A DNA stretch of 64,000 nt. It comes from Planctomycetota bacterium (GTDB lineage Bacteria > Planctomycetota > UBA1135). The translations under genes were made by a program, and so were the position numbers. A model generated the notes under the pieces. The model was not told the DNA's origin and did no database searches. It saw only the letters and a program-made list of their open reading frames with translations. The DNA lies in assembly GCA_018671175.1 (NCBI GenBank), contig JABHIE010000029.1:86929-150928 (forward strand). The letters are read 5' to 3'. This document shows positions 1-64,000 of the stretch, in pieces (the first letter of the stretch is position 1; the number at the start of each line of letters is the position of its first letter).

Positions 1-76
1 CCGATTTTTCGAGGGTCTCAATGCCGCGGAAAAGTGCCTCGCGAGCTTTGTCTTGGAAGAGGATTTGCTTAGCCAT
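1..76 (-). CDS. groEL: chaperonin GroEL, first 25 codons only (gene runs off the window start)
   Basis: Reverse complement of 1-76 translates to MAKQILFQDKAREALFRGIETLEKS, a canonical GroEL N-terminus. Its ATG (74-76) lies 7 nt after the groES stop (84-86). Missing from the ORF track only because the window edge truncates it. Confidence 0.8.
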   Translation of the reverse strand, partial: MAKQILFQDKAREALFRGIETLEKS

Positions 77-83
77 GATTTAA

Positions 84-386
84 TTAAGCGTCGATTTTTG
101 CGAGGAGGTCAGCAGCGCGTAAGATTTTGAAATCTTCGCCGTTGAGAGTGATTTCTTGGCCAGAGTATTTGCCATAGACAACGGTATCGCCATCTGCAAT
201 CGGCATATCGGCGCGCGTGCCATCTGGGTTAGTGCGGCCAGCGCCAACGGCGACAACAACACCTTGATTGGGCTTTTCTTGTGCACTATCTGGAAGAACG
301 ATTCCGCTAGGGCTAACCGTTTCGGCTGCGACAGGGCGGACGAGGACCCGGTCCTCGATGGGGGTAAAGGTAGGTGATTTAGACAT
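84..386 (-). CDS. groES: co-chaperonin GroES
   Basis: ORF 84-392. Contains ...PIEDRVLVRPV...GIVLPDSAQEKPNQGVVVAVGAGR...GDTVVYGKYSGQEI..., full-length GroES. The track start at 392 is TTG; ATG at 386 (MSKSPTF) is preferred. Confidence 0.95.
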   Translation of the reverse strand: MSKSPTFTPIEDRVLVRPVAAETVSPSGIVLPDSAQEKPNQGVVVAVGAGRTNPDGTRADMPIADGDTVVYGKYSGQEITLNGEDFKILRAADLLAKIDA

Positions 387-400
387 AATCAAACAGTGGC

Positions 401-2023
401 TTAAAGGCCCATGCCAGACTCCATTCCGGCGGGTACATCGTCTTGGTCAGACTTAGCGTCAACAACCAAGCAATCGGTCGTCATGAGAGTGGCGGCAACA
501 GAAACCGCATTTTCGAGAGCTGTGCGAGTGACCTTGGTCGGGTCGACAACGCCCATCTCGATGAGGTCGCCATAAGTGTCGTCGAGCGCGTTGTAGCCTT
601 CAGCGAACTTGCGTGTTTTGAGGACGCGGCGGGCGATGACCGAGCCATCCATGCCGGCATTTTCTGCAATGACGCGGACAGGCTCGCGAAGAGCGCGAAG
701 CAAAATGTTGGCGCCTGCGGCCTGTGCTTCAGGAAGGTCGAGATTGATTTTGCTCGCAATTTTGAGCAATGCCGTGCCGCCGCCTGGGAGGATGCCTTCT
801 TCGAGAGCGGCCATCGTTGCGGCTTTTGAATCTTCGATACGCGCCTTGCGCTCTTTGACTTCTGCCTCGGTTGCACCGCCCACCGAGATTTGACCAATGC
901 CGCCAACTAGGCGCGCGAGTCGCTCTTCGAGCTTTTCGCGGTCATAATCGGAAGTCGTGTTTTCGACTTGCTTACGGATGTGATTCGCGCGGTTGTCAAT
1001 CTCACTTTGCTCGCCCGTGCCCTCAACGATAGTTGTGTTTGCACTATCAATCACGACGCGTCTAGCTGAGCCAAGCATTTCGAGCGTGGCCTTTTCGAGG
1101 TCATGCAGGCCATCTTTCATGATGGGAGTGGCGCCAGTAACGGCGGCCAGGTCTTGCAGAATCTCTTTGCGACGATCGCCATAGCCAGGAGCTTTGACGG
1201 CGCATACATTTAGGATGCCACGCAATTTGTTCACGACCAAAGCCGCAAGTGCTTCACCTTCGATGTCTTCGGCGATGATGAGCAAGGGGCGATTGCTTTC
1301 TTTGCTGGCTTCAAGCAAAGGAAGCAAAGTTTGCACATTAGAAATCTTGTCTTCATGAATCAGGATCAAAGGCTGATCTAAGACGGCCTCAAGGGTTTCG
1401 AGGTCGGTCGCGAAATTTGGCGAAAGCAAACCGCGGTCGAATTGCATCCCGGTAACGATGCTGACTTCTGTCTCAAGGCTCTTGCCCTCTTCAACTGTGA
1501 TGACGCCATCTTCGCCTACTTTTGCGAATGCGTCAGCCAGCATCTTGCCGACCTTTTCATCGCCGTTAGCCGCGATGGTCGCCACCGCACGGATGCCGTC
1601 AATGCCACCAACTTTTTTAGATTTGTTTTTTAGCCCTTCCGTAACAGCGGCGGATGCTTTGCGCATTCCCGTAATCAAGCCTTGCGTGTCGGCACCTGAT
1701 GAGAGGTGGCGGAGGGCTTCACGGTAAATCGACCATGCCAGTAGTGTGGCGGTCGTCGTGCCATCGCCTGCGCGGTCGTTGGTCTTGGTGGCGGCTTGCT
1801 TGACGATCTGCGCGCCGAGGTTTTCGGCCTTGTCGCTCAGCTCAATATCACGGGCAACCGTAACACCGTCTTTTGTGATGAGGGGGCCGCCCCAAGACTT
1901 ATCGAGAATCGCGCATCGGCCACGAGGGCCAAGCGTCGAGACCACAGCTTGAGCGAGTTTTTCGACGCCGGCAAGGATGGCCTCGCGTGCGTCGGTATCG
2001 TAGGTCAGTTCTTTCTTTGGCAT
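401..2023 (-). CDS. groEL: chaperonin GroEL paralog (upstream copy in the same operon)
   Basis: ORF 401-2065. From the ATG at 2023 (GGAGAG just upstream) it reads [27 protein letters not shown]...LGPRGR...[12 protein letters not shown]...[12 protein letters not shown]...PGGGTALL...VVDPTKVTR..., ending GMESGMGL. Confidence 0.95.
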
Positions 2024-2044
2024 GAGGCTCTCCTTGAGCAAGTC

Positions 2045-2118
2045 TAGTGCCAAGAAAAAGTGCAAAAACTAACGAGAAACCATAGGATTTGCACTCCCGA
2101 ACTGCCGTTTTGGCACTC
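2045..2118. promoter_or_regulatory. nested inverted repeats made of four CIRCE-half-site-like 8-mers upstream of the groEL-groES-groEL operon
   Basis: AGTGCCAA (2046-2053) and AGTGCAAA (2059-2066) are exact reverse complements of TTGGCACT (2110-2117) and TTTGCACT (2088-2095). Both right-hand copies are followed by CC. The half-sites resemble HrcA CIRCE (TTAGCACTC-N9-GAGTGCTAA), but spacing and orientation are non-canonical. Confidence 0.4.
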
Positions 2119-3339
2119 CGCTCAGCCATGCTTCTTCTTTCTACTGCCATCCTTGCCTTATCGGCAGCGCAATACGCTGTCGATGGGGTCGCTCAGTCTG
2201 TCGAGGTCCATTCTCTCGCCAGTTGGGGAGATGCGCCCACATTGCTCTCAAGTTCTGAGATGTCGGATGCCGATTGGGGCAAATATTTCGATCCGTCGCT
2301 GCGTGCAGATTGGCTTGAGCTCGTTTTCGATTCACCGCCTCCTCAGCCGTACGACGATGCGCGCACTTTGTTTTTGACAAACGGCTCGGTTCTCATCGGC
2401 GGGCCAGCGACCCCTTCCGCAGAGCATCGATTCGCATGGCGACTCCCAGGGGGCCAGGTCGTTGAAGTCGATTCTGTGTATGTAAAATCCGTCACAGGTT
2501 ATGCGCAGTCGCACTCTTCCATCGCACAGGGTCGAGACTTACTGCATTGGCAATCATCAAGCTCAACACCGGATGTTGTCCGCGGTTGGTTTTTGCGGTC
2601 GGATGAGTCCGAGGTCGTTTTTGAAACGGCGCATAAAGAGGCAGCCTTCCCGTGGGCGGGGGTTACGCGTATTGATTTGTTGTCTGATGATGACTTAACA
2701 TCATCTACTTTTTTTGTGCATTTTAAACAAGGTGTTCGTTTGGCCGTTGACTCGATTTCTCTATCGCCTAAAACTGGGGGTGGGTTCGGTGAATCAACCT
2801 GGGCGTTTGCGTCGAAAACGGGTGCTGTTATTCGTGCACCACTTTCATCAGTAGCGTTGATTGAGCAACGACCATCGCAAAACATCATGCCGCAATCGCC
2901 ATCTCTTGGCTTGGTGGCAGGCCTCGGAGAGGTTCGCGATACGCAACCATTCGAGTTGTGGAAGCCTCGTGAAAATCAGTCTGCCGAGGGGCGCCCCTTG
3001 GCTCCTGCCAAATGGCCGGTATCACGCGGAATAGGCCTTCATAGCCCGACAAGTGCGTCTTTTGTGGGTTGGGCTGATAGAGGCAAATTGTTTTTGCGGA
3101 TAGGGCGAGCCAGCATTCCGCAAGGGGTCGCTGCATTGCCTGATGTCGAAGTCTTGATTCAATCCGATGCCCCGATAAGCGCGATAAGCCTAGGCCTTTT
3201 ACCGAAAGAAGCCTCTCTGCGAGTATCGGTCGATTTGCCTGCCGGGCCGTTCCGCATTTTATTACAAAACAAGAGTCAATCTTGGGCGGGTGCTCAAGTT
3301 GATGTTGGCTTTTTGGGCTGGATTAAATTGAACGATTAA
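2089..3339 (+). CDS. secreted hypothetical protein, possible NPCBM/NEW2-like C-terminal domain
   Basis: 416-aa ORF with an N-terminal signal-like segment (LALRSAMLLLSTAILALSAAQYA). The C-terminal VSRGIGLHSPTSASFVGW...LFLRIGRA...DVEVLIQSD pattern recalls NPCBM domains. Start is ambiguous: TTG 2089, TTG 2110 or ATG 2128. Confidence 0.6.
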   Translation: MHSRTAVLALRSAMLLLSTAILALSAAQYAVDGVAQSVEVHSLASWGDAPTLLSSSEMSDADWGKYFDPSLRADWLELVFDSPPPQPYDDARTLFLTNGSVLIGGPATPSAEHRFAWRLPGGQVVEVDSVYVKSVTGYAQSHSSIAQGRDLLHWQSSSSTPDVVRGWFLRSDESEVVFETAHKEAAFPWAGVTRIDLLSDDDLTSSTFFVHFKQGVRLAVDSISLSPKTGGGFGESTWAFASKTGAVIRAPLSSVALIEQRPSQNIMPQSPSLGLVAGLGEVRDTQPFELWKPRENQSAEGRPLAPAKWPVSRGIGLHSPTSASFVGWADRGKLFLRIGRASIPQGVAALPDVEVLIQSDAPISAISLGLLPKEASLRVSVDLPAGPFRILLQNKSQSWAGAQVDVGFLGWIKLND

Positions 3340-3356
3340 TAAGCAAACTTCCTTAT

Positions 3357-4424
3357 TTAATCTTCATTCTTTCCTTTCTTTTTCTTGGGTGAAGCAGCCG
3401 CCTGACTTGAGGCCGCACCTTCGTTTTCTTTTGGTGCAACAGCCTTTTGACTTTGGGGGTCGAAGAAGCCGACTCGTCCTTTTCCGCTGATCTTGGCAGA
3501 TTTTAAGGCTTCATTTGCCCGAAGGAAAAGTTGCCGCTGGTCTTGCAGCCCATGCCCGTCATAAGTTGCAATACCTAAACTCATCCCAAGCATGATGGTG
3601 TGGTTTGCATTGCTCACTCTTTGATGCTGGCTCATTGCATGAATCCGTCGACAGACTGCGACGCCTTCCTCTAGTGTTGTACTGGGCAACAGCAGCGCAA
3701 ACTCATCTCCACCGATTCGGGCGGCAATGTCAATCGACCGCGTACTTTGCCGCAGAATCTCGCCGGTCGTCCGTAAGGCGAGGTCGCCAAATTCATACGA
3801 GGTGCTGTCGTTGATTGATTTGAAATCATCAAGATCCAACAAAACCATGGTGAGTGGTGAGCCGTGCCGTTGGGTTCGTTCAAATTCTTCTCTAAGGCGC
3901 CGGCGGAAGTGCCGGTCGTTGAAGAGCCCCGTTTTGTGATCTGTGATGAGTTGACCTTCTAGAGCCGCCGCGCGTGTGCGGGATTCGGCCAACAAACGAT
4001 CAAGGCGCAACAAATTCATCATGCGCGCTTCTTGGCGGGGGAGGTCGTCCTTTGCGTCAGCCCAATCGGCAAGAGCTTCTCTCCCGCGCAATAGGTTTGT
4101 TACGAGGCCTGGTGAGGCGCTTTCGTAGGGCAGGAGTAGCCAGGGTAGAGCGGTGGTTGGCGACAAGTGGCCAAATAATTCGCTCCATTCGAGACCCTCG
4201 GGCAAGAGGGTTAGGGGGGCAACGATTGCGGCCGTAAGCTCTTTTGTGGAAAGTAGTTGTAGTGTGTCGTCGAGTGTTCGTGACACCCTGACTTCCCAGC
4301 CGCGATCTTGAAACCAACGCCGCAACTCTTCGAGGGCTGCACCCCGATGGTTTAGAATCGCCAGGGTTCTTGGCCCTGCCGCTCTATCTTGCACACGCTG
4401 AAACATCTGCTTCAAGCATATCAC
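3357..4424 (-). CDS. diguanylate cyclase (GGDEF) with degenerate receiver-like N-terminal domain
   Basis: GGDEF domain: GLFNDRHF...LLDLDDFKSIND...RSIDIAARIGGDEFALLLP, with an RxxD I-site five residues before GGDEF. The N-terminal ~120 aa has a REC-like layout but no acidic pocket or phospho-acceptor Asp (LAILNHRG, AAIVAPL). Lys-rich C-terminus. Confidence 0.85.
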   Translation of the reverse strand: MICLKQMFQRVQDRAAGPRTLAILNHRGAALEELRRWFQDRGWEVRVSRTLDDTLQLLSTKELTAAIVAPLTLLPEGLEWSELFGHLSPTTALPWLLLPYESASPGLVTNLLRGREALADWADAKDDLPRQEARMMNLLRLDRLLAESRTRAAALEGQLITDHKTGLFNDRHFRRRLREEFERTQRHGSPLTMVLLDLDDFKSINDSTSYEFGDLALRTTGEILRQSTRSIDIAARIGGDEFALLLPSTTLEEGVAVCRRIHAMSQHQRVSNANHTIMLGMSLGIATYDGHGLQDQRQLFLRANEALKSAKISGKGRVGFFDPQSQKAVAPKENEGAASSQAAASPKKKKGKNED

Positions 4425-4461
4425 TCCGCTCCCGTAGGAACTTGCAAATATATAGATTGTG

Positions 4462-4489
4462 TTGACTTGGGCGCGAGGGTCGTTAGAAT
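4462..4489 (+). promoter_or_regulatory. sigma70-like promoter for the rpsB operon
   Basis: TTGACT (4462-4467), 16 nt spacer, TAGAAT (4484-4489), about 90 nt upstream of the rpsB ATG. The leader contains short hairpins (CAGTC..GACTG; CCGGG..CCCGG). Confidence 0.5.
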
Positions 4490-4579
4490 ACCACGCTAAT
4501 TTCAGTCACTTCAGACTGAATCCGGGCCGTACAAAACCCCGGTTCCCTACCCTTAATACCCAAGACCTCCCGGACCGTC

Positions 4580-5671
4580 ATGTCAGACCTCTCCGTCAAG
4601 GCACTCGTTGAAGTTGGCGCCCACATCGGTTGCCGCATCTCTCGCTGGAATCCAAAAATGGAGCCATTCATTCATGGCTCTCGGAACCGCATTCATATTA
4701 TCGACCTAAAAGAGACCATCCGTGGCATCTTGCGATCCAAGCATGTCATCAAAGAGGTCATCGCATCGGGTCAAGATGTACTCTTCGTGGGCACCAAGCC
4801 GCAATTGCGCGCTGAAGTCGCCAAAGTGCACGAAGCCACAGGCATGCCGTATGTCGACGACCGCTGGATTGGCGGTACTTTGACGAACTACGAAGTCATC
4901 GGTTCGCGTATTGCCTACCTCGAAGATCTCGAGCGTAAAGAGCGCGAAGGTTTCGTTGCGACTCTGTCTTCCAAGGCAGCGGCTCGTTTCAACCGCGAAA
5001 AGCGCAAGATCTTCCGTAACCTCCACGGTATTCGCGACATGTTCCGTTTGCCTGGCGCGATGATTGTGATTGACCCTAAAAACGAGCGCAATGCTGTCCT
5101 TGAGGCCAAGCGTATGGGCATCATGGTTTTGGGTGTCGTCGATACTGATTGCGACCCTGATGTTTGCGATGTGGTCATCCCTGCAAACGACGATGCGATT
5201 CGTTCGGTCGCCTACATTCTTGAGCATCTTAAAGATGCAGTCGAGGCTGGCAAAGTGATGCGCAAAGAGCGTGGCGTTGCGGCTCCGACTCGTCCAGAGC
5301 CTGTGCCAGAAAGCGCGCGTGGTGGCAAAGGCCAACGCCGTGGTGGTGGCGGTCCTGGTGGCAGTGGCGGTGGTCCTCGCGGTGGCGGCGGCTCAGGTGG
5401 TCGTGGCCCAGCACCAGCAGGTGGTGGTGGTGGCGCGCGTCGCCCTGCTCCTGGCGCACCTCGTCCAACTTTCCCAGGCGGTATCAATCGCCCGGTTGAA
5501 TTCAAGCGCGATGACGAAGCTGCCCCAGTGGCAACGGAAGCACCAGCGACTGAAGCTCCAGCCACGCCAGCCCCAGAGGCTCCGGTGGTTACCGAAACTC
5601 CTGCTGCGCCAGCCCCAGAGGCTCCAGCAACTGATGCACCAGCCACCGATTCGGCTGAGTTGTCAAAATAG
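4580..5671 (+). CDS. rpsB: 30S ribosomal protein S2 with ~130-aa Gly/Arg/Pro/Ala-rich C-terminal extension
   Basis: N-terminal ~225 aa is typical S2 (LVEVGAHIGCRISRWNPKM...IHIIDL...VLFVGTK...RWIGGTLTN...VIDPKNE..AV.EA...GI...VDTDCDPD). The rest is RGGKGQRRGGGGPGGSGGGPRGGGGSGGRG...EAPATEAPATPAPEAP... Confidence 0.95.
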   Translation: MSDLSVKALVEVGAHIGCRISRWNPKMEPFIHGSRNRIHIIDLKETIRGILRSKHVIKEVIASGQDVLFVGTKPQLRAEVAKVHEATGMPYVDDRWIGGTLTNYEVIGSRIAYLEDLERKEREGFVATLSSKAAARFNREKRKIFRNLHGIRDMFRLPGAMIVIDPKNERNAVLEAKRMGIMVLGVVDTDCDPDVCDVVIPANDDAIRSVAYILEHLKDAVEAGKVMRKERGVAAPTRPEPVPESARGGKGQRRGGGGPGGSGGGPRGGGGSGGRGPAPAGGGGGARRPAPGAPRPTFPGGINRPVEFKRDDEAAPVATEAPATEAPATPAPEAPVVTETPAAPAPEAPATDAPATDSAELSK

Positions 5672-5686
5672 CTGACCTAAATCGTC

Positions 5687-6286
5687 ATGACCATTTCCGC
5701 AAAAACAGTTGCCGAGCTCCGCACTAAGTCGGGCGCCGGCATGATGGAATGCAAAAAAGCCCTCGTCTCAACCGAGGGTGATTTTGATGCCGCCATGGAC
5801 CTCCTTCGCAAAAAGGGTCTTAAAGTCGCTGATAAAAAGGCTGACCGCTCGACTGCCGAAGGCCGTGTTTACTCTTACATCCATCACAACCAAAAGGTTG
5901 GTGTGTTGGTCGAGATCGCTTGCGAGACAGACTTTGTCGCGCGTGGCGAAGACTTCACCGCCTTGTGCCATGACTTGTGCATGCACATTGCCGCAACCAT
6001 GCCTAGCCCAGTTTCGGTTTCTGCTGATGAGGTGCCATCTGAGCTCGTCGAAGATGAGCGCAACATTCTGCTTGGCTCCGAAGACATGGCCGGCAAGCCT
6101 GACGACATCAAAGAAAAGATTGTCGATGGCCGCATGGACAAGTTCATCAAAGAGCGCGCATTGCTCTCTCAAGAATATGTGAAAGACCCATCTATGAGCG
6201 TCGAAGACCGCGTAAAAACGGCCATCGGCAAGCTGGGCGAAAACATCAAAGTCAGTCGCTTTGCGCGATTCGAACTCGGCGCATAG
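5687..6286 (+). CDS. tsf: translation elongation factor Ts (short form)
   Basis: ISAKTVAELRTKSGAGMMECKKALVSTEGDFDAAMDLLRKKG... UBA-like N-terminus plus the EF-Ts core; sits downstream of rpsB as usual. Confidence 0.95.
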   Translation: MTISAKTVAELRTKSGAGMMECKKALVSTEGDFDAAMDLLRKKGLKVADKKADRSTAEGRVYSYIHHNQKVGVLVEIACETDFVARGEDFTALCHDLCMHIAATMPSPVSVSADEVPSELVEDERNILLGSEDMAGKPDDIKEKIVDGRMDKFIKERALLSQEYVKDPSMSVEDRVKTAIGKLGENIKVSRFARFELGA

Positions 6287-7013
6287 TTTGACTTCTTCGG
6301 GCGACTTCAAGTACCGCCGCCTTCTCCTGAAGGTCAGCGGCGAGGGTTTCGCTAGCGAAGATGCCACAACTCTTGATACCGAAAGAGTCAAAGTGCTCGC
6401 AAGTCAATTGCGGGCACTGATTTCTTCTGGGGTCGAGGTGGCGTGCGTCATTGGCGGCGGCAATATTTTGCGCGGTAAGCAATCCGAGCAACTCGGTATT
6501 GCGCGCGCAACGGCAGATTACATGGGCATGCTGGCCACCATTATTAATGGCTTGGCCCTTTGCGATGCCCTCGAGGCTAATGGCGTGCCCACACGGGTCA
6601 TGTCAAGTATTGATGTGCATAAGGTCTGCGAGCCTTTCATCCGTCGTCGCGCTTTGCGTCACATGGAAAAGGGGCGAGTCGTTGTTTTGGTGGGCGGTTT
6701 AGGCAGCCCATATTTCACGACCGATAGCACTGCGGCCCAACGAGCCGTTGAGTTGGGTTGCGATGTCTTGCTCAAAGCCACAATGGTTGATGGCGTTTAC
6801 GACAAAGACCCCAAGCATCATGATGATGCGGTCAAGCTGCCCGATTTGACTTTCGATGATGTCCTGGCTCGCCGCTTGCGCGTCATGGATCAAACAGCAT
6901 TTACCCTTTGCTCTGAAAACGATTTACCTTTAGTCGTTTTCGAAATGACCTCTCAAGACGGCGTTTTGCGCGCTGCTCGTGGCGAGGCGATTGGCACACT
7001 CATCCATAACTAA
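6261..7013 (+). CDS. pyrH: UMP kinase
   Basis: YRRLLLKVSGEGF...VIGGGNILRG...ADYMGMLATIINGLAL...VVVLVGGLGSPYFTTDSTAAQRA.E...KAT.VDGVYDKDP. The ATG at 6261 overlaps tsf by 26 nt; an in-frame TTG at 6288 (just after the tsf stop) is an alternative start. Confidence 0.9.
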   Translation: MRDSNSAHSLTSSGDFKYRRLLLKVSGEGFASEDATTLDTERVKVLASQLRALISSGVEVACVIGGGNILRGKQSEQLGIARATADYMGMLATIINGLALCDALEANGVPTRVMSSIDVHKVCEPFIRRRALRHMEKGRVVVLVGGLGSPYFTTDSTAAQRAVELGCDVLLKATMVDGVYDKDPKHHDDAVKLPDLTFDDVLARRLRVMDQTAFTLCSENDLPLVVFEMTSQDGVLRAARGEAIGTLIHN

Positions 7014-7015
7014 AC

Positions 7016-7594
7016 ATGGCTTCTAGTATCCAACCCTTTCTCAATGATGCGCGTGATCGCATGGATAAGTGCCTTGAGCATTTCTCTACGGGTGTTCGTG
7101 GTATTCGCACTGGGCGTGCAAACCCTGGCTTGGTCGAAAACCTGCGCGTTGACTATTACGGCAGCCCGACCCCGATGGGGCAGTTGGCTTCGGTGACTGT
7201 GCCAGAGCCACGATGCATTATGGTTAAACCCTTCGACGCATCGACACTCAAAGACATCGAAAAGGCCGTAATGGCGGCTGACTTGGGCTTCAATCCGTCG
7301 ATTGAAGGCAAGGTTCTGCGCATTAGTGTTCCGATGCTAAGTCAAGATCAACGCCTTAAATTGATGGGCCGCGTCAAGACTGTTGCCGAAGAAGCCAAAA
7401 TCTCGATGCGCAATGTGCGCCGAGATGTTTTAAAAGATGTCGAAAATGCAGAAAAAGATAAAGACAGGGATTTAAGCGTAACGCAAGACGATGTAAAATC
7501 TGCGAAGTCTTCTGTGCAAGACATCCTCAAGGAACACGAAGACAAGCTTGACACTTTGGTCAACGATAAGTCTTCTGAAATCCTTGATGTTTAA
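7016..7594 (+). CDS. frr: ribosome recycling factor
   Basis: ...RMDKCLEHFSTGVRGIRTGRANPGLVENLRVDYYGSPTPMGQLASV...ISVPMLSQDQR..L.K..K...E..K...RNVRRD; canonical position after pyrH. Confidence 0.95.
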   Translation: MASSIQPFLNDARDRMDKCLEHFSTGVRGIRTGRANPGLVENLRVDYYGSPTPMGQLASVTVPEPRCIMVKPFDASTLKDIEKAVMAADLGFNPSIEGKVLRISVPMLSQDQRLKLMGRVKTVAEEAKISMRNVRRDVLKDVENAEKDKDRDLSVTQDDVKSAKSSVQDILKEHEDKLDTLVNDKSSEILDV

Positions 7595-7609
7595 GCGTTC
7601 GCGTTTAAC

Positions 7610-7685
7610 GGGGGCATAACTCAGTTGGTAGAGTAGTTGGCTTTTAACCAATAAGTCCCAGGTTCGAGCCCTGGTGCCCTCACCA
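7610..7685 (+). tRNA. tRNA-Lys (anticodon UUU), CCA encoded
   Basis: Hand-folded cloverleaf. Acceptor GGGGGCA/TGCCCTC (one G-U pair). D arm ACTC-AGTTGGTA-GAGT. Anticodon arm GTTGG-CTTTTAA-CCAAT (TTT at 7643-7645). Variable loop AAGTC. T arm CCAGG-TTCGAGC-CCTGG. Discriminator A, then CCA. Confidence 0.9.
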
Positions 7686-7694
7686 TTTTTTTTT

Positions 7695-7724
7695 CACCGA
7701 CCTTTACGGGTCGGTGTTTTTTTT
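7695..7724 (+). terminator. rho-independent terminator after frr/tRNA-Lys
   Basis: CACCGACC (7695-7702), loop TTTACG, GGTCGGTG (7709-7716), followed by T8 (7717-7724). Confidence 0.8.
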
Positions 7725-7738
7725 GTCCTCCACCTGAG

Positions 7739-8695
7739 TTAAAGGGCTGAGCCCTGGCGAGTGCCGCGGCGAATCAACTCGTTTTCAATCGCCGAGTGGA
7801 CGGCTTGCCGACTAGGCCAATCAAGTGGGGCAAGTCGTTCTTCGATGGGCGATTCAGCGACCAAGCGGTGGACGACAACATCTGCGGGCAAGTGCTCAAG
7901 GGCATCCGCCACGCGATCAATGTAATCTTGATGCTTCAAAATATGGATATCATCTTGGCCGTTCAGGAATTGATGCGCTAGCAAAGTTTTCTTAAGCACC
8001 ATGAGCTGATGGAATTTAACTCCATGCGCGCGCGCTTTGCGTATTTCAGCAACCTGCTCAAGCAGGCTTTCATCTGAGTCACCCGGCAAGCCGCTCATGC
8101 AATGCGCGATGATGCCAAGCCCGTGCTGGTGTGCGAGTTCACAAGCGCGATGGAAATGCTCAAGCGTGTCGTGGCGCCCAATGCGCTTTTGGACTGCGTC
8201 TTGAGCCGTCTCAAGGCCGAACTCGACCCAAACCTCATCAAAGTGCGAGCGCGACTTTGCGAGGAGCTCGGCGGCCTCTTCGCTGAAGCAATCTGGGCGC
8301 GTGCCAATGCTGACGATCGGCGCAATAGTTGACCACTGGCTCGCAATTTTGAGACCCTCTTGAAGTGGGGCTAAGTCTGGGTAGGTGTTGGAATACGACT
8401 GGAAATACAGAATGGCGGCTGGGTCGTCGGTATTTACGCGCCGCACACGCTTCAGCTCGGATTCCCACTGCTCAAGTAGTGGCAAACCTTTGCGCTCGGC
8501 GCCCGTGCCGGAACCAGAAAGGTCGCAATAGATGCATCCGCCAAACCCACTGGCACCATCGCGATTTGGGCAGGTTAAACCCAAATCAAGCATCACTCGG
8601 CGCAGCCGCCGTCCATAGAGCCTTTTAAGGTGGCGGCCAAGGCTGTAAACGGGTGCTGTGTTTTGCGTGTCGCTGGGGGGAGGGTTCGCTACCAT
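7739..8695 (-). CDS. radical SAM protein, TIGR01212/YhcC-like family
   Basis: ORF 7739-8734. LDLGLTCPNRDGASGFGGCIYCD... is the characteristic Cys cluster of this family. The internal ATG at 8695 (MVANPP) is preferred because the longer form would overlap divergent selB. Confidence 0.8.
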   Translation of the reverse strand: MVANPPPSDTQNTAPVYSLGRHLKRLYGRRLRRVMLDLGLTCPNRDGASGFGGCIYCDLSGSGTGAERKGLPLLEQWESELKRVRRVNTDDPAAILYFQSYSNTYPDLAPLQEGLKIASQWSTIAPIVSIGTRPDCFSEEAAELLAKSRSHFDEVWVEFGLETAQDAVQKRIGRHDTLEHFHRACELAHQHGLGIIAHCMSGLPGDSDESLLEQVAEIRKARAHGVKFHQLMVLKKTLLAHQFLNGQDDIHILKHQDYIDRVADALEHLPADVVVHRLVAESPIEERLAPLDWPSRQAVHSAIENELIRRGTRQGSAL

Positions 8696-8712
8696 TCCCC
8701 TCCATTCTAAAG

Positions 8713-10653
8713 ATGAGTGACCTTCGCCCCGCACCTTTGGTTATCGGCACCGCCGGCCATATCGATCACGGCAAAAGTGCCTTGATTGAGGCTTTGACGG
8801 GCGATCACCCCGATCGTTGGCGCGAGGAAAAGGAGCGCGGCATCACCATGGATTTGGGCTATGCCGAAATGGCCTTTGCCGATGGCCTTGAAATTGGTTT
8901 TGTAGATGTCCCTGGCCATGAGCGTTTGGTGCGCAAGATGGTTGCTGGGGCTACAGGCATGGGTGCCGCCATGATGGCCATAGCTTGCGACGATGGTGTT
9001 ATGCCTCAAACGCGAGAGCACTTTGAGGTCTTGCAATTGCTCGGCATTTCGCGCGGCATTTTGGTCTTAACCAAGGCCGATTTAGCCGATGAAGACACGC
9101 TTGAATTAGTACGCGAAGAGGTGGTTGAGTTAGTCCAAGGCACGCCTTGGCAAGATGTCCAGATCCTAAGTGTGAGTGCCCACACGGGGGCGGGTTTGCC
9201 AGAATTGAAGCTAAGTTTGCGTGAGCTGGCTGAGAGTCATCCAAACACTGGCCAGGGGCGCAGTCTCTTCCGCATGCCCGTGCAAAGGTCTTTCGCTATG
9301 CATGGCGCAGGCACTATTGCGACTGGGGTGTGCGCTTCAGGGCAGGTCGTAGCCGGAGACACGCTCGTCGCGATGCCAGCGGGCAAAAGTAGTCGAGTGC
9401 GCCGTGTGCAAGTCCATGGTCGAGATAGCGAAACGGGCAGTGCGGGTTTACGGACGGCACTCAATTTGCCCGACCTCAACCCGCAGCATTGCGTGCGGGG
9501 CACGGTCCTTGCGGCACCTGACTCACTTGAAGCTGGTGCCTTGTTGCGGGTACATTTGCAGTGGCTTCCTGATGCTCCGCAAATTCAACATGGGGCTCAG
9601 GTTCAGATTCTGTCCGGGACATCCTCTGTTGATGGCCGCGTTTTTTTGCCGCCAGCTTTAGCTCAAAAAGGTCATTTGGGCGCTTATCCTGATGGTTTAG
9701 TGGATATCGAATTGGCTGAGCCGATTGCACTCGCGCCTCGTGATCGTTTGATTCTTCGCCGCCCCAGCCCTGCTGTAAACCTAGGGCTGGGCCATTTTCT
9801 TGCCTTTGGTTCATACCGTCTCAAAAAGCGTGATGCCGAAGAGCGGCAACAGCTTGAGCGCCTTGCCGAACACTTGGCTGACCCCGACTGCTTTTTGATT
9901 GCCCTGCTCGAAACATACGGAGCCACGCCGACTTCCACCCAGGCCTTGGCCTGCCGCATGGGCTGGCATCACGAGGCCACTTCCTCTGCACTGATGCAAG
10001 CCTGCGCACAAGGTCAAGCTCGGCAAGTCGGCGAAGATCGCTTTCTCGGGATGTCAGGCTCAGGCGCATTCGCCCAACAGGTGGCCTCCATTCTCGGTGG
10101 ATGGCGGAGAGATTGCTCACATCGTTTGCTCATCCCTATCACACATTTGCGCGACGCGCTTGGCAAAGAGGGGTATCGCTCTCTCAAAAAGGCTCCAGAT
10201 GAAGAGCTCGCCAGTTACGGATTAGAGCGTATGCCCGGCACGCATTGGCGATTGCGCGGCGTAACACTGGGCGTTGCTTTGCTCGCACGCGCGCAGGCGA
10301 TTCATGAGGTCTTAGAGCGGGCGCAGTTTCAGCCACCGTCCTTTGATGTATTAGCTGAGTCCTTTGGTGCGTTGTCTGAAGTCGAGATTTGCATCGATGT
10401 TTTGCTCGACCAGGGGTGCGTTGTCCGTCCTGAGCAGGGTTTTGTTTTAGCCGTTTCTTGCGCAGAGGCTTTGCGCAATCGGGTGGTCGAGCAACTTCAG
10501 GGCAGTGGCATGGATATCCCTGCTTTGCGCGACGAATTTCAAACCTCGCGTAAGTTTTTAATGCCCTTGCTCGAATGGCTCGATGACCGCGGCGTCACTA
10601 TGCGTCGCGCCGGAAACCGCGTTTTGCGCGATGCCACAGCGAGTTTGACTTAA
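8713..10653 (+). CDS. selB: selenocysteine-specific translation elongation factor SelB
   Basis: ORF 8653-10653. From the ATG at 8713: VIGTAGHIDHGKSALIEALTG...DRWREEKERGITMDLGY...VDVPGHERL...TKADL GTPase motifs. The long C-terminal winged-helix region ends ...RKFLMPLLEWLDDRGVTMRRAGNRVLR, typical of SelB. Confidence 0.9.
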   Translation: MSDLRPAPLVIGTAGHIDHGKSALIEALTGDHPDRWREEKERGITMDLGYAEMAFADGLEIGFVDVPGHERLVRKMVAGATGMGAAMMAIACDDGVMPQTREHFEVLQLLGISRGILVLTKADLADEDTLELVREEVVELVQGTPWQDVQILSVSAHTGAGLPELKLSLRELAESHPNTGQGRSLFRMPVQRSFAMHGAGTIATGVCASGQVVAGDTLVAMPAGKSSRVRRVQVHGRDSETGSAGLRTALNLPDLNPQHCVRGTVLAAPDSLEAGALLRVHLQWLPDAPQIQHGAQVQILSGTSSVDGRVFLPPALAQKGHLGAYPDGLVDIELAEPIALAPRDRLILRRPSPAVNLGLGHFLAFGSYRLKKRDAEERQQLERLAEHLADPDCFLIALLETYGATPTSTQALACRMGWHHEATSSALMQACAQGQARQVGEDRFLGMSGSGAFAQQVASILGGWRRDCSHRLLIPITHLRDALGKEGYRSLKKAPDEELASYGLERMPGTHWRLRGVTLGVALLARAQAIHEVLERAQFQPPSFDVLAESFGALSEVEICIDVLLDQGCVVRPEQGFVLAVSCAEALRNRVVEQLQGSGMDIPALRDEFQTSRKFLMPLLEWLDDRGVTMRRAGNRVLRDATASLT

Positions 10654-10681
10654 AATCGCAGAGCCGTTTTGCTTGAGCGTT

Positions 10682-11428
10682 TTAGCTTGAAGCGTCTAGA
10701 TGCGGGCACGGAATTTTTTCGGTAGCAAGAATTGAAGCTAGCGTTTCTTCTGCAATTTGAACGCGCTTCGGCGTGCTGATTTCGCACCAAGAGCCTGAGT
10801 GAATCATGGCACGGACAGGTTGATCAGGCAGCGTCTTTAGCAAGCCATGTCGAATCAGACATGAAGGCGCATCATTTGGGGCCTCACTTATGCTGGCCAG
10901 CCATTTTTCAGAAGGGCGGCAAATGCCTGTATAGACGCCCACATCATGGGTTTGGCTTGGTGCACCACTCTTGCGCAGTGATGTAATTTGCTGTTTTTCG
11001 TCATAGCGAAACCCGCCAAAGATTTCTAAATCACTACTAGAGTGCAACACTAATGTTGGCTCTGTGCAGGTCAAGATTTTATGCCACTGGAAATCGGTAT
11101 ACATCTTGGCGTTGAGTACAACATCGGGCAACGACCCATTTTGCTGCGTTGCCTCGAGCAGAGTGCCGCCCGTCCCGAGAAGTGTTTCTTCGTGGAGCCA
11201 GCGTAATTCAAGTTGAGGCGGGCAGAAGCGCTTGGCTTCTCGTTGAATTTGCTCAGTGTGGTGGTGGAGGTTTATCCAAGCGCGAGTCACTCCGGATTGA
11301 GCTAGGCGCGGCAATAAAAATGCGAGCGGGGAAAGGTCGTTGACCTTGACGCACGCCTTAGGGATTGATTTAGAAATCTCACCCAGACGAGTGGCTAAAC
11401 CACCAGCTAGTAGAAGCGCAGTTTTCAT
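10682..11428 (-). CDS. nucleotidyltransferase, MurU-like (sugar-1-phosphate nucleotidylyltransferase)
   Basis: ORF 10682-11491. From the ATG at 11428: MKTALLLAGGLATRLGEISKSIPKACVKV..., the NTP-transferase G-rich loop. ATGA overlap with the upstream kinase-like gene. Confidence 0.6.
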   Translation of the reverse strand: MKTALLLAGGLATRLGEISKSIPKACVKVNDLSPLAFLLPRLAQSGVTRAWINLHHHTEQIQREAKRFCPPQLELRWLHEETLLGTGGTLLEATQQNGSLPDVVLNAKMYTDFQWHKILTCTEPTLVLHSSSDLEIFGGFRYDEKQQITSLRKSGAPSQTHDVGVYTGICRPSEKWLASISEAPNDAPSCLIRHGLLKTLPDQPVRAMIHSGSWCEISTPKRVQIAEETLASILATEKIPCPHLDASS

Positions 11429-12324
11429 GGTGTGATTGCGCGCAGTAAGTCGCTGGTGGGGTCTTGCTCGGCAAGTAAAGTCATGGCGCAAGAACGGGCG
11501 CGTTTTTCAGCAATGGCATATTCGCCCCGACCTTGATTCAAGAGCCAGCCAAATGTGCCAAGTGCTTTAAGTACCCGCTGGATGGCCGTTGCCTGAAAAT
11601 GTCTTTGCGCCACCGCAGGCTCAAGCTCAAATTTAGCGCCCAAAGTCGGGATGTAGTCGAGCAAGAATGCACGAGTTTCTTGGTTGAGCTCAATATAAGC
11701 ATCAGTCAGCAGAGAGGCTAAATCATAGAAAAGGGGGCCTGTTCGCAAATCTTGATGGTCAATAATCGCAAGGCCAGAATCAGGCAAGAGAATGTTGCGA
11801 CAATGGAAATCTCGGTGTTGCAAAGCCTGCGGCCCTGCAATGGCCTGTCGCGCGATGGCGTCACAGCTCTCTGCGAAAGTGTCGTTTACCCCAAGGAATC
11901 GAACCAAATACTCTTGTCGAAATTGTCGCAACTCTTTTTGAAAGAGGCTCGTATCGAGCGCCCATTTCGCATTAGGAATGTTTGACGGTAAATCTGCAAA
12001 CGCAAACCGCGACCAAGTGCGCATGAGCTCTTGATAGCAACCCAGATTTGCTCGATGCGCAAGATGAATGTCGCCTAGGTCTTCGACTAGATAGGCGCCA
12101 TCAGTCGATGCTCCGATTGCAGGCACACGCACACCCAAAGAGGCCAACCAAGTCGTGATTTGAATAGGTGCGTCTTGTGGAGATCGCACAAAGAGCCATG
12201 GGCAAGAACCACTCTCAATACGGAAATAGCGCCTTGGAGAGGCCTCTGCCGTGAGCTCGGTCGTGGCGATGTCTCCTGCCAAGAAGTCATGAAGCAAAGT
12301 CGTGGTAAGGCTCATGCTTGCCAA
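11425..12324 (-). CDS. aminoglycoside-phosphotransferase-fold kinase, AmgK-like (anomeric sugar kinase)
   Basis: APH/choline-kinase motifs HRDFHCRNILL and IIDHQDLRTGPLFYDLASLL. Pairing with a MurU-like gene matches the AmgK-MurU MurNAc salvage pair. Confidence 0.55.
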   Translation of the reverse strand: MASMSLTTTLLHDFLAGDIATTELTAEASPRRYFRIESGSCPWLFVRSPQDAPIQITTWLASLGVRVPAIGASTDGAYLVEDLGDIHLAHRANLGCYQELMRTWSRFAFADLPSNIPNAKWALDTSLFQKELRQFRQEYLVRFLGVNDTFAESCDAIARQAIAGPQALQHRDFHCRNILLPDSGLAIIDHQDLRTGPLFYDLASLLTDAYIELNQETRAFLLDYIPTLGAKFELEPAVAQRHFQATAIQRVLKALGTFGWLLNQGRGEYAIAEKRARSCAMTLLAEQDPTSDLLRAITP

Positions 12325-13145
12325 ACACTGCAGCTTTGAACGACGGATTGAACAAGCTCACGAGGCGTTTTTTGCCCTCGGCTGTAGTCTCGAATTTCCC
12401 AGGCGGCCGTCCCTGAAAAAGCGCTTGTGCCAAGATGGGTGAAAGCTTCATCAAAGTCAATCGTGCCCTGCCCAGGGTGTAAATGTGCATCACTCTCGCC
12501 ATCATTGTCGTGCAGATGCAAATGCTTCACGCGAGTGCCGGCGCGCTTGGCCTCTGCGACAACGGAGTCGGTGAGGTGTGCGTGGCCAAAATCAAGGCAA
12601 ATGCCGGCACTGCGGCCAGGGTCGAGTTTGTCTAAAAGTGCGGCCAAGGCCGTGCAGCTCGTGCCATCAGACAATATGTTTTCGGGGAGTAAAACGATGT
12701 CGTGCTCGCGCGCACATTGCAGAAGCGCCTCAAGTGCCTGTTGCGCAAATCCGGAAGTCGGGTGCGACCAATCATCATTTGGCCAGCCAAGGTGCAGGAC
12801 AGCACCCCAAGCCCCAAGCGCTGCAGCCGCAGCCACTCCAGCGCACATTCCTTCAAGCGCGGTCGCTCGTTCCGTCGCATCGGAGTCAATCAGCGACCAT
12901 CGCTCGCCCATTTCGATTAAACGCTGAACCGAGGGGTAAAGCGGTAGATGCACGGTTTCGGCATGAAGGCCATGCAAGGCTAGGTCTTGTCGCAAGTCAG
13001 CCATGGCAGCCAAATCACGCCACCGCACATGCGGCTCAGCTAGCCAAATCTCTAAACCCGACCAAGGGCTTTCGGCAAGCGCCGCAAGAGCCTGTTCGTT
13101 TAACTCGTGATAAACGAGCAGGTGAGTCGAGAGAGTGAAGCGCAT
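12312..13145 (-). CDS. sugar phosphate isomerase/epimerase (xylose-isomerase-like TIM barrel)
   Basis: ORF 12312-13181, ATG at 13145 preferred. ...LEIWL...HLPL...VLHLGW...LLPEN...CLDFGHAHL...HLHLHDNDG..D.HL.PG.G.IDF is the typical family pattern. Overlaps the next gene by 13 nt. Confidence 0.7.
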   Translation of the reverse strand: MRFTLSTHLLVYHELNEQALAALAESPWSGLEIWLAEPHVRWRDLAAMADLRQDLALHGLHAETVHLPLYPSVQRLIEMGERWSLIDSDATERATALEGMCAGVAAAAALGAWGAVLHLGWPNDDWSHPTSGFAQQALEALLQCAREHDIVLLPENILSDGTSCTALAALLDKLDPGRSAGICLDFGHAHLTDSVVAEAKRAGTRVKHLHLHDNDGESDAHLHPGQGTIDFDEAFTHLGTSAFSGTAAWEIRDYSRGQKTPRELVQSVVQSCSVWQA

Positions 13146-13165
13146 TGGCGTTATCCTAGAGCGCC

Positions 13166-14677
13166 ATGCTTGCCACTGCACTCTTCGTTTCTCTTCTGAC
13201 CCTGATTCCCATCCAAGAAGATGAAACGGTCAAAGATTTCAAAAAGTTTTTTCGGAAGTCGAAAGACCCCGTAGAGCGCGTTGAGTTGATTTTGTCTCTC
13301 GAAGATGTCGAGTCGCCCGATGTCGCCAAAGTGATGTTGCCCCTTCTTAAAGGCAAAGATCCCGCTGAAGCGCAAGCGGCTCTCCGCATTATTTCGCAGC
13401 TAAAAGAGCCCACATCTCGAGTGCCGCTTTTACCCATTATCGAAGAAGGCAAGCCCGAGGCATCTTGTGCGGCGATTGCAGAAGCTGTTGCGATGGGTGG
13501 CTGGAAAGAATTCCAACCCTTGCTCTTGCCTCAAATTACGCATAAATCGCCCGATGTAAGGCTCTGGGTGGTCACGGCTCTCGGGCGGCTTGGCGATCCA
13601 CTTTCAATTGAAGTCGTTGCGCGACTGGCTATGACCGATGCCGAGCCCATGGTTCGAGTGGCATCGGTTGATTCCTTGGCCTTAATCGGTCATGAAAACA
13701 AAAGTGTTGCCGGGCCTGCTCTGGTGGCTGCCTTGCAAGACAAGCATTTGTCGGTCGCAACGGCCGCTTGCTTGGCTTTGCGCAGGGTGCGAGTGATTGA
13801 AGCCATCCCGCCTTTGCTTGATTTGCGTGAGTTCGGTGAGGGGCGCATCCTTGAAATGGTCTACCCGACTTTGATCGATTTGACCGACCTCAATTTGCGC
13901 GACGATCCGGCAACTTGGCGCTCTTGGTGGGAGAGGGCGCAGGCTAATGGCTATGAGTTGCCGAGTGATGCTGAAGTCCTGAAGCGCCGTGCCGCTCGCG
14001 CCAAGGCTAATGAGGCTTACCGCTTTCCAACGAATAGTTCCTCCTTTGTCGGAGTACCGACAACGAGTCGTCAAATTGTTTTTGTGATCGATGTCTCGGG
14101 GTCGATGGAAGACAATGTGATTGACAAAGATTCTTTTCGAGAACGAGGTTTTGAGCACTTCCGTAAATTAGATATCGTCCGCGAAGAGTTGCGCCGCACG
14201 ATCGATGGTCTTGATGAAGGCGTGTTTTTCAATATCATTTCCTTTGCCAGTGATATGCACCCCTGGAAGAAAAAAATGACTAAGGCTAATGCGCTAGCTC
14301 GAAAGAGTGCAATCGCTTGGGTCGACAAATTGAAGCCACTCGGTGGCAAGGGCTCAAAAGATAAAGGGCGTACTAATACTTATGGTGCGCTGCTCGCTGG
14401 GTTAGGCGTAAAAGATAGCCGCAATTACAAAGGGCCTGTTTCAGGTTCGGTGAGCAAGGCCATCGCAGGCGCACCCGACACACTTTTCTTCCTATCAGAC
14501 GGCCGCCCAACCGTGGGCGAGTTGGTCGAGGTGGAAGACATCCGTGCTTCAATTACTCATATCAATCAATTTCGCCGAACCGTGATTCATACGATTGGTA
14601 TTGGCGAGTTTCAAAAGAGTTTTTTGGTGAATCTATCGCGCGAAAACAATGGCGTTTTCGTCGATTTGGGTCGCTAA
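13166..14677 (+). CDS. secreted HEAT-repeat + von Willebrand factor A domain protein
   Basis: N-terminal hydrophobic segment; HEAT-like repeats (SPDVRLWVVTALGRLGDP, AEPMVRVASVDSLALIG); vWA MIDAS motif IVFVIDVSGSM and ...FFLSDGRPT. Confidence 0.8.
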   Translation: MLATALFVSLLTLIPIQEDETVKDFKKFFRKSKDPVERVELILSLEDVESPDVAKVMLPLLKGKDPAEAQAALRIISQLKEPTSRVPLLPIIEEGKPEASCAAIAEAVAMGGWKEFQPLLLPQITHKSPDVRLWVVTALGRLGDPLSIEVVARLAMTDAEPMVRVASVDSLALIGHENKSVAGPALVAALQDKHLSVATAACLALRRVRVIEAIPPLLDLREFGEGRILEMVYPTLIDLTDLNLRDDPATWRSWWERAQANGYELPSDAEVLKRRAARAKANEAYRFPTNSSSFVGVPTTSRQIVFVIDVSGSMEDNVIDKDSFRERGFEHFRKLDIVREELRRTIDGLDEGVFFNIISFASDMHPWKKKMTKANALARKSAIAWVDKLKPLGGKGSKDKGRTNTYGALLAGLGVKDSRNYKGPVSGSVSKAIAGAPDTLFFLSDGRPTVGELVEVEDIRASITHINQFRRTVIHTIGIGEFQKSFLVNLSRENNGVFVDLGR

Positions 14678-14756
14678 AAGACATCTTTCTACTTTGCGTT
14701 TTCGCGTTAACGAAGGTATGCTTGAAGCGTGCGGTTGGGGGCTAGGCGTCATCGCC

Positions 14757-14822
14757 CCGGGGTTCAAACCCTCTTTCCCTGACCATTTTCCGCCCTTTGC
14801 GGCGTGTCCCCGGTTTCTTTTT
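14757..14822 (+). terminator. possible terminator/attenuator in the vWA-rho intergenic leader
   Basis: CCGGGG (14757-14762) pairs with CCCCGG (14808-14813). It encloses a small CCGC/GCGG hairpin and is followed by TTTCTTTTT (14814-14822). Non-canonical large loop. Confidence 0.3.
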
Positions 14823-14858
14823 GAAATCGGATAGTCCCTAACCTGGGAGTGGTCCATC

Positions 14859-16301
14859 GTGACCGAAGATAAATTACCTGAATCCGGGCCTCGCCGGCGC
14901 AGACGCCGCCGCCGTAGTCCACAACAGGCAGATGTAGGTGAGCCTAAATCTGTAACTGTTGACTCGTCATCCGAATCGACATCAGCCGCTCCTGAAGCGA
15001 CTGATGGTAAGGCACCACCGCCTCGCCGCCGCCGCCGGCGGCGTAGGCCGGGCGCAATCCCTGATGCTGCGTCAGATGAATCTGCGTCAACCGACTTAAA
15101 GACTGATTCGACTCAAAGTGCAGTGCCAGCTCGCAAGAGTGAGCGTCCACCAAAACGCACTTCAAAACCACCCGTAGAGGTCGAAATCGAGGGCATCCTT
15201 GATATGTTCCCAGGCGGTTCTGGTTATTTGCGGCAGATCGATGCAGATTTGGCTGAGCAAAAAACAGATCCGATGGTTCCAGCCAATATTATTAAAAAGT
15301 TTCAGCTGAAACGCGGTCATCATTTGGTTGGCAAGGGCATCGCTTCGCAGGGCCATCAATCCCCTAAGATGACTTATCTTGAGTCAATTGACGGGCTTGA
15401 TATGAGCGAGCATCGTCGGCGCCCGGGGTTTAAGAACCTCACCGTGATCGACCCAGACTTTCATTACGAGCTGGGCACACACAAGGGCGACGGGCAAATT
15501 TCGATGCGTGTGCTTGACTTGCTTTCCCCTCTGGGGCGTGGGCAACGAGGTCTATTGGTCGCACCGCCGCGCACGGGTAAGACCACAATCATGCAGCAAA
15601 TCGCTGAAGCCATCGAAGCGCTTTACCCTGAGATTCATCTCATCGTTTTGCTGATTGACGAGCGTCCCGAAGAGGCGACCTACTGGAAGCGTGCGATCAA
15701 AAACGGTGAAGTTTTCGTCAGCACCATGGACGAAAAACCTAAAAACCATGTGCGCCTCGCCGAGCTTGTGCAGTATCACGCCGAGCGTTTGGTCGAAACC
15801 GGCAAAGATGTCGTGATTCTGCTTGATTCGATTACTCGATTGACGCGCGCTTACAACAACACATTGAGCGGCAAAGATAGCAAGGTGATGTCTGGCGGGC
15901 TTGATGCTCGTGTCTTTACCAAGCCCAAGCACTTTTTCGGTGCCGCGCGTAATACCGAAACCGCGGGTTCACTGACCATTTTGGCGACGGCACTTGTGCG
16001 TACGGGTTCCAAAATGGACGACATCATTTTTGAAGAATTTAAAGGCACGGGCAACATGGAATTGACCTTGCACCGTATGTTGGCCGATCGGCGCATTTAC
16101 CCTGCGATTGACATCGAAGCGACTGGCACTCGTAAAGAAGAAAAACTTTACACCCGCGTAACGATGCGCAAAATCAATATTCTGCGCCGCGTTTTGTCGA
16201 CTTTGAGGCCGCGCGAGGCGGTTGAGATGCTGATTGACCGTATGCATCGATATCCGTCTAACCAAGACTTCCTTGGCGCGTTCTCTTTAGATGATGTCTA
16301 G
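14859..16301 (+). CDS. rho: transcription termination factor Rho with ~105-aa Arg-rich disordered N-terminal region
   Basis: GTG start. Core: GILDMFPGGSGYLRQ (CSD-like RNA-binding), PPRTGKTTIMQ (Walker A), LLIDERPEE, ...AARNTETAGSLTILATALV.TGS.MD..I.EEFKGTGNMEL.L. N-terminus carries two R8 tracts. Confidence 0.95.
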   Translation: MTEDKLPESGPRRRRRRRRSPQQADVGEPKSVTVDSSSESTSAAPEATDGKAPPPRRRRRRRRPGAIPDAASDESASTDLKTDSTQSAVPARKSERPPKRTSKPPVEVEIEGILDMFPGGSGYLRQIDADLAEQKTDPMVPANIIKKFQLKRGHHLVGKGIASQGHQSPKMTYLESIDGLDMSEHRRRPGFKNLTVIDPDFHYELGTHKGDGQISMRVLDLLSPLGRGQRGLLVAPPRTGKTTIMQQIAEAIEALYPEIHLIVLLIDERPEEATYWKRAIKNGEVFVSTMDEKPKNHVRLAELVQYHAERLVETGKDVVILLDSITRLTRAYNNTLSGKDSKVMSGGLDARVFTKPKHFFGAARNTETAGSLTILATALVRTGSKMDDIIFEEFKGTGNMELTLHRMLADRRIYPAIDIEATGTRKEEKLYTRVTMRKINILRRVLSTLRPREAVEMLIDRMHRYPSNQDFLGAFSLDDV

Positions 16302-17268
16302 AGAGTCAGTCGTTTCCGCTTCGGCGCTTGTCAAAACCTTTGGTGATGTCCGCGCTTTGCGTGGGGTTGGTTTTGAAGTCGGCACAGGTGAAGTCGTTGG
16401 TTTTCTTGGCCCCAATGGCGCAGGCAAGTCGACGGCCATACGCATTTTGGCGGGATTTTTAGGTGCTGATTCAGGCACAGCAAAAATTTGCGGCATCGAT
16501 GTCGCACTTGATCCCGTGTCGGCTAAACAGCATTTGGGCTACCTTCCTGAAAGCAATCCGCTTTACACCGAAATGCGCGTGCAAGATTTTTTGCAATTTG
16601 CGGCGGGCGCTCGTGGGCTCAGTGGTGGGGTGGCGCGGGCTGCGATTGACCAGGCGGTCGAGCGCACGGGTTTGGCATCTGTTTGGGGCCGCTTGATTGG
16701 CGAATGCTCCAAGGGCTTTCGCCAGAGAGTTGGTTTGGCTCAAGCTTTACTTCATGAGCCTGATTTGTTGATTCTAGATGAGCCGACAAATGGTCTTGAC
16801 CCGCTTCAGGTCGTCGAGATTCGTGAGCTCGTGCGTGAGCTTGGGCGTGAAAAAACCGTCTTGTTGACCAGCCATGTTCTGAGTGAAGTCGAGGCCCTCG
16901 CGGGTCGTGTCGTTTTGCTACACCAAGGCGAAAAGGTCGCCGATGGTTCGTTAGCTGAATTGACCACTCAGGCCGGCGTGATGCCCGTGCAAGTCTCGGC
17001 GATTTGTGATGGCGCGTCTCTGGCAGCCGCCTGCACGGAAGCCGGCGCTGAAACGATTCGTGAGCTGCCCAATCACGCCGATGGTGCGTCAAGCTGGCTT
17101 TGCGAGTGGTCCGTGTCGTCAATTGGTGCTGCTCAAACCCAAGCTCATGCCGTGCGAGCTTTGACCGATGCCGGGCTAACCCTGATTGAGTTCTCCCCTC
17201 AAAATGCCACATTAGAGTCGCTATTCCGCACTTTGAGTCGCCCTTCCTCCGTCGAGGTCTCTTCATGA
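16291..17268 (+). CDS. ABC transporter ATP-binding protein (GldA-like)
   Basis: GPNGAGKST Walker A, LSGGxxQR-type signature (CSKGFRQRVGLAQAL), LLILDEPTNGLD Walker B. Overlaps the rho stop by 11 nt. Confidence 0.9.
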   Translation: MMSRESVVSASALVKTFGDVRALRGVGFEVGTGEVVGFLGPNGAGKSTAIRILAGFLGADSGTAKICGIDVALDPVSAKQHLGYLPESNPLYTEMRVQDFLQFAAGARGLSGGVARAAIDQAVERTGLASVWGRLIGECSKGFRQRVGLAQALLHEPDLLILDEPTNGLDPLQVVEIRELVRELGREKTVLLTSHVLSEVEALAGRVVLLHQGEKVADGSLAELTTQAGVMPVQVSAICDGASLAAACTEAGAETIRELPNHADGASSWLCEWSVSSIGAAQTQAHAVRALTDAGLTLIEFSPQNATLESLFRTLSRPSSVEVSS

Positions 17269-17984
17269 AAGCCTTTCTATTAGCCAAACGCGAATGGAAA
17301 TCTGCTGTCGATTCGCCCGTGGCTTATGTCTTATTAGCTTTGCTGCCCGCAGTGTCTGCAGCTTTCTTTTTTGTGATGGGCCCGTTTTTTGATCGCGGCG
17401 TTGCCACTCTCCGCGATTTCTTTGGCTTGCTTCCTTGGCTCTTTGTCATGGTCATTCCTGCAATCACAATGCGCGCTTGGGCAGAAGAGCGCCGCTCCGG
17501 CACCGAAGAGTTGCTGATGACTTACCCAATGCGTTTGCGTGATTTGGTCTTAGGTAAATTTCTTGGGGCATGGGGTTTATTGGCGGCTTCTCTTTTCTTC
17601 ACTGCGGGTATCCCGCTTACGGTTGCAAGTTTAGGCGACCTCGATTGGGGCCCTGTTGTTGGCGGTTATCTTGGCGCCATGCTTATGGGCGCGGCTGCGA
17701 TTTCTTTCGGGCTGTTTTTGTCTGCATCGACTCGCAATCAAGTCGTCGCCTGGCTCATATCCGCGGTGGGGCTTATGACCTGGAATATGCTTGATTTTGC
17801 GGCCACCGCCGAGGCGACACCACCCGCTTTGGGCCGCTGGCTTTTGGCCGCTGATTTTGACGAGCACTTCTTCGCTTTTGCGCGTGGCGTAGTCGATTTT
17901 CGTGATGTGGTTTTTTACTTAAGCGTTACGGTTTTCTTCCTTTGCCTCAATGGCCTCACTTTTGAGCACCGCAGGGCATCATGA
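17265..17984 (+). CDS. ABC-2 type transporter permease (GldF-like)
   Basis: Six predicted hydrophobic helices; ATGA overlap with the ATPase gene. Confidence 0.8.
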   Translation: MKAFLLAKREWKSAVDSPVAYVLLALLPAVSAAFFFVMGPFFDRGVATLRDFFGLLPWLFVMVIPAITMRAWAEERRSGTEELLMTYPMRLRDLVLGKFLGAWGLLAASLFFTAGIPLTVASLGDLDWGPVVGGYLGAMLMGAAAISFGLFLSASTRNQVVAWLISAVGLMTWNMLDFAATAEATPPALGRWLLAADFDEHFFAFARGVVDFRDVVFYLSVTVFFLCLNGLTFEHRRAS

Positions 17985-19666
17985 GTGCGCGCCAACACAT
18001 TCGCTGGGCTGCCATTCTGCTGTTGGGCTGTTTGATTGCGCTTTTAAGCTATTCGCAGACCCTGTCGGGTCGACTCGACCTGACTGCTGACCAAGAATTC
18101 ACCCTTGCTGATTCAACGCTCGATTTGCTCGGTGAATTAGACGACCGTTTGCAAGTCAAGCTTTACTTTAATCGAGACATCGAAGGCGCTGAGGGTTTGC
18201 TTCCCGCGCGCATGGTGCTCGAAGATTTGCTCGACGAAATGGCGCAGGCATCCAATGGCAAAATGGTTGTCGAAACGGTTGATCCAACAACCGACCTCGC
18301 GGCCTCTCGCGATGCCGAGCATATTGGCATTGCTGCTGTGCCGCTGCCGAGTCGGCGCGTCGGTTCTGTAAGCATGAACACGCTCTATCAGGGGCTTGAG
18401 ATGCGCTACCACGACGCCTCAGAAGTCATCCCTTTTGCTATACCTGCTGAGTTCGAGTTTGCTTTCGTCACGCGCCTACAAGCTTTGCTTAAGCCTGATC
18501 GCTCTAGAGTGGCATTCTTCTCGCGTGAATCGCCAGCCGCGCCGCCTGTGCCTGGCATTGAGATGCCGATCCCAGCCGATCGCATTTTCGCAAATTTCCG
18601 TGCCATCCTTTATGACCGCTACCGAGTCGAAGAGGTCCTCCTAGACGCTGATTCTGGCGGGTTACGCCTCGGTGAAGACGCCGATTTGTTGGTCGTTGCG
18701 CGCCCGGAAAATGTGAATGAATCTGAGCTTGCATCGATTCAAAATTATCTTGGTGGGGGTGGCCATGTGCTCATCCTCTGGGATACCGAAGAAATCTCGC
18801 CAGGCCTCGGTGCTCGACCGATTCAGACTGGCCTCAAAGATTGGCTCGCCTCGTTAGGCGTTCACCCACAATCCGGTCTAGTCTGGGACGCCCATTCCCA
18901 AGAAGCCCCTGTGGGCAGTCGCGCGGTGCCGATGCCTGACGGCTCGGTCAAGCAGGCATCCATCACAATGCCTTATGGGTTCTTACCCGTGCTCGAAGGC
19001 GATAGCTTTCATTCCGAACATGTCGTTACGGCTTCCCTGTCTGATGTGTTGATGTTTTGGGCGCACCCCATTTTGCTTGAAGACAAAGCAAAACAGCAAT
19101 TTGCGGCAGAAACTTTGCTCCGTTCTTCGCCACAGTCTTGGTTGCTGCCGTCTGATGTTAGCCTAAAGATGACCGCCGAAAACATTGAGCGATTGCGAGG
19201 CGCGGCCGCTCAATCAGGGCCGGCTCGTGCTTTTTCTTTGGCTGTAAGTCTGCGTGATGTGGTTGGTGGGCAGGGCTTGCTCACTCTTTTGGGTGATGCT
19301 GATTTGTTCCACAACGCCTCTTTGCAGGCAGGTTCAACCAACTCTGATTTCGCGCTCAACCTCATCGACTGGATGGCCCAGCGCAGCTCATTGATCGGGC
19401 TGCGCTCTCGTGGGAAACGCGCGCGCCGGATTCCTCACTTTTACAATGAATACATCGCATCACAGGGTGGCGCGCCGAGCACAACAGAAGAGGCCGAGTC
19501 GCTAGACCGCGAGGCTAAGGCCTTTGAGCGCGCCGAACGGCGCTCATTGGCCTGGAGCAATGTCTTGCTACCGCCCCTTTTGGTGCTTCTGCTGGCCTTT
19601 GCGCATTTTTCCTATCACGCAAGAGCGGCCAAACGGCCCTGGCGCAGAGCGGGAGGTGCATCATAA
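17981..19666 (+). CDS. GldG-like ABC-transport auxiliary protein
   Basis: N-terminal and C-terminal TM anchors flank a large periplasmic region. ATGA overlap with the permease; typical GldA/F/G order. Confidence 0.65.
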   Translation: MSARQHIRWAAILLLGCLIALLSYSQTLSGRLDLTADQEFTLADSTLDLLGELDDRLQVKLYFNRDIEGAEGLLPARMVLEDLLDEMAQASNGKMVVETVDPTTDLAASRDAEHIGIAAVPLPSRRVGSVSMNTLYQGLEMRYHDASEVIPFAIPAEFEFAFVTRLQALLKPDRSRVAFFSRESPAAPPVPGIEMPIPADRIFANFRAILYDRYRVEEVLLDADSGGLRLGEDADLLVVARPENVNESELASIQNYLGGGGHVLILWDTEEISPGLGARPIQTGLKDWLASLGVHPQSGLVWDAHSQEAPVGSRAVPMPDGSVKQASITMPYGFLPVLEGDSFHSEHVVTASLSDVLMFWAHPILLEDKAKQQFAAETLLRSSPQSWLLPSDVSLKMTAENIERLRGAAAQSGPARAFSLAVSLRDVVGGQGLLTLLGDADLFHNASLQAGSTNSDFALNLIDWMAQRSSLIGLRSRGKRARRIPHFYNEYIASQGGAPSTTEEAESLDREAKAFERAERRSLAWSNVLLPPLLVLLLAFAHFSYHARAAKRPWRRAGGAS

Positions 19667-19692
19667 ATACGGCATCATTAAAACGGCGCAAT

Positions 19693-20685
19693 TTGGGCTT
19701 GGCCATTTGCTTTGCGCTCTGCGCGCTGGCTGCAATTGCGACTCACAAACCATGGCTAGGTGATGCGCATTCTCGCACCTACGCGCGTGTGGGTTTGCTC
19801 TTTCCTGAATTGGCGCGCGTCGTTGATACTGCGGTTGAAGTCGTCATTGTTTCGCCTGGTAAAGAGGTCAAGCTTCATTTGCTCGACGGTGCTTGGCGGG
19901 TCAAAGACAAATTGAATCACCCAGCGCATTTGTCGCGGTTGTCAAATCTATTCGCCACTCTTTCGACTTTAAAATCGAGCGACATGGTCTCTGACAATGC
20001 CGCCAACCATGCGGTTTATGGCGTTGATGCCGAGCATGGCGTCCGTATTACTTTGCGTGATGCAAGTGGGGCGGTTCTGGCTGATCTCATGGCGGGCAAT
20101 TTGCGCGGGCAAGAGCTGATCCCAGAAGAAGCCGAGCGTGCGATTCTTGCATTTTATGTGCGACGGGCTGGCGAGGCTGATGTGTATTTGTCAAACAATT
20201 ACATTGCTCCCGTGACGAGCCCATCCGACTGGATTGAAAATAAATTTCTTGCAAGCGTCGATCCCGCGAGCGTCGATTGGGTTGAGCGTATTTCGACTCT
20301 CCCTGATTCAAGTTGGCGGCTCACACGCACTCAAGATACCGAATTCATCGACGATGTTGAGCATTCTGTCTGGTCACTTGAGTCGGGTCTGGCTCGCGCT
20401 TGGGCGGCTGAGCATTTGCTCGCGGTTTTGACTGATTTGCGTGCATCCGATGTGATCGAAAAGCTCGACGGCGCAGCAGGGCCAGCTGCAAAATATGGTT
20501 TGGGCATAGAAACTTATCGCGCCGGAATTGGTGGCGCAGTCTTTCAGTTGCACCTCGGCACACTCGCGCGAGATGGCCACCGTTACATTCAAATCGATGG
20601 TTTGCCGTGGGTTTACACCATCGCCGAATACGAGTCGGAAAGCTTGCGGCAGGTTGACTTGCCCTTTTTGCAACTCGCCGAATAG
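19693..20685 (+). CDS. DUF4340-like protein (GldG-associated)
   Basis: N-terminal TM anchor, ~330 aa, in the position usually held by DUF4340 proteins after GldG-like genes. Family assignment is from context and memory only. Confidence 0.45.
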   Translation: MGLAICFALCALAAIATHKPWLGDAHSRTYARVGLLFPELARVVDTAVEVVIVSPGKEVKLHLLDGAWRVKDKLNHPAHLSRLSNLFATLSTLKSSDMVSDNAANHAVYGVDAEHGVRITLRDASGAVLADLMAGNLRGQELIPEEAERAILAFYVRRAGEADVYLSNNYIAPVTSPSDWIENKFLASVDPASVDWVERISTLPDSSWRLTRTQDTEFIDDVEHSVWSLESGLARAWAAEHLLAVLTDLRASDVIEKLDGAAGPAAKYGLGIETYRAGIGGAVFQLHLGTLARDGHRYIQIDGLPWVYTIAEYESESLRQVDLPFLQLAE

Positions 20686-20694
20686 AGATCCATC

Positions 20695-21297
20695 ATGAAC
20701 GAGTTCCTGCCTATCTTGTCTTTCCTTTGCGTGCCCCTTGCCTTCGCGGCCGGCGCCTGGGCTTTTTTCGGTCGCGACCCACGCCGCCTGCCTTTTCTAA
20801 CCCGCGTACTTGCGATTGTGCTTGCCCTCAACCTCTTGTCGATGGCATGGGGAGTGTGGCAAATTCTCGATTTGTTCGCCAAAGATGAGTTCGGGCAACT
20901 TTCACTTTTCTCGGCGTCAAGCGGCAACCCACTCGACCATGCTGCGCAATTGCATATGACCCTGCTTTACCCGATTGCAGGTGCGCTCGCGAGTTGGCTT
21001 TTATCGCTCGCCTTGCTGTTTACTTATGGGCGGAGCAAAATGAGTTTCGAAGCTCTCTCGATGATGACAGTGATTCATCCGTGCTATGTCGTCGTGACGG
21101 CAGTCGGCGAAATGACCGGTATCTTTTCCGATATCGCCGAAGCCGATGGGGGCGATTCAAGCCAAGCTTTAGAGTCAGCCCTGAGTGCGGGCATAGATGT
21201 TTTTCAAGACCGCGTCTTTTGGTCTTTTGGTATAGCACTCGTAATTTTTGTCATCCTGCGCGGTCTGGCCTGGCAGCCCAAAGAAGTTTCTGCTTGA
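20695..21297 (+). CDS. hypothetical integral membrane protein
   Basis: 200-aa ORF with about five hydrophobic helices, 10 nt after the previous gene. Confidence 0.6.
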   Translation: MNEFLPILSFLCVPLAFAAGAWAFFGRDPRRLPFLTRVLAIVLALNLLSMAWGVWQILDLFAKDEFGQLSLFSASSGNPLDHAAQLHMTLLYPIAGALASWLLSLALLFTYGRSKMSFEALSMMTVIHPCYVVVTAVGEMTGIFSDIAEADGGDSSQALESALSAGIDVFQDRVFWSFGIALVIFVILRGLAWQPKEVSA

Positions 21298-21329
21298 ACT
21301 CCGCCTCTCTTGGCTGATATAGATTCATC

Positions 21330-21785
21330 ATGCAGTCCAAAGCCAAAGATGTTGCGACTTATCTAGCTGAGCTTCCCGCTGACCGAGTTGAGCCATTTAC
21401 TCGCCTGCGAACGGTCCTCCTTGAAAACATCCCAAGCGGTTTCGAGGAAGTCATGCAATACGGCATGCCCGGTTTTGTGGTGCCGCATTCGATTTTCCCA
21501 GCGGGTTACCACTGCGACCCTAAAACGCCATTGCCTTTTTTGAGTTTTGCATCTCAAAAGAATTTTATTGCCCTATATCATGCCGGCCTTTACGCCAGCC
21601 CTAAATTGCACGCGTGGTTTGTTGCCGAATACCCTAAACATTGCACACGCAAATTAGATATGGGCAAGAGTTGCATCCGCTTCAAGAAAATGAACGATAT
21701 TCCTTTTGGGCTCATTGCTGAATTGCTGACCAAAATGACGCTTGCTGATTGGGTAACTCTCTACGAAAAGGAAGTCGCGCCTTAG
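21330..21785 (+). CDS. DUF1801 (YdhG-like) domain protein
   Basis: ...DVATYLAELPADRVEPFTRLRTVLLENIP.GFEEVMQYGMPGF... and the 151-aa size fit the DUF1801 pattern. Confidence 0.6.
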   Translation: MQSKAKDVATYLAELPADRVEPFTRLRTVLLENIPSGFEEVMQYGMPGFVVPHSIFPAGYHCDPKTPLPFLSFASQKNFIALYHAGLYASPKLHAWFVAEYPKHCTRKLDMGKSCIRFKKMNDIPFGLIAELLTKMTLADWVTLYEKEVAP

Positions 21786-22375
21786 GATTGACTTTCGAGG
21801 TGCTTTTGCAAACGCAAGGCCTGTTGGGCATCTCCGTTTTTCAATCGCGTTTTGTCAACGACCCTTGCTGTGATGGCTCGAATTGGGTTTGGCAATATGA
21901 GAGCAGGCGACCAGCAATCTACAAGCAAAACTGTGCGCGGCGAAGAGGAATGATTCCATCCGCGGTGCTCTTGATAATCATGAAAACTAATGCATTGATT
22001 TTCTTGATAAGGAATAGCTCGCCCCTCTAATTCAAACGAATTGTCTTCAGGAATTTCGACACCCAGAAGCGTGCGCTGTACCCCATATTGCCCTTTGTGG
22101 AGCCCCACAACGGCATGAGGCAGAGCCGTTAAGAAACTGGCCCCCCTCAAGCGCGGGATGCGGCGGAGCAGCTTTAAAGTCTGGGGAAAAATGTCTGTAA
22201 ACTTTGTTTCGAATGCGCCCGCCGTCAGAATAAAAAAAGAATGCGTGTCTTCAGCGCGGCCGACATGAGCTTTCATTATGAGGGAAGGCCCCGTGCAGAA
22301 GTCAGCCCACTCAGCTTGAATGGCGCTCGCATTTTCTTTGAGGAGATGAATGAGTTCGGTTGTTTTCATATTCAC
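21782..22375 (-). CDS. aspartyl/asparaginyl beta-hydroxylase-family (cupin, 2OG-Fe) protein
   Basis: ...LPHAVVGLHKGQYGVQRTLLGVEIPEDNSFELEGRAIPYQENQCISFHDYQEHRGWNHSSSPRTVLLVD matches the family layout (pH.g...R.hLgl..P...l.v.g....w.eg....FDd...H.a.N.s...R.vL..D). Confidence 0.55.
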   Translation of the reverse strand: MNMKTTELIHLLKENASAIQAEWADFCTGPSLIMKAHVGRAEDTHSFFILTAGAFETKFTDIFPQTLKLLRRIPRLRGASFLTALPHAVVGLHKGQYGVQRTLLGVEIPEDNSFELEGRAIPYQENQCISFHDYQEHRGWNHSSSPRTVLLVDCWSPALILPNPIRAITARVVDKTRLKNGDAQQALRLQKHLESQS

Positions 22376-22444
22376 GGTGTATTAACTCAAATGAGTCGGT
22401 AAGTCATAAGAGTAATAAAATGAAAAACTGGACAAGTAATAGTC

Positions 22445-22500
22445 GAAAACTAACAAATAAACGAAAGTGGCCGCCCATCGACAAATCGATGGGCGGCCAC
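22445..22500 (-). terminator. rho-independent terminator after the PFOR genes
   Basis: Perfect 15-bp stem GTGGCCGCCCATCGA (22467-22481), loop CAAA, TCGATGGGCGGCCAC (22486-22500). On the minus strand it is followed by the T-rich tract TTTCGTTTATTTGTTAGTTTT. Confidence 0.8.
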
Positions 22501-22514
22501 TAGGCTGGCAAGGG

Positions 22515-24083
22515 CTAAATCAACCCGGCCATTTCTTGCAAACGGCGCCAATTATCAAGCCGTTGCTGGCTACCACAGAGCAAGGCTTCTGATGGCTCGC
22601 CATCTTTGCCAAAATGCTTCCGGAAGCGACCCTCGGTGCGGGCGAAATCGACAAAAGTCAGATCGTCTTCTGTTTTTGGCTTTTTCATCCAGTCGTCTTT
22701 AATCTTTGGATTGCCCTTGAGGCTCAAACGGTCACGCAGCAATTCACCCTCGCGAGGGTCATGAACAAACAGCGGGAATGTGCGAGACTCTACAGCCAGC
22801 TTGGATTGCGCGTTGCTCATCTCGTCGCCCACACCATGCTCAGGCTGGCAGGTCGTGTAGGCAATAATCAAACTCGGCCCCTCAAACTCATTTGCGGCCA
22901 TAATGGCGCGGTAAAAGTGTGCGGGGAATGCCGCAGAAACGCAAGCGACAAACACATTGGGGTGCATCATGGCGATTTGAGCGGCTTCTTTGCGCATCTC
23001 AACTTTGCCAGGATTGACTTTGCCGTGAGCTGACAATTTGGCTTCTTGGCCAAAGAATGTCGAACCCGAAGCTTGCCCGCCCGTGTTGGAATACACTTGG
23101 GTATCAAGCACCATAACATTGATGTCAAGGTCAGAAGTCAGCACTCGACTCAAAGCCTGGAAGCCAATATCAAGCATGCCGCCATCACCACCAATAGCCC
23201 ACAACTTTTTGTCTTTGCGGCCAGATTGATCCCAGCGCAGACGCACACCCGCGGCAGTCGTCGCGCAGTTTTCAAAGAGCGAGTTCATCCAGGGTGCGGT
23301 GTATGGGTTGTAGGGGTAAGTCGAGGCATAGACCGTGTTGCAGCCCGTTGCGGCAACCATGCCCATGCACTGAGGGCCGTACACAAAGTTGGTCGCGGCA
23401 AGCATCATGCGCAGGCAAGTTACCTCACCACAGCCCATGCAAGCCCCTGCGCCACCAACAAAGCCGTCAAGGGCTTCTTGTTTGAGCATCATGTCGCTCA
23501 GGACTTTTTCATTGATGTACTCGTCGGAAGTGTCGGGCAAATTTTTGAAAATATCAAAAGTGTCTTTGAAGTGAGGCAAGCCTTTCGCAGCTTTGTCTTC
23601 CATCGCAAGAGCTTCGTCATCGCAAACCTCGACACATTCGCCACAACCTTTGCATTTGGTTGGATCGACAAAGATACCGAACATGCCAGGGTCGCCACCT
23701 TTTTTCTCAATCATGTTGTAGAACTTTTTCGTTTGAGAAAAAGAACCTACAAATTGATCTTTGGCCTCGCCTTCGAGCGTCGCCAATTTAGCGTCGTAAT
23801 CTGACTTGGAAAGCACCTTGCCCAAAATGGCCGTATCTGGGCAGGAAGTCACGCATTCCATGCAACCGACGCAATTGTCGTTGAAGAAAATAGGAATCTC
23901 AGGCGCGATGTATGAGAAGTCACGCATGCGACCTGTGCCTGGCGCCATGAGTGAACGAGCCGTCGTAATGTCTGCAGGAAGGCCCATCTCAGCGGAGCCA
24001 TCGTTGTATGCGCGGATGATGCGCTCGTTGAAATCCTCGAAATCGAGGAGCTCAAACATGTCTTGTTGTGTGTTTTGATTCAT
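22515..24083 (-). CDS. pyruvate/2-oxoacid:ferredoxin oxidoreductase, C-terminal half (ferredoxin domain + TPP-binding beta domain)
   Basis: Two 4Fe-4S motifs (CVGCMECVTSCP, CKGCGECVEVCD), then the TPP-binding region (...LWAIGGDGGMLDIGFQAL...NVMVLDTQVYSNTGGQ). Colinear with NifJ-type PFOR domains IV-VII. Confidence 0.85.
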   Translation of the reverse strand: MNQNTQQDMFELLDFEDFNERIIRAYNDGSAEMGLPADITTARSLMAPGTGRMRDFSYIAPEIPIFFNDNCVGCMECVTSCPDTAILGKVLSKSDYDAKLATLEGEAKDQFVGSFSQTKKFYNMIEKKGGDPGMFGIFVDPTKCKGCGECVEVCDDEALAMEDKAAKGLPHFKDTFDIFKNLPDTSDEYINEKVLSDMMLKQEALDGFVGGAGACMGCGEVTCLRMMLAATNFVYGPQCMGMVAATGCNTVYASTYPYNPYTAPWMNSLFENCATTAAGVRLRWDQSGRKDKKLWAIGGDGGMLDIGFQALSRVLTSDLDINVMVLDTQVYSNTGGQASGSTFFGQEAKLSAHGKVNPGKVEMRKEAAQIAMMHPNVFVACVSAAFPAHFYRAIMAANEFEGPSLIIAYTTCQPEHGVGDEMSNAQSKLAVESRTFPLFVHDPREGELLRDRLSLKGNPKIKDDWMKKPKTEDDLTFVDFARTEGRFRKHFGKDGEPSEALLCGSQQRLDNWRRLQEMAGLI

Positions 24084-24093
24084 GGTTTGACCC

Positions 24094-26064
24094 TCAGACT
24101 TCTAGGTTGACTTCAGATTCGATGATTTCGCGTGAAACTTCACGGACATCCGCAATGCCTCGCCGCACGCATTCGAGGTTTTCGGCAACCACCTTGTCGC
24201 CGCGCCGCCCGAAATACTTCCGCAAACTGCGCTCGACACCCTCAAGGAGCGTGGCGTCTGTGAGACCCGATTGCTCAGCAAACGGTGTGACCTTGAGGAA
24301 CACGCCCAACAAAACAATGCCTTGCATGCGTTGCACGAGGTCAGGGCTCGAAGCGATATCGCGCGCCGTCTCAACCATGTCGAGATAGTAAACGCGGATG
24401 CCTTTTTCACGGATGCCTTGCCGCGCAGTTTCGGGAATGCCGCGCCAAACTTGCTCAGGATCGCTGGCGGGGGATTGCAGCAACATCGCGCCGCCTTCGA
24501 CTAGCCCAAAGAGAGGGTTGCCATTGCGGAAGGCATTGACATCGTTTAGAGGCACAAACTCAACTTTATGCAGCTCGCAGTGAATCGGAATGTGCTCACT
24601 TGCGATGGTCAAGAAGTAAGTGGTAGGCAGACCTTTTTTCTCTGAACCGTATTTGGGGTAGGCCTGCACCTCTTTATCAAAGAGGTCAGCGACCATCGTG
24701 CCGATGACTTTGTTGGTCGTAACCGAACCGTAGCCACCAACGGAGTGCCCACGCATTGAGAAGGAGCCAACCGGCCGCACATCTGGGTCAATGCCCATCG
24801 TGATGGCGGTGGGGTGCTGAATGCCAATCGAAAAATATCGACCTGCCGATGTTTCACGCCCTTCGGAAATATGCTCATACAGAGCCACGATATCGCCGGG
24901 GCGAATGTCGCGTGAGCCCAAGCCACCCGAACCGTGGTAAAGCGCAGGAACAGAATCAATCTTGTCGTAGCCTGGGGCGCCAGAGACGGCGTCAAACAGG
25001 GCTGCTTTGACCTCAGCAGCAAGAGGGTTGCTCTGTGCGGCAGGTACATCAAGCCGCTCAATCACGGCAACCGTTTTTGCGCCACCCAAAACTTTAGCCA
25101 ACTGCGGCCCAGGGAAAGGGCGCAAGCTAATCACGGAAACGCAGCCCACTTTGAGGTCGGTGTTGTCGCGCATCCAGTCAACCGTAGCAGTGATGGTTTC
25201 CATCATGGTGCCCATGCCCACAAGGATGTGGTCGGCATCATCGCAACGATGCGCATCAATGAAATCAAGCGAGCGCCCCGTTTGCGTGGCGTATTCGGCG
25301 AAACTGTCAGTCAAGGACGGCACGAGCAGATCGTAAAACGCGCGCTGAGCGATTTTGCCTTTCATGTAGGAGTCTTGGTTTTGAATGACTCCAGACATGA
25401 TGGCTGTCTCAGTGCTCATCAAATCGTTAATTTTGGATCGTGGGTCGCCGATAAACCCCTTCATGAATTCAGGCTCAGGCATAACCACATTTTCGACGGT
25501 GTGCGTCGTAAGGAAGCCATCTTGCACATTCATGAATGGTGTGTGGGTGTCTTCCGCCACGCGCCGAGCAATCAAACCGAGGTCGGCTGATTCTTGCGCG
25601 TTGCGAGCCATCAAGATGCCCCAGCCACAATCAGTCACGGCCATGACATCATCGTGGCCAGCGTGAACATTAAGCGACTGCGAGGTCAAAGCGCGAGCGC
25701 CAATGTGGAAGACGGCTGGCAGACGCTTGCCGGCAATCGTATAGAGGACTTCTTTCATCAAAACTAGGCCCTGCCCAGATGTGAAAGTCGTCACGCGACC
25801 ACCGGCCGCAGCGTAGCCCTCACAGGCTGACGCGGCAGAGTGCTCGGACTCAGGCTCAAAAAATGCGAGTGGGGTGCCCCAGAGGTTTTTCGCGCCGTTG
25901 GTACTTGAAACCTCAAAAATCTGGCCCATCGTGGTGGATGAGGTGATTGGGTAGCCACAGGCTGCCTCGCCGATATGAGTCTCGACATAGGCGACCATGG
26001 TTGAGCCGTCTGCGGTGGCAGGCGTGCCGGGGAAGGGTGCTTTATTTTCAGTGGACATGGACAT
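24094..26064 (-). CDS. pyruvate/2-oxoacid:ferredoxin oxidoreductase, N-terminal half (alpha + gamma domains)
   Basis: ORF 24094-26133. DGSTMVAYVETHIGEAACGYPITSSTTM... (domain I), then ...YGSEKKGLPTTYFLTIA (gamma-like domain III). Start is ATG 26064 or 26058; GGAG sits 7 nt before the latter. Confidence 0.85.
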   Translation of the reverse strand: MSMSTENKAPFPGTPATADGSTMVAYVETHIGEAACGYPITSSTTMGQIFEVSSTNGAKNLWGTPLAFFEPESEHSAASACEGYAAAGGRVTTFTSGQGLVLMKEVLYTIAGKRLPAVFHIGARALTSQSLNVHAGHDDVMAVTDCGWGILMARNAQESADLGLIARRVAEDTHTPFMNVQDGFLTTHTVENVVMPEPEFMKGFIGDPRSKINDLMSTETAIMSGVIQNQDSYMKGKIAQRAFYDLLVPSLTDSFAEYATQTGRSLDFIDAHRCDDADHILVGMGTMMETITATVDWMRDNTDLKVGCVSVISLRPFPGPQLAKVLGGAKTVAVIERLDVPAAQSNPLAAEVKAALFDAVSGAPGYDKIDSVPALYHGSGGLGSRDIRPGDIVALYEHISEGRETSAGRYFSIGIQHPTAITMGIDPDVRPVGSFSMRGHSVGGYGSVTTNKVIGTMVADLFDKEVQAYPKYGSEKKGLPTTYFLTIASEHIPIHCELHKVEFVPLNDVNAFRNGNPLFGLVEGGAMLLQSPASDPEQVWRGIPETARQGIREKGIRVYYLDMVETARDIASSPDLVQRMQGIVLLGVFLKVTPFAEQSGLTDATLLEGVERSLRKYFGRRGDKVVAENLECVRRGIADVREVSREIIESEVNLEV

Positions 26065-26149
26065 TCTCCATTTGCCCCAATCGGGGCCAACAAACTTAAG
26101 CCATATTCTGCCAACATCCCACCCCGCTTTCATTGTAATCCTCTATATT

Positions 26150-26173
26150 TTCCTAGAAAATCAGGACTAGGAA
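26150..26173. promoter_or_regulatory. 7-bp inverted repeat just upstream of the guaB ribosome-binding site
   Basis: TTCCTAG (26150-26156), N10, CTAGGAA (26167-26173), lying 10 nt before the guaB ATG region (GAGAGGG ATG) in the PFOR/guaB divergent intergenic. Confidence 0.3.
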
Positions 26174-26183
26174 GCTGAGAGGG

Positions 26184-27650
26184 ATGCCGCTAAAATCAGC
26201 CATGGAACTGCCACTCGCGCTTACCTTTGATGATGTCCTCTTGGCTCCCCAAGAGTCTGATGTCCTGCCCACCGAGGCCCGCACTCTCACGCGCTTTTCG
26301 CGGAATGTTTACTTGAGCATCCCTGTGGTCTCAGCTGCAATGGATACCGTGACCGAATCGGGTCTGGCCATTGCACTCGCACAGCAAGGGGGGCTCGGCG
26401 TTATCCATCGCAATCTCTCAATTGAGGCGCAGGTCGCCGAGGTCGATGTCGTGAAGCGTTCCGCTCATGGTGTGATTTCTGACCCACTCACTCTTGAGCC
26501 AACCGACACGATTGCCGATGCGCGCCGCTTGATGGCGGATCATGGCATTTCCGGCTTTCCGGTGCTCCAGGGTGATCGTCTCGTCGGTATTCTGACGCAA
26601 CGCGACCTTAAATTTCAGGGGCGAGATTCCCAACCAGTGAGCGAGGTGATGACCAAAGAGCATTTGGTTACGGCTCCCGCTGAGACATCCCTCGAAGACG
26701 CGAAAAAGATTTTGCACCAATCTAAGGTCGAAAAGTTACTTTTGGTCGATGCAAAAATGAATCTTGAGGGCTTGATCACGATGCGTGACATCCGTATGAA
26801 CTCTGAGTATCCGGGTGCCGCCAAAGATGGCGAAGGCCGTTTGCTGACGGGTGCTGCGGTTGGCGTCCATGATTATGATCGGGCCGAGGCGTTGGTCGAA
26901 GCGGGCGTTGATGTGTTGGTCGTCGACACGGCCCATGGGCATAGTTCAAATGTCATGGATACCGTCCGCGAGCTGAAGCGCCGCGATTTGGTCGATATTG
27001 TTGCGGGCAATATTGCGACGGGCGCTGCCGCCGAGGCTTTGGTCGATGCGGGCGCTGACGCTGTAAAGGTCGGTATTGGCCCAGGTTCGATTTGCACCAC
27101 GCGCGTGGTTGCAGGTGTGGGCGTGCCGCAATTCACAGCGGTTTACGATGTGGCCCAGATTTGCGCTTCTTTTGATGTTCCAGTTATTGCCGACGGCGGC
27201 ATTCGCCACTCAGGTGATGCGGTTAAAGCTCTTGGCGCAGGGGCTTCCTGTGTGATGCTCGGCAGTTTGCTAGCAGGCGTTGACGAAAGCCCTGGCGAGT
27301 CCTTCCTCTTTCAGGGGCGTTCTTTCAAATCCGTGCGCGGTATGGGTTCTCTTGCTGCAATGGTTGAGGGCGGCAAGGCTCGCTACGGTCAAGCTGGCGT
27401 TCATGAGTCAAACAAGCTCGTCCCTGAGGGCATCGAAGGCATGGTGCCGAGTCGTGGCGCACTGGGGCCATTCATTTACCAATTCGTCGGCGGCATTCGC
27501 GCGGGCATGGGTTATGTTGGCGCCGAAGACATGGATGTCTTCCGGGCAAAAGCACGCTTTGTGCGCATCTCGGGCGCGGGCATGAAAGAGAGTCACCCGC
27601 ACGATGTCCGTATTACAAAAGAGGCCCCCAATTACTGGGTTGGCGACTGA
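26184..27650 (+). CDS. guaB: IMP dehydrogenase
   Basis: [10 protein letters not shown]..., CBS pair, catalytic loop [11 protein letters not shown], ...[10 protein letters not shown]...GA. 488 aa. Confidence 0.97.
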
Positions 27651-27672
27651 TTCGCTTCATTGAGATTCTGAT

Positions 27673-29211
27673 ATGCACGAACGCATTTTGATTGTCGACT
27701 TTGGGTCGCAGTACACCCAGCTCATCGCGCGGCGCGTCCGCGAGCACGGGATTTTTTCGGAAGTCGTGCCGTCGCAGTTGGCGCATGAGCATCTTGGCGA
27801 GGGTTTGGCTGGCATCGTTTTGTCGGGCGGGCCTGCGAGTGCTTATGAGTCGGGCGCTCCGTTTTTAGACCCAGCACTTTTAAGCGCCGGTGTGCCTGTT
27901 TTGGGCATTTGCTATGGCATGCAATGGATGTGTGAGCAATTGGGCGGCAAGGTCGTCCCGGGCGAAACGCGTGAGTTTGGCTTTACTGAAATGACCGTGG
28001 CTGCGTCTAAAGGCCTGTTTCAAGGCGTTTCCGACGAGACCGTGGTCTGGATGAGCCATGGCGATCGTGTCGCTCAACTTCCTGATGGCTTTGAGCGACT
28101 CGCTCACACGGCGCATTGCCCCGAGGCTGCGATTGGCGATGATGCACGGCGTTTTTACGCATTGCAGTTTCACCCAGAGGTGGCCCATTCGCGCGAGGGC
28201 GCGACGATGTTGCGCAACTTCTTGCTGGGTGTCTGTCAGTGCGCGGGCGACTGGACTCCAGGCAATCTTGCCGAAGAAATGGTCGAGGCGGTTGCGGTTC
28301 AACTTGGCGATGACGGCGAGATGATTCTTGGTCTCTCGGGTGGGGTTGACTCGAGCGTTGTGGGTGCGATTTGCCAAAAGGCCATTGGCCGGCGTTGTCA
28401 TGCTATTTTTGTCGATAATGGTTTGCTCCGAGCCGGTGAGCGCGACCTCGTTGAAAACGAGTTTTGTAAGCACTTTGAGCTTGACCTTACTGTCGTTGAT
28501 GCCGCTGATCGCTTTTTGGGCAAACTGGCTGGTGTGATTGATCCCGAGCAAAAACGCAAAATCATTGGTCATGAGTTCATTGAAGTTTTCCGTGATGCGG
28601 TCAAGCAGCATCCCAGAGCCAAGTTCTTGGGGCAGGGCACGCTTTACCCAGATGTGATTGAATCTGTTGCTGCGCATGGTGGCGCGACTGAGGTGATTAA
28701 GTCTCATCACAATGTCGGTGGTCTCCCTGATGATCTTGAGCTTGAGTTGGTCGAGCCATTGCGCCTTTTCTTCAAAGACGAAGGCCGTGAAATCGGGCGC
28801 TGTTTGGGTTTGCCTGACATCCTTGTTGACCGGCAACCTTTTCCTGGGCCGGGTCTTGGGGTTCGGTGTGTGGGCGAGTGCACCCCTGAGCGCATTGCGC
28901 TTTTGAGGGCGGCCGACCATATCGTGACTTCTGAGCTTGAGGCACGAGGCGAAACTGATGGCGTTTGGCAATATTTTGCGGTGCTTACGGGCGCTCGATC
29001 GGTGGGTGTGATGGGTGATAAGCGCACATACGAAGAGGCCTGCGCGATCCGGATGGTCCAGTCTCTTGACGGCATGACGGCCGATTGGGTTTATCCTAGT
29101 CGCGAGGCTTTGGCCGCGATTTCAAGTCGCATCATCAACGAGGTGCGTGGCATTAATCGCGTGGTTTTAGATATTACTTCTAAGCCTCCTGGCACCATCG
29201 AGTGGGAGTAG
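27673..29211 (+). CDS. guaA: GMP synthase (glutamine-hydrolysing)
   Basis: GATase GICYGMQ...HPE; PP-loop LSGGVDSSV; C-terminal ...KPPGTIEWE. Confidence 0.97.
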   Translation: MHERILIVDFGSQYTQLIARRVREHGIFSEVVPSQLAHEHLGEGLAGIVLSGGPASAYESGAPFLDPALLSAGVPVLGICYGMQWMCEQLGGKVVPGETREFGFTEMTVAASKGLFQGVSDETVVWMSHGDRVAQLPDGFERLAHTAHCPEAAIGDDARRFYALQFHPEVAHSREGATMLRNFLLGVCQCAGDWTPGNLAEEMVEAVAVQLGDDGEMILGLSGGVDSSVVGAICQKAIGRRCHAIFVDNGLLRAGERDLVENEFCKHFELDLTVVDAADRFLGKLAGVIDPEQKRKIIGHEFIEVFRDAVKQHPRAKFLGQGTLYPDVIESVAAHGGATEVIKSHHNVGGLPDDLELELVEPLRLFFKDEGREIGRCLGLPDILVDRQPFPGPGLGVRCVGECTPERIALLRAADHIVTSELEARGETDGVWQYFAVLTGARSVGVMGDKRTYEEACAIRMVQSLDGMTADWVYPSREALAAISSRIINEVRGINRVVLDITSKPPGTIEWE

Positions 29212-29795
29212 CCGTTACCATGCTTTCCATGTTGCCCCTGCAAATTGCCGATTCTACCGTTTTAAAGGTTGACCTTGATTGGGTCGTTTTGGGCTTTGTT
29301 TGCCAGTTTTTGGCGGGTGCCTTTCTGCTGTCTTCGATGGGCCGTGGTCGCCCACGCATGCGCTTAGCCAGCATTTTAGGTGGTGCTGGTCTGACTCTTG
29401 AGACTCTCCGAAATGCCTTACATGCAAAAGCGCGGGGCCAGGCTGCTGCACTTTTCTTTTTGCTTGGCAATGGCTTGGTCTTAATCGGGCTTTTAATGCC
29501 TGGGCCTCGCAATATGCGTATCGAAATGATTGGTGTTGGGGCCTTGTTGTTTTTGGCCTTACTCTTTTTGCTCTTGCTGGGTCGTTATGTCGACAACGCA
29601 ATGCGACGCTATATCAAGGTGCATTTGAGCCTTTACCCGTTTTCATTCGAAGACAACATTCAAATGACTCGCGAGATTGGTGCCTTGTTTGGGGTTGAGT
29701 CTTCTGGCCAAGACACCCTAGAAAGCTTTGTCTCTAAGGTGCGAGATGCGACGGGTTTGCCGTCGACTTCGCGTTTTGGCGGCGGCCTGAAATAA
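29202..29795 (+). CDS. hypothetical membrane protein
   Basis: 197-aa ORF with four hydrophobic segments. Overlaps the guaA stop; ATG 29220 is an alternative start. Confidence 0.5.
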   Translation: MGVAVTMLSMLPLQIADSTVLKVDLDWVVLGFVCQFLAGAFLLSSMGRGRPRMRLASILGGAGLTLETLRNALHAKARGQAAALFFLLGNGLVLIGLLMPGPRNMRIEMIGVGALLFLALLFLLLLGRYVDNAMRRYIKVHLSLYPFSFEDNIQMTREIGALFGVESSGQDTLESFVSKVRDATGLPSTSRFGGGLK

Positions 29796-29843
29796 GTCAA
29801 GCTTCGACAGTCACCTTTAGGCGAGGAAACCGTCTACAAGGGT

Positions 29844-30530
29844 ATGCATGACTTGATTGAGTTGTTGCAGGCCTCGTCTACCCGAGCCTGCAAGCGAGCG
29901 GCCCCTTGGGTTGAGGCCTTTTTAGCCCCGAGCTGTGCGGCCTGCCACACTTCGCTCATCGATGGGCCGCCGTTTTGCCGGGCCTGTCATTGCGAGTTAT
30001 CTGATGCACTCGATTCCAGCGGCTTCCATTCCCGAGACCAGCCTCCTTGGCGATCCATCTGGCGTTATGAGTCGGCTCTGCGCAAGACCATTTTGCTTGC
30101 AAAAGACAATGCAAGTTGCGCAGCGGCCTATTGGTTGGTGCATCAATTCGCCGAGCGAGTGGGGGCGCCCAAGTTCGGGCGAGTCTGGGCGATGGTGCCG
30201 CCGTCTCGCAAGCGTCGATTGCAAGGCTGGTATTTGCCCGAGGCGATGTTGGCTGAGTTGCAATCCCGTGGGCATCAAACACGCCCGCGGTTGCTGCATC
30301 GCCTTCGTCAGCGACCCACGCAGGCGGGCTTAGATCAAGAACATCGGCATCAAAATCTTTACGGTAGTTTTGCCTGCAAGGGGGCGGCGCCTTTGCAGGT
30401 GGTTCTGGTCGATGATGTCCGCACGACGGGTTCGAGTTTGCAAGAGTCATCGCGAGCCTTGCGGGCGATGGGTGCTCGTGATGTCCGGGCATTGGTCTTG
30501 GCCTCACCCCCTTTGCGCCGATTAGAATGA
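29844..30530 (+). CDS. ComF family protein (amidophosphoribosyltransferase-like)
   Basis: N-terminal Cys pairs (CAACH...CRACH) and the C-terminal PRTase motif VVLVDDVRTTGSSL. Confidence 0.75.
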   Translation: MHDLIELLQASSTRACKRAAPWVEAFLAPSCAACHTSLIDGPPFCRACHCELSDALDSSGFHSRDQPPWRSIWRYESALRKTILLAKDNASCAAAYWLVHQFAERVGAPKFGRVWAMVPPSRKRRLQGWYLPEAMLAELQSRGHQTRPRLLHRLRQRPTQAGLDQEHRHQNLYGSFACKGAAPLQVVLVDDVRTTGSSLQESSRALRAMGARDVRALVLASPPLRRLE

Positions 30531-30534
30531 AGTC

Positions 30535-31485
30535 ATGGTTTCCATTCGAGGGCGGCTTGCTCCGAGCCCAACCGGCGTTTTGCATCTCGGTAATGCACGC
30601 AGCTTTTTGCTGGCGTGGCTTGATGTTCGTGCGCGTGGTGGCCAATTACTTTTGCGCATCGAAGACCTTGATGGCCCGCGCATTCAAACAGGCGCTGCTG
30701 ACGCGGCGATGGCCGATTTGAGCTGGCTTGGGCTTGATTACGACGATGGCCCGTTTTTCCAACGCTCGCGCCTTAGTGTTTATCGAGATGCGCTTACGAC
30801 TCTGGCCGACGCTGGCTTGGTCTACCCCTGCGTCTGCACTCGAAAAGATGTCGAGTCTGCGGCAAGCGCCCCACATGCGGGTGATGAGGGCTTGGTTTAC
30901 CCAGGCACTTGTCGTGGGCGGTGGGCCACAGCAACAGAGGCGCTACAGCAGACTGGTCGCGAGGCTTGCTGGCGTTTTGATACACAAGCAGCGCAGCACG
31001 CTGAGATTACGATTCACGATCGCTTTCTTGCTGATCGCGTTTGGCGGGTCAGGCAAGAGTTGGGCGATTTTGTTGTCTGGAAAAAAGACGATGAGCCCGC
31101 CTATCAATTGGCTGTGGTCGTTGATGACGCTGAGCAGCAAGTGACTGATGTCATGCGGGCTGATGATTTGTTTTCGAGTGCGGCTCGCCAAGAGTTGCTG
31201 TACTTAGCCCTAGGCAAGCCATCCCCAAAATGGGCGCACATCCCGCTTGTCGTGGGTGCCGATGGCCGGCGGCTGGCTAAGCGACACGGCGACACTACGA
31301 TCCGTTCGTTTCGCGAGGCGGGGCGTTCGGCCGATGAGGTCGTTGGCCTACTTGCCTTTTGGTCAGGTTTGCGTAGCCAGCCTTTGCCATGTCGTGCTAC
31401 TGACTTGCTGCCAGATTGGGCTCTCGAAAAGGTGCCTTCTGAGCCGGTCGTTTGGTCGGGCGCTTGGCCTGACTTGTCTAGCTAA
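30535..31485 (+). CDS. gluQ: tRNA glutamyl-Q(34) synthetase (GluQRS)
   Basis: RGRLAPSPTGVLHLGNARSFLLAWL (HIGH-like), ...YPGTCR..., LAKRHGD (KMSKS-like). Truncated GluRS size, ~316 aa. Confidence 0.85.
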   Translation: MVSIRGRLAPSPTGVLHLGNARSFLLAWLDVRARGGQLLLRIEDLDGPRIQTGAADAAMADLSWLGLDYDDGPFFQRSRLSVYRDALTTLADAGLVYPCVCTRKDVESAASAPHAGDEGLVYPGTCRGRWATATEALQQTGREACWRFDTQAAQHAEITIHDRFLADRVWRVRQELGDFVVWKKDDEPAYQLAVVVDDAEQQVTDVMRADDLFSSAARQELLYLALGKPSPKWAHIPLVVGADGRRLAKRHGDTTIRSFREAGRSADEVVGLLAFWSGLRSQPLPCRATDLLPDWALEKVPSEPVVWSGAWPDLSS

Positions 31486-31488
31486 GCG

Positions 31489-32667
31489 TTACTTGGCGAG
31501 GCTCCAAACTAGGGCCGTCGTGGCATAGGCCACCGCATATGGTTTGGCGAAAGAATGCATGGGGTAATCCCAGCATGAGCCATCTTTTTCTTGAGTCTTC
31601 AAGATATGGTGTTGCAACTTTTGAAAGTGCGGCGCGCGTTCCGCCAACGGTAAAAGAGAGATGACTTCCGCGGCGTAATAGTGCCCGAAGAAGTAAAAAT
31701 AGCCCGAGTTGTAATGGTAAGCCTCATGCGGCACGGGCTTGCGTCGAGAGAGATCTAAGAAGCGATGCTCTCCCCAGAATTGTTGCAACCCTTTGCGCAG
31801 TTCTTTTTGACCGATGCCCGTTTCGTAGCCACGCCCAGCGGCAATAAAAAGAGCAGCATTGCAGACTTGAATGCGCGAAAGCGAACCTTTGGTTTGGTCA
31901 ATGCCTGTAAGCCCGCCCGGAGTCGGGAAGAGCTCCATGGAATAAGAATAGGCACCGTTTTTGAGTCGGCATCGTTTGAGCCCCTCGATGGCTTTGTTGA
32001 GCCGCTCGGTGTCGACTTCCCAGCCCAAATCTTGCGCGCGAAAGATGGCCATCACGGCAACGGCTGTTTGGAAGGATGTTGCCCACCAGGGGCGCACCGC
32101 CTTAGTCTCGTCTGCGTAGTAGGCCCAACCACCTTGCGGAGACTGATAGGCCCACAGCTTGCGCATCAAAGACTCACCCGTTTTGCGGAAGCCCAGCACC
32201 TTGCTCGCATCATCACGGAACTCAGAATGTGAAGCCGCGCGAGTTAAGGCCTCAAGGCCGTAAACAAAGGCCCATGTGTTGTCGGTGTCCCAGTCGTTAG
32301 GTCGTTTGACGACAGCAGAGGCCGCCAAATAATCCATCGCTGCATGAAGAGCGGCTCTTTCTTTTTTTGAGCCACCATATTCCATGAGGCTGATTGCGCT
32401 CAAGCCAGTCGTTGCGACTTGCCACGCGAGGTGAGTCGAAGGTGTGCTCCAGAAAGCATGCTCAGGGTTGCGCCAATGTCCGAATGCGCCGTTTGGCTCT
32501 TGAGCCTCGAGAAGCCATTGAATGCCGGATTCAAGCCCTTTTTGAGCTGCCGCTGCTGACGCCTCTTGAGGAGTCGATGCAGCCTGTGCAGCCAAAGTGG
32601 GGAGCAAGCAACTACTCCAAATCAGCAAACATGCAAAACCACGCGTAAGCATGCCTTTATTCTTCAT
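31489..32667 (-). CDS. secreted prenyltransferase/squalene-oxidase-repeat (alpha/alpha-toroid) protein
   Basis: Signal peptide (LLIWSSCLLPTLAAQAAS). Repeated Q/G-W motifs (EPNGAFGHW, SPQGGWAYY, KNGAYSY, EKDGSCWDY) typical of this repeat family. Confidence 0.65.
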   Translation of the reverse strand: MKNKGMLTRGFACLLIWSSCLLPTLAAQAASTPQEASAAAAQKGLESGIQWLLEAQEPNGAFGHWRNPEHAFWSTPSTHLAWQVATTGLSAISLMEYGGSKKERAALHAAMDYLAASAVVKRPNDWDTDNTWAFVYGLEALTRAASHSEFRDDASKVLGFRKTGESLMRKLWAYQSPQGGWAYYADETKAVRPWWATSFQTAVAVMAIFRAQDLGWEVDTERLNKAIEGLKRCRLKNGAYSYSMELFPTPGGLTGIDQTKGSLSRIQVCNAALFIAAGRGYETGIGQKELRKGLQQFWGEHRFLDLSRRKPVPHEAYHYNSGYFYFFGHYYAAEVISLLPLAERAPHFQKLQHHILKTQEKDGSCWDYPMHSFAKPYAVAYATTALVWSLAK

Positions 32668-33346
32668 CCAACTCAGCCTTAAGCTCGGCTAACTCTCGCG
32701 CCTGAATTTCGAGTGCGCGATTGGTGCGCAACATCTCAATCTCGGCGCGCGCCTTTGCAGCCCCGTATTCGTGCTTGGCCATTTCAAGGGTGCGTTCATA
32801 AACACGCCGCTCGGCGGGAAGCAAAACCTGAATTAACTGTGCATGTGTGTGCTCTTCCAGCTCAAGATAGGTGAGTGTCCAGCTGAGTTGCCGCCTCGCG
32901 CGCTGCAAGACGATCTCTGCCGTTTTGTCATCAAGCTCATCTGCGCCATAGAGCATTTCGAGTTGGGCAAGCTCTTCTTTGCTTTCCAGTAAGTTGTTGC
33001 GGAGAGAGAGCAGGTCGTGCTCACTATTGGCGATTTGGAAGGGCTTGTCAGCCGAAGTGAAAACGAGCAGCTCGTGCTCGGCTTCCTGAACATCTTGACC
33101 CGCATCTTGAAGGTAAAAGTCTGTATCGGCTTTTTCGATGCGCGCCTCGCGCTTGGCCATGTCAAACTCAAACTGTGCTTCGGCCACATCGTCTTCGGTG
33201 AAATAACTCGCCTCGTCATCAAGGAATGGCTTGCAATAGTCATCATCAAGAGCCACTGGATCAGCAGTCAGTTGAATGTCCGGAGGTGTCGCGCAAGAAA
33301 CGGCAAACAAAAAGAGAATAAGTGAGCTGAGGAGTCGAGTGAACAT
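32657..33346 (-). CDS. coiled-coil lipoprotein, unknown function
   Basis: ORF 32657-33403. From the ATG at 33346: MFTRLLSSLILFLFAVSC (lipobox), then an acidic, heptad-rich sequence. 11-nt overlap with the downstream gene. Confidence 0.6.
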   Translation of the reverse strand: MFTRLLSSLILFLFAVSCATPPDIQLTADPVALDDDYCKPFLDDEASYFTEDDVAEAQFEFDMAKREARIEKADTDFYLQDAGQDVQEAEHELLVFTSADKPFQIANSEHDLLSLRNNLLESKEELAQLEMLYGADELDDKTAEIVLQRARRQLSWTLTYLELEEHTHAQLIQVLLPAERRVYERTLEMAKHEYGAAKARAEIEMLRTNRALEIQARELAELKAELDEE

Positions 33347-33375
33347 GAGCGGTCGGGCGAGTGGTCGATGGATGT

Positions 33376-33415
33376 GGAAAAAGAAAACACCCCGCGAAAT
33401 CAAACGCAGGGTGTT
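33376..33415 (-). terminator. rho-independent terminator after the small lipoprotein gene
   Basis: Minus strand: AACACCCTGCG, 8-nt loop, CGCGGGGTGTT (33386-33415, one G-U pair), followed by TTTTCTTTTTCC. Confidence 0.7.
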
Positions 33416-33432
33416 TTAAGTGCCGAGCTAAT

Positions 33433-33720
33433 TTAGCGAAGCGTTGGGTCGTTGGTCTTGTGGTTGAAAAACAACTGTGCGGCCATGCTCGAAACATGGC
33501 TGGCGTCTTCGAAGTCTGACCAGTCGGCGCTGCGGTAAGGGTCGCTGATGTCGTCGTTGAGGAAATGCTTGCGGAAATCTTCAACGGCAGAATTGGCGTC
33601 ACGGCTGATAATCTGACCTTTTTGGTCAAGGTCGGTCATGATGTCAGGGTTTGCGCAAGAACCGAGGCTCAAGAAAAGAGAGGCAACAGTCAGAAGGGCG
33701 AGGACGCGGAGAGATTTCAT
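33433..33720 (-). CDS. small lipoprotein, unknown function
   Basis: ORF 33433-33762. From the ATG at 33720: MKSLRVLALLTVASLFLSLGSC (lipobox LGSC). ~95 aa. Confidence 0.6.
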   Translation of the reverse strand: MKSLRVLALLTVASLFLSLGSCANPDIMTDLDQKGQIISRDANSAVEDFRKHFLNDDISDPYRSADWSDFEDASHVSSMAAQLFFNHKTNDPTLR

Positions 33721-33822
33721 CTGTGTATCGGATGGGGGCGTAAGAGAAACGCCGGGTTGCAAAGGTTAATGCCCCCGAGGAAGCGCGTCAACGCTTGAGC
33801 GAGGCTATCATTTGCCTTTGTC

Positions 33823-35148
33823 ATGGCTTCTAGCTCCTACCAAGCCCCACGCGGCACTCGCGACTTATACCCCGAGAACTTAGCGGTTATCCGCCATCTT
33901 GAGCGTACAGCTTCGCGCTTGTCCCGCGCTTTCGGCTATTCCGAGATTCGGCCGCCACTTTTCGAAGAGACAGGCCTATTCCTACGCTCTCTCGGCGAAA
34001 CATCTGATGTCGTCTCGAAAGAAATGTTCACGGTGCCCCGTCGCGGGAAGGCAAACGACGCCAGCTCATCGGTCACGGGCTACACTTTTCGTCCAGAAGG
34101 CACTGCCGGTGTAGCACGCGCCTATGTCAATGGTGGCTTTGCCCAGCGCGCTCCCTTGCAAAAGTGGTTTTATGTGGGGCCTATGTTTCGCTATGAGCGT
34201 CCTCAAAAAGGCCGTGAGCGTCAATTTACCCAGTTCGGTATCGAAGCCTTTGGCGCCGCCAGCCCGACGCTTGACGCCGAAGTCGTTGACCTCTGTATGC
34301 GTTTTTTCGAAGAAATCGGCTTTGGCGATGAGCTAGAGGTGCGCGTCAACACGATGGGCGACCCTTCAGACCGAGACCGATGGTGCGAGGCGTTGCGGCA
34401 GTTTTTTGCTCCTCGCGTTGCAGCGCGTTGCAGCGATTGCCAAGAGCGATTTGAGCGCAATGTCTTCCGCCTTCTTGATTGCAAAAACAAAGCCTGCCAA
34501 GACGACAATGAGGGTTCACCCGCTTTATCGGAAGTCCTCGGAGTTGACGCTCAAACCCACCAAACCGATTTTCTCAAGGCTCTGCAAGCCCTTGGTCGCA
34601 AGCCCGTCGTCGACCCCACAATCGTGAGGGGCCTCGATTACTACACGCGCACAGTTTTCGAAGTTCACTATCCGCAGCTTGGTGCTCGTTCTGCCCTTTG
34701 CGGAGGCGGCAGATATGACGGCCTAGTCGAAGAGTTCGGCGGGCCGCACACGCCAGCGGTGGGGTTTGCCATTGGCTTTACCGCGACCGAATTGGCGATG
34801 GCTGAGTTGGGGCTTGACGAGTCAGCAGCGGTTCAGAGCATCGCGGCGGAAAGCATTCCTGTGGCTTATTGTGTGTCCATCACGCCTGATGACCGCCCTC
34901 ACGCATTGGCTCTGGCGGGTCGTTTGCGTACCCATCTCGCGGCCGCTGTCGTTTGCGACCATCGCGAAAAGTCACCTAAAGCACAATTCAAAGAGGCCAA
35001 TAAGTTGGGCGTACGCTTTGTTTTAGTTGTTGGCCCCGATGAGCGTGCTGCTGGCCAGGTCGTGGTCAGAGACATGCAAACGCGCGATGAAACCCGCGTA
35101 GAGCTTTTGCAAATAGCCGCACATTTGGCCGCAGCCACCGAGGCATAG
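33823..35148 (+). CDS. hisS: histidine--tRNA ligase
   Basis: RGTRDLYPE..., class II motif 2 FRYERPQKGRERQFTQFGIE, ...GGGRYDGL..., C-terminal anticodon-binding domain. Confidence 0.95.
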   Translation: MASSSYQAPRGTRDLYPENLAVIRHLERTASRLSRAFGYSEIRPPLFEETGLFLRSLGETSDVVSKEMFTVPRRGKANDASSSVTGYTFRPEGTAGVARAYVNGGFAQRAPLQKWFYVGPMFRYERPQKGRERQFTQFGIEAFGAASPTLDAEVVDLCMRFFEEIGFGDELEVRVNTMGDPSDRDRWCEALRQFFAPRVAARCSDCQERFERNVFRLLDCKNKACQDDNEGSPALSEVLGVDAQTHQTDFLKALQALGRKPVVDPTIVRGLDYYTRTVFEVHYPQLGARSALCGGGRYDGLVEEFGGPHTPAVGFAIGFTATELAMAELGLDESAAVQSIAAESIPVAYCVSITPDDRPHALALAGRLRTHLAAAVVCDHREKSPKAQFKEANKLGVRFVLVVGPDERAAGQVVVRDMQTRDETRVELLQIAAHLAAATEA

Positions 35149-35154
35149 TCTGGC

Positions 35155-35769
35155 ATGAATCACATTGTGGTCTTGGGCGGGTCTTTTGACCCCGTGCATT
35201 CTGGCCACATCGCCATGGCGGATGCCGCTCGATTGGCTTTTCCAGACGGGGTGATTTATTGGGTGCCCGCTGGCCATGCTCCGCATAAATTAGATCAAAC
35301 GCCAGCCAGCGCAAGTGACCGCGTCTGTTGGTTGCAGTTGGTGTTGCATAACCGAGATCATGAGCAGCTCTGCCAACTCGAAGTCAATCGCCCCGGGCCA
35401 TCCTTTATGGTTGATACGCTTCTTGCTCTAAAAAAAGACCACCCTGCAGCTCGGCTTACTTTGCTTCTTGGTGCAGATTCCCTTGAGCATTTGCTTTCAT
35501 GGAGTCGCCTCGACCAACTTTTTTCTCTTGCCGATTTTCTCTTTGTCCCTCGACCTGGCTTTGGGGCAACGACCTTGAGCCGTTTCCGTAAAGGGCTCGA
35601 TTCAGCCACCAAACACAGCTTTCAAGCCAATATGCTCGATATGCCAGAGGTCGATGTATCTTCCACACTCATCCGTGAGCGACTTGCGAATGGGCAATCG
35701 ATTGATGGTTATTTGCCCGTCACGGTAGCTAAGGCAATTAAGTCGGCCCGCGCTTACACCAAGCCCTAG
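35155..35769 (+). CDS. nadD: nicotinate-nucleotide adenylyltransferase
   Basis: VLGGSFDPVHSGHIAMA (GxFxPxHxGH) and ...VSSTLIRERL. Confidence 0.9.
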   Translation: MNHIVVLGGSFDPVHSGHIAMADAARLAFPDGVIYWVPAGHAPHKLDQTPASASDRVCWLQLVLHNRDHEQLCQLEVNRPGPSFMVDTLLALKKDHPAARLTLLLGADSLEHLLSWSRLDQLFSLADFLFVPRPGFGATTLSRFRKGLDSATKHSFQANMLDMPEVDVSSTLIRERLANGQSIDGYLPVTVAKAIKSARAYTKP

Positions 35770-35782
35770 GCCTAAGTCAAAA

Positions 35783-36721
35783 TCAACGCAGCTGAATATC
35801 GTCGGCTTGATGAAGACTTTCTAGATATTCAGCCCGTTCTTGCTGAGTAACAGGAGCATTTAAAACCGTGCTCACCAGAGTTTCGCGGACACTATCAAAA
35901 GAAGTCGTTACGCGCTTGTCGAGCTGGACAATGTGAAAGCCAATTGGCGTTTCAATCACGCTCGAATAATGCCCAGGCTGAAGTGAGGTCACTGCTTCAG
36001 CAAATGCTGGGCCGTACATCCGCCCATTCCAATGTGGCAGTTGCCCACCCGCATCTTTAGAGGTGCGGTCATGCGAAAGTTCAGCTGCAAGTGCACTAAA
36101 ATCTTCGCCTGCATTAAGTCTCGCCCATGCCGCATTTGCGAGCGCATTGGTTTGCTGTTTAACCTCAGCCATATTGATGTCTTTCGCAGCGATTCCGCCC
36201 CGCACTGCATCCATGCGAACCATGTTAGGCATGAAGACAAGATGGCGGATGTTTTCACTCTTGCCACCCCGCCCGTATTCCATTTCAAAGGCGAGTTGCA
36301 GTTTTTCATTTGTGGCCGTGCGTGTCGCCATGACAAGCCCGTCAAGAGTTAGGCTCATTTTGATTTCGCCACGGATTTGCTGTCGGAACTCTTGCAAACT
36401 TGCCCCCTGTTTTGACATTTTTAGTGCGAGTTCTTCTTCGGTGAGCTCTCCTCTTTGATTGGTGATTCGCTCTTCGATTTTGGTTTGCAGAAGCTCGGGC
36501 GAGATCACGATGCCGTGCTGGACCGCAGCTCGTTGAACTAAGCGTTCACCGATGAAATCGCGCAAACCGCGCGACCCGAAGCGTCGCCACAGGAAATCTT
36601 TGTAAGCATCTAAGCTCACATCTTGCGTGCCGATGCGTGCTAAAACACCATCTGGCAAGGGTGTCGGCGCATCTTGAGGGGGCGAAAACGCCAAAAACAA
36701 AGGAATGAGGAGAGTTAGCAT
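35783..36721 (-). CDS. peptidyl-prolyl cis-trans isomerase, SurA/PrsA-like (parvulin domain)
   Basis: ORF 35783-36790, ATG at 36721 preferred (MLTLLIPLFLAF signal). Parvulin core IRHLVF...GGQLPHWNGRMYGPAFAEAV..L.PG..S.VIETPIGFHIVQL. Confidence 0.8.
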   Translation of the reverse strand: MLTLLIPLFLAFSPPQDAPTPLPDGVLARIGTQDVSLDAYKDFLWRRFGSRGLRDFIGERLVQRAAVQHGIVISPELLQTKIEERITNQRGELTEEELALKMSKQGASLQEFRQQIRGEIKMSLTLDGLVMATRTATNEKLQLAFEMEYGRGGKSENIRHLVFMPNMVRMDAVRGGIAAKDINMAEVKQQTNALANAAWARLNAGEDFSALAAELSHDRTSKDAGGQLPHWNGRMYGPAFAEAVTSLQPGHYSSVIETPIGFHIVQLDKRVTTSFDSVRETLVSTVLNAPVTQQERAEYLESLHQADDIQLR

Positions 36722-36795
36722 GGTTGCGACTTGCGGCCGAGGCTGCGGATGGGGACAATATCCCGCTTGCCAGATGCACGCAAGCATCATGACTC

Positions 36796-37566
36796 ATGAT
36801 CGCACTCATTTCTGATCTCCACGCCAACATTGAGGCCGTGGACGCCGTCTTCCAAGACATCGACACTCAAAGTGTTGATGCCGTGGTCTGCTTGGGCGAT
36901 ACGGTGGGCTATGGCGCCTCGCCGGCTGATGTTATGCGCAAGGTTCAAGAGCGATGCGCGATGACTTTGCTCGGCAATCATGATGCCGCGGTTTTAGACG
37001 ACCGCCAGGCCTACGGCTTCCATGAGCGCGCTCTTTTAGCCGTCGACTGGACACGCCGCGCACTCGACCCCGAGGTCGAAAGCAATCATGCGCTCTGGGA
37101 TTGGCTCGGTGAATTAAAGCCCAAAGGCGTTTTCGAGAGCGATGCGATTCGCTTCCAGATGGTGCACGCCTCTCCGCGTGAGCCACTCTCAGAGTATTTG
37201 CTCCCGAATATGCCGTCTAGCAGCGAGCGCCTGCTCGCTAATTTCGAAGCGGCTCAAGAGCGCGTGACTTTTTACGGTCATACGCACCACCCCGGTGCCT
37301 TCCAAGAGGCACGGCCCTTTGCCAAACCCGACTTTACTGGCCGCAATGAAGCGGGCTTCGCGCTTGATCCCGCGCGCCAGTATCTCATCAATGTTGGCAG
37401 TGTTGGGCAACCCCGCGACCGCGACCCGCGCGCCTGCTACGCCTTGTTTGACGGCGAGTCGGTTCGTTGGCGCAGAGTCGAATACGACTTCGAGGCCGCC
37501 GCCCGCCGCATCCTTGCGGCCGGCCTTCCTGAATCGCTCGCCCAACGACTTTTCGTCGGTCGATAA
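36796..37566 (+). CDS. metallophosphoesterase family protein
   Basis: ALISDLHAN, VVCLGDTVGYG, LLGNHD, ...YGHTHHP motifs. Confidence 0.85.
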   Translation: MIALISDLHANIEAVDAVFQDIDTQSVDAVVCLGDTVGYGASPADVMRKVQERCAMTLLGNHDAAVLDDRQAYGFHERALLAVDWTRRALDPEVESNHALWDWLGELKPKGVFESDAIRFQMVHASPREPLSEYLLPNMPSSSERLLANFEAAQERVTFYGHTHHPGAFQEARPFAKPDFTGRNEAGFALDPARQYLINVGSVGQPRDRDPRACYALFDGESVRWRRVEYDFEAAARRILAAGLPESLAQRLFVGR

Positions 37567-37583
37567 AGCGCCACCTAGATTTC

Positions 37584-39419
37584 ATGAAAAATCGTTCCCT
37601 GCTAACTTTCGTGCTTTGGGCAGTCATTGCCATTTTGATGTTCAAAGCCTGCTCGCCAGATTCTGCCCAGCCCGGCGAATCAATCGGCCAACCTTCCCAA
37701 GAAAATTTTTCGATGGATGCCGTTTCTGGTTATCCCATTGTCCTCGAAAATGAATTTTTGCGCACAGAGTGGTCTGCCACCGGCGCTTCTTGCGGCAAAG
37801 TATCGCTCAAGCAATACGCTGATATGCGACCTGTCGATTCAGCTAACATTCCCGAAGCTGATTGGCTCGTACTAATGGATTCCGCCCGCGTTCGCGGAAA
37901 GGTGCCCAACAATCCAAAAGATGCGCGCCATTTCCACTATCGCACGCGTGATGCATTTGCTCTAAAAGATAAATCGGGAGAACCCATTGAGGCCAAAGAC
38001 TGGAACTTGGTCTCCAATTCTCGCTCTGAGCTTGTCTTCGAGATTCAGACAGATAGTGGCTACCTCTTGCGCAAGTCATTGCGATTGATGCCTGGGTCCT
38101 ACCACATTGACGCCTCGATTGATGCGATCCCACAAACTCAAGACGCTGCTGGCGATACGGTTTCGCTGCGCCTGTCGACGGGCGGCTCTATCTTGCGAGA
38201 GCGCGACCAGTTTTACCCAAACCCTTATTCGGGTGCCGCGCTGCGCGACAATGGCGTTTTAGATAAGCTTGACATTTATCACCCAAGTGGTGGTTTGCCG
38301 GCTTCGCGTTCGCGTGCGGCTTCTTTTAATGGCGATATCCCATTCATTGTTGAGGGCTCAAAATATTTCCTTAATGCGATTCATGCAATTGGGCGTGATT
38401 TTCGTGGCGCCACATCCGAGGCCTTGCACGATGACGAGCTTTTTCTCGAAGAATTAAAGTCTTCCGACAGCCATGTCGTCGCACGCGCTGAAAATTCTGA
38501 CAGTTGGCAGCGCACCTCTATTGCAGGCGCTTTTTCGATGCGGATGGGCCGTGTCGACGAGGTCTCGACGCGTGAGTTTCAGTGGTATCTTGGCCCGAAA
38601 GACCGCAATTTCTTAACAGAAACTCAATTCGGCGAGATGGCGGAATTGCCCGGTATGGCTGATTTTGACAACTCGTTTTTCTACCGCATGTTCGGCACGG
38701 GTTTCATTGCGCCAGCGATTTTGTGGTTGGTCGAGTTTTTCCAAAGCATCGTTGGCAACTGGGGCTTTGCCATCATCTTGATGACCTTGCTCGTGCGCGG
38801 TTTGTTGTTTCCGATTAATCGCACCAGTCAAGTCAAAATGGCCGGCTATCAAGCCAAAATGGCCAAGATTAAGCCTAAAATTGATGCGCTTAATGCCAAG
38901 TTCGGCAAAGACCCGCAGCGCAAACAACAAGAGACTATGAAGCTCTATAAAGAGCACAAAGTTTCACCGCCGATTGGTGGTTGCTTGCCGATGTTGCTGC
39001 AGTTCCCCGTGTTTATTGGCCTTTTCGCGGCTTTGCGCTCTTCCATTTTGTTGCGTCAAAGACCATTCATGGGCTGGGTGCAAGACCTGTCGCGCCCAGA
39101 TGCTATGGTCGATTTTGGTGGTCCGATTGCTGATTACCCCATTATTAGTGGCATCACGACTTTTAACTTGTTGCCAATCGTCATGGTCATTCTTTGGGTC
39201 TTGCATCAAAAATCGATGCCTAAATCGACAGACCCACAGCAGGCGCAAATGCAAAAAATGATGGCCTTTATGCCGGTGCTTTTTGGAGTCATGCTTTACA
39301 ACTACGCGGCGGGTTTGTCGCTTTATATGATCACTTCCTCGCTCGTAGGTATCTTCGAGTCTAAGGTGATCAAAAAGCGTTGGCCTGTTCCTACGGCCGA
39401 TGGCGCCAAGGGCAAGTAG
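37584..39419 (+). CDS. yidC: membrane protein insertase YidC
   Basis: N-terminal TM, large periplasmic domain, C-terminal core ...GFAIILMTLLVRGLLFP...KVSPPIGGCLPMLLQFPVFIGLF... Confidence 0.95.
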   Translation: MKNRSLLTFVLWAVIAILMFKACSPDSAQPGESIGQPSQENFSMDAVSGYPIVLENEFLRTEWSATGASCGKVSLKQYADMRPVDSANIPEADWLVLMDSARVRGKVPNNPKDARHFHYRTRDAFALKDKSGEPIEAKDWNLVSNSRSELVFEIQTDSGYLLRKSLRLMPGSYHIDASIDAIPQTQDAAGDTVSLRLSTGGSILRERDQFYPNPYSGAALRDNGVLDKLDIYHPSGGLPASRSRAASFNGDIPFIVEGSKYFLNAIHAIGRDFRGATSEALHDDELFLEELKSSDSHVVARAENSDSWQRTSIAGAFSMRMGRVDEVSTREFQWYLGPKDRNFLTETQFGEMAELPGMADFDNSFFYRMFGTGFIAPAILWLVEFFQSIVGNWGFAIILMTLLVRGLLFPINRTSQVKMAGYQAKMAKIKPKIDALNAKFGKDPQRKQQETMKLYKEHKVSPPIGGCLPMLLQFPVFIGLFAALRSSILLRQRPFMGWVQDLSRPDAMVDFGGPIADYPIISGITTFNLLPIVMVILWVLHQKSMPKSTDPQQAQMQKMMAFMPVLFGVMLYNYAAGLSLYMITSSLVGIFESKVIKKRWPVPTADGAKGK

Positions 39420-40782
39420 ACGCGATTGCATCCTGGCTTCGGCGACCCCAGTTGGGGCCGCCGAAAGAGCGGTTTTGCGATTGAGTGGCCCCGATTTGCT
39501 GTCACGCGCCACAGAGTTTTTGCCCAGTTTTTGCCCGCACCCGCGTGGCTTGCGAGAAGTGCGAGAGGGGAAGCTTGAATTTGCCCCTGGGTGCATGAGC
39601 CCCGTTGCTTTGTTCGTTTTTCCAGGGCCGCATTCCGCAACGGGCGAAGATGTACTTGAGCTTCATTACCCAGGAAGCCCCGCATTAACAGAGATGCTCT
39701 TGGAGCATTTCTTCACCCAAGGCGTGCGGCTGGCAGAGCCAGGCGAATTCACTCGCCGCGCTTTTTTAAATGGCCGGCTCGATTTGACACAAGCCGAAGC
39801 CGTTTTGGGCTTGGTCGGTTCACGGAATGCCCAAGAAGCCGAAGCGGCAAAAAGCGTTTTGTCGGGCAGGCTTGCAACAGGCTTGACTTCCGCGCGAGAG
39901 GCCTTGAGCGATGCCTTAGTACAAGTCGAGGCCGCGCTCGATTTCGAAGAGGGTGATTCTCAAGATATCCAAACCATCGAGATTGACGCATTACTTGATT
40001 CCGCAGCGGCATCTTTGAGCCAGAGTAAAAGGGTCGAGTCGCAGAGGCGGTTGCGGCATGATGGGGCATGGCGCATCGGTCTAATCGGGGCCCCAAATGC
40101 CGGAAAGTCGACACTTTTCTCAAAGCTCACGGGCGCGCCTATTTTGATTAGCTCTGAAGCAGGCACCACTCGTGATCGGATTGAAGCGTCTTGGCCTCCA
40201 TTTTCAGGAAGCCCTGCCGAGAGCACTTCGCCGTTCAACGAGCCTTGGGTGTTGTGCGACTTTCCTGGCCTTGGGGGCGATGCCGTCGACGAGCGAGATG
40301 CAGCTGCCCGTGCGCGTGCAACGCATGATTTTGACGAAATAGATGCCTGGTGGTGTGTGGTTGATGCCTCTGATCCAGAAGCGCAGCTTGTCCATCCGCC
40401 GACCGATGCGCCGCATCTTGTTTATTGCGCAAAGAGTGATTTACCACGCTCCATACCCGAGAGTGCTTTTTCTCAACTCGTCCCCCAAACTCAAGTCGTT
40501 TGGCATGCGCCCGACTTGGCTTTGGCCACTCGATGCATCCTTGACTCGGCAAGTCGTAGTCGTGCTGCCTTGTTGGCGGTTGGCGAGCGGTATCAGCAAG
40601 CGTTCGCCGACTCCATCGATGCGCTCAAACAAGCAAAGCAACTTCACCTGCAAGAGGGGCCGCAAGAGCTCATCGCCGAAGAATTGAGGGCCGCACTCGC
40701 TGCGATTGGCGCATTGGTGGGGGAACTCACCCCTGAAGACCTCCTCGATCGCCTTTTTGCGGGTTTTTGCCTCGGTAAATAG
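39400..40782 (+). CDS. mnmE: tRNA uridine-5-carboxymethylaminomethyl modification GTPase MnmE
   Basis: ...AVLRLSGPD..., G domain GAPNAGKSTLF / DFPG, C-terminal FAGFCLGK. Overlaps the yidC end by 20 nt. Confidence 0.9.
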   Translation: MAPRASRRDCILASATPVGAAERAVLRLSGPDLLSRATEFLPSFCPHPRGLREVREGKLEFAPGCMSPVALFVFPGPHSATGEDVLELHYPGSPALTEMLLEHFFTQGVRLAEPGEFTRRAFLNGRLDLTQAEAVLGLVGSRNAQEAEAAKSVLSGRLATGLTSAREALSDALVQVEAALDFEEGDSQDIQTIEIDALLDSAAASLSQSKRVESQRRLRHDGAWRIGLIGAPNAGKSTLFSKLTGAPILISSEAGTTRDRIEASWPPFSGSPAESTSPFNEPWVLCDFPGLGGDAVDERDAAARARATHDFDEIDAWWCVVDASDPEAQLVHPPTDAPHLVYCAKSDLPRSIPESAFSQLVPQTQVVWHAPDLALATRCILDSASRSRAALLAVGERYQQAFADSIDALKQAKQLHLQEGPQELIAEELRAALAAIGALVGELTPEDLLDRLFAGFCLGK

Positions 40783-40829
40783 CCCCACCACAATCAGGAT
40801 GTCGCAATACGAGTTCTAGCGGTTGGTGC

Positions 40830-40859
40830 TTGCCATGCCACTAGGTATTGTGGTATTTT
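40830..40859 (+). promoter_or_regulatory. putative nrdR promoter overlapped by one NrdR-box-like palindrome
   Basis: TTGCCA (40830-40835), 18 nt, TATTTT (40854-40859). The spacer holds CCACTAGGTATTGTGG (40838-40853), which matches 12 of 16 positions of the NrdR-box consensus acaCwAtATaTwGtgt as recalled. Confidence 0.3.
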
Positions 40860-40895
40860 GCAGGTTCTCGAGGTCTCTCCCCCCGATTTCTTCTC

Positions 40896-41384
40896 ATGCG
40901 TTGCCCATTCTGCAAACACGATAACGACCGCGTCATTGATTCCCGTGCCGCCGCCGATGCTTTTTCGATTCGCCGCCGCCGCGAATGCATGGATTGCTCG
41001 CGTCGATTCACCACCTATGAGCGCATGGAAGAAACCCCACTTCGCGTGGTTAAAAAAGACGGTTCACGCGTCCCTTTTGACCGCGGTTCCATCCTTAAGG
41101 GGCTTCTGAAATCGTGCGAAAAACGCCCTGTCTCGATCGAGTCGCTCGAAGAGATTACTTCTCGAATTGAGCGCAAATTGGCCGAGATGTTTGAGCACGA
41201 GGTGGGCAGTAAATACATCGGCCAGCTTGTCATGGACGAGCTCAAGGCTCTCGACCAGGTGGCCTATGTGCGCTTTGCCTCCGTTTATCGCGAGTTCAAA
41301 GATGTCGGCCAATTTATCAATGAGCTTCGGCCTTTTCTTGAAGGCAAGCTAGTCTATGGCGATTCCGACGGCTCGAGTTCGTAA
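40896..41384 (+). CDS. nrdR: transcriptional repressor NrdR
   Basis: ORF 40848-41384. From the ATG at 40896: MRCPFCKHDNDRVIDSR...RRRRECMDCSRRFTTYE (Zn ribbon), then an ATP-cone (LRVVKKDGSRVPFDR...YVRFASVYREF). Confidence 0.95.
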   Translation: MRCPFCKHDNDRVIDSRAAADAFSIRRRRECMDCSRRFTTYERMEETPLRVVKKDGSRVPFDRGSILKGLLKSCEKRPVSIESLEEITSRIERKLAEMFEHEVGSKYIGQLVMDELKALDQVAYVRFASVYREFKDVGQFINELRPFLEGKLVYGDSDGSSS

Positions 41385-43062
41385 GCGCGACGGCTTTGAA
41401 CAGGGGCTCGACCTCTTCAAGCTCGCCGAATCGGCCGAGTTGGCTTTAGCCAGCATTGGTTCGTCGGGTGTTTCGACTTCGACACTTGCTGAACAGGCTG
41501 TCCTGCTGACCCCCGTCGATTCTCGCGAGATGATCGATTCTGCTGCTTTGGCTCTAGCTCTTGAAGCAGAGCTCGGTGCTATCGATGCCCAAGCCGCAGA
41601 TGCTTACCGCACCTATCGTCGTGCGCGCCGCCTAGCTATCGCTCGCTTGCGTGTGCACACTGAGACTGGGCGGCTCACAGAGTCTTTGGCCTGGGATCGC
41701 GAGCGCCTCACTTTGGCTCTCGTGCGTGATCGTTTCCTTGAGCGCGGTGTGGCTCGCGATGTGGCTTCTAATGTTGAGCGTCGATTAGCCGCTGGCGATT
41801 GGCTGCACCTGACGGGCCGATTCGTGGCTGCTTGCGCCGATAATGAGTGCCGCGCTATGGGGCTTCCTGCCGAGCCACTGGGCGACCCGCGCGTTGGTCT
41901 TGAGCGCCGCCATTTGCGCGCTTGGTTAAGTGGCGATTGCTTGCCACTCGAAGGCGCCGGTGGCCCGATGCCCGCCATGAGCCCCGAAGGCACGGATACT
42001 CGCCCGATGTTAGGCGGCGAGCTTTTGGCTCGTTTTGCAATCGATGAGATCCTCACTCCTGCGCAGGCTGAGGCCTTGGCGTCTGGCGCTTTCGCTCTTC
42101 CGCGCCTCAACGACTGGATGCGCGCTGCCCGGGTTCGCCTTCACCCTGAGCCCAATGAATCAGAAACCGATTTCTGGCGTCGGGTCTCGGCGGCTCGGCA
42201 AATTGCTGCCGAGGTCCAGGTCTTCTGGCCCGGTCGTCGCAATCAGGGCGACCCAGCTTCTCAAGCAACTGAATTGTCACGCTTAGCACCCGATTGGTTA
42301 ACGGATTCAGCCTGTCGCTTGCGCCTCGCGACTACTGACACGCAGTTGGCTTTAGATTGGGCCCGATCGGGTCGCGTCCATCGCATGAGCGCGGCCGCTT
42401 TCTCTGCAATTCTCTCAGCCGAGCCAGCATTGGCAGAACATCTGGCGGAAGCCAATCACACCGTCTTGACTTGGCAGCCTCCTGCCAAAATGCCATCCGC
42501 ATCGACTCTGGCGCACCGACGCCTCGATGGCTTCGTGGTGATTAACTTGGCTCAATTGGCCATTCGCGCCGGTGCTTGGTCCGATACAGCCTTTCGCGAG
42601 GCTCTTTTTGAGACAGCCGCTTTGGCGGCTGGTGCGGCTAGGCGTTTAGCCGAACGAGCCGGAATGGGCCCTCGCCCGACGGTTTGTTTCATGCCCGCTG
42701 GCTTGGCTGAGGCTTGGGCGGAACTGCGTCCCGACACGGCGATGTCGACAGATCGTGCGCGGCGCTTTGTCTTGAACATTCGCTCCATGTTTGATCAGGC
42801 AGCCCGCGAGCTCGGTCTAATCCCTGAGCATGCTTACCCACCTCACGCTGAGGCAACGGGCGTCCGCCTTGCCGAGACTGACGCCTTGCCAGGTTGCTCT
42901 AGCTATTTCTGTGGCTGGCAACTCGATTCTTCTCTTGCTGTGCCCACAACTGCCGATTTTGATGTCACCCCGTGGCTAGAATTTGCTGCTGCGCCGGCGC
43001 ACTCTATGTCTGACGACACTCTCGCACGCCGGCTGCCCTCCGCTCGGCGCGCCGATTCCTGA
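41356..43062 (+). CDS. ATP-cone protein, class III ribonucleotide reductase (NrdD)-like but without recognisable thiyl-Cys or glycyl-radical motifs
   Basis: Starts 29 nt inside nrdR. aa 6-92 form an ATP-cone (RVRKRDGFEQGLD...AADAYRTYRRAR). Later blocks are colinear with remembered E. coli NrdD landmarks: GDWLHLTG vs GDIHYHDL; KMPSAST vs PMGCRSF; DGFVVINLAQLAIRA vs LGVISLNLPRIALEA; YPPHAE vs YSTPSE. The protein ends ~50 aa later with no RVCGY motif. Ala/Arg-rich. Confidence 0.45.
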   Translation: MAIPTARVRKRDGFEQGLDLFKLAESAELALASIGSSGVSTSTLAEQAVLLTPVDSREMIDSAALALALEAELGAIDAQAADAYRTYRRARRLAIARLRVHTETGRLTESLAWDRERLTLALVRDRFLERGVARDVASNVERRLAAGDWLHLTGRFVAACADNECRAMGLPAEPLGDPRVGLERRHLRAWLSGDCLPLEGAGGPMPAMSPEGTDTRPMLGGELLARFAIDEILTPAQAEALASGAFALPRLNDWMRAARVRLHPEPNESETDFWRRVSAARQIAAEVQVFWPGRRNQGDPASQATELSRLAPDWLTDSACRLRLATTDTQLALDWARSGRVHRMSAAAFSAILSAEPALAEHLAEANHTVLTWQPPAKMPSASTLAHRRLDGFVVINLAQLAIRAGAWSDTAFREALFETAALAAGAARRLAERAGMGPRPTVCFMPAGLAEAWAELRPDTAMSTDRARRFVLNIRSMFDQAARELGLIPEHAYPPHAEATGVRLAETDALPGCSSYFCGWQLDSSLAVPTTADFDVTPWLEFAAAPAHSMSDDTLARRLPSARRADS

Positions 43063-43075
43063 CCCCACCCCAAAC

Positions 43076-46000
43076 ATGTACCTCAAACGCATCGAACTCG
43101 AAGGCTTTAAGTCGTTCGCCGACCGCACCGTTATCCCAGTCGACCGTGGCCTGACGGGTGTCGTCGGCCCCAACGGTTGCGGTAAATCCAATGTCGTCGA
43201 TGCCCTGATGTGGGTTATGGGCGAGCGTTCATCCAAGGCCTTGCGAGCCGACGCCATGGAAGATGTCATCTTCAAGGGTGCCGAGGGCCGTTCCGCCGCG
43301 CCTTATGCAATGGTTGAAATCATTTTGGGCGACGAAGAGGGCAAGGTCGCTGAGCCAGGTGGTGAAGTTTCCGTGGGGCGTCGTTTGTTCGCTACGGGTG
43401 AGGCTGAATTTTTGCTGAATGGCCGCAAGGTGCGTCGCAAAGATGTCAAAGATTTGCTCATGGACACGGGGCTTGGGGTGCGCGGTTACATGGTGTTGGC
43501 TCAGGGCAAGATTGATGCCGTTTTAGCCGCCAACCCGGCCGAGCGCCGTAGCGTCTTTGAAGAGGCTGCCGGCATTTCAAAATACAAAGCACGTAAGCAC
43601 GAAGCGCGTCTCAAACTAAATCGTGTCGAGCTTGACCTGTCACGCGTTGAAGATGTCCTCGAGGAAGTCTCCCGTTCGGTGCGTTCTCTCAAAATTCAGG
43701 CTGGCAAAGCGCGCCGTTTTCTTGAGTTTCGCGACCGTTACCGAGAGTTGCGTGTACGCACCGCTCTTCTTGAAACTGGCGAGTTGGCTGCGAGTGAGCG
43801 CGAGCTGCGCGGTCAAACGACCGAGCTTGATCAGCGCATTGAAAGCTTGCGCACAGATCGCGAAAGTGCCGCGGCTCGTTTAGCAGAGCTCGAGAAAGAA
43901 GAGGCCACCTTGCGTGAGCGCTATGAGTCGTTGCGTGGTGAATCTTCCAGCTTGCGCGCCGAGGTAGCAGGTCTAGAAGAGCGAGTTCATGGCTTAGAAA
44001 CCCGTGCCAGCGAATCAGAATCTAGGCTTGAGCGAGATCGCAATCGTCTCGCATCGATGATTTCCGATCGTGGCCGACGCGAAGAATCGGTCGAAGGTGT
44101 GCGTGAAGAAGTCGCCGCTTTGAGCGAGCGTCGTGACCAAGCTGATGCCGGCCTAAAAGAAGCAGAAGAAGCTTTTGCTCTCGCTAGAGAAGTCCGCCGC
44201 GCGTTAATGAGCGATCTTGAGCAATTGCGCAAGAGCGTGCTAGAGGCTCTTGGCGAGCGAACATCGCACAATAATTTGATGGCGGAAGCCGCACGAGCGC
44301 GGTCTGAGGCCGAAGGCGCGATGCGTGCTCTTGACCGTCGCCGACAGCACTTAAGCGAAGAGCACACGCCTTTGCAACTTGAGGCGAAGCAAAAAGAGAC
44401 CGCGCTTGCCGATGCTGAGATTGCAAAAGGTGCCGCACAGCATGCGCACGATCAAGCCGTTGCTTCGGTTGAGCGACTGAGTGCCGAGGCGCAGGGCTTT
44501 ACCGATGCCGCGCGCATGGCACGACAAACAGCAGCAAGCTTTAAGGCTCGTTTTGACGCCTTAGCCTCTGTCGACGACGAAGGCCACGGCACTCCAGACA
44601 AGGTGCGTAAGTTGCTCGAATCAGGCGCAGAAGGCTTTGCGGGCCTCTTGCTCGATGGCGTGCGCGTCCCTGCGCCATGGGACCGATTAGTCGAAAACTT
44701 GCTCGGTCGATTGCAACATGGGCTTTGGGCGGATGGCCGTCAGCGTCGACAAGATTTGGGTGATGGCGTTTATGATTTGTTCTTCCCCGTGGAAGGCGCA
44801 ACGCCGGCCACCATCGATCCGCCGGCAGGCGCCACGGCATTGCGTACATATTTGACAGGCGATGATTCTCGCTGTGACGCACTTGCTGCACGCCTCGGTG
44901 AGATTTGGTGCGTTGAGCACGGAACTCGCGCGGCTGCACTTTGCGCAGAGCATCCTCTGGCATTGTTCTTGTCAGCAGATGGCGAAATCCATGGTCGCGG
45001 TTGGGCGCGTGTGGGTTTGCTCGCCGAAGAGGCTACGGGTGTTTTGGCCCGTCGCAATGCACTCGAGCAAGCGGGGCGTGAAAATGAATCGGCCGCGGCT
45101 GAGCTTGAGCGTGTCGCTGCTCTTGAGGCTGAGGCATCCTTGGCTTTGCGAGATTCGCAAATGCATCGTTCTGGCACTGATAAGACCTTGCGTGAGGCCG
45201 TGTCGACATTCGAGCAGACTTCGGCGCAGGCGCAGGGCGTCCGTCAGCGGGCGGCTCGTGCGGCGGAAGAAACCGCAGCTCTTGATAGTGAGGCAGAGCG
45301 TTTTCGCTTGGCATTAGACGAGGCTGTTGCAGAAGAGGCGCGGCATACTGCTGCCCGTGATGCGGCTGAGGCTTTGCGGCTTGAGCGTAGTGAACGCCTC
45401 GAAGGTTACGGCGGAAAGCAAGCTGTGTGCGAGACGGCGTATGAGTCGTCGAGCCAAACTTTCCAAGAGGCGCGTGGTGAGCATGCGCGCGTGATGCAGG
45501 CAACGGCTCACGCCGAAGAGCGCATTGCCGACTTTCGCCAAGAGACCGAACGCTTTTCTACTGAGCGGCTCGGGCTAGAAACTGAAATCGGCGAGTTGGT
45601 TGCACGAGCAGAATCTTTGCGCGCTGAAGCCGCGACTGCCCGTGAACAGCGTAGTGCTTTTTTGGATCGCCGCGGTGGCCTTGACGAGCGTTGTGGTGAA
45701 GCCGAAGCGCAATGGACGCGGGCAAGCGATGCCGTCCAAGAAGAGCGGCGAAGTCGTTCGGGTGAAGAGGGCGTAATCGAGGCTTTGATGGGCGACCGTC
45801 AAGAAAAAGCACTTGGCATGCAGCGGGCACAAATGCGCCGCGAAGAGTTGGTGCGTGGTGTGATTGACGAGTTTCATCAGCCCGTCGAAGAGCTGGCGCG
45901 CACGCTCGAAATCAACCCTGCGTCTCCGCTCATTGACGGCCTTGAGCCAGAGGCTATGTCGAATGAATTGAGTGAGCTACGCATAAAACTTGATCGGATT

Positions 46001-46738
46001 GGTGCAGTTAATCTTGACGCCGTACAAGAGCTCGAAGAGCGCCAAGAGCGCGAGCAGTTCTTGATTGGCGAGCGGGATGATTTGACGACCTCGCAGTTGA
46101 GCCTAGAAGAAACGATTGCTGATCTTGATACCAAGTGCCGCGATCGCTTCCTTGAGACCTACAACAAGGTCACTGGGCAGTTCGAACATATTTTCCGTCG
46201 CTTATTCCGAGGCGGTAAAGCCGAGCTTAAACTTACCGAGGGCGAAGACCCGCTTGATGCTGGTATTGAGATTTCGGTGCGCCCACCTGGCAAAGAATTG
46301 CGATCGATTAACCTGCTCTCGGGTGGCGAGCGCACCCTTACGGCGTTGGCTTTGCTCTTGGCTGTATTCCAGTCACGCCCAAGCCCGTTCTGCTTGCTTG
46401 ACGAGGTTGACGCCGCGCTCGACGACGCAAATGTTGAGCGTTTCCTTGATGTGCTTAATGACTTTAAAGGCACCACTCAATTCATGGTGGTTACGCACAA
46501 CCGTATCACGATGTCTCATTGCGAGCGTTTGTTTGGCGTGACCATGCGGAAGCGAGGCGTTTCCATGGTCGTGAGTGTTGATCTCGAAAAACTTCCTGAG
46601 GGAGGTTTTGAAAAGACTGACTTTGATGGCGCAACGCCTGTTGTGCGCAAGGTCATCGTGCAAAACAATCTCACCGACCCCGCCGCTCGTGGCGTGCGTG
46701 AGGCCGTGAAAGATCTTGAAATTGAGTCTGGCGCTTAA
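43076..46738 (+). CDS. smc: chromosome segregation protein SMC
   Basis: ORF 42983-46738. From the ATG at 43076: [18 protein letters not shown]...[13 protein letters not shown] (Walker A), long coiled coils, hinge, [26 protein letters not shown]. Confidence 0.95.
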
Positions 46739-47958
46739 TGCCTACCCCAAATAAAAATAAAGTTTCATTCGCGCAGCTGGGCCTGTCTAGCCAGCTACTC
46801 GATGCCGTTTCTGAGCAGGGGTATGAACCCCCAACGCCGATTCAAGCCGATGCTATCCCGGAAGTGATTCGGGGGCGCGACTTGCTGGCGGGTGCTCAAA
46901 CGGGCACAGGAAAGACGGCTGGTTTTGTGTTGCCCATTTTGCAGCGCTTGCAAGACAACCCTACAGAGGGCCGTCGTCGAGTGATTCGCACTTTGATTTT
47001 GGTGCCGACTCGTGAGCTTGCGGCTCAAGTCAATGACAGCGTCAAAATTTACGGTCGCTTCCTGAAGTTGCATTCGATGGTCATTTTTGGCGGGGTTAAT
47101 ATCAACCCGCAAACTACGCGGTTGCGCTCAGGTGTAGATATTGTGGTCGCAACTCCTGGGCGTTTGCTTGATCATATTTATCAAAAGAATATTCGGCTTG
47201 ACCAAGTTGATACTTTGGTCTTAGACGAGGCAGACCGCATGCTTGATATGGGTTTCATTCGTGATATCCGTAAGATTTTGCAAGCGTTGCCGACGGCTCG
47301 TCAGAATTTACTTTTTTCAGCGACCTTCTCAAAAGAGATTCGGCGACTGGCGGGCGAGTTTTTAGATGACCCCGTTGAAGTTCAAGTGGCCAAGCGTAAT
47401 GCAACGGCGGCTAAGGTTTCGCAGCTCGTCCACCCCATTGATAAAAAGAAGAAACGCGCTTTGCTATCCCATTTGATTCGCGAAGGCGATTGGCGGCAGG
47501 TGCTTGTTTTTACTCGCACGAAACATGGTGCAAATCGTTTGGCGAAACAACTCGATCAAGACGGAATTACTGCGACTGCGATTCACGGAAACAAGTCGCA
47601 AGCGGCTCGCATGCGCGCTTTGGCTGAGTTTAAGCAGAATCGTGTGCGTGTTTTGGTGGCGACCGATATTGCTGCGCGAGGGCTTGATATCGAGCAGTTG
47701 CCGCATGTCGTGAATTACGAGCTCCCGCAAGTTCCCGAAGATTATGTGCACCGTATTGGGCGCACGGGTCGCGCAGGCAAGACAGGCCATGCTGTGTCTT
47801 TGGTGTGCATTGACGAAATCAAGCTGCTGCGCGATATCGAAAAAATGCTTAAGCGAAAGGTTGAGCAAAAAGTGATTGCAGGTTTTGAGGTTGACCCAAA
47901 TGTTAAGCCAGAGCCCATTCAAAAACGCGTAGCAAATCGGCGTCCTCGGCGGCGCTAG
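46738..47958 (+). CDS. rhlE: DEAD-box ATP-dependent RNA helicase
   Basis: Q motif, [12 protein letters not shown] (LVLDEADRM), [18 protein letters not shown] 1-nt overlap with smc. Confidence 0.9.
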
Positions 47959-47963
47959 GGGCG

Positions 47964-48809
47964 ATGGGCGAAAAACGGCAAGTCAAGAAAGAGAGTCCGC
48001 TTTTTCTTTTTTTGACAACATCCTTTAGCACCTGGTCGAAAAACAAACTTCGCGACCGCTTGCGTTCTGGTTGCGTTTTTGTCAATGGAGTGCAAGTCTC
48101 AAAATACGATTTGCCTTTGCACACTGGCGATGCCGTCGAAATTCAAGCTCAGCCAAAAGTGCAGCGGGTGTCGCGCGGGCAGCTTGAGATCCTTTTCCAA
48201 GATGATGCGCTTGTTGCTATCCATAAGCCACATGGTTTGCTTTCAGTCGCTTCGGCAAATGAACCGCGCCAACACGCGCTTGCACTTTTGCGTAGGCAGT
48301 TGAGCCAGGGCCGCAGTCGGGTCAGTCTTTGGCCCGTACATCGTTTAGACCGTGAGACTTCTGGTGTCTTGCTCTTCGCAAAATCGAGAGGGGTTGTTGA
48401 TGCCATTCAAAAGCAGTGGTCCGAGGCGAAAAAAACTTACCTTGCCGTGGTCGAGGGGCATCCGCGACCTGCTGCTGGATCGATTGATCAACCTTTACGC
48501 ATGGACGCTCGTGGCTTTCGCGCGCATGCGGGGCGACACCCTGAAGCCGTGAGAGCGCTGACTCATTTTCGCACAATTGCGACTGTCGGCGAAAATGCTC
48601 GCCTTGAGATTGACATTGAAACAGGGCGACAACATCAGATTCGCGCGCACTTGGGCTGGCTGGGGCACCCTGTTTTAGGTGACGCTCGTTATGGGGCTTC
48701 GGTGCGTGTTGTGCGCCGATTGGCGCTTCATGCTTGGCGTTTAGAAATACCCGAAACAGATGCAAGCAAAGCGATGCTTTTCGTTGCAGAGCCACCGCCT
48801 GACCTATAG
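47964..48809 (+). CDS. RluA-family pseudouridine synthase with S4-like N-terminal domain
   Basis: HRLDRETSGVLLFAKS catalytic-Asp motif and ...TGRQHQIRAHL. Confidence 0.85.
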   Translation: MGEKRQVKKESPLFLFLTTSFSTWSKNKLRDRLRSGCVFVNGVQVSKYDLPLHTGDAVEIQAQPKVQRVSRGQLEILFQDDALVAIHKPHGLLSVASANEPRQHALALLRRQLSQGRSRVSLWPVHRLDRETSGVLLFAKSRGVVDAIQKQWSEAKKTYLAVVEGHPRPAAGSIDQPLRMDARGFRAHAGRHPEAVRALTHFRTIATVGENARLEIDIETGRQHQIRAHLGWLGHPVLGDARYGASVRVVRRLALHAWRLEIPETDASKAMLFVAEPPPDL

Positions 48810-48814
48810 GCTGT

Positions 48815-49408
48815 GTGGTCATGGTAGCCCATCCAGACCTTTTTCTACGCTCCGATTCTCAGTGCGAACTTTGTAGCAACACTGACGGGTTGACGTCGCT
48901 TTTAGTCGCACCAAAAAAGGCAGAGGCCCCAGACAACTGTATTTTGATTTGTGCTATTTGCTCCGCAAATTTCGCAGCGCCAGCAGCAGATAACGCAAAT
49001 CACTGGCGCTGCCTTAATGAGAGTGTGTGGTCTCATGTGCCTGCTGTACAGGTCGTTGCATGGCGCCTTTTGCATCAACTTGCGGCGAGCGAAGATTGGC
49101 CTCAAGCCTTGCTTGATATGCTTGACCTTGACGATGCGACTTTAGCGTGGGCGGCTGAGGGGGCATTCAGCGATGTTTCGCGCGATGCGGCGCCCCAAGC
49201 CCATAAAGATGCAAATGGTGTTGCCCTTAATGTCGGTGATAGTGTCACGCTCATCAAAGACCTCAATGTCAAAGGTGGTGGGTTTACAGCAAAGCGCGGG
49301 ACGGCCGTCCGCAATATCCGACTTGTCATCGATCAGCCCGGACAAATCGAAGGTCGAATTAATGGCCAGCAGATTGTGATTTTGACTCAATTTGTTAAAA
49401 AGACATAA
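48815..49408 (+). CDS. PhnA/YjdM-domain protein
   Basis: N-terminal Cys pairs (CELC...CAIC). C-terminal DANGVALNVGDSVTLIKDLNVKGGGFTAKRGTAVRNIRL...GQQIVILTQFVKK is the PhnA C-terminal domain pattern. Confidence 0.75.
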   Translation: MVMVAHPDLFLRSDSQCELCSNTDGLTSLLVAPKKAEAPDNCILICAICSANFAAPAADNANHWRCLNESVWSHVPAVQVVAWRLLHQLAASEDWPQALLDMLDLDDATLAWAAEGAFSDVSRDAAPQAHKDANGVALNVGDSVTLIKDLNVKGGGFTAKRGTAVRNIRLVIDQPGQIEGRINGQQIVILTQFVKKT

Positions 49409-49459
49409 AAAGTAAGAAAAAGCCGACATCGTGTAAGAAAAATATTACATAATGGTGGC

Positions 49460-50053
49460 GTGCAGAATACTGCAACCGCTTCCTTTCCCTGGGTGCTTTT
49501 TGTGCTTGGGCTCGGCCTTCTTGCTTTCATTTACGGGGCTATCTCGTATTGGCGCTCAATGCGTGCCCGTCAAGTGTGTCTATCTCCAGAAGACAAACAA
49601 GAGTGGGCTGGCATGCCACTCACCGCAGCGCAGCGCATCGCTTGGCTTGGGCTAACTCTTGGTCTCCTCGAAATCGCTGGGCTTACTGCATGGGTGATTT
49701 CAATGGGCGGTGCGACGGTCTATTGGGATGACGACTCCTTCCGGCTTTCCGTGTCGGGTGTTTTCGTTTTTTGCCTTGTGTCTCAAGCGATTCTGATGAG
49801 TCTCGCAGTGAGCAAAGCAGATGAACGAGGCAAGCAGTCTTTGCGTGGCGCACCTCAAACCCAGGTCGTTGCACTCATGTTGACCTTCGTGGCCACTCAT
49901 ATATACCTCGGTCAGGCATTCCATGATGCTGGTGCTGTACCGATGGTTTACAACTACTTTAGTTTTGGTTACTTCTTTATGGTCTATATGACGAGTTGGT
50001 TTATGGGAGTTCTCGTGAGCGATCGAGTCTGTAACAGTCATGGCCAAGGCTGA
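49460..50053 (+). CDS. hypothetical membrane protein (partner of small XRE regulator)
   Basis: 197-aa ORF with 4-5 hydrophobic helices. Overlaps the following HTH gene by 14 nt. Confidence 0.6.
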   Translation: MQNTATASFPWVLFVLGLGLLAFIYGAISYWRSMRARQVCLSPEDKQEWAGMPLTAAQRIAWLGLTLGLLEIAGLTAWVISMGGATVYWDDDSFRLSVSGVFVFCLVSQAILMSLAVSKADERGKQSLRGAPQTQVVALMLTFVATHIYLGQAFHDAGAVPMVYNYFSFGYFFMVYMTSWFMGVLVSDRVCNSHGQG

Positions 50054-50255
50054 AATCCAAAACGAAATCCGGCGCCTGCGCTTTGAGCGTGGCGAAATGA
50101 CTCAAGCCGCTCTTGCTAAAGCCGTGGGCTGCACCCGACAGACAATCGTTTTGCTTGAGCAGGGTCGCTATGCGCCATCATTGGCGTTGGCTTTTCGAAT
50201 CGCTATTCACTTCGACAAAAAAGTCGATGAAGTGTTTGCGCTACTTGATGCTTAA
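50040..50255 (+). CDS. XRE-family helix-turn-helix transcriptional regulator (~70 aa)
   Basis: ...MTQAALAKAVGCTRQTIVLLEQGRYAPSLALAFRIAIHF... is a classic Cro/C1 HTH. Confidence 0.85.
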   Translation: MAKAEIQNEIRRLRFERGEMTQAALAKAVGCTRQTIVLLEQGRYAPSLALAFRIAIHFDKKVDEVFALLDA

Positions 50256-51221
50256 CTAGCGATTGCGGCTCTTTGCCAGCCTTTCCAGCTCAGGCAGTGC
50301 GCTAAGAATCAAACGACCGACACGCCCGAGTGATTCTGCGCTGACATGTGTCATGTCGTCATCGCGCGTGTGCCACCAGCGGTGCCCAGGCCCGTATTGG
50401 AAGTCAATCAAATTGATGCAAGGCACTTTGGCACGGCGGAAATGAATATGGTCATCTTTGATTTCGCGTCGCCCAACAAAGAGCCGAGGGTCGCCGAGTT
50501 TGTGTGCCGTGCGCTCCATTAAGGCGACCAACCATTTGGCCGAGGTCGATTCAAGGTAGAGGTTCAAATCGATGTCGCCAACCATGTCAAGCAAGACAAA
50601 GGCTTTGATGTCACGAATGCCACCCGTTTTTTTCAACATCTCAACAGCGTGCCGACTACCAAAGGTGGAGTTTGTGAAGTCGTCCCACAGATTAGGGGGG
50701 AAGCGCTCTTCGCCGTCAAAAAAGGCCAGTACAAGGGTGTGCCCTTCGCGCGGGCCAGCACCACCAAGTTGCCGCGCTAGTTCAACAAGGACGGCCGTGG
50801 ATGAGCCAGAATCATTTGCGCCAACAAAGCCCGGCAAATCGTAAGTATCGTAATGCCCAGCGAGCCAAATCTCGCCCGGTAAAGTGCCCTTGCGTTTGGC
50901 AAAAACATTTGCGCCTTGGGCGACCTTTTTGCGCCGAGCACCAATAGGTGGCGTCGCTTCAAAAGAATCGGTTGTAACTTCCCATCCGTGTGGCTCGAGT
51001 TGAGCTTTTAGCCAATCGCGCGTTAGCTGCGCGCCCTTTGTGCCAATGCGTCTTGGGCCAATTTCTTCGCAAAGATACGCCAGGTCTTGAAAGGCGCGCG
51101 CCTCTTGGAAGGCGGAGGCTAAAGGAGCCGTTGATGATGATTTATTGTCGTCGGATTGCGGCTGGCTACAAGCGCATAGGGTGACAATGAAGAAGAGACT
51201 GACTAGAAGCAAACGATGCAT
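50256..51221 (-). CDS. M28-family metallopeptidase (aminopeptidase / glutaminyl-cyclase-like) lipoprotein
   Basis: Lipobox LCACS. Metal ligand blocks HYDT, GANDSGSSTAVLVELAR, FFDGEE, LLDMVG, WWHTRDD. Confidence 0.8.
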   Translation of the reverse strand: MHRLLLVSLFFIVTLCACSQPQSDDNKSSSTAPLASAFQEARAFQDLAYLCEEIGPRRIGTKGAQLTRDWLKAQLEPHGWEVTTDSFEATPPIGARRKKVAQGANVFAKRKGTLPGEIWLAGHYDTYDLPGFVGANDSGSSTAVLVELARQLGGAGPREGHTLVLAFFDGEERFPPNLWDDFTNSTFGSRHAVEMLKKTGGIRDIKAFVLLDMVGDIDLNLYLESTSAKWLVALMERTAHKLGDPRLFVGRREIKDDHIHFRRAKVPCINLIDFQYGPGHRWWHTRDDDMTHVSAESLGRVGRLILSALPELERLAKSRNR

Positions 51222-53176
51222 TATGAATTGCGGCTGGCGCGGCCGGTGCGGAAGAGAAGGAGGAGAACCAAGCCGTATGCCAGCAAAGTGTAGAGGTCGA
51301 TACTCGCTGGAGCATCAAACAAGGGCTCGTTTTTTAATGCTGACCAGCCCCATGCATTTGCGCCGTAAGACGAGAACCAGAGTGCTCCAATCCAGGCCAA
51401 GCCTGTGAGCGCCTCGCCAGCAATCAGGCCAGAAGCCATTAATACACCTTGCTCGGCGTTGCGCGACCCAAAGAATTTATCAGCCAGCCAGCGCAAGAAA
51501 CCACCTGCGAAAACCCCAGCACTTAGCCCAAATGGCAAATAGAGGCCCACGGCGAAGGGTAAGCTCGGTGCGCCCAACAGCTCGACAACGAGTGCGAGTG
51601 CCATCCCCATCATGAGGAGGCCCCAGGGGAGGTTGCCTTGAAATACACCTTCGACGAGGGTTTTCATGACATTGGCTTGTGGGGCAAGGAACTCTGGATT
51701 GGCTGCTGCGGCGACACCTGGGTCAGCGCCTACGAGATTAAGCACGCTTCCGCTTTCGCCGGGCAGCGTCAAAATAAACGGGATGATGGCCGCAAGGACG
51801 ATAGCCGTCATAACCGTGCCGATAAGCTCGCCGATTTGTTGTCGCCTAGGCGTAGCACCAAGGAGATAACCTGTTTTGAGGTCTTGGCTGGTGTCGCCCG
51901 CCATGCAAGCGGCGATGCAAACGACCGCGCCAACCGTGATGGTTTGGACCATGCCTGCCATCCCTGCGGCGCCGTGTGCTGACAAAATGAGAGCGGTACC
52001 GAGCAGGCTGGTGATGGTCATGCCTGAAACGGGGTTGGATGAGCCGCCGACTAAGCCAACGATTTGGCTGCTGACGGCCACGAAAATACCGGAAAACAAA
52101 ACCACTGCTGCTGCTGCCCATCCGGATTCGACAATGCCTGTCGCCCAAAGGCCACCTGCGCAAACTAACCCGATGCCGATAGAGGCTTTCCAGGGCAAGT
52201 CAGTGTCTGTGCGGGGTGTGAGCGGCTTGGAAACAGTTGTTGTGTCACTTGATGACTGTGCTTTGCGTGCAACACCTGCTTTGAGTGAAACAGCAAATCG
52301 CCAAAGGGTTTTGAAGAGTGAAATTAAACCGCCAAAAGTGACTGCGCCCGCACCGATAAAGCGGATGTACTTGTCCCAGAGTGCATCGGGGTCAAGCTCA
52401 CTCAGAGGTGTGCTCGCTGGGGGCAGGATGCCTGATAGATGATCGCCGCTATAACCCAAAAGTGGAATGATGACTAACCAACCCACGGCAGCACCTGCCA
52501 ACATCATCGAGGCCACTCGAATACCCAAAATGTATCCAACGCCCGCGAGGGACGGGTAAGCATCAATGCTCAATGCGGTGCGAAACCCAGAGCCAATCAC
52601 AAAAGGAGCGTGAAGACTGCTTTTGATGAAGCCAAGCACCTTAAAGCCCGCCGCATAAAGAACACCGATTCCTAGACCGAGGAAAACTTTTGTAGCAGCG
52701 TCTCCGCCTGACTCACCGGCTTTGAGAACTTCAGCACAGGCTGTGCCTTCTGGGTAGGGGAGGTTTTCATGCTCTTGAACAATCAAAAACTTGCGCAACG
52801 GAATCATGAAAAGCACGCCAAGGGTGCCGCCCAAGACGGTGGTCAATAAGACATCCGTGAAGCTGGGCGCGTGCCCCCAGAGGTAAAGCGCGGGCAAAGT
52901 GAAAATAATTCCGGCGGCGAGAGATTCACCTGCAGAACCCACCGTTTGCGACATGTTGTTTTCGAGGATGGTGCCGGTGCGCATGGCGCGGAAGACGGCC
53001 ATCGAGACCACGGCAACGGGGATACTTGCGGAAACGGTCAATCCGACCTTTAAACCCACATATGCGTTAGCTGCCGCAAAAAGCGAACCAAGGACGAGAC
53101 CGAGGAAAACAGCCTTGAACGAGAGCTCGGCGGGGGAATCGTCGGGTGAAATGTGGGGGCGGAACGGTTTTGTCAT
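51221..53176 (-). CDS. OPT-family oligopeptide transporter
   Basis: ORF 51221-53215, ATG 53176 preferred. ~650 aa, more than 14 hydrophobic helices. The N-terminal ELSFKAVFLGLVLGSLFAAANAYVGLKVGLTVSASIP is characteristic of bacterial OPT proteins. Confidence 0.8.
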   Translation of the reverse strand: MTKPFRPHISPDDSPAELSFKAVFLGLVLGSLFAAANAYVGLKVGLTVSASIPVAVVSMAVFRAMRTGTILENNMSQTVGSAGESLAAGIIFTLPALYLWGHAPSFTDVLLTTVLGGTLGVLFMIPLRKFLIVQEHENLPYPEGTACAEVLKAGESGGDAATKVFLGLGIGVLYAAGFKVLGFIKSSLHAPFVIGSGFRTALSIDAYPSLAGVGYILGIRVASMMLAGAAVGWLVIIPLLGYSGDHLSGILPPASTPLSELDPDALWDKYIRFIGAGAVTFGGLISLFKTLWRFAVSLKAGVARKAQSSSDTTTVSKPLTPRTDTDLPWKASIGIGLVCAGGLWATGIVESGWAAAAVVLFSGIFVAVSSQIVGLVGGSSNPVSGMTITSLLGTALILSAHGAAGMAGMVQTITVGAVVCIAACMAGDTSQDLKTGYLLGATPRRQQIGELIGTVMTAIVLAAIIPFILTLPGESGSVLNLVGADPGVAAAANPEFLAPQANVMKTLVEGVFQGNLPWGLLMMGMALALVVELLGAPSLPFAVGLYLPFGLSAGVFAGGFLRWLADKFFGSRNAEQGVLMASGLIAGEALTGLAWIGALWFSSYGANAWGWSALKNEPLFDAPASIDLYTLLAYGLVLLLLFRTGRASRNS

Positions 53177-53244
53177 GCGTGCACAGGGTCGAGCTGCGAA
53201 AAGTGCTCTAGGCATTGTGCCGTGGCGTGTTGTAGGATTCTTCC

Positions 53245-53946
53245 GTGAAACTGTCCGTCGTCATCCCGGTCTTCAACGAGCAAGAAACCCTCCTCGAAAT
53301 TTTGGGGCGTGTCCGCGCTACACCTTTTGAAAAGGAAATCATCTTGATTGATGATTGCTCTGTTGACAACACGCGTGAAATTCTCAAAACCCTCGAAGGC
53401 GATGAAGATCTCACTATCTTGTACCACGATGTTAATCAGGGCAAGGGCGCGGCATTACGCACGGGCTTCCAAGCCGCCACGGGCGATGTAGTTTTGATTC
53501 AAGATGCTGACCTTGAGTATGACCCAGCAGAGTATTCCATCTTGCTTGAGCCGATTGAACGCGGCCTCGCTGATGTTGTTTTTGGGTCGCGCTTTAAAGG
53601 CTCCCGCATGACACGCGTGCATTTGTATTGGCACCAAATGGCCAATAACTTTTTGACTTTGATTTCTAATATGTTCACAAACCTAAACCTTACCGATATG
53701 GAGACTTGCTACAAAGTCTTCAAACGCGAGGTCTTGGCTGGTATTGAAATTAAATCAAACCGATTTGGTTTTGAGCCTGAAATCACGGCTAAAGTGGCTC
53801 GCAAGCGACTTAACGGTAAGCGAGTCCGTATTTATGAAGTGCCGATTAGTTACTACGGTCGTGATTATGCTGACGGTAAAAAAATCGGATGGCGAGATGG
53901 TGTGGCCGCACTCTGGCACATCGTACATTTCAATCTCTTTGTTTAG
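53245..53946 (+). CDS. family 2 glycosyltransferase (polyprenyl-phosphate sugar synthase-like)
   Basis: GTG start. [27 protein letters not shown] (DxD), ...GSRF... 233 aa, soluble DPM1/GtrB-like layout. Confidence 0.85.
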
Positions 53947-53955
53947 GCGGTTGAT

Positions 53956-54954
53956 TTGCCGAGAGCTTTCCGCGCGGCATTTACATTAGTCGTTTTTATT
54001 ACGGCTTTCTGGACGACATCGGCCATCGTGCGCGCGTTCGTTCCCGAGCAAATGAAGTTTGCTTGGTTGCTCGAAATCGAAGACGACATGGAAGTCATTT
54101 TTGTTGGCTCTAGCCATGTGCTGAGGCAAATGGACCCTGCCGTTTTGCATCATGAATTGTCAAAAGCTGGGCTTGATTACGACGCCTTTAATTTGGGCTA
54201 CCCAGGTGCGCATTTTGCCGAAACTACTTATTGGGCGGATCGCATCTTAGACCGCAAGGTGCCGAATCTGAAGGTGTTGGTTCTTGAAGCCGCTACTTTA
54301 GAGGGGGGGATGAACCCTGAAAACGATTTGTCAAGGCGACAAATTGAGTGGCACGATGAGCGGCGGATGGCATCCGTATTGCGCGTCTCTGCCGATTTTG
54401 ATTCTTTTGGGCGGCATTTTGCACATTATTTTCATCGACTAGGCAATTTAGATCGAGGGCCGGCTGCATTTGAGGCTTTGTTCTTTGGTGCATCTCGCGA
54501 TTTTGAGGGTAAGGCGGGTTTGGGCGTCAATCAAACTGGCTTCCGACCTTTTGTTGGCAACGGACAATCCAAATCAGAAAAGCGTCGGCATAAAGAATTT
54601 CTGGCCGATGCTGATCCATTTGAGGGTAAACGCCGCAGTGTCGTTGATGCGCCGTGGGATATCCCTGCTCACTTAGCACTAGAATCTGAAGTTGCTCGAC
54701 TGGAAGCCAAGGCCGAAGCCAATGGTGTACAGATTATTTGGTTGATTCACCCTGGCATGACTCCAGCCGAGGGCTGGAAAGATTTGGCTCGGCGTGAGGT
54801 GGCTTCGCGAGTGGTCGATTTCAGCGACTCAACTTTATCTTCCAGGTGGTATCAGCAAAATTTGCGGTTTGATTTTGACCATTTGAATGCAGTCGGCGCG
54901 AGCGAAATGACGCAGGAACTTGCCGGGGCCGTATTGCAACTTCCAACTTTATAG
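53956..54954 (+). CDS. membrane-anchored SGNH/DltD-like protein (putative O-acyltransferase partner of MBOAT)
   Basis: TTG start 10 nt after the GT2 stop. N-terminal TM; block-I-like VIFVGSSHV and block-V-like FDFDHLNAVGA. Paralog of 55026-55972. Confidence 0.55.
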   Translation: MPRAFRAAFTLVVFITAFWTTSAIVRAFVPEQMKFAWLLEIEDDMEVIFVGSSHVLRQMDPAVLHHELSKAGLDYDAFNLGYPGAHFAETTYWADRILDRKVPNLKVLVLEAATLEGGMNPENDLSRRQIEWHDERRMASVLRVSADFDSFGRHFAHYFHRLGNLDRGPAAFEALFFGASRDFEGKAGLGVNQTGFRPFVGNGQSKSEKRRHKEFLADADPFEGKRRSVVDAPWDIPAHLALESEVARLEAKAEANGVQIIWLIHPGMTPAEGWKDLARREVASRVVDFSDSTLSSRWYQQNLRFDFDHLNAVGASEMTQELAGAVLQLPTL

Positions 54955-55025
54955 TGAGCCGTCGGGGGTTTTTCTCCGCCTTGCCCGTCGGTTTGGCAGA
55001 GGTAGAATTTATATAGATTTGCGTC

Positions 55026-55972
55026 ATGAAAGTTCGCCTCTTTTCGCTCCTTGCTTTCTTCCTTGCTTTTGGCTTGGTGGCTACAGTCGTGCGTAGCATT
55101 CTCCCCGAAAGTGGTAAATATGCATGGTATTTACGGCAAGGCCAGTCTTCAGTAGAAAGCGACAAGGTGGTTTTTATTGGCTCAAGTCACATTTATCGAC
55201 AGCTTGACCCGGACCAATTTGAAAAAGAAATTGCGTCTCTTGGGGGTGAATTACAGGCTTTTAATCTTGGTTTGCGTGGTGCACATTTATCCGAAACGAC
55301 ATTGCAAAGCGCCAGGTCGATTGGCACGACTTGACTCGTAGCTTAGATTGTGGCTTTGCTTTGTGGCAGCATTGGCTGCGCCGCCCTTCGCCTGCTTTTC
55401 TGCTCAAGCAGGTCATTGATGCCGTGCGGCATACGCGTTTTTTTGCGAAACGATTCACGAATGCGGGGGCCGCTAGTGATTTCTTGGCAATGCTCGGGCG
55501 TAGCACTCAAATGCCGATTGCCGGGCATCAGGAAATCGTCGGTCATCAAGGTCGTGGGTTTTCCCCCTTGCAGGGCCGCTCATTTGATGAGCAAGCACTC
55601 AGTCGATTTGCATCGCTCCAGACAAAACGCCGCAAATCTGAAATGCTGGCAACGGCCATGCCAGCATCAGCGAAATCACCGTCTGCGCCGATTGAGCTTG
55701 AGCGAGTCGTGGCTCGACTCGAGGCATCTGCGGCACAAAAAGGAGTATCCATTTTATGGTTCATTCATGCAGGCGCCGGTGAGAGTGATTGGCACTCTCT
55801 TCAGCAGCAAGGTGTAATTCAGCACCTTATCGATTTCTCTGATCCCACACTTTCCTCCGAGTGGTATGGCGAAGAATTCCGCTATGATTATGGGCACTTG
55901 AACTGGGAAGGTGCAAAGAAGATGACATCCATCGTGGCACGCAAAATTCATTCTCTCGATTCTTCTAACTGA
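55026..55972 (+). pseudogene. disrupted paralog of the SGNH/DltD-like gene (internal deletion plus frameshift)
   Basis: ORF 55026-55334 aligns with the N-terminus of the upstream gene (VVFIGSSHIYRQLDP...AFNLGLRGAHLSETT). Homology resumes in another frame at about 55307 (KRQVDWHD... vs RRQIEWHDE...) and runs through ORF 55331-55972 (...YDYGHLNWEGAKKM). About 35 codons (YWADRIL...PENDLS) are missing. Confidence 0.55.
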
Positions 55973-57375
55973 TGCTTTTTACGGAATTCCGTTTCCTACC
56001 GTTTTTCGTAATGGTGTTTGCCATACACTGGCTCCTGAGGGGGCCTCGATTGCGCAAAACTTGGCTGCTTCTTGCGAGTTACGCCTTTTACGCAGCCTGG
56101 GATTGGCGCTTTTTGTCGCTCATCTGGGCCTCCACTTTAGTCGATTATGTCGCGGGTTTGCGCATTTACGCAAGCAATGGCAAGGCAAAGGTTTGGTGGC
56201 TGCGCGCGTCTCTATTCGCCAATTTGGGCCTGCTCGGGTTTTTTAAATACTGGGGATTCTTCGTCGACTCAGGTGCCGAGTTTTTGTCATGGATGGGCAT
56301 CGACATGGCTGGCTCTTCGCTTGAAGTGATTCTCCCTGTAGGCATTTCATTTTTTACTTTTCAGACGATGTCGTACTCACTCGACATCTATCGTGGCAAG
56401 CTTAAGCCCACTCGTTCGCCACTAGATCTGGCGCTTTTTGTCGGTTTCTTTCCACAGCTCGTTGCTGGCCCAATCGTCCGTGCGGCTGATTTTTTACCGC
56501 AACTCAGCGCACCTCGTTTTTGGGCGGATGTCCGAGTTCGATCGGCCCTGATTCTCTTCACGGCCGGTTTTATTAAAAAGGCCTGTATCTCTGACCAACT
56601 TTCACCCTTTGTAGATCAGTATTTCGCCAATCCTGATTTATATACAGTCGGTGCCGCCTGGCTGGCTGTTGTCGGTTATGCCGTGCAGATTTATTGCGAT
56701 TTTTCCGGATATTCCGATATGGCCATTGCTCTTGCCGCTTTGCTGGGGTATCGATTGTGTCTTAATTTTAACTTCCCTTATCTTGCGAGCGATATCCGCG
56801 ATTTTTGGCGGCGCTGGCATATCAGTTTGTCGACTTGGCTGCGCGACTACCTCTACATTTCCTTGGGTGGCAATCGCGCGGGTTCGTTCAAGACCTATCG
56901 TAATTTAATGTTGACGATGTTGCTCGGTGGGTTGTGGCACGGTGCTGCCTGGACATTTGTCATTTGGGGTGCACTTCATGGTGTTGCCTTGTCTGTGCAC
57001 CGCCTCTGGGAATCACGCCGCGCGCCCGGCCAAGAACCTCATGCTTTGATGCGCGCCTTTTCACCCATCCTCACTTTTTGGTTCGTTTGCTTTTGTTGGG
57101 TTTTCTTCCGTGCTGGCGATTTTGAAACGGCAACGACTGTTTTGCGTGCATTTGTTTGGCTAGATGCTGACGGCATGCAAACTCTACCAATGATGATGGC
57201 CTGGGTCATGATTGGCCTTTTTGTTGCTCATCGCATCGCGGCAAAGGGCGCGTTTGTCAAACGCCTTGAGTCACTTCCAGAGCCTGTGTTCGCAGCTGGT
57301 TTAGGCGCGGTATTTGCCATTGCGCTGGCCTTTACGAGTGCCGATTACCAACCGTTTATTTACTTCCAGTTTTAG
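55972..57375 (+). CDS. MBOAT-family membrane-bound O-acyltransferase (AlgI/DltB/PatA-like)
   Basis: Multi-pass membrane protein with ...FWRRWHISLSTWLRDYLYISLGGNR... (conserved His block) and ...LGGLWHGAAW. TGATG overlap with the preceding ORF. Confidence 0.9.
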   Translation: MLFTEFRFLPFFVMVFAIHWLLRGPRLRKTWLLLASYAFYAAWDWRFLSLIWASTLVDYVAGLRIYASNGKAKVWWLRASLFANLGLLGFFKYWGFFVDSGAEFLSWMGIDMAGSSLEVILPVGISFFTFQTMSYSLDIYRGKLKPTRSPLDLALFVGFFPQLVAGPIVRAADFLPQLSAPRFWADVRVRSALILFTAGFIKKACISDQLSPFVDQYFANPDLYTVGAAWLAVVGYAVQIYCDFSGYSDMAIALAALLGYRLCLNFNFPYLASDIRDFWRRWHISLSTWLRDYLYISLGGNRAGSFKTYRNLMLTMLLGGLWHGAAWTFVIWGALHGVALSVHRLWESRRAPGQEPHALMRAFSPILTFWFVCFCWVFFRAGDFETATTVLRAFVWLDADGMQTLPMMMAWVMIGLFVAHRIAAKGAFVKRLESLPEPVFAAGLGAVFAIALAFTSADYQPFIYFQF

Positions 57376-58220
57376 TGCAAAGTTGGCTTGTTGTTAGGGC
57401 TGGCCTGCGCAACATCGGTAGCCACAAACCGTGCAACACGCAAGATGGGGCAGGCTTGAGTCACAACGGCATTTAGGCCTGCTTGCCGCAAGCCAGCACG
57501 GGCAGCAGCAAGTGCCAATTCAGGAGTGTTGTTGTGGCGGCTCAAATGAGCCAAGCCTAGCTCTCGCAAACTTGCAGGTGCGTGTTGCGCCAAAAAACCA
57601 GCCGCCTGCGCATTCGACAAGTGACCACTCGGCCCCGCAACACGGTTTTGCAAATCGCGTGGGTAGGGCCCGTTGCGCAGCATGTTGATGTCATGATTAA
57701 ACTCTAAAACGAGCGCACTTACACCTTGCAAGGTTGAGCCTATTAAGGCATCCGTTGAGCCAAGGTCGGTAAAGTAAGCAGCGCGTTGGCCGTTTAAATC
57801 AAAAACGAAGCCAAAGCAAGGGTCGCCATCGTGCGGCACACGGATGGGGGTGATCTCAAGTGGGCCAACAGAAAAACTCAAGCGGTCAGCGATTGGCCGC
57901 ACCTCGACTTGCCGCCTCGCAACCTCACCCGCGGAAGTCTTTTGGTTATGACCCATTGCATCAGGGTGCGCGTAAAGCGGCGCCTTAGCTCTAGCAGCGG
58001 TCGCGACGATATTGCCAGAGTGGTCGCCATGATGATGCGTGAGCAAGACAGCATCAACATGCGTGAAAAGAAAACCAGCATCTTGAGCAAGGTTGCGAGC
58101 ATTGCGTTGCGCGATGCCGCAATCAAGCGCAATCACGACTCGCTCTTGGCCATCATTGGCATGAACGAGTGCGCAGTTGCCGGATGAGCCGCTCGCGAGG
58201 GTCAAGATTTCCAGAGTCAT
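57372..58220 (-). CDS. MBL-fold metallo-hydrolase
   Basis: ...AVLLTHHHGDHSGN... (HxHxDH) plus downstream His/Asp ligands. 282 aa. Confidence 0.85.
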   Translation of the reverse strand: MTLEILTLASGSSGNCALVHANDGQERVVIALDCGIAQRNARNLAQDAGFLFTHVDAVLLTHHHGDHSGNIVATAARAKAPLYAHPDAMGHNQKTSAGEVARRQVEVRPIADRLSFSVGPLEITPIRVPHDGDPCFGFVFDLNGQRAAYFTDLGSTDALIGSTLQGVSALVLEFNHDINMLRNGPYPRDLQNRVAGPSGHLSNAQAAGFLAQHAPASLRELGLAHLSRHNNTPELALAAARAGLRQAGLNAVVTQACPILRVARFVATDVAQASPNNKPTLH

Positions 58221-58243
58221 TGCCGCAAGGTTAGCGTGATGGC

Positions 58244-58774
58244 ATGAGTCACTCCAACTCGCCCCTGCCGATTTCCTTTTGCGGCCATTCTGGTGTAGGC
58301 AAAACCACTTTGATTTGCGCTTTGCTCAAACATTGGAAAACACTTGGCCTTCGAGTCGGCGTGATCAAACATTCTGGTGGCTTCCCAGACCCAGATACGC
58401 CTGGCAAAGATTCACATCGACTTCGAGAGGCGGGCGCGGATCGACTGGTTTTAGGCTCGCGTGATCAAACGGTCTGCTGGTGGGCGCACCCTTCAAATGC
58501 AGATGCCGGTTCAGCGGCTGAGCCTGATTTCGCTTCACGCCTAAAGTTACTCGGAGACGACCTAGATTTCATCATCGTTGAATCATGGAATGCTGTCCAG
58601 CTTCCGACAGTCGAAGTCATGCGCAGCGGGCACTCAACCGAAACACGATTTCGAGGCGATGAGCGCTTGATTGCAGTCGCGGCTGACTTCCCGAGCGAGA
58701 CTTGCCCGATGCCGCGCTTTGATTTGGATGATATCCAAGGGCTTTCTGATTTCCTGCTTGCGTTGCCGCGTTAA
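58244..58774 (+). CDS. mobB: molybdopterin-guanine dinucleotide biosynthesis adapter MobB
   Basis: FCGHSGVGKTTL...LRVGVIKHSGG...PGKDSHRLREAGA. Confidence 0.8.
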   Translation: MSHSNSPLPISFCGHSGVGKTTLICALLKHWKTLGLRVGVIKHSGGFPDPDTPGKDSHRLREAGADRLVLGSRDQTVCWWAHPSNADAGSAAEPDFASRLKLLGDDLDFIIVESWNAVQLPTVEVMRSGHSTETRFRGDERLIAVAADFPSETCPMPRFDLDDIQGLSDFLLALPR

Positions 58775-58784
58775 ACTCAACCCT

Positions 58785-59648
58785 ATGAGCGAGTGGTACT
58801 ACGGTTTTGAAGGGGAGCAAAAAGGTCCCGTCCCTGAGTCTGTTCTTCAGCATATGCTGGAGCGTGGCGGCTTGCCCGAAAAGACGCTGGTTTGGTCGGA
58901 AGGCATGGCCGAATGGGTTCCTGCAAAAAAGGTCGCCCAATTGCAGCCTCAGCCTGAGCAGCCTCGGGCTTTTGTTGAACCTCCGCCGCGCAAACCCAAG
59001 CCCGGCGTGCGAGATTTCCTTGGCGGCGATTCCTCTGACGACGCATCTTATGCGCCAAAGGGTGGGGCTGCCACGCTTGAGGCAGAGGGCACACCCAAGG
59101 CGACTGCGCCAAGCGCGCATCCACAAGCGGCTAATTCACAAGTCCGCCCCTGGGCGCGTTTTTGGGGTCGAATCGTCGACATTAGCCTTTTTCAAAGTGT
59201 GTTGATTATGCTCTTTGATCTCAATCCATTACATTTTAGCCACAGCCTTGGCGCGCTTTTTCTTTGGGTTTTTATCGATGCCTTTTGCATTTCTCGGTGG
59301 GGTGCAACGCCAGGTCGCTGGCTCATGCGCACACGCATTTACACATCCAACGGCATGCTGTTGCCCTACAAAATAGCCGTCCAACGCAACATCGCCGTTA
59401 CCCTGCGCGGTATGGCGCTTGGCCTACCGCTTGTGAGTTTGCTCTTCATGATGCTGGCCTACAAAGAGCTCACCGAGCGCGGGATGACCTCCTGGGATCG
59501 CGAAATGGGGTCATCTGTTTCGCACCATCAAATTGGCGGTGGCCGTGTTTTGTTGACCGTAGTTTTGATGCTTGTGGTCTCTCAACTTGTGATGACACTT
59601 TCACCTGAGATTGCTGCCGAAATGTCTAATGGCTTGTTCGGAAGGTAG
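58785..59648 (+). CDS. GYF_2-domain + RDD-family membrane protein
   Basis: ORF 58671-59648, ATG 58785 preferred. MSEWYYGFEGEQKGPVPESVLQHMLERGGLPEKTLVWSEGMAEWVPAKKV (GYF_2), then RPWARFWGRIVD... and three TM helices (RDD-like). Confidence 0.7.
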   Translation: MSEWYYGFEGEQKGPVPESVLQHMLERGGLPEKTLVWSEGMAEWVPAKKVAQLQPQPEQPRAFVEPPPRKPKPGVRDFLGGDSSDDASYAPKGGAATLEAEGTPKATAPSAHPQAANSQVRPWARFWGRIVDISLFQSVLIMLFDLNPLHFSHSLGALFLWVFIDAFCISRWGATPGRWLMRTRIYTSNGMLLPYKIAVQRNIAVTLRGMALGLPLVSLLFMMLAYKELTERGMTSWDREMGSSVSHHQIGGGRVLLTVVLMLVVSQLVMTLSPEIAAEMSNGLFGR

Positions 59649-59654
59649 TCGATC

Positions 59655-61826
59655 TTATGGGTGCGTTGCCCAGCGATCTCGCCTTGCCTTTTCTGATGGC
59701 GCAAGCCCAGAGAGTGGCGCATCACCTGCGGCCTCTTCGCCTTCGAGTTGCACTCGTAAGAGCCAAAGCGAATAGAGCGCCTCGGGGCCAAGTGAGTTGG
59801 GCGGTGTCAGCCAGTAAGGTGTGAGTGCTTCACGCTGTTGGCCAAGCGCGGTTTGTAAGAGTGCATCGGCTGCAGCGGTCGCGACTTCGGGGTCAGTCGA
59901 GGCGAGCCAATTTAGAGCTAGCTCGGCGGCAGAGAGTCCACCGCATGCACCCAAAGCTTCGAGTGCGCGGACGCGCGTGCTTTCGTCTTGAATTGACGGT
60001 TTCAACACCGTCAGGATGCTTTGCTGATTTGTCGAAATCCATCTTGAAAGAGGCTTGCCAATCCAGGACATGGTTTGCAAAACATGATTGCGCACATAGG
60101 AGTCTTTCGCAGAGAGGTGCTCTATTAAAACAGAGTATGTGCGAGCTGGGAGGCCATGCCAAACCGTGCGCGCATCGTCGACAGGTCGCAGCGGTTGTGA
60201 AGCAAAATTAGTGCAAAGTCGCTCTAACTCAAGGCGCAAGGCGGGGCCTAGTTCGGGGCTGCCTAAGCCATCCTTGCGGAGGCTTCGGTATTGCTTCCAT
60301 TGCTCGATGTCGAGGTGAAGCTTTTCCCATTGCGCCTCAAATAAATCGGGTGCATCAGGAAGTCGCGCCAACAATGAAAAAGCGGCTTCTTTCGCTTCGA
60401 GGATGGACGCATCGTTTTGCTCCTCACTGCTCAAGATGCTAGAAATCGCAATCAAACCCTGCGCGCTGCCAAGGCGATATAGCGATTCAGCCATGTAAAC
60501 ATTAGATGGCCAGTCTTTTTCGTATTTTAAGCGCAAAGTGAGCCGTGGTAATGCCGCTGGCGTTGCGCGTGGAATAAGTTGCCGGTAAGCCTCGCGCCGC
60601 AAGTCAGTTGGGAAATCCCGCCATCTTTCGCCAATCGTAAGCAGTAATTCATTCACCTCCGAATCGGGCTGTGCAGCCAGCTCATCCAGAGCGCTTGCTC
60701 CAACTCTTCCGCCCATCAGAATGGCATCTAGCCAGTCGGCAACATGCTCAATCTCTTGCGCATCAGGCCGGGTGTACGGGGCGGCCTGCGTCATCTCGTC
60801 GCCGGTATTGTCTGGCGCAGTCAAATCAGAAGAAACCTTGAGTGTTCGCTCGTCTAGGTCTTCGAGTGGAAGTCGAGCGATTTCGAAACTATCGGCATCC
60901 GCAAGAAACGGCTGCGTGCGATAAAGAAGGCGTGCCTCACCCAAAGTGGTGTTTGCAGGTCTCTCAAGGCCAAAGACTCGTGTTTCGCCGGGCTGCAATT
61001 GAGAGTTGCTTAAGCTCACCTCATCTCGGTAAGGGTCGCGCATACGGTGGACGAGCTCCCAATCACCCCAGTCGCCATGAGTCTGCCACCTAACCTGAAT
61101 GTCAGCCGCACGAGATCGTTCGTCAGTGGGGAAGTTGTGCGCACAACCACTATTGCGGATGACAAGTTGAGTCTGCCCATCAGAAGTGCGGTTGGCGCTT
61201 AATTCAACGGCCTTTTTGAGAGCCTCTGCATCATGAGCCGCCGGGAAGCCATGGTGTCGACCCTTGCGACCGCCCTGTCGCCATGCATCGACCATATGGC
61301 AGTGCAGACAGTTTTGCCCTTTCAAATCAGTGTCTTGGGTTGCCTGCCATTGCACGATTGTTTTGTGTTGGTTGTGGCATGCGGCACAGTGATTGACATC
61401 AATCATGCGCGGCTCGAATACGGGTTGGCAAGGCGCGTTGTTTTGAGGCCTTGGGTTGCCCGTCGCGATTCGGCCACTTGCGGTTGCATGGCAGGAAAGG
61501 CAGCTCACGCCATCTGTGCGAGAAGTGACTCGCGCTAAAACTCGCGCGGCTGGCTCGAAGTTCAAAACAGGCTGCGGCGCGTGACAAGCAATGCACTCTT
61601 GATTGCGATACTCTTGGCTTAAACGACGGACTTCGGGGTTTTCATAAGCAAGTGCATGGTGCGAGGTCGCCCATTCTGCGGCTACAGCCGGGTGGCATTC
61701 GGCGCATTGCTCAGCTGTAAACATGGGGCCAATTTGATCGACCTCGGGCTCTTGCTGGGGCATGAAGATGGCAAGCAAAACAGCGCATCCGCCGGCAACT
61801 AGAAAAAAAGCTAAGAAGCGTTTCAT
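59655..61826 (-). CDS. pentaheme c-type cytochrome fused to a C-terminal HEAT-repeat domain
   Basis: Signal anchor. Five CxxCH motifs in the first ~180 aa (CAECH, CIACH, CLSCH, CAACH, CLHCH). The C-terminal ~380 aa is helical with HEAT-like repeats (DSYVRNHVLQTMSWIG, DESTRVRALEALGACG, TDPEVATAAADALL). Confidence 0.8.
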   Translation of the reverse strand: MKRFLAFFLVAGGCAVLLAIFMPQQEPEVDQIGPMFTAEQCAECHPAVAAEWATSHHALAYENPEVRRLSQEYRNQECIACHAPQPVLNFEPAARVLARVTSRTDGVSCLSCHATASGRIATGNPRPQNNAPCQPVFEPRMIDVNHCAACHNQHKTIVQWQATQDTDLKGQNCLHCHMVDAWRQGGRKGRHHGFPAAHDAEALKKAVELSANRTSDGQTQLVIRNSGCAHNFPTDERSRAADIQVRWQTHGDWGDWELVHRMRDPYRDEVSLSNSQLQPGETRVFGLERPANTTLGEARLLYRTQPFLADADSFEIARLPLEDLDERTLKVSSDLTAPDNTGDEMTQAAPYTRPDAQEIEHVADWLDAILMGGRVGASALDELAAQPDSEVNELLLTIGERWRDFPTDLRREAYRQLIPRATPAALPRLTLRLKYEKDWPSNVYMAESLYRLGSAQGLIAISSILSSEEQNDASILEAKEAAFSLLARLPDAPDLFEAQWEKLHLDIEQWKQYRSLRKDGLGSPELGPALRLELERLCTNFASQPLRPVDDARTVWHGLPARTYSVLIEHLSAKDSYVRNHVLQTMSWIGKPLSRWISTNQQSILTVLKPSIQDESTRVRALEALGACGGLSAAELALNWLASTDPEVATAAADALLQTALGQQREALTPYWLTPPNSLGPEALYSLWLLRVQLEGEEAAGDAPLSGLAPSEKARRDRWATHP

Positions 61827-62482
61827 GAAAGTTGGCCGTCATGCAAATTTAGTGATTGGCCACCGAGTCGCTTGGCTTCATCGGCATCATGGGTAACAAG
61901 GATGAGCGTTGCCTTTGTGTGGGTCAGGATTTCTTCTAGCAAAAGTTGACCTTGCTGACGCGCTTCAGGGTCAAGGCTGGCAAAGGGCTCGTCCAGAAGA
62001 AGGATTTTTGGCTCAAGTGCAAGCGCTCGCGCAAAGGCTAGGCGGCGAGCTTCTCCGCCTGAAAGTGTCGCGGGTTTGCGGTCTGCCAAAGAAAGAATGC
62101 CCAATCGGTCAAGCATTGTGCGCGCGCTTGATTCTGCTATTGCTTTTGAGCGACCCGCGGCTCGCAGCGCATCAGAGACATTGCGTAAAACGGTGCGCGT
62201 TGGCCACAAGCCGAGGTCTTGAAAAACCATCTGCAAATTGCGTTTCCAGGGCGGAATGACAACTTTTGAGCCCTTTGTCGCGAGTTGACCACGGATTTGA
62301 ATCGTGCCAGAATCAGCTGGCTCAAGCCCGGCAAGGATGCGCAATAAGGTCGTCTTGCCTGCTCCGGATGGCCCACATAAAGCTAGGCGCTCACCGTCTT
62401 CCAGAGAAAGGTTGATGCCGTCGAGTATTTTTTTTGCACCTAAGGTGCGCGAGAGATTTTGAATGTGGATGGAGGCAGTCAT
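61823..62482 (-). CDS. ABC transporter ATP-binding protein (importer type)
   Basis: GPSGAGKTTLL, LSGGEARRLAFARAL, ILLLDEPFASLD. ATGA overlap with the cytochrome gene. Confidence 0.9.
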   Translation of the reverse strand: MTASIHIQNLSRTLGAKKILDGINLSLEDGERLALCGPSGAGKTTLLRILAGLEPADSGTIQIRGQLATKGSKVVIPPWKRNLQMVFQDLGLWPTRTVLRNVSDALRAAGRSKAIAESSARTMLDRLGILSLADRKPATLSGGEARRLAFARALALEPKILLLDEPFASLDPEARQQGQLLLEEILTHTKATLILVTHDADEAKRLGGQSLNLHDGQLS

Positions 62483-62485
62483 CGC

Positions 62486-63988
62486 TTAAGCATCGTTAGG
62501 TTTGGAAAAGAGCGCGTGGATGGCAACGGGAAGAAAGAGAAGCAGAGTAATCAGTAAACCAAAAGCGGCGACGAAATTGTCTCGCGCAAAATGGAGTGCG
62601 TTGTAGTAGCGCACAGCAGCGGAGGCATTTGCGGCTGGCAGAAGGACGGCCAAATCTAATTCACGAATCGCAAAAACGGCGACCAAGCCGGCGCCAAGCA
62701 GCCATGCATCGCGGCAGGTGGCGAGGCGCACATAAAGCAAGCGAAACAGGTAAGGCATCCCGGTTAGGCGCGCGCTTTCGATGCGTGCTTGCGGAATGCG
62801 AGACATCCGCTCGGCGAGGAGGAAAACGGCAATGGGTAAGTAACGGCCTCCTAGAACCAAACCTGGCATTAGGAGACTGTCGTAGAAAGGCTCCCAGCCG
62901 GGGCGGTTGAAGGCAAGGATGGCACCCAGGCCAGTGCCGACCGCAGGAGCGAGCAGGGGGAGTGCGAGCAGAGTGCCGAATAATCTTGCGGCTCGTTTTC
63001 GCCAAGGCTGATGATGGCCTCCGAGTTGAAGCCAAAAGTGCGCTAGGAAGGGTGCGACAAGAAGTGCAAAAGCACCAGCAAGTGCGCCGAGAGCCAGGGA
63101 ATGCCCCAAATCACTGCGGCCTCTCTGGACGGCATCTGAGAAAGCCGCTGTCGCGTGGGATGCCCAGGAGCCTTGTGATTCAGGGCCCGTCGCGCCTGTC
63201 TCGTAAAGGATGCGCCCTAATGGAAGAAAGAAAAGTAAAACGCTGAAAGATAGAAGTGCAACTGAAAGTGGAATGCAGAGAGACCCGCAGCGCATTGGTT
63301 TTGCGATGCGTGAGCTGTTGCTTTCGAGTGCGCCGGCTCGATCGCGGAGGACGAAGGCCGCGTAGAGAGCAAGAGCAGAAACGGCCACGAGTGGTGCAGC
63401 GACGGCAGCACCTTGTTTCAGCGTGGCAGGGTCGCCTTGGTAGGAGCGCCAGTGATTGAAAACTTCGGCGGGATAGACGGAAAACTTATCGCCCAAAGAA
63501 GAGAAGTAGTCGGGTACTGCGAAATCGGTAGAAGCGAAAACGGCTGCAAGAGTTGCACCCAAAATGGCCGCAGGTGCGGAAACGCGGAACATCTCATTGA
63601 GAGCAAAGCGAGGCCCGGCGACAAGCAAAGTTGATTCGTGGGCGCTCGCTTGTTGGTGGCGTAAGGCGCGAGCAACAAAGAGTGCGCTGAGTGGGGCATA
63701 GGCAAGCCCGAGTGACCAAACACTCGCCCAAGGGCCGTCCATGCCTGTTAAACCGTGCCACGCTTGGGCGAGAAGCAAGGGTGGTAGCAATAGCGGCAGA
63801 GGCAAAAGGAAGTGAAGCCATCCAAAACCTGGCAAGTGCAATCGGCTGGCTAAAACCGCCGTTGGCCAGCCGACAAGTAGAGCGATGAGCCCTGAGAGGG
63901 CAGACATCCAGAGGGTTTGGGCGAAAAGCCCCGCGAGTCGAGGCTCGAAGATGGACGCCCATTCTTGGGGCGAGAGGAGGGTTTGCAA
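62486..63988 (-). CDS. ABC importer permease, duplicated-TMD Fe(III)/thiamine (FbpB/ThiP-like) type
   Basis: 500 aa, about 12 helices in two repeats; 3-nt gap to the ATPase gene. The substrate-binding protein gene is presumably beyond the window end. Confidence 0.7.
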   Translation of the reverse strand: MQTLLSPQEWASIFEPRLAGLFAQTLWMSALSGLIALLVGWPTAVLASRLHLPGFGWLHFLLPLPLLLPPLLLAQAWHGLTGMDGPWASVWSLGLAYAPLSALFVARALRHQQASAHESTLLVAGPRFALNEMFRVSAPAAILGATLAAVFASTDFAVPDYFSSLGDKFSVYPAEVFNHWRSYQGDPATLKQGAAVAAPLVAVSALALYAAFVLRDRAGALESNSSRIAKPMRCGSLCIPLSVALLSFSVLLFFLPLGRILYETGATGPESQGSWASHATAAFSDAVQRGRSDLGHSLALGALAGAFALLVAPFLAHFWLQLGGHHQPWRKRAARLFGTLLALPLLAPAVGTGLGAILAFNRPGWEPFYDSLLMPGLVLGGRYLPIAVFLLAERMSRIPQARIESARLTGMPYLFRLLYVRLATCRDAWLLGAGLVAVFAIRELDLAVLLPAANASAAVRYYNALHFARDNFVAAFGLLITLLLFLPVAIHALFSKPNDA

Positions 63989-64000
63989 AAGCGGCGCCAG

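Follow-up and report, generated by a model that had tools for sequence, protein, structure and literature searches.

MBOAT acyltransferases that work with an extracytoplasmic SGNH-like partner are known from several bacterial systems, namely PatA/PatB of Neisseria and Campylobacter (peptidoglycan), DltB/DltD (D-alanylation of teichoic acid), AlgI/AlgJ/AlgX/AlgF (alginate) and WssH/WssI (cellulose). The non-Dlt bacterial MBOATs are characterized by extra C-terminal helices that end in a terminal FxYxxF motif (PMC12148441). PatA auto-acetylates the tyrosine of this motif from acetyl-CoA and the acetyl-Tyr peptide is used by PatB, whereas Dlt, in contrast to the fused-motif MBOATs, uses a separate DltX (PMC12148441).

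Here, a gene cluster of this kind is described in a 64-kb window, i.e., the whole stretch of DNA that was analyzed. The host is a marine planctomycete. With PatA/PatB, the cluster shares an MBOAT that has a catalytic His and ends in two additional helices and an FxYxxF sequence, a partner of predicted SGNH fold that is a separate protein with a putative Ser nucleophile, the lack of a carrier protein and the arrangement as a stand-alone gene pair. The shuttle motif reads FIYFQF here and FIYANF in N. gonorrhoeae PatA. With DltB/DltD, it shares a partner that is closest to DltD in its predicted fold and has an N-terminal anchor and a proposed Ser/Asp/His triad in the order S...DxxH, as well as an MBOAT core homologous to DltB. 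The alginate and cellulose systems likewise combine an MBOAT with one or more SGNH-like partners, and AlgJ and AlgX, one of which is membrane-anchored, recall the tandem partner paralogs found here. Unlike in these two systems, however, the partners yield no AlgX-family Pfam match, their catalytic residues follow the classical S...DxxH order, neither AlgF nor a polymer synthase operon surrounds the module, and the existence of a deletion allele shows that the second paralog is naturally dispensable.

Organization of the gene cluster

Four co-oriented coding regions on the plus strand make up the cluster, which is bordered by an OPT transporter gene in divergent and an MBL-fold gene in convergent orientation (Table 1). 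An earlier note, made from the sequence of this region, had listed four co-oriented genes; the common orientation and the integrity of the GT2, paralog 1 and MBOAT genes hold, whereas the second paralog is not a single ORF. The TTG start of paralog 1 sits 9 nt past the stop codon of the GT2 gene on the same strand, and a TGATG overlap (55970-55974) joins the MBOAT start to the stop of the paralog 2 frame. The gene set (GT2, partners and MBOAT) is syntenic in a second species, with amino acid identities between the two species of 91% for GT2, 85% for the MBOAT, 77% for paralog 1 and 52% for paralog 2. As the paralogs share 35–40% identity and synteny is found in this second species, the arrangement is not due to chance.

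Table 1. Coordinates of the cluster and its flanking genes within the window.
Feature	Position	Strand	Product	Evidence
OPT transporter gene, divergent, flanks cluster	51221-53215	-		
GT2 glycosyltransferase	53245..53946	+	233 aa	PF00535 E=1e-35
Partner paralog 1	53956..54954	+	332 aa, intact	AF2 model, Foldseek, homologue conservation
Partner paralog 2, pseudogene	55026..55972	+		ORF list, alignment to intact 348-aa allele (L008)
100-bp deletion junction	55294..55302	+		alignment with near-identical contigs
MBOAT acyltransferase	55972..57375	+	467 aa	PF03062 E=5e-30
C-terminal hexapeptide F462-I-Y464-F-Q-F467 of MBOAT	57355..57372	+		sequence; motif per PMC12148441
MBL-fold gene, convergent, flanks cluster	57372-58220	-		

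The GT2 protein exhibits a DAD motif and no hydrophobic segment (maximum 19-residue Kyte-Doolittle mean of 0.98), in agreement with its earlier description as a soluble GT2 with a DxD motif. Its top NCBIfam matches are AglJ, ArnC and PpgS, all of them under their cutoffs, and its top PDB sequence matches are DPMS (5mlz, 4e-19), ArnC (9bhc/8vxh, about 4e-15) and GtrB (5ekp, 4e-9). Judged by these similarities, the enzyme resembles a polyprenyl-phosphate sugar synthase with a DPMS/ArnC/GtrB/PpgS-like catalytic domain rather than a polymer synthase.

The MBOAT and its fused shuttle motif

The WHISL block and the TGATG overlap reported for the MBOAT were both found, the catalytic His being H283 (56818-56820). 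The DltB model TIGR04091 matches only residues 118-379 (161.7 bits; cutoff, 375), and the DltB structures 8jem and 6bug match residues 120-350 with an E-value of about 1e-26. Homology to DltB stops at about residue 379 and is followed by two hydrophobic helices, placed by hydropathy at residues 401-423 and 434-458, and by the terminal FIYFQF. This sequence fits the FxYxxF acyl-shuttle motif, with Tyr464 as the putative acyl-accepting residue. The F-x-Y core is present in all eight complete partner-linked MBOATs and the full FxYxxF in seven of them (variants FIYFQF, FIYFRF, FLYFRF and FVYQGF); the exception is the clostridial MBOAT of L016, which ends in FMYAMY and has kept the Tyr while the final Phe is replaced. 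The JGI name for the window MBOAT is "AlgI."

A DltD-like partner protein

Paralog 1 is the sole intact DltD-like SGNH-fold partner in this strain. The two partners had been described as paralogs of ~330 amino acids with an N-terminal membrane anchor, a GSSH block and a DxxHLN..GA block; this is true of paralog 1, which carries a hydrophobic helix at about residues 3-28, G51-S52-S53-H54 (54106-54117) and D306-F-D-H309-LN..GA, whereas paralog 2 is broken by a 100-bp deletion. From the sequence, Ser53/Asp306/His309 is proposed as the catalytic triad. Among 72 partner homologues, four residues are invariant (G51, S53, G195 and H309) and eight more reach a conservation of at least 90% (S52, N79, G81, E89, W132, H133, H154 and D306), so that the Ser after beta-1, the Gly after beta-2 and the DxxH before the last helix all belong to one of these two classes.

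An AF2 model of paralog 1 (m218373625c3f) reached a pLDDT of 80 and a pTM of 0.81, with mixed confidence over residues 117-237. In a Foldseek search against the PDB, its best nine matches were all DltD (four entries, E-values from 5e-5 to 1e-3), followed by PatB, while acetylxylan esterases and TesA were found lower in the list. As superposition on DltD gives TM-scores of no more than 0.34-0.43 (rmsd 10-14 A), the likeness to DltD rests on Foldseek E-value and probability and not on a tight global superposition. The SGNH-like predicted fold, the FIYFQF terminus and the linkage to an MBOAT in all 12 distinct loci agree with the logic of an MBOAT and an extracytoplasmic SGNH-like partner that had been suggested for the cluster.

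Of the 72 homologues, 63 share the N-terminal hydrophobic helix, and the K+R counts flanking it, considered under the positive-inside rule, are near-equal (2.2 before vs 2.1 after) and favor neither orientation. We infer an extracytoplasmic topology for the partner. The family is large, comprising 2322 clusters at E<=1e-3 in a full HMMER scan, and is labeled "hypothetical protein" in every source giving a name. Profile searches returned no Pfam or NCBIfam match above cutoff, as expected from the earlier statement that the partners lie outside characterized families; some homologues carry a newer, precomputed accession, PF27429.1. The sole curated family with any sequence signal is the SGNH-clan family DUF1574 (PF07611), whose signal covers the block I-II region; it scores under its gathering threshold with paralog 1 (E=0.07, 12.9 bits vs 29.1) and reaches 2.7e-6 in distant homologues. 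For DUF1574, function and structure are both without description (PMC9487903). Because no curated family threshold was passed, we infer from context only that the partner is a transferase and not an esterase.

Conservation of the partner-MBOAT pair

Comparison of genomic neighborhoods revealed an MBOAT within 8 kb of the partner in all 12 distinct loci, directly adjoining it in nine (the L001-type loci, L014, L017, L018, L020, L022, L023, L024 and L025). In L019, the MBOAT adjoins the partner in convergent orientation, and in L015, L016 and L021, it lies 3-8 kb away. MBOATs beside partner homologues in other phyla are 48-64% identical to the window MBOAT, and most loci contain a single partner beside it. 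Linkage of the GT2 gene to the module is limited to this species and one 75-91%-identical relative, the sister species; no GT2 homologue was found in L014-L021, which comprise planctomycete, verrucomicrobial and clostridial loci. While the GT2 gene is probably co-transcribed with the module in this species, the conserved module excludes it, which weakens the role that had been assigned to the adjacent GT2.

The core of the locus is likely an O-acyltransferase module with two components, an MBOAT and an SGNH-like partner, as in PatA/PatB, AlgI/AlgJ/AlgX and WssH/WssI. In this model, a thioester in the cytoplasm, of which acetyl-CoA is the most likely one, would supply an acyl group that the MBOAT loads via His283 onto Tyr464 of its own extracytoplasmic C-terminal shuttle peptide. 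From this peptide, the group would pass to Ser53 of the partner, a membrane-anchored protein with a DltD-like fold, and the partner would move it onto a hydroxyl of an envelope polymer encoded outside the cluster. Though the acyl donor had been considered unidentifiable, the annotated ~56 kb of the window revealed neither an AMP-ligase nor a carrier protein gene, and together with the fusion of the shuttle motif to the MBOAT this points to an acyl-CoA, by analogy with PatA most simply acetyl-CoA. By the same analogy, the group attached would probably be acetyl.

Candidate targets and activities

As a tentative proposal, the module might acylate what the adjacent GT2 makes, be it a sugar linked to polyprenyl phosphate at the outer face or the sugar that this lipid carrier passes on to an envelope glycan. 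The 9-nt spacing between the GT2 gene and paralog 1 is kept in the sister species, products of polyprenyl-phosphate sugar synthases function on the periplasmic side, on which the SGNH partner would also be active, and the distant family members L022 and L024 are located in GT2-rich glycan clusters. However, there is no GT2 beside the pair in any of the eight loci L014 to L021, and the annotated part of the window contains neither a flippase nor a GT-C transferase to use such a sugar. Moreover, the GT2 is far more conserved than the partners, suggesting that it has a housekeeping role of its own.

It is unlikely, but would fit the genomic context, that the pair is a functional analogue of PatA/PatB that O-acetylates peptidoglycan or another constitutive envelope polymer. 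A constitutive target would account for the pair being usually alone, as in L014, L017, L019 and L020, where its neighbors are unrelated genes with housekeeping functions (gyrA, pgpA, D-Ala-D-Ala dipeptidase, peptidases) rather than polysaccharide operons. In addition, the MBOAT has the same architecture as PatA and PatB is the second-best structural match of the partner. Against this, the partner is not of the PatB family by sequence, its predicted fold is nearer to DltD, and a membrane helix at the N-terminus and a helical insert of roughly 110 residues set it apart. No Ape-type esterase gene adjoins the pair, other family members occur in glycan clusters, and nothing in the window identifies the acceptor.

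The DltD-like proteins could also be esterases (de-O-acylases, like Ape1 in the PatA/PatB/Ape cluster), or one paralog could transfer acyl groups and the other remove them, as the SGNH fold and the Ser-His-Asp triad are common to hydrolases and transferases, esterases and TesA appear among the lower structural matches, and the divergence of the paralogs allows different activities. This is quite improbable, since a single partner in most loci must be the transferase, the closest structures are the transferases DltD and PatB, and identical conserved blocks are kept by every paralog.

A Dlt-like aminoacylation (D-alanylation), for which the genes of the carrier protein and the ligase would lie elsewhere in the genome, seems very improbable, although DltB is the top curated MBOAT model, DltD the top partner fold, and the distant family member L025 lies beside an AMP-binding enzyme and an 80-aa ORF. 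The MBOAT score is far under the DltB equivalog cutoff, the partner has no DltD Pfam match, and dltA (ligase), dltC (carrier) and dltX were not found in the annotated part of the window, the lack of a DltX microprotein being explained by the shuttle motif, which is fused to the MBOAT on the two extra helices instead of being supplied separately as in Dlt (PMC12148441). We know of no report of teichoic acid in the planctomycete lineage.

A polymorphic deletion in paralog 2

In the window strain, paralog 2 is a deletion/frameshift pseudogene that is polymorphic in the population. Its region comprises 947 nt, a length not divisible by 3. The N-terminal fragment (ORF 55026-55334, 102 aa) contains GSSH at 55179-55190, and the C-terminal part continues in another frame from 55304 (listed ORF 55331-55972, 213 aa) and contains DYGHLNWEGA, with DYGH at 55886-55897. 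Both blocks attributed to this paralog can be found, though the break in the gene places them in different frames. Alignment to near-identical contigs revealed a clean 100-bp loss at 55301/55302 of the window, which strips codons 93-126 (YFAHRVLQDDQNQLRWLVVEAFPMYGGVSRENDF) and shifts the frame. According to the model, the lost codons correspond in paralog 1 to strand beta-3 and to positions with conserved Glu/Asn. An exact 7-nt direct repeat (AAACGAC) borders the deleted segment in the intact allele. Within the same population, three assemblies have the deletion allele (L007, L010 and the window itself), and three others (L008, L009 and L012) an intact 348-aa paralog 2.

That the split arose as an artefact of assembly or sequencing, or is bridged by programmed frameshifting, so that the full protein is made, is scarcely credible: repeats can be collapsed in metagenome assemblies and both catalytic blocks are kept across the two fragments, but 100 bp are missing rather than a single slipped nucleotide, the junction is identical in three independent assemblies with slightly different SNP backgrounds, and the sole repeat is too short for misassembly.

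With paralog 2 dead, only paralog 1 can serve the MBOAT in this strain. Since translational coupling links the MBOAT start to the paralog 2 frame, MBOAT expression might suffer in the deletion allele, and the whole module could be in decay in this strain. The partner gene has been duplicated in the lineage, the sister species having three copies and this species two, and paralog 2 is the fastest-evolving gene of the cluster between the two.

Gene Organization and Genomic Surroundings

The cluster comprises a GT2 gene, two tandem copies of a gene for a DltD-like SGNH-fold partner protein and an MBOAT gene. The TTG start codon of the first partner gene (paralog 1) lies 9 nt past the GT2 stop codon, and the MBOAT start codon is situated within a TGATG overlap, exactly as described in the earlier note. 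The MBOAT stop codon shares 4 nt (57372-57375) with the 3' end of the convergent MBL-fold gene, an arrangement that is kept in the sister species; relatives of the MBL-fold protein show a faint to weak match to the Pfam family Anti-Pycsar_Apyc1. A promoter and terminator scan yielded no signal exceeding shuffle expectation.

Features of the acylation cluster and of its surroundings in the window
Feature	Position	Strand	Description
tRNA gene	7610-7682	+	Sole Rfam hit to reach gathering threshold across the 64 kb
Three co-oriented genes	10682-13181	-	Weak NTP_transferase match, APH-family kinase, AP_endonuc_2/xylose-isomerase-like protein
OPT-family transporter gene	51221-53215	-	Divergent; flanks cluster on GT2 side
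GT2	53245-53946	+	233 aa; PF00535, E=1e-35
Partner paralog 1	53956-54954	+	332 aa; TTG start
Partner paralog 2, broken	55026-55972	+	947 nt; two ORFs in differing frames
Paralog 2, N-terminal ORF	55026-55334	+	102 aa; carries GSSH
Paralog 2, C-terminal ORF	55331-55972	+	213 aa; carries DYGHLNWEGA
MBOAT	55972-57375	+	467 aa; PF03062, E=4.8e-30
MBL-fold hydrolase gene	57372-58220	-	Convergent; flanks cluster on MBOAT side
Multihaem protein gene	59655-61826	-	723 aa; several CxxCH haem-binding motifs

Where annotated (about 8-64 kb), the window is of housekeeping character and encodes SelB, Rho, IMPDH, GuaA, HisRS, YidC, TrmE, NrdR and SMC; no flippase, GT-C transferase, polysaccharide operon or DltA/DltC-like gene was found between positions ~8000 and 64000. 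The genes at 10682-13181 are co-oriented, as judged by synteny with the retrieved locus L027, and the first two of them seem to resemble the MurU/AmgK pair of cell-wall sugar recycling. The 723-aa protein combines an N-terminal signal or anchor segment with its haem-binding motifs and a C-terminal HEAT-repeat region; its relatives match the Pfam family Cytochrome_C554, and its gene adjoins those of an ABC transporter ATPase and permease.

The GT2 protein was described as soluble in the earlier note, and indeed hydropathy analysis detected no transmembrane segment. It consists of a GT-A catalytic domain with a DxD motif and is nearest to polyprenyl-phosphate sugar synthases: among solved structures it comes closest to dolichol-phosphate mannose synthase (5mlz, E=4e-19), ArnC (E~4e-15) and GtrB (E=4e-9), and the closest NCBIfam models are AglJ, ArnC and PpgS. 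All of these models score far under their cutoffs, and no NCBIfam equivalog-level assignment of sugar or lipid was obtained. From these matches, GT2 resembles the catalytic part of a polyprenyl-phosphate sugar synthase rather than a polymerising enzyme.

The C-Terminal Acyl-Shuttle Motif of the MBOAT

The MBOAT protein carries a WHISL block with His283, which is kept in relatives. Its best curated match is the DltB model TIGR04091, which covers residues 118-379 only and reaches 161.7 bits against an equivalog cutoff of 375; DltB crystal structures align with residues 120-350. Past this DltB-aligned core, which ends at about residue 379, two further hydrophobic helices (residues 401-423 and 434-458) are followed by the C-terminal sequence F-I-Y-F-Q-F. 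An FxYxxF “acyl-shuttle” hexapeptide on two extra helices has been described for bacterial MBOATs that have SGNH partners and lack a DltX microprotein (PMC12148441). In this class, PatA auto-acetylates the motif tyrosine from acetyl-CoA in a His-dependent manner, and PatB uses an acetyl-Tyr hexapeptide for the acetylation of a glycan (PMC12148441). The motif is kept in seven of the eight complete partner-linked MBOATs, in the variants FIYFQF, FIYFRF, FLYFRF and FVYQGF. The exception is the clostridial locus L016, whose FMYAMY retains the tyrosine and replaces the final phenylalanine by tyrosine.

Fold and Family of the Partner Protein

An AlphaFold2 model of paralog 1 calculated from 14 sequences (pLDDT 80, pTM 0.81) replaced a first, poor model from 5 sequences (pLDDT 61). 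In this model, Ser53 is located at the junction of strand beta-1 and a helix, Gly81 follows strand beta-2, and D306-x-x-H309 precedes the last helix, as expected for the SGNH blocks. The nine best Foldseek matches in the PDB were all DltD, from four entries (6pfx, 3bma, 7dxm and 6o93; E 5e-5 to 1e-3, probability 1.0), followed by PatB (7tjb, 8tlb) and then by acetylxylan esterases and TesA. The TM-scores are only 0.34-0.43, and the similarity is therefore one of fold, not of close superposition. The SGNH-like character that the earlier note had proposed is borne out by the predicted fold, with DltD and then PatB as best matches and a Ser/His/Asp triad whose placement is predicted at the level of the model. 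The cluster encodes a separate partner with a predicted SGNH fold, a putative Ser nucleophile and His/Asp residues. In 63 of the 72 homologues, an N-terminal hydrophobic helix comes before the domain. It fits a signal-anchor topology as in DltD, which would place the domain on the extracytoplasmic side; the charge around the helix (2.2 vs. 2.1 K+R before and after it) shows no decisive bias.

By sequence, paralog 1 reaches the threshold of no Pfam or NCBIfam model, in agreement with the earlier note, which had seen no obvious membership in a characterised family. The DltD model PF04914 gave no match at E<=10 for the five paralogs scanned. Membership in the PatB, AlgX or DHHW families was considered and rejected, as the paralogs and the 72 homologues show no match to the Pfam models of PatB (DUF459), AlgX/AlgJ (PF16822) and DHHW/PatB1. 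The sole model with any signal is DUF1574 (PF07611), an uncharacterised SGNH-clan family (PMC9487903), to which paralog 1 scores 12.9 bits (E=0.07) and its best relative 27.4 bits, under the gathering threshold of 29.1 bits; the relation is a distant one, not membership. Likewise, searching the PDB sequences with profiles of the partner family returned nothing significant (an SGNH esterase at E=0.6, OatA-type acetyltransferases at E~1). By their sequence models, the partner belongs to none of the PatB, AlgX, DHHW, DltD and DUF1574 families.

Only an exhaustive HMMER scan, run over 1.84 billion cluster representatives, revealed the extent of this family: 2,322 proteins passed E<=1e-3 and 1,256 of them E<=1e-10, with a typical length of 340-370 aa. 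Word-indexed protein searches with paralog 1, five paralogs and 72 homologues as queries found only 2, 3 and 16 proteins, respectively, and a metagenome scan with alignment A2 only 4 loci. Clustered at 50% identity, the family amounts to about 2,300 clusters; its members are spread over Planctomycetota, Verrucomicrobiota, Cyanobacteria and Firmicutes. Across the 72 aligned homologues, G51, S53, G195 and H309 are invariant, and S52, N79, G81, E89, R128, W132, H133, H154, D306 and G314 are conserved in at least 90%. All homologues with a source name are called “hypothetical protein.” Some of them (P0152, P0155, P0156 and P0163) carry a precomputed Pfam label, PF27429.1, so that a recent Pfam entry for the family may already exist.

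Conservation of the Partner-MBOAT Linkage

The earlier note had tied its proposal to co-conservation of the partner and MBOAT genes, and this linkage was recovered in all 12 distinct loci of a small, non-random sample: an MBOAT gene lies within 8 kb of the partner gene in each and directly adjacent to it in nine.

Arrangement of partner and MBOAT genes in the distinct loci
Locus	Source	Arrangement
L014	Planctomycetota	Partner then MBOAT, directly
L017	Pirellulales-like	Partner then MBOAT, directly
L018, L020	Metagenomes	Partner then MBOAT, directly
L022	Planktothrix-like cyanobacterium	Partner then MBOAT, directly
L023	Butyrivibrio	MBOAT then partner; two pairs
L024, L025	Metagenomes	MBOAT then partner
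L019	Metagenome	MBOAT adjoins partner, convergent
L015, L016, L021	Chthoniobacteraceae, Clostridia, metagenome, respectively	MBOAT 3-8 kb from partner

GT2 departs from this pattern, as it goes with the MBOAT/partner pair only in the window species and its sister species. In two distant cases, the neighbors of the pair are glycan-biosynthesis clusters, and in other loci they are unrelated housekeeping genes (gyrA, pgpA, D-Ala-D-Ala dipeptidase, peptidases). In L022 (contig MIS_10021119, 1-7553), whose partner belongs to a 90% cluster that takes in Planktothrix agardhii proteins, the pair comes after five GT2 genes. Consequently, the cyanobacterial module forms part of a cluster for glycan synthesis, in contrast to planctomycetes, where the pairs stand alone. 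The Butyrivibrio fibrisolvens locus (AUJA01000060.1, 320-5993) contains two pairs of an MBOAT and an unannotated protein (355 aa in the first, the 330-aa partner in the second) on the same strand with a small opposite-strand gene between them; here, the module has been duplicated as a unit. L025 (694-10036), the locus of a distant family member, contains genes for an AMP-binding enzyme and a GNAT acetyltransferase, an ORF of 80 aa (a size possible for a carrier protein), the MBOAT and partner genes, a methyltransferase gene, an ORF of 332 aa and another MBOAT gene; this cluster may be a carrier-dependent, Dlt-like version of the module.

Proposed Mechanism and Acylation Target

With the class formed by PatA/PatB, AlgI/AlgJ/AlgX and WssH/WssI, the module shares the MBOAT domain with its catalytic His, the fused shuttle motif, a separately encoded partner of predicted SGNH fold and the partner-MBOAT linkage; by analogy, it would be expected to work alike. 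In this scheme, the most probable one, MBOAT would take its acyl group from acyl-CoA in the cytoplasm and load it on Tyr464 within its own C-terminal peptide, His283 acting as catalytic base. The shuttle peptide would then swing to the DltD-fold partner and acylate Ser53, from which the partner would pass the acyl group on to a hydroxyl of the envelope polymer. Acetyl-CoA would be the simplest donor: neither a carrier nor a ligase is encoded in the vicinity, and acyl-CoA serves as donor in the fused-motif class. A concrete route from His283 via Tyr464 and Ser53 to the polymer can thus be proposed for genes that are annotated only as “AlgI-like MBOAT” and “hypothetical protein.” Motifs, predicted fold and linkage come from the sequences and the model, and the chemistry, topology, donor and target are inferred.

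A true Dlt D-alanylation system would share with this module the fold of the partner, which resembles DltD without matching PF04914. It is rejected because the DltA ligase, the DltC carrier and DltX are absent from the cluster and from the genes of ~8000-64000 and the DltB equivalog cutoff is missed; moreover, the shuttle motif is fused to MBOAT.

For the acceptor, for which the earlier note had named an exported glycan or lipid-linked sugar, two options are live. A constitutive polymer such as peptidoglycan would fit the stand-alone pairs, and a glycan decorated via the polyprenyl-phosphate sugar of GT2 would fit the local operon. The envelope chemistry of Planctomycetota is poorly known, and an O-acyl modification would alter susceptibility to lysozyme, autolysins and phages. 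The mechanism would be of a known kind; what is worth recording is that a fused-shuttle MBOAT goes together with a DltD-fold partner of an unannotated family. This pairing sharpens the mechanistic annotation and draws attention to a large, uncharacterised SGNH-clan family, which probably provides fused-shuttle MBOATs of several phyla with their transferase partner.

Deletion in Paralog 2 and Partner Copy Number

Where the earlier note had read two tandem paralogs of about 330 aa, the second is split by a 100-bp deletion into ORFs of 102 and 213 aa in differing frames; motif reading without a frame check can overlook such pseudogenes. Among contigs that are >99.8% identical to the window and come from several JGI metagenomes, L008, L009 and L012 encode an intact paralog 2 of 348 aa, and a loss of exactly 100 bp at 55301/55302 is shared by the window, L007 and L010. 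In the intact allele, the segment that was lost is bounded by the direct repeat AAACGAC, the signature of a slippage or microhomology deletion. The loss takes out codons 93-126, the aligned counterpart of strand beta-3 and of two conserved positions in the paralog 1 model, and the frame is shifted so that translation ends at 55332-55334. An assembly artefact is very unlikely, since three independent assemblies have one identical junction and differ in their SNPs (4-15 mismatches per 11-17 kb). With 100 nt absent, programmed frameshifting is ruled out. Paralog 2 of the window is therefore a deletion pseudogene, and the deletion is polymorphic among near-identical contigs. As a natural knockout, this polymorphism could tie genotype to surface chemistry.

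The sister species, represented by the uncultured Planctomycetales MAG GCA_964584805.1 (75-91% protein identity, full synteny), encodes three tandem paralogs (343, 354 and 322 aa) in the interval from GT2 to MBOAT (L001 9048-11077; also L002-L006 and L013). The third of these carries GSSL instead of GSSH, and the genes overlap by 4 nt and 1 nt. More distant relatives have one partner copy. The copy number thus varies from one to three, with two copies in the window species and a single intact partner in the window strain. Between the two species, paralog 2 has diverged faster than any other gene of the cluster (52% amino-acid identity vs. 77% for paralog 1, 85% for MBOAT and 91% for GT2). Between them, dS is saturated (1.6 to >3) and was not computable for paralog 2 or MBOAT, so that no dN/dS is given for paralog 2; amino-acid identities and dN alone were used.

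A broader joint reading is advanced as a rather doubtful one. Here, the 332-aa protein would represent a large uncharacterised SGNH-clan family that serves as the dedicated DltD-fold partner of a fused-shuttle MBOAT subfamily, a fourth structural partner type beside PatB, AlgX/WssI and DHHW. The planctomycete target would be an envelope component not yet known to be acylated, for example peptidoglycan or a polyprenyl-phosphate-derived sugar decoration, and three, two or one functional copies would tune the pattern of surface acylation within populations, e.g., where phages exert pressure.

The MBOAT start of the deletion allele is no longer translationally coupled to a full upstream frame, and one may speculate that MBOAT expression is affected as well. 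Four NCBI MAGs of this species have two accession numbers between those of paralog 1 and MBOAT (e.g., MBT4028590 and MBT4028587); as far as accession numbering can tell, this would fit a split, deleted paralog 2 in these genomes as well.

Follow-up and report, generated by a model that had tools for sequence, protein, structure and literature searches.

Three open reading frames (ORFs) were found on the minus strand at the end of the window, the 64,000-nucleotide stretch of DNA that was analysed: a permease (62486-63988), an ABC ATPase (61823-62482) and a gene joining a pentaheme cytochrome to HEAT repeats (59655-61826), with a product of 723 aa (Table 1). A preliminary description had given this order, and its coordinates match the ORF list of the window exactly. 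Between the permease stop codon TAA and the ATG of the ATPase gene stand only the three letters GCG. This gap and the ATGA overlap were both read in the junction sequence, in agreement with the earlier proposal of translational coupling, which the overlap is predicted to bring about between ATPase and cytochrome. Position 63988 (a TTG) had been taken as the permease start and is corrected here, because the frame is still open at base 64000. The permease of a 72%-identical relative has 518 aa and begins MLALVAFATAAFWPLAPLLQTL..., so about 14 codons are placed outside the window. The three genes close a cassette that is typical of Planctomycetota and has five translationally coupled components: a lipoprotein binding protein, a fused permease of 12 TM helices, an ATPase, a pentaheme c-type cytochrome anchored in the membrane and a periplasmic HEAT-repeat protein. 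The binding-protein gene lies just past base 64000, and the HEAT-repeat protein is fused to the cytochrome in this copy.

Table 1. Features of the cassette at the end of the window.
Feature	Coordinates	Strand	Basis
Permease, fused two-module ABC importer, about 12 TM	62486..64000	-	ORF and frame open to window edge
Gap, 3 nt, permease stop to ATPase start	62483..62485	-	Sequence gcttaa gcg atgact
ABC ATPase, 219 aa	61823..62482	-	Pfam ABC_tran
ATGA overlap, ATPase TGA with cytochrome ATG	61823..61826	-	Junction sequence
Signal-anchor, cytochrome residues 1-22	61761..61826	-	AF2 helix and family hydrophobicity
Pentaheme cap, residues 38-198	61233..61715	-	CXXCH motifs and family profile
Ig-like beta-sandwich, residues 199-322	60861..61232	-	AF2 strands and profile alignment
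PBS-lyase-type HEAT solenoid, residues 354-723	59658..60767	-	Pfam HEAT_2 and AF2 repeats

About 11 hydrophobic segments of the permease are visible in the window, with one more TM helix expected past its edge because the relative carries 14 extra N-terminal residues. The C-terminal half contains an EAA-like loop, ESARLTGMPYLF. Each half of the homolog at locus L004 separately matches single-module families (CysT/ModB/PhnU/PhnV-type), and the whole protein matches PhnU2. The ATPase (Pfam ABC_tran, E = 6.7e-36) possesses Walker A, LSGG signature, Walker B and H-loop motifs and is a short form lacking the C-terminal regulatory domain; its best NCBIfam matches (GlcV, PhnT2, CysA and PotA) all fall far under the cut-offs.

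The cytochrome begins with a predicted helix at residues 2-21 (AF2). The corresponding family signal-anchor is a hydrophobic 17-mer (median KD 2.49) ending about 19 residues ahead of heme 1 and preceded by K/R in 75 of 85 family cytochromes. Five CXXCH motifs (residues 41-45, 78-82, 109-113, 147-151 and 173-177) confirm the pentaheme count made earlier and occur in 86/86 family sequences, across which H57, C133, H154, H192 and H198 of the cap are also invariant. Five invariant His residues lie outside the motifs, as many as there are hemes, which would fit an all-bis-His outer-sphere reductase. Strands of the Ig-like domain are predicted at 207-321 (AF2, pLDDT 65-90), with the invariant motif N225-x-G-x-x-H230-N-F-P-T-x-E236-R-x-R-A-x-D242 and further invariant residues R261, R263, Y266 and E269. 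Pfam matches of the whole protein comprise Cytochrome_C554, Cytochrome_C7 and HEAT_2 (613-678), the last bearing out the HEAT domain first noticed in this gene. The HEAT region is modelled as helical repeats (AF2, pLDDT about 70-88), carries the family motifs LRLKYExD (429-438) and LRPVD (546-550), and its profile matches alphaRep proteins and CpcE (5n3u) in the PDB. In most relatives it is a separate lipoprotein gene with a lipobox. The signal-anchor of the cytochrome and the lipoprotein signals on the split HEAT proteins place both parts, by prediction, in the periplasm, as had been supposed.

The family profile identified the pentaheme c552 of Thermochromatium tepidum (PDB 5ze8, E = 6.7e-29) as the closest solved homolog and also matched MccSep (E = 6.5e-17), which assigns the cytochrome, at the level of sequence, to a fold family composed of a five-heme cap and an Ig-like domain. 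The c552 match spans both parts, including the H-x-x-P-T motif; however, c552 is soluble, has Arg at the family's His154 position, and lacks the TM anchor, HEAT partner and ABC linkage. The polysulfide reductase MccSep (ExtKL, GSU2937-2936) shares the cap and Ig-like stem, and its catalytic Ig loop aligns with the invariant GHNFPTxERxR loop of the cassette family, but the catalytic residues of MccSep are missing: Sec/Cys325 (U325) aligns with Glu236, and the heme-2 ligand Cys239 is absent, with His154 nearby. C133 aligns with Ala in MccSep, which is a soluble homotetramer not linked to a transporter. The quinol dehydrogenases NapC/NirT/CymA/NrfH likewise have an N-terminal TM helix with heme 1 within about 20 residues, and Cytochrom_NNT (Pfam) weakly matches relatives' cytochromes (E = 4.8e-8 for L088 and 7e-8 for P0012). 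They differ in fold family from the cassette cytochrome, which is c552/MccSep by profile and may oxidise quinol as they do.

The cytochrome was found to be encoded in 263 species-representative genomes, almost all of uncultured Planctomycetota. Binding protein, permease and ATPase precede it in 67 of the 68 loci with at least 3.7 kb of upstream DNA. Since the order is identical in these related loci, the arrangement far exceeds what chance would produce; the linkage, whose loss in relatives would have told against the preliminary description, is kept across Planctomycetota, and the binding protein which it expected upstream is present in every relative. The ABC genes also lie ahead of the cytochrome in six independent look-ups and in a distant 852-aa fused form. 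ATPase and cytochrome genes overlap by 4 nt in 60/81 loci and by 10 nt in seven, and cytochrome and HEAT genes by 4 nt in 50/63. Two subfamilies exist, between which every component switches concordantly. The cytochrome-HEAT fusion of the window is the minority form, the two usually being coupled genes, and one lineage has an ATPase-linker-TM-cytochrome fusion within an intact cassette. The transporter type can work without the cytochrome, because 15 of 33 metagenome loci with the TDTDD binding protein (see below) carry none; at locus L087 a cytochrome-HEAT pair occurs without ABC genes. The combination of ABC uptake pump, five-heme cytochrome and HEAT protein was not found described in the literature searched.

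The surroundings of the cassette vary. A ZnuA/ABC-3 metal importer adjoins it in 21 marine loci, and Nramp and DUF4198 lie near locus L005; this grouping with metal transporters may simply reflect synteny within the clade. A sulfatase is directly upstream in eight loci, an NtrC-type regulator pair stands beside one cassette, and arginine decarboxylase and agmatinase beside a cytochrome-free copy. According to record titles, oxic ocean water and activated sludge are the source of many hosts.

The binding protein adopts the FbpA fold and bears lipoprotein signals in relatives. Its best structural neighbours are FutA1-Fe(II), IdiA and HitA (TM 0.8-0.89 to ferric-importer proteins), and neighbours sharing the fold bind sugar phosphates, PLP and metal-citrate. 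The residues aligned with H9/E57/Y195/Y196 of Haemophilus influenzae FbpA are invariant D/N/D/D, and TDTDD stands in place of NNYY in 66/66 cassette binding proteins, while the anion-site residues TGTT and N198 are retained. The alignment thus points to a pocket in which the ferric ligands are replaced by invariant Asp/Asn/His-rich residues beside a retained anion site. The protein is only slightly more distant from the G6P binder VcA0625 ("LVVYCS", "NPRADV", SSGTA/TGTT) than from FbpAs, and its best curated-family scores, far under cut-offs, are to 2-aminoethylphosphonate systems (PhnS/PhnS2). AfuA is a documented mis-annotation of an FbpA-type protein (PMC10182148).

In the marine subfamily, transcription is predicted to start at a sigma-54 promoter of the cassette's own, accompanied by a palindromic operator. 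No Fur box better than shuffled sequence was found upstream of the cassette, where the preliminary description had proposed to look for one, nor any Fur-family gene in its neighbourhood; TPP or other riboswitches were absent from 16 loci. Sigma-54 promoters are the classic type for nitrogen-scavenging transporters and atypical for Fe/Mn uptake.

FbpABC, FutABC and HitABC are, like the cassette, Type I ABC importers: each has a single permease in which two modules are fused, a single ATPase gene and a cluster-D binding protein of the same fold and anion-site residues. The cassette differs in its ligand positions, in having a sigma-54 promoter instead of Fur control, and in adding two obligatory periplasmic components, the cytochrome and the HEAT protein. 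AfuABC/VcA0625 and PhnSTUV belong to the same transporter family and have FbpA-like binding proteins without tyrosines, but none has a cytochrome. VcA0625 has H-D where the cassette subfamily has its specific acidic TDTDD, and PhnSTUV gives the best curated-model scores (PhnS, PhnU2, PhnT2), yet far under family cut-offs. FtrABCD, EfeUOB and FetMP each pair a metal permease with a periplasmic redox protein that is encoded together with it and acts at its side. The likeness is in concept only: their proteins are unrelated (cupredoxin, DyP peroxidase, Ftr1-type permeases), their redox step is an oxidation of Fe(II), not a reduction, and none has an ABC importer or multiheme cytochrome.

A tentative reading is that a periplasmic reductase supplies the importer with Fe(II) or Mn(II), the reduced cation being a candidate substrate. 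The TM helix of the cytochrome would dock it on the transporter, and electrons, possibly those of menaquinol, would enter at heme 1, close to the membrane. The oxidised species that the cytochrome would reduce outside the cytoplasm would most plausibly be Fe(III) or Mn(III/IV) in chelated or colloidal form; the carboxylate-type binding protein would immediately catch the resulting Fe(II) or Mn(II), perhaps together with a synergistic anion, for import, and the HEAT solenoid would act as a scaffold joining cytochrome and binding protein. Counted for this reading were the ABC-cytochrome linkage, the 4-nt overlaps, the fission and fusion variants (physical association), the periplasmic topology, the invariant His set, C133, the Arg/Glu-rich loop, the c552/MccSep homology, the cation-type pocket (D/N/D/D) with its FutA1-Fe(II)/IdiA/HitA neighbours and anion site, and the adjoining metal importers. 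Counted against it were the closeness to VcA0625, the aminoethylphosphonate scores, the varied ligands of the fold, the AfuA precedent, the promoter and lack of Fur elements, the cytochrome-free loci, the L087 pair, the possible synteny, and the fact that the sole biochemically characterised cytochrome homolog is a polysulfide/selenite reductase.

Less likely is the uptake of a polar organic compound, zwitterionic or phosphorylated (an aminophosphonate, a sugar phosphate, an amino-sugar phosphate or something like a polyamine); in that case cytochrome-HEAT would be a periplasmic enzyme under common regulation with the importer, serving a related and possibly nitrogen-linked step of scavenging. 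The PhnS/PhnS2, PhnU2 and PhnT2 scores, the stretches of identity shared with the G6P binder, whose phosphate site is conserved, an Asp/Asn/Thr/His pocket that could accommodate hydroxyl or amine groups, the sigma-54 promoter, the NtrC-type pair and the agmatinase locus speak for this. However, every family score is far under cut-off, the operator palindrome is unlike the proteobacterial NtrC site, and 4-nt coupling and the ATPase-cytochrome fusion favour a shared task over mere co-regulation. A multiheme cytochrome is not known to play a part when compounds of this kind are taken up.

The TM anchor and the ATPase fusion, which put the cytochrome on the transporter, would also serve a redox sensor or gate relaying the state of the periplasm or quinone pool through the TM helix to switch import, with no substrate chemistry. 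The likely all-bis-His hemes suit electron storage or sensing, and the transporter type exists without the cytochrome. Such a device is considered improbable: five hemes, an Ig-like domain whose invariant charged loop falls where MccSep has its catalytic site, and a HEAT partner of 370 residues would be a heavy apparatus for it, and there is no signalling domain.

Slightly more doubtful is sulfur or selenium chemistry as in MccSep, the cytochrome reducing polysulfide, selenite or related species and the importer taking the product. Homology to MccSep and c552, the extra cysteine C133 with the Arg-rich loop, and the upstream sulfatase agree with it; the substitutions at Sec/Cys325 and C239, the Ala paired with C133, an acidic pocket ill-suited to oxyanions and the oxic origin of many hosts do not. 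The "Fe(III)/thiamine-type" label of the preliminary description is not upheld, and a classical FbpABC-type Fe(III) importer whose cytochrome reduces Fe(III) before or after a ferric-binding protein is very improbable: FbpA/FutA/HitA are the closest solved structures and annotation pipelines use the name "iron(III) transport system substrate-binding protein", but the tyrosine ligands, essential in authentic FbpAs (PMC10182148), are missing from every cassette binding protein, and neither Fur box nor TPP riboswitch was detected in the searches above.

As the most attractive reading, we infer that the cassette probably couples a redox step to the uptake of a nutrient, most likely a metal.

The three minus-strand ORFs at the end of the window, encoding a permease, an ABC ATPase and a cytochrome-HEAT protein, match exactly the coordinates given in a preliminary description (see the table below). 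The junctions reported there could also be read in the sequence, with the permease stop and the ATPase start 3 nt apart and an ATGA overlap joining the ATPase stop to the cytochrome start. The permease start at 63988 (TTG) is not real, since the frame continues open to base 64000. On sequence comparison, the permease of the 72%-identical relative (locus L001) begins MLALVAFATAAFWPLAPLLQTL..., so approximately 14 permease codons lie beyond the window edge; the region past base 64000 in this genome is described from the 72% relatives. The window cytochrome-HEAT protein is identical to a database protein (from a Planctomycetes MAG) annotated as hypothetical only.

Features of the cassette and its neighbourhood in the window and in homologous loci (L-numbers)
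Feature	Location	Strand	Remarks
Permease ORF, 500 aa	window 62486-63988	minus	fused double module; frame open to base 64000
ABC ATPase, 219 aa	window 61823-62482	minus	ABC_tran
Cytochrome-HEAT protein, 723 aa	window 59655-61826	minus	five CXXCH + HEAT_2
GYF_2 + RDD membrane protein	window ~58785-59648	plus	convergent with cytochrome-HEAT; 6 nt between stops
ORF pair, 102 aa + 213 aa, different frames	window 55026-55972	plus	together resemble intact neighbour
Intact ORF, 332 aa	window 53956-54954	plus	motifs VxFxGSSHxxRQxDP and DFSDxTLSSxWY in common with ORF pair
Sigma-54-type element	L001 6690-6716; 25 other marine-subfamily loci		GG 26-28 nt before binding-protein ATG; predicted leader 1-3 nt
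Sulfatase directly upstream of binding protein	L001 5060-6640; L006, L012, L013, L015, L042, L045, L047	same strand	8 marine loci
ZnuA / ABC-3 permease / ATPase importer + 426-aa protein (no Pfam match)	L007, L010-L044 (21 loci), 2.3-8.6 kb downstream of cytochrome start	opposite	
460-476 aa protein with beta-propeller-like repeats, directly upstream of binding protein	L004 4889-6319; L088 7596-8978; also L053-L055, L063		6 subfamily-B loci
ATPase-linker-TM-cytochrome fusion	L090 7001-8842; also L091		intact cassette
ApbE flavin-transferase domain, fused to HEAT protein (P0052) or just downstream of cassette	L172 1370-3547; L057 6523-7449; L065 8333-9217		3/172 loci
Second Cytochrome_C554-type cytochrome, 457 aa, + DUF1573 Ig-like protein, ahead of binding protein	L089 555-1928		locus of distant 852-aa fused form

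A relative was found to be encoded by 263 genomes when a single genome was scanned for each species, and the best 80 of these are nearly all uncultured Planctomycetota; a word-indexed search had returned only 10 matches, badly understating the size of the family. Co-occurrence of cytochrome and importer, named beforehand as a check, was borne out, as genes for the binding protein, permease, ATPase and cytochrome/HEAT lie on one strand in every readable neighbourhood. The ATPase is upstream of the cytochrome in 75 of the 76 loci with at least 700 nt of upstream sequence, and all three ABC genes are upstream in 67 of the 68 loci with at least 3.7 kb. The binding protein, outside the window and predicted to be encoded upstream, lies directly upstream of the other ABC genes in the same 67/68 loci, including the 72% relative, which gives the operon layout of a type I ABC importer. 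Chance adjacency is ruled out by this degree of linkage. The same order is kept even at only 32–39% identity with unrelated flanks, and the ATPase/cytochrome overlap is 4 nt in 60 of 81 loci and 10 nt in seven. The sole exception (L087) is the weakest match, in which HEAT/TPR proteins lie on either side of the cytochrome-HEAT pair. Two subfamilies were recognized, between which all components change together, namely a marine one with a short ATPase of 219 aa, to which the window belongs, and one from sludge, soil and freshwater (subfamily B) with an ATPase of ~340 aa.

Among 33 metagenome loci having a binding protein with the motif TDTDD and at least 3.4 kb of downstream sequence, 18 carry the cytochrome, six carry permease and ATPase without it and nine have no adjacent ABC genes, indicating that this transporter type can do without a cytochrome. 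In the subfamily of the window, all four metagenome loci with enough DNA have it. The cytochrome is thus almost always accompanied by the transporter, and the transporter type can occur without the cytochrome. Neighbours of the cytochrome-free loci were heterogeneous, and clustering of loci by neighbourhood reflected mostly clade synteny. A DUF1573 protein, as seen with the distant 852-aa fused form, was also found ahead of one cytochrome-free transporter copy (L118).

The window ATPase is that of a type I ABC importer, matching Pfam ABC_tran (E = 6.7e-36) with the Walker A/B motifs, LSGG signature and H-loop all located. The window permease is unmatched by Pfam; its homologs do match BPD_transp_1. 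It possesses ~11 hydrophobic segments and an EAA-like loop, with one more TM segment expected in the 14 residues past the window edge (~12 in total). Each half of a homologous permease from subfamily B (L004) matches single-module permease families, and the EAA-loop permease of a type I importer is present here as a fused double module. The best matches to curated families, all of them sub-threshold, were 2-aminoethylphosphonate systems (PhnSTUV and PhnS2T2U2): against NCBIfam cut-offs, the binding protein scored 67–80 bits vs 310–395, the permease 79 bits vs 593 (PhnU-type) and the ATPase 174–220 bits vs 458 (PhnT-type). Cytochrome c maturation (Ccm) and heme uptake use other transporter and binding-protein classes, and both were dropped as possible functions.

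Annotation pipelines give the binding protein, a lipoprotein, the name "iron(III) transport system substrate-binding protein". Its fold is of the FbpA/FutA class, with a profile match to HitA (E = 6e-31) and an AF2 model (pLDDT 91.6) giving TM values of 0.81–0.89 to FutA1, HitA and cFbpA. The ferric ligands of Haemophilus influenzae FbpA (His9, Glu57, Tyr195, and Tyr196) correspond to invariant Asp30, Asn82, Asp218, and Asp219, and the Tyr-Tyr pair aligns with Asp-Asp in the alignments to HitA, VmFbpA, hFbpA, and cFbpA. TDTDD replaces NNYY in 66/66 cassette proteins, and the tyrosinate pair is present in none of the 66. Authentic FbpAs cannot do without these tyrosines, and sugar phosphates are the actual ligands of AfuA, a known case of an "iron" protein (PMC10182148). 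With the ferric ligands replaced in every alignment, the substrate is not ferric iron in the classical binding mode. The best Fur box matches, scored against the Escherichia coli consensus only, were no better than those in shuffled sequence, and no Fur gene was detected nearby by tblastn with E. coli Fur. The Fe(III)/thiamine-type importer of the preliminary description fares no better in its second half, as an Rfam scan of 16 loci detected no TPP or other riboswitch and the ThiB model TIGR01254 gave 28–31 bits vs a cut-off of 93. The anion site at a helix N-terminus is retained (TGTT in the cassette, SGA in FbpA and SSGTA in the G6P binder VcA0625), and the acidic Asp/Asn/His pocket beside it fits a cation with a synergistic anion or, alternatively, a polar phosphorylated or amine-bearing organic compound.

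The cytochrome-HEAT protein consists of a hydrophobic N-terminal anchor, five CXXCH motifs (residues 41, 78, 109, 147, and 173, in agreement with the pentaheme count made earlier), a beta-sandwich (AF2 strands at 207–321) and a C-terminal HEAT solenoid. The AF2 model is unusable in the heme region, where pLDDT is <50 and hemes are absent. All 86 aligned sequences have the five CXXCH, and His57, His154, His192, His230, an extra Cys133, R261, R263, Y266, E269 and the charged loop N225-x-G-x-x-H-N-F-P-T-x-E-R-x-R-A-x-D are invariant or nearly so, with His198 found in 84/86 and Glu236 in 85/86. A profile of cytochrome-only members matched Thermochromatium tepidum c552 (5ze8; E = 6.7e-29, over heme cap and Ig-like domain) and the Geobacter selenoenzyme MccSep (E = 6.5e-17), and the hallmarks of this superfamily, five CXXCH in an alpha-helical cap and a beta-sandwich with an H-x-x-P motif, are all present. 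MccSep is a polysulfide reductase with a His/Cys-ligated heme 2 (C239) and a Sec325 that extends inwards from the Ig-like domain, and its family was defined in a preprint by a conserved Sec/Cys at the U325 site. In the cassette family, however, Sec325 aligns with Glu236 and C239 with Thr156, two residues past His154 (in this loop the alignment may be off by a few residues), while Cys133 aligns with Ala in MccSep. By sequence, these replacements set the cytochrome apart from the MccSep proteins, as a new clade within the c552/MccSep superfamily. Five invariant non-motif His for five hemes suggest all-bis-His ligation, which would be typical of outer-sphere electron-transfer proteins. Between the end of the conserved hydrophobic N-terminus and heme 1 lie ~19 residues, a spacing which recalls NapC/NrfH-type quinol dehydrogenases as a resemblance only.

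The fused cytochrome-HEAT gene is the rarer form, seen in six surveyed loci and the window, whereas 79 loci have a split form with a cytochrome of ~320 aa and a HEAT protein of ~410–430 aa (4-nt overlap in 50 of 63 split loci). An exhaustive profile search (E ≤ 1e-30) gave 1048 cluster representatives, a count inflated by giant unrelated HEAT proteins, and confirms at the sequence level that split forms are numerous. The separate HEAT proteins bear lipoprotein signal peptides, which places the HEAT domain in the periplasm in both forms. In one lineage, represented by two assemblies near-identical in length and probably from one sample, ATPase, proline-rich linker, TM helix and cytochrome form a single 613-aa protein in an otherwise intact cassette; this fusion is topologically coherent and suggests that the cytochrome sits on the transporter. 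Another candidate ATPase-cytochrome fusion (P0142) looked chimeric and was discarded. The solenoid is of the PBS-lyase HEAT type by Pfam (HEAT_2) and by PDB profile matches to alphaRep proteins and CpcE (5n3u, E = 1.1e-11), and Foldseek with the AF2 model returned generic solenoids only. None of the loci showed phycobiliprotein genes, and given the periplasmic location a bilin lyase function is unlikely.

In the marine subfamily, including L001, a sigma-54-type -24/-12 element (GGCACG-N4-CTTGCTA) was found 26–28 nt before the binding-protein ATG in 26/31 loci (background 0.009 per 400 nt), and a 16-bp palindrome (GTTCCC-N4-GGGAAC) lies 71–76 nt upstream in 24/31 (background 0.013 per 200 nt). 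This geometry predicts a nearly leaderless mRNA, which would fit the downstream chain of overlapping genes; the pairing of a sigma-54 promoter with such an mRNA is unusual. In all sequence searched, including independent metagenome loci, the architecture occurs only ahead of this cassette and thus points to no regulon. In subfamily B, sigma-54-like motifs were found in ~15/37 loci at variable distances. In L001 the element lies within a 76-nt gap behind the same-strand sulfatase gene; Planctomycetes have many sulfatases, and their adjacency to the cassette may be due to chance.

Several other neighbours were recorded. The convergent GYF_2 + RDD gene accompanies the cassette in 27 marine-subfamily loci and is absent from subfamily B. 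The window and L001 lack the ZnuA importer and have MobB and an MBL-fold hydrolase in its place. The window ORF pair appears to be a paralogous partner of the MBOAT gene (55972-57375), either frameshifted or affected by a sequencing error, and L001 has three intact paralogs at the corresponding site. The beta-propeller-like protein of subfamily B, two copies of which are 60% identical, has no significant Pfam match and may be a lineage-specific sixth component. The invariant TGTTLT of the binding protein resembles SGAT(L/V)(T/S), the target motif of ApbE; this is probably coincidence, the site being the ordinary anion site of FbpA and the G6P binder. One record labelled Myxococcota (L030, JBLINB010000021.1) has a cassette and flanks (arginase, PGM/PMM, RDD) syntenic with marine Planctomycetota loci, suggesting a mis-binned or mislabelled MAG.

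In the cassette, a type I ABC importer is combined with a periplasmic pentaheme cytochrome that is anchored in the membrane and with a HEAT solenoid, also periplasmic; the set is conserved and co-translated and is probably physically joined. As to its function, the best reading we can offer, held tentatively, is the reductive capture of an oxidised extracytoplasmic species before import. The species reduced by the cytochrome would most plausibly be chelated Fe(III) or Mn(III/IV); the resulting cation would be handed directly to the pump by the carboxylate-type binding protein, with the HEAT protein as scaffold. In support, all four ferric-ligand positions still hold potential metal ligands, the structural neighbours of the binding protein are metal binders, the heme set appears all-bis-His and a ZnuA-type metal importer adjoins in 21 marine loci; host habitats are oxic and Fe(II) is short-lived there, so that channelling would pay. 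Against it stand the absence of metal-responsive control, the sigma-54-type promoter, the nearness of the binding protein to sugar-phosphate and phosphonate binders, the occurrence of cytochrome-free versions and the nature of the sole characterised homolog, a sulfur enzyme. Other readings are held to be less likely. An organic substrate, with the cytochrome-HEAT protein as a co-regulated enzyme, would agree with the sugar-phosphate and phosphonate binders. A redox gate would accommodate a cytochrome seated on the transporter and also the cytochrome-free versions. Sulfur or selenium chemistry would be in line with the homology to MccSep, but the Sec/Cys site and the heme-2 Cys are replaced. 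Classical Fe(III) uptake has the FbpA-type fold in its favour and founders on the lost ligands.

Each part of the cassette belongs to a known family, and the combination, in which redox and scaffold subunits are added to an ABC importer, is new to the searched literature, in which no description of it was found. ABC importers move their substrate unchanged. To our knowledge no ABC importer has its own electron-transfer subunit, and none was found in the literature searched. The occurrence of the cassette in at least 263 species, with genes overlapping and sometimes fused, suggests a chemical step built into uptake. Under reductive capture, the cassette would be the first example of an ABC importer in which a multiheme cytochrome is an integral subunit. 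Electrons, possibly from the quinone pool, would pass via five hemes on the transporter and turn an unavailable oxidised extracellular species into the form bound by the binding protein, with reduction, capture and ATP-driven import channelled in one HEAT-held complex; this, too, we hold only tentatively. That the mechanism of redox-coupled import is truly new is likewise a minority expectation.

For the families concerned, a large new clade having other active-site residues is added to the c552/MccSep family, and thousands of database entries carry the label "iron(III) transport system substrate-binding protein" without having any ferric ligand. If the substrate is Fe or Mn, the cassette would explain how the abundant, uncultured Planctomycetota of the sea and of wastewater draw their metals from pools that are oxidised or chelated, and would provide a new mechanism for models of ocean trace-metal cycling. 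If true, reductive capture would represent an undescribed way of acquiring Fe or Mn, widespread among the Planctomycetota of marine and wastewater habitats and under dedicated sigma-54 control.
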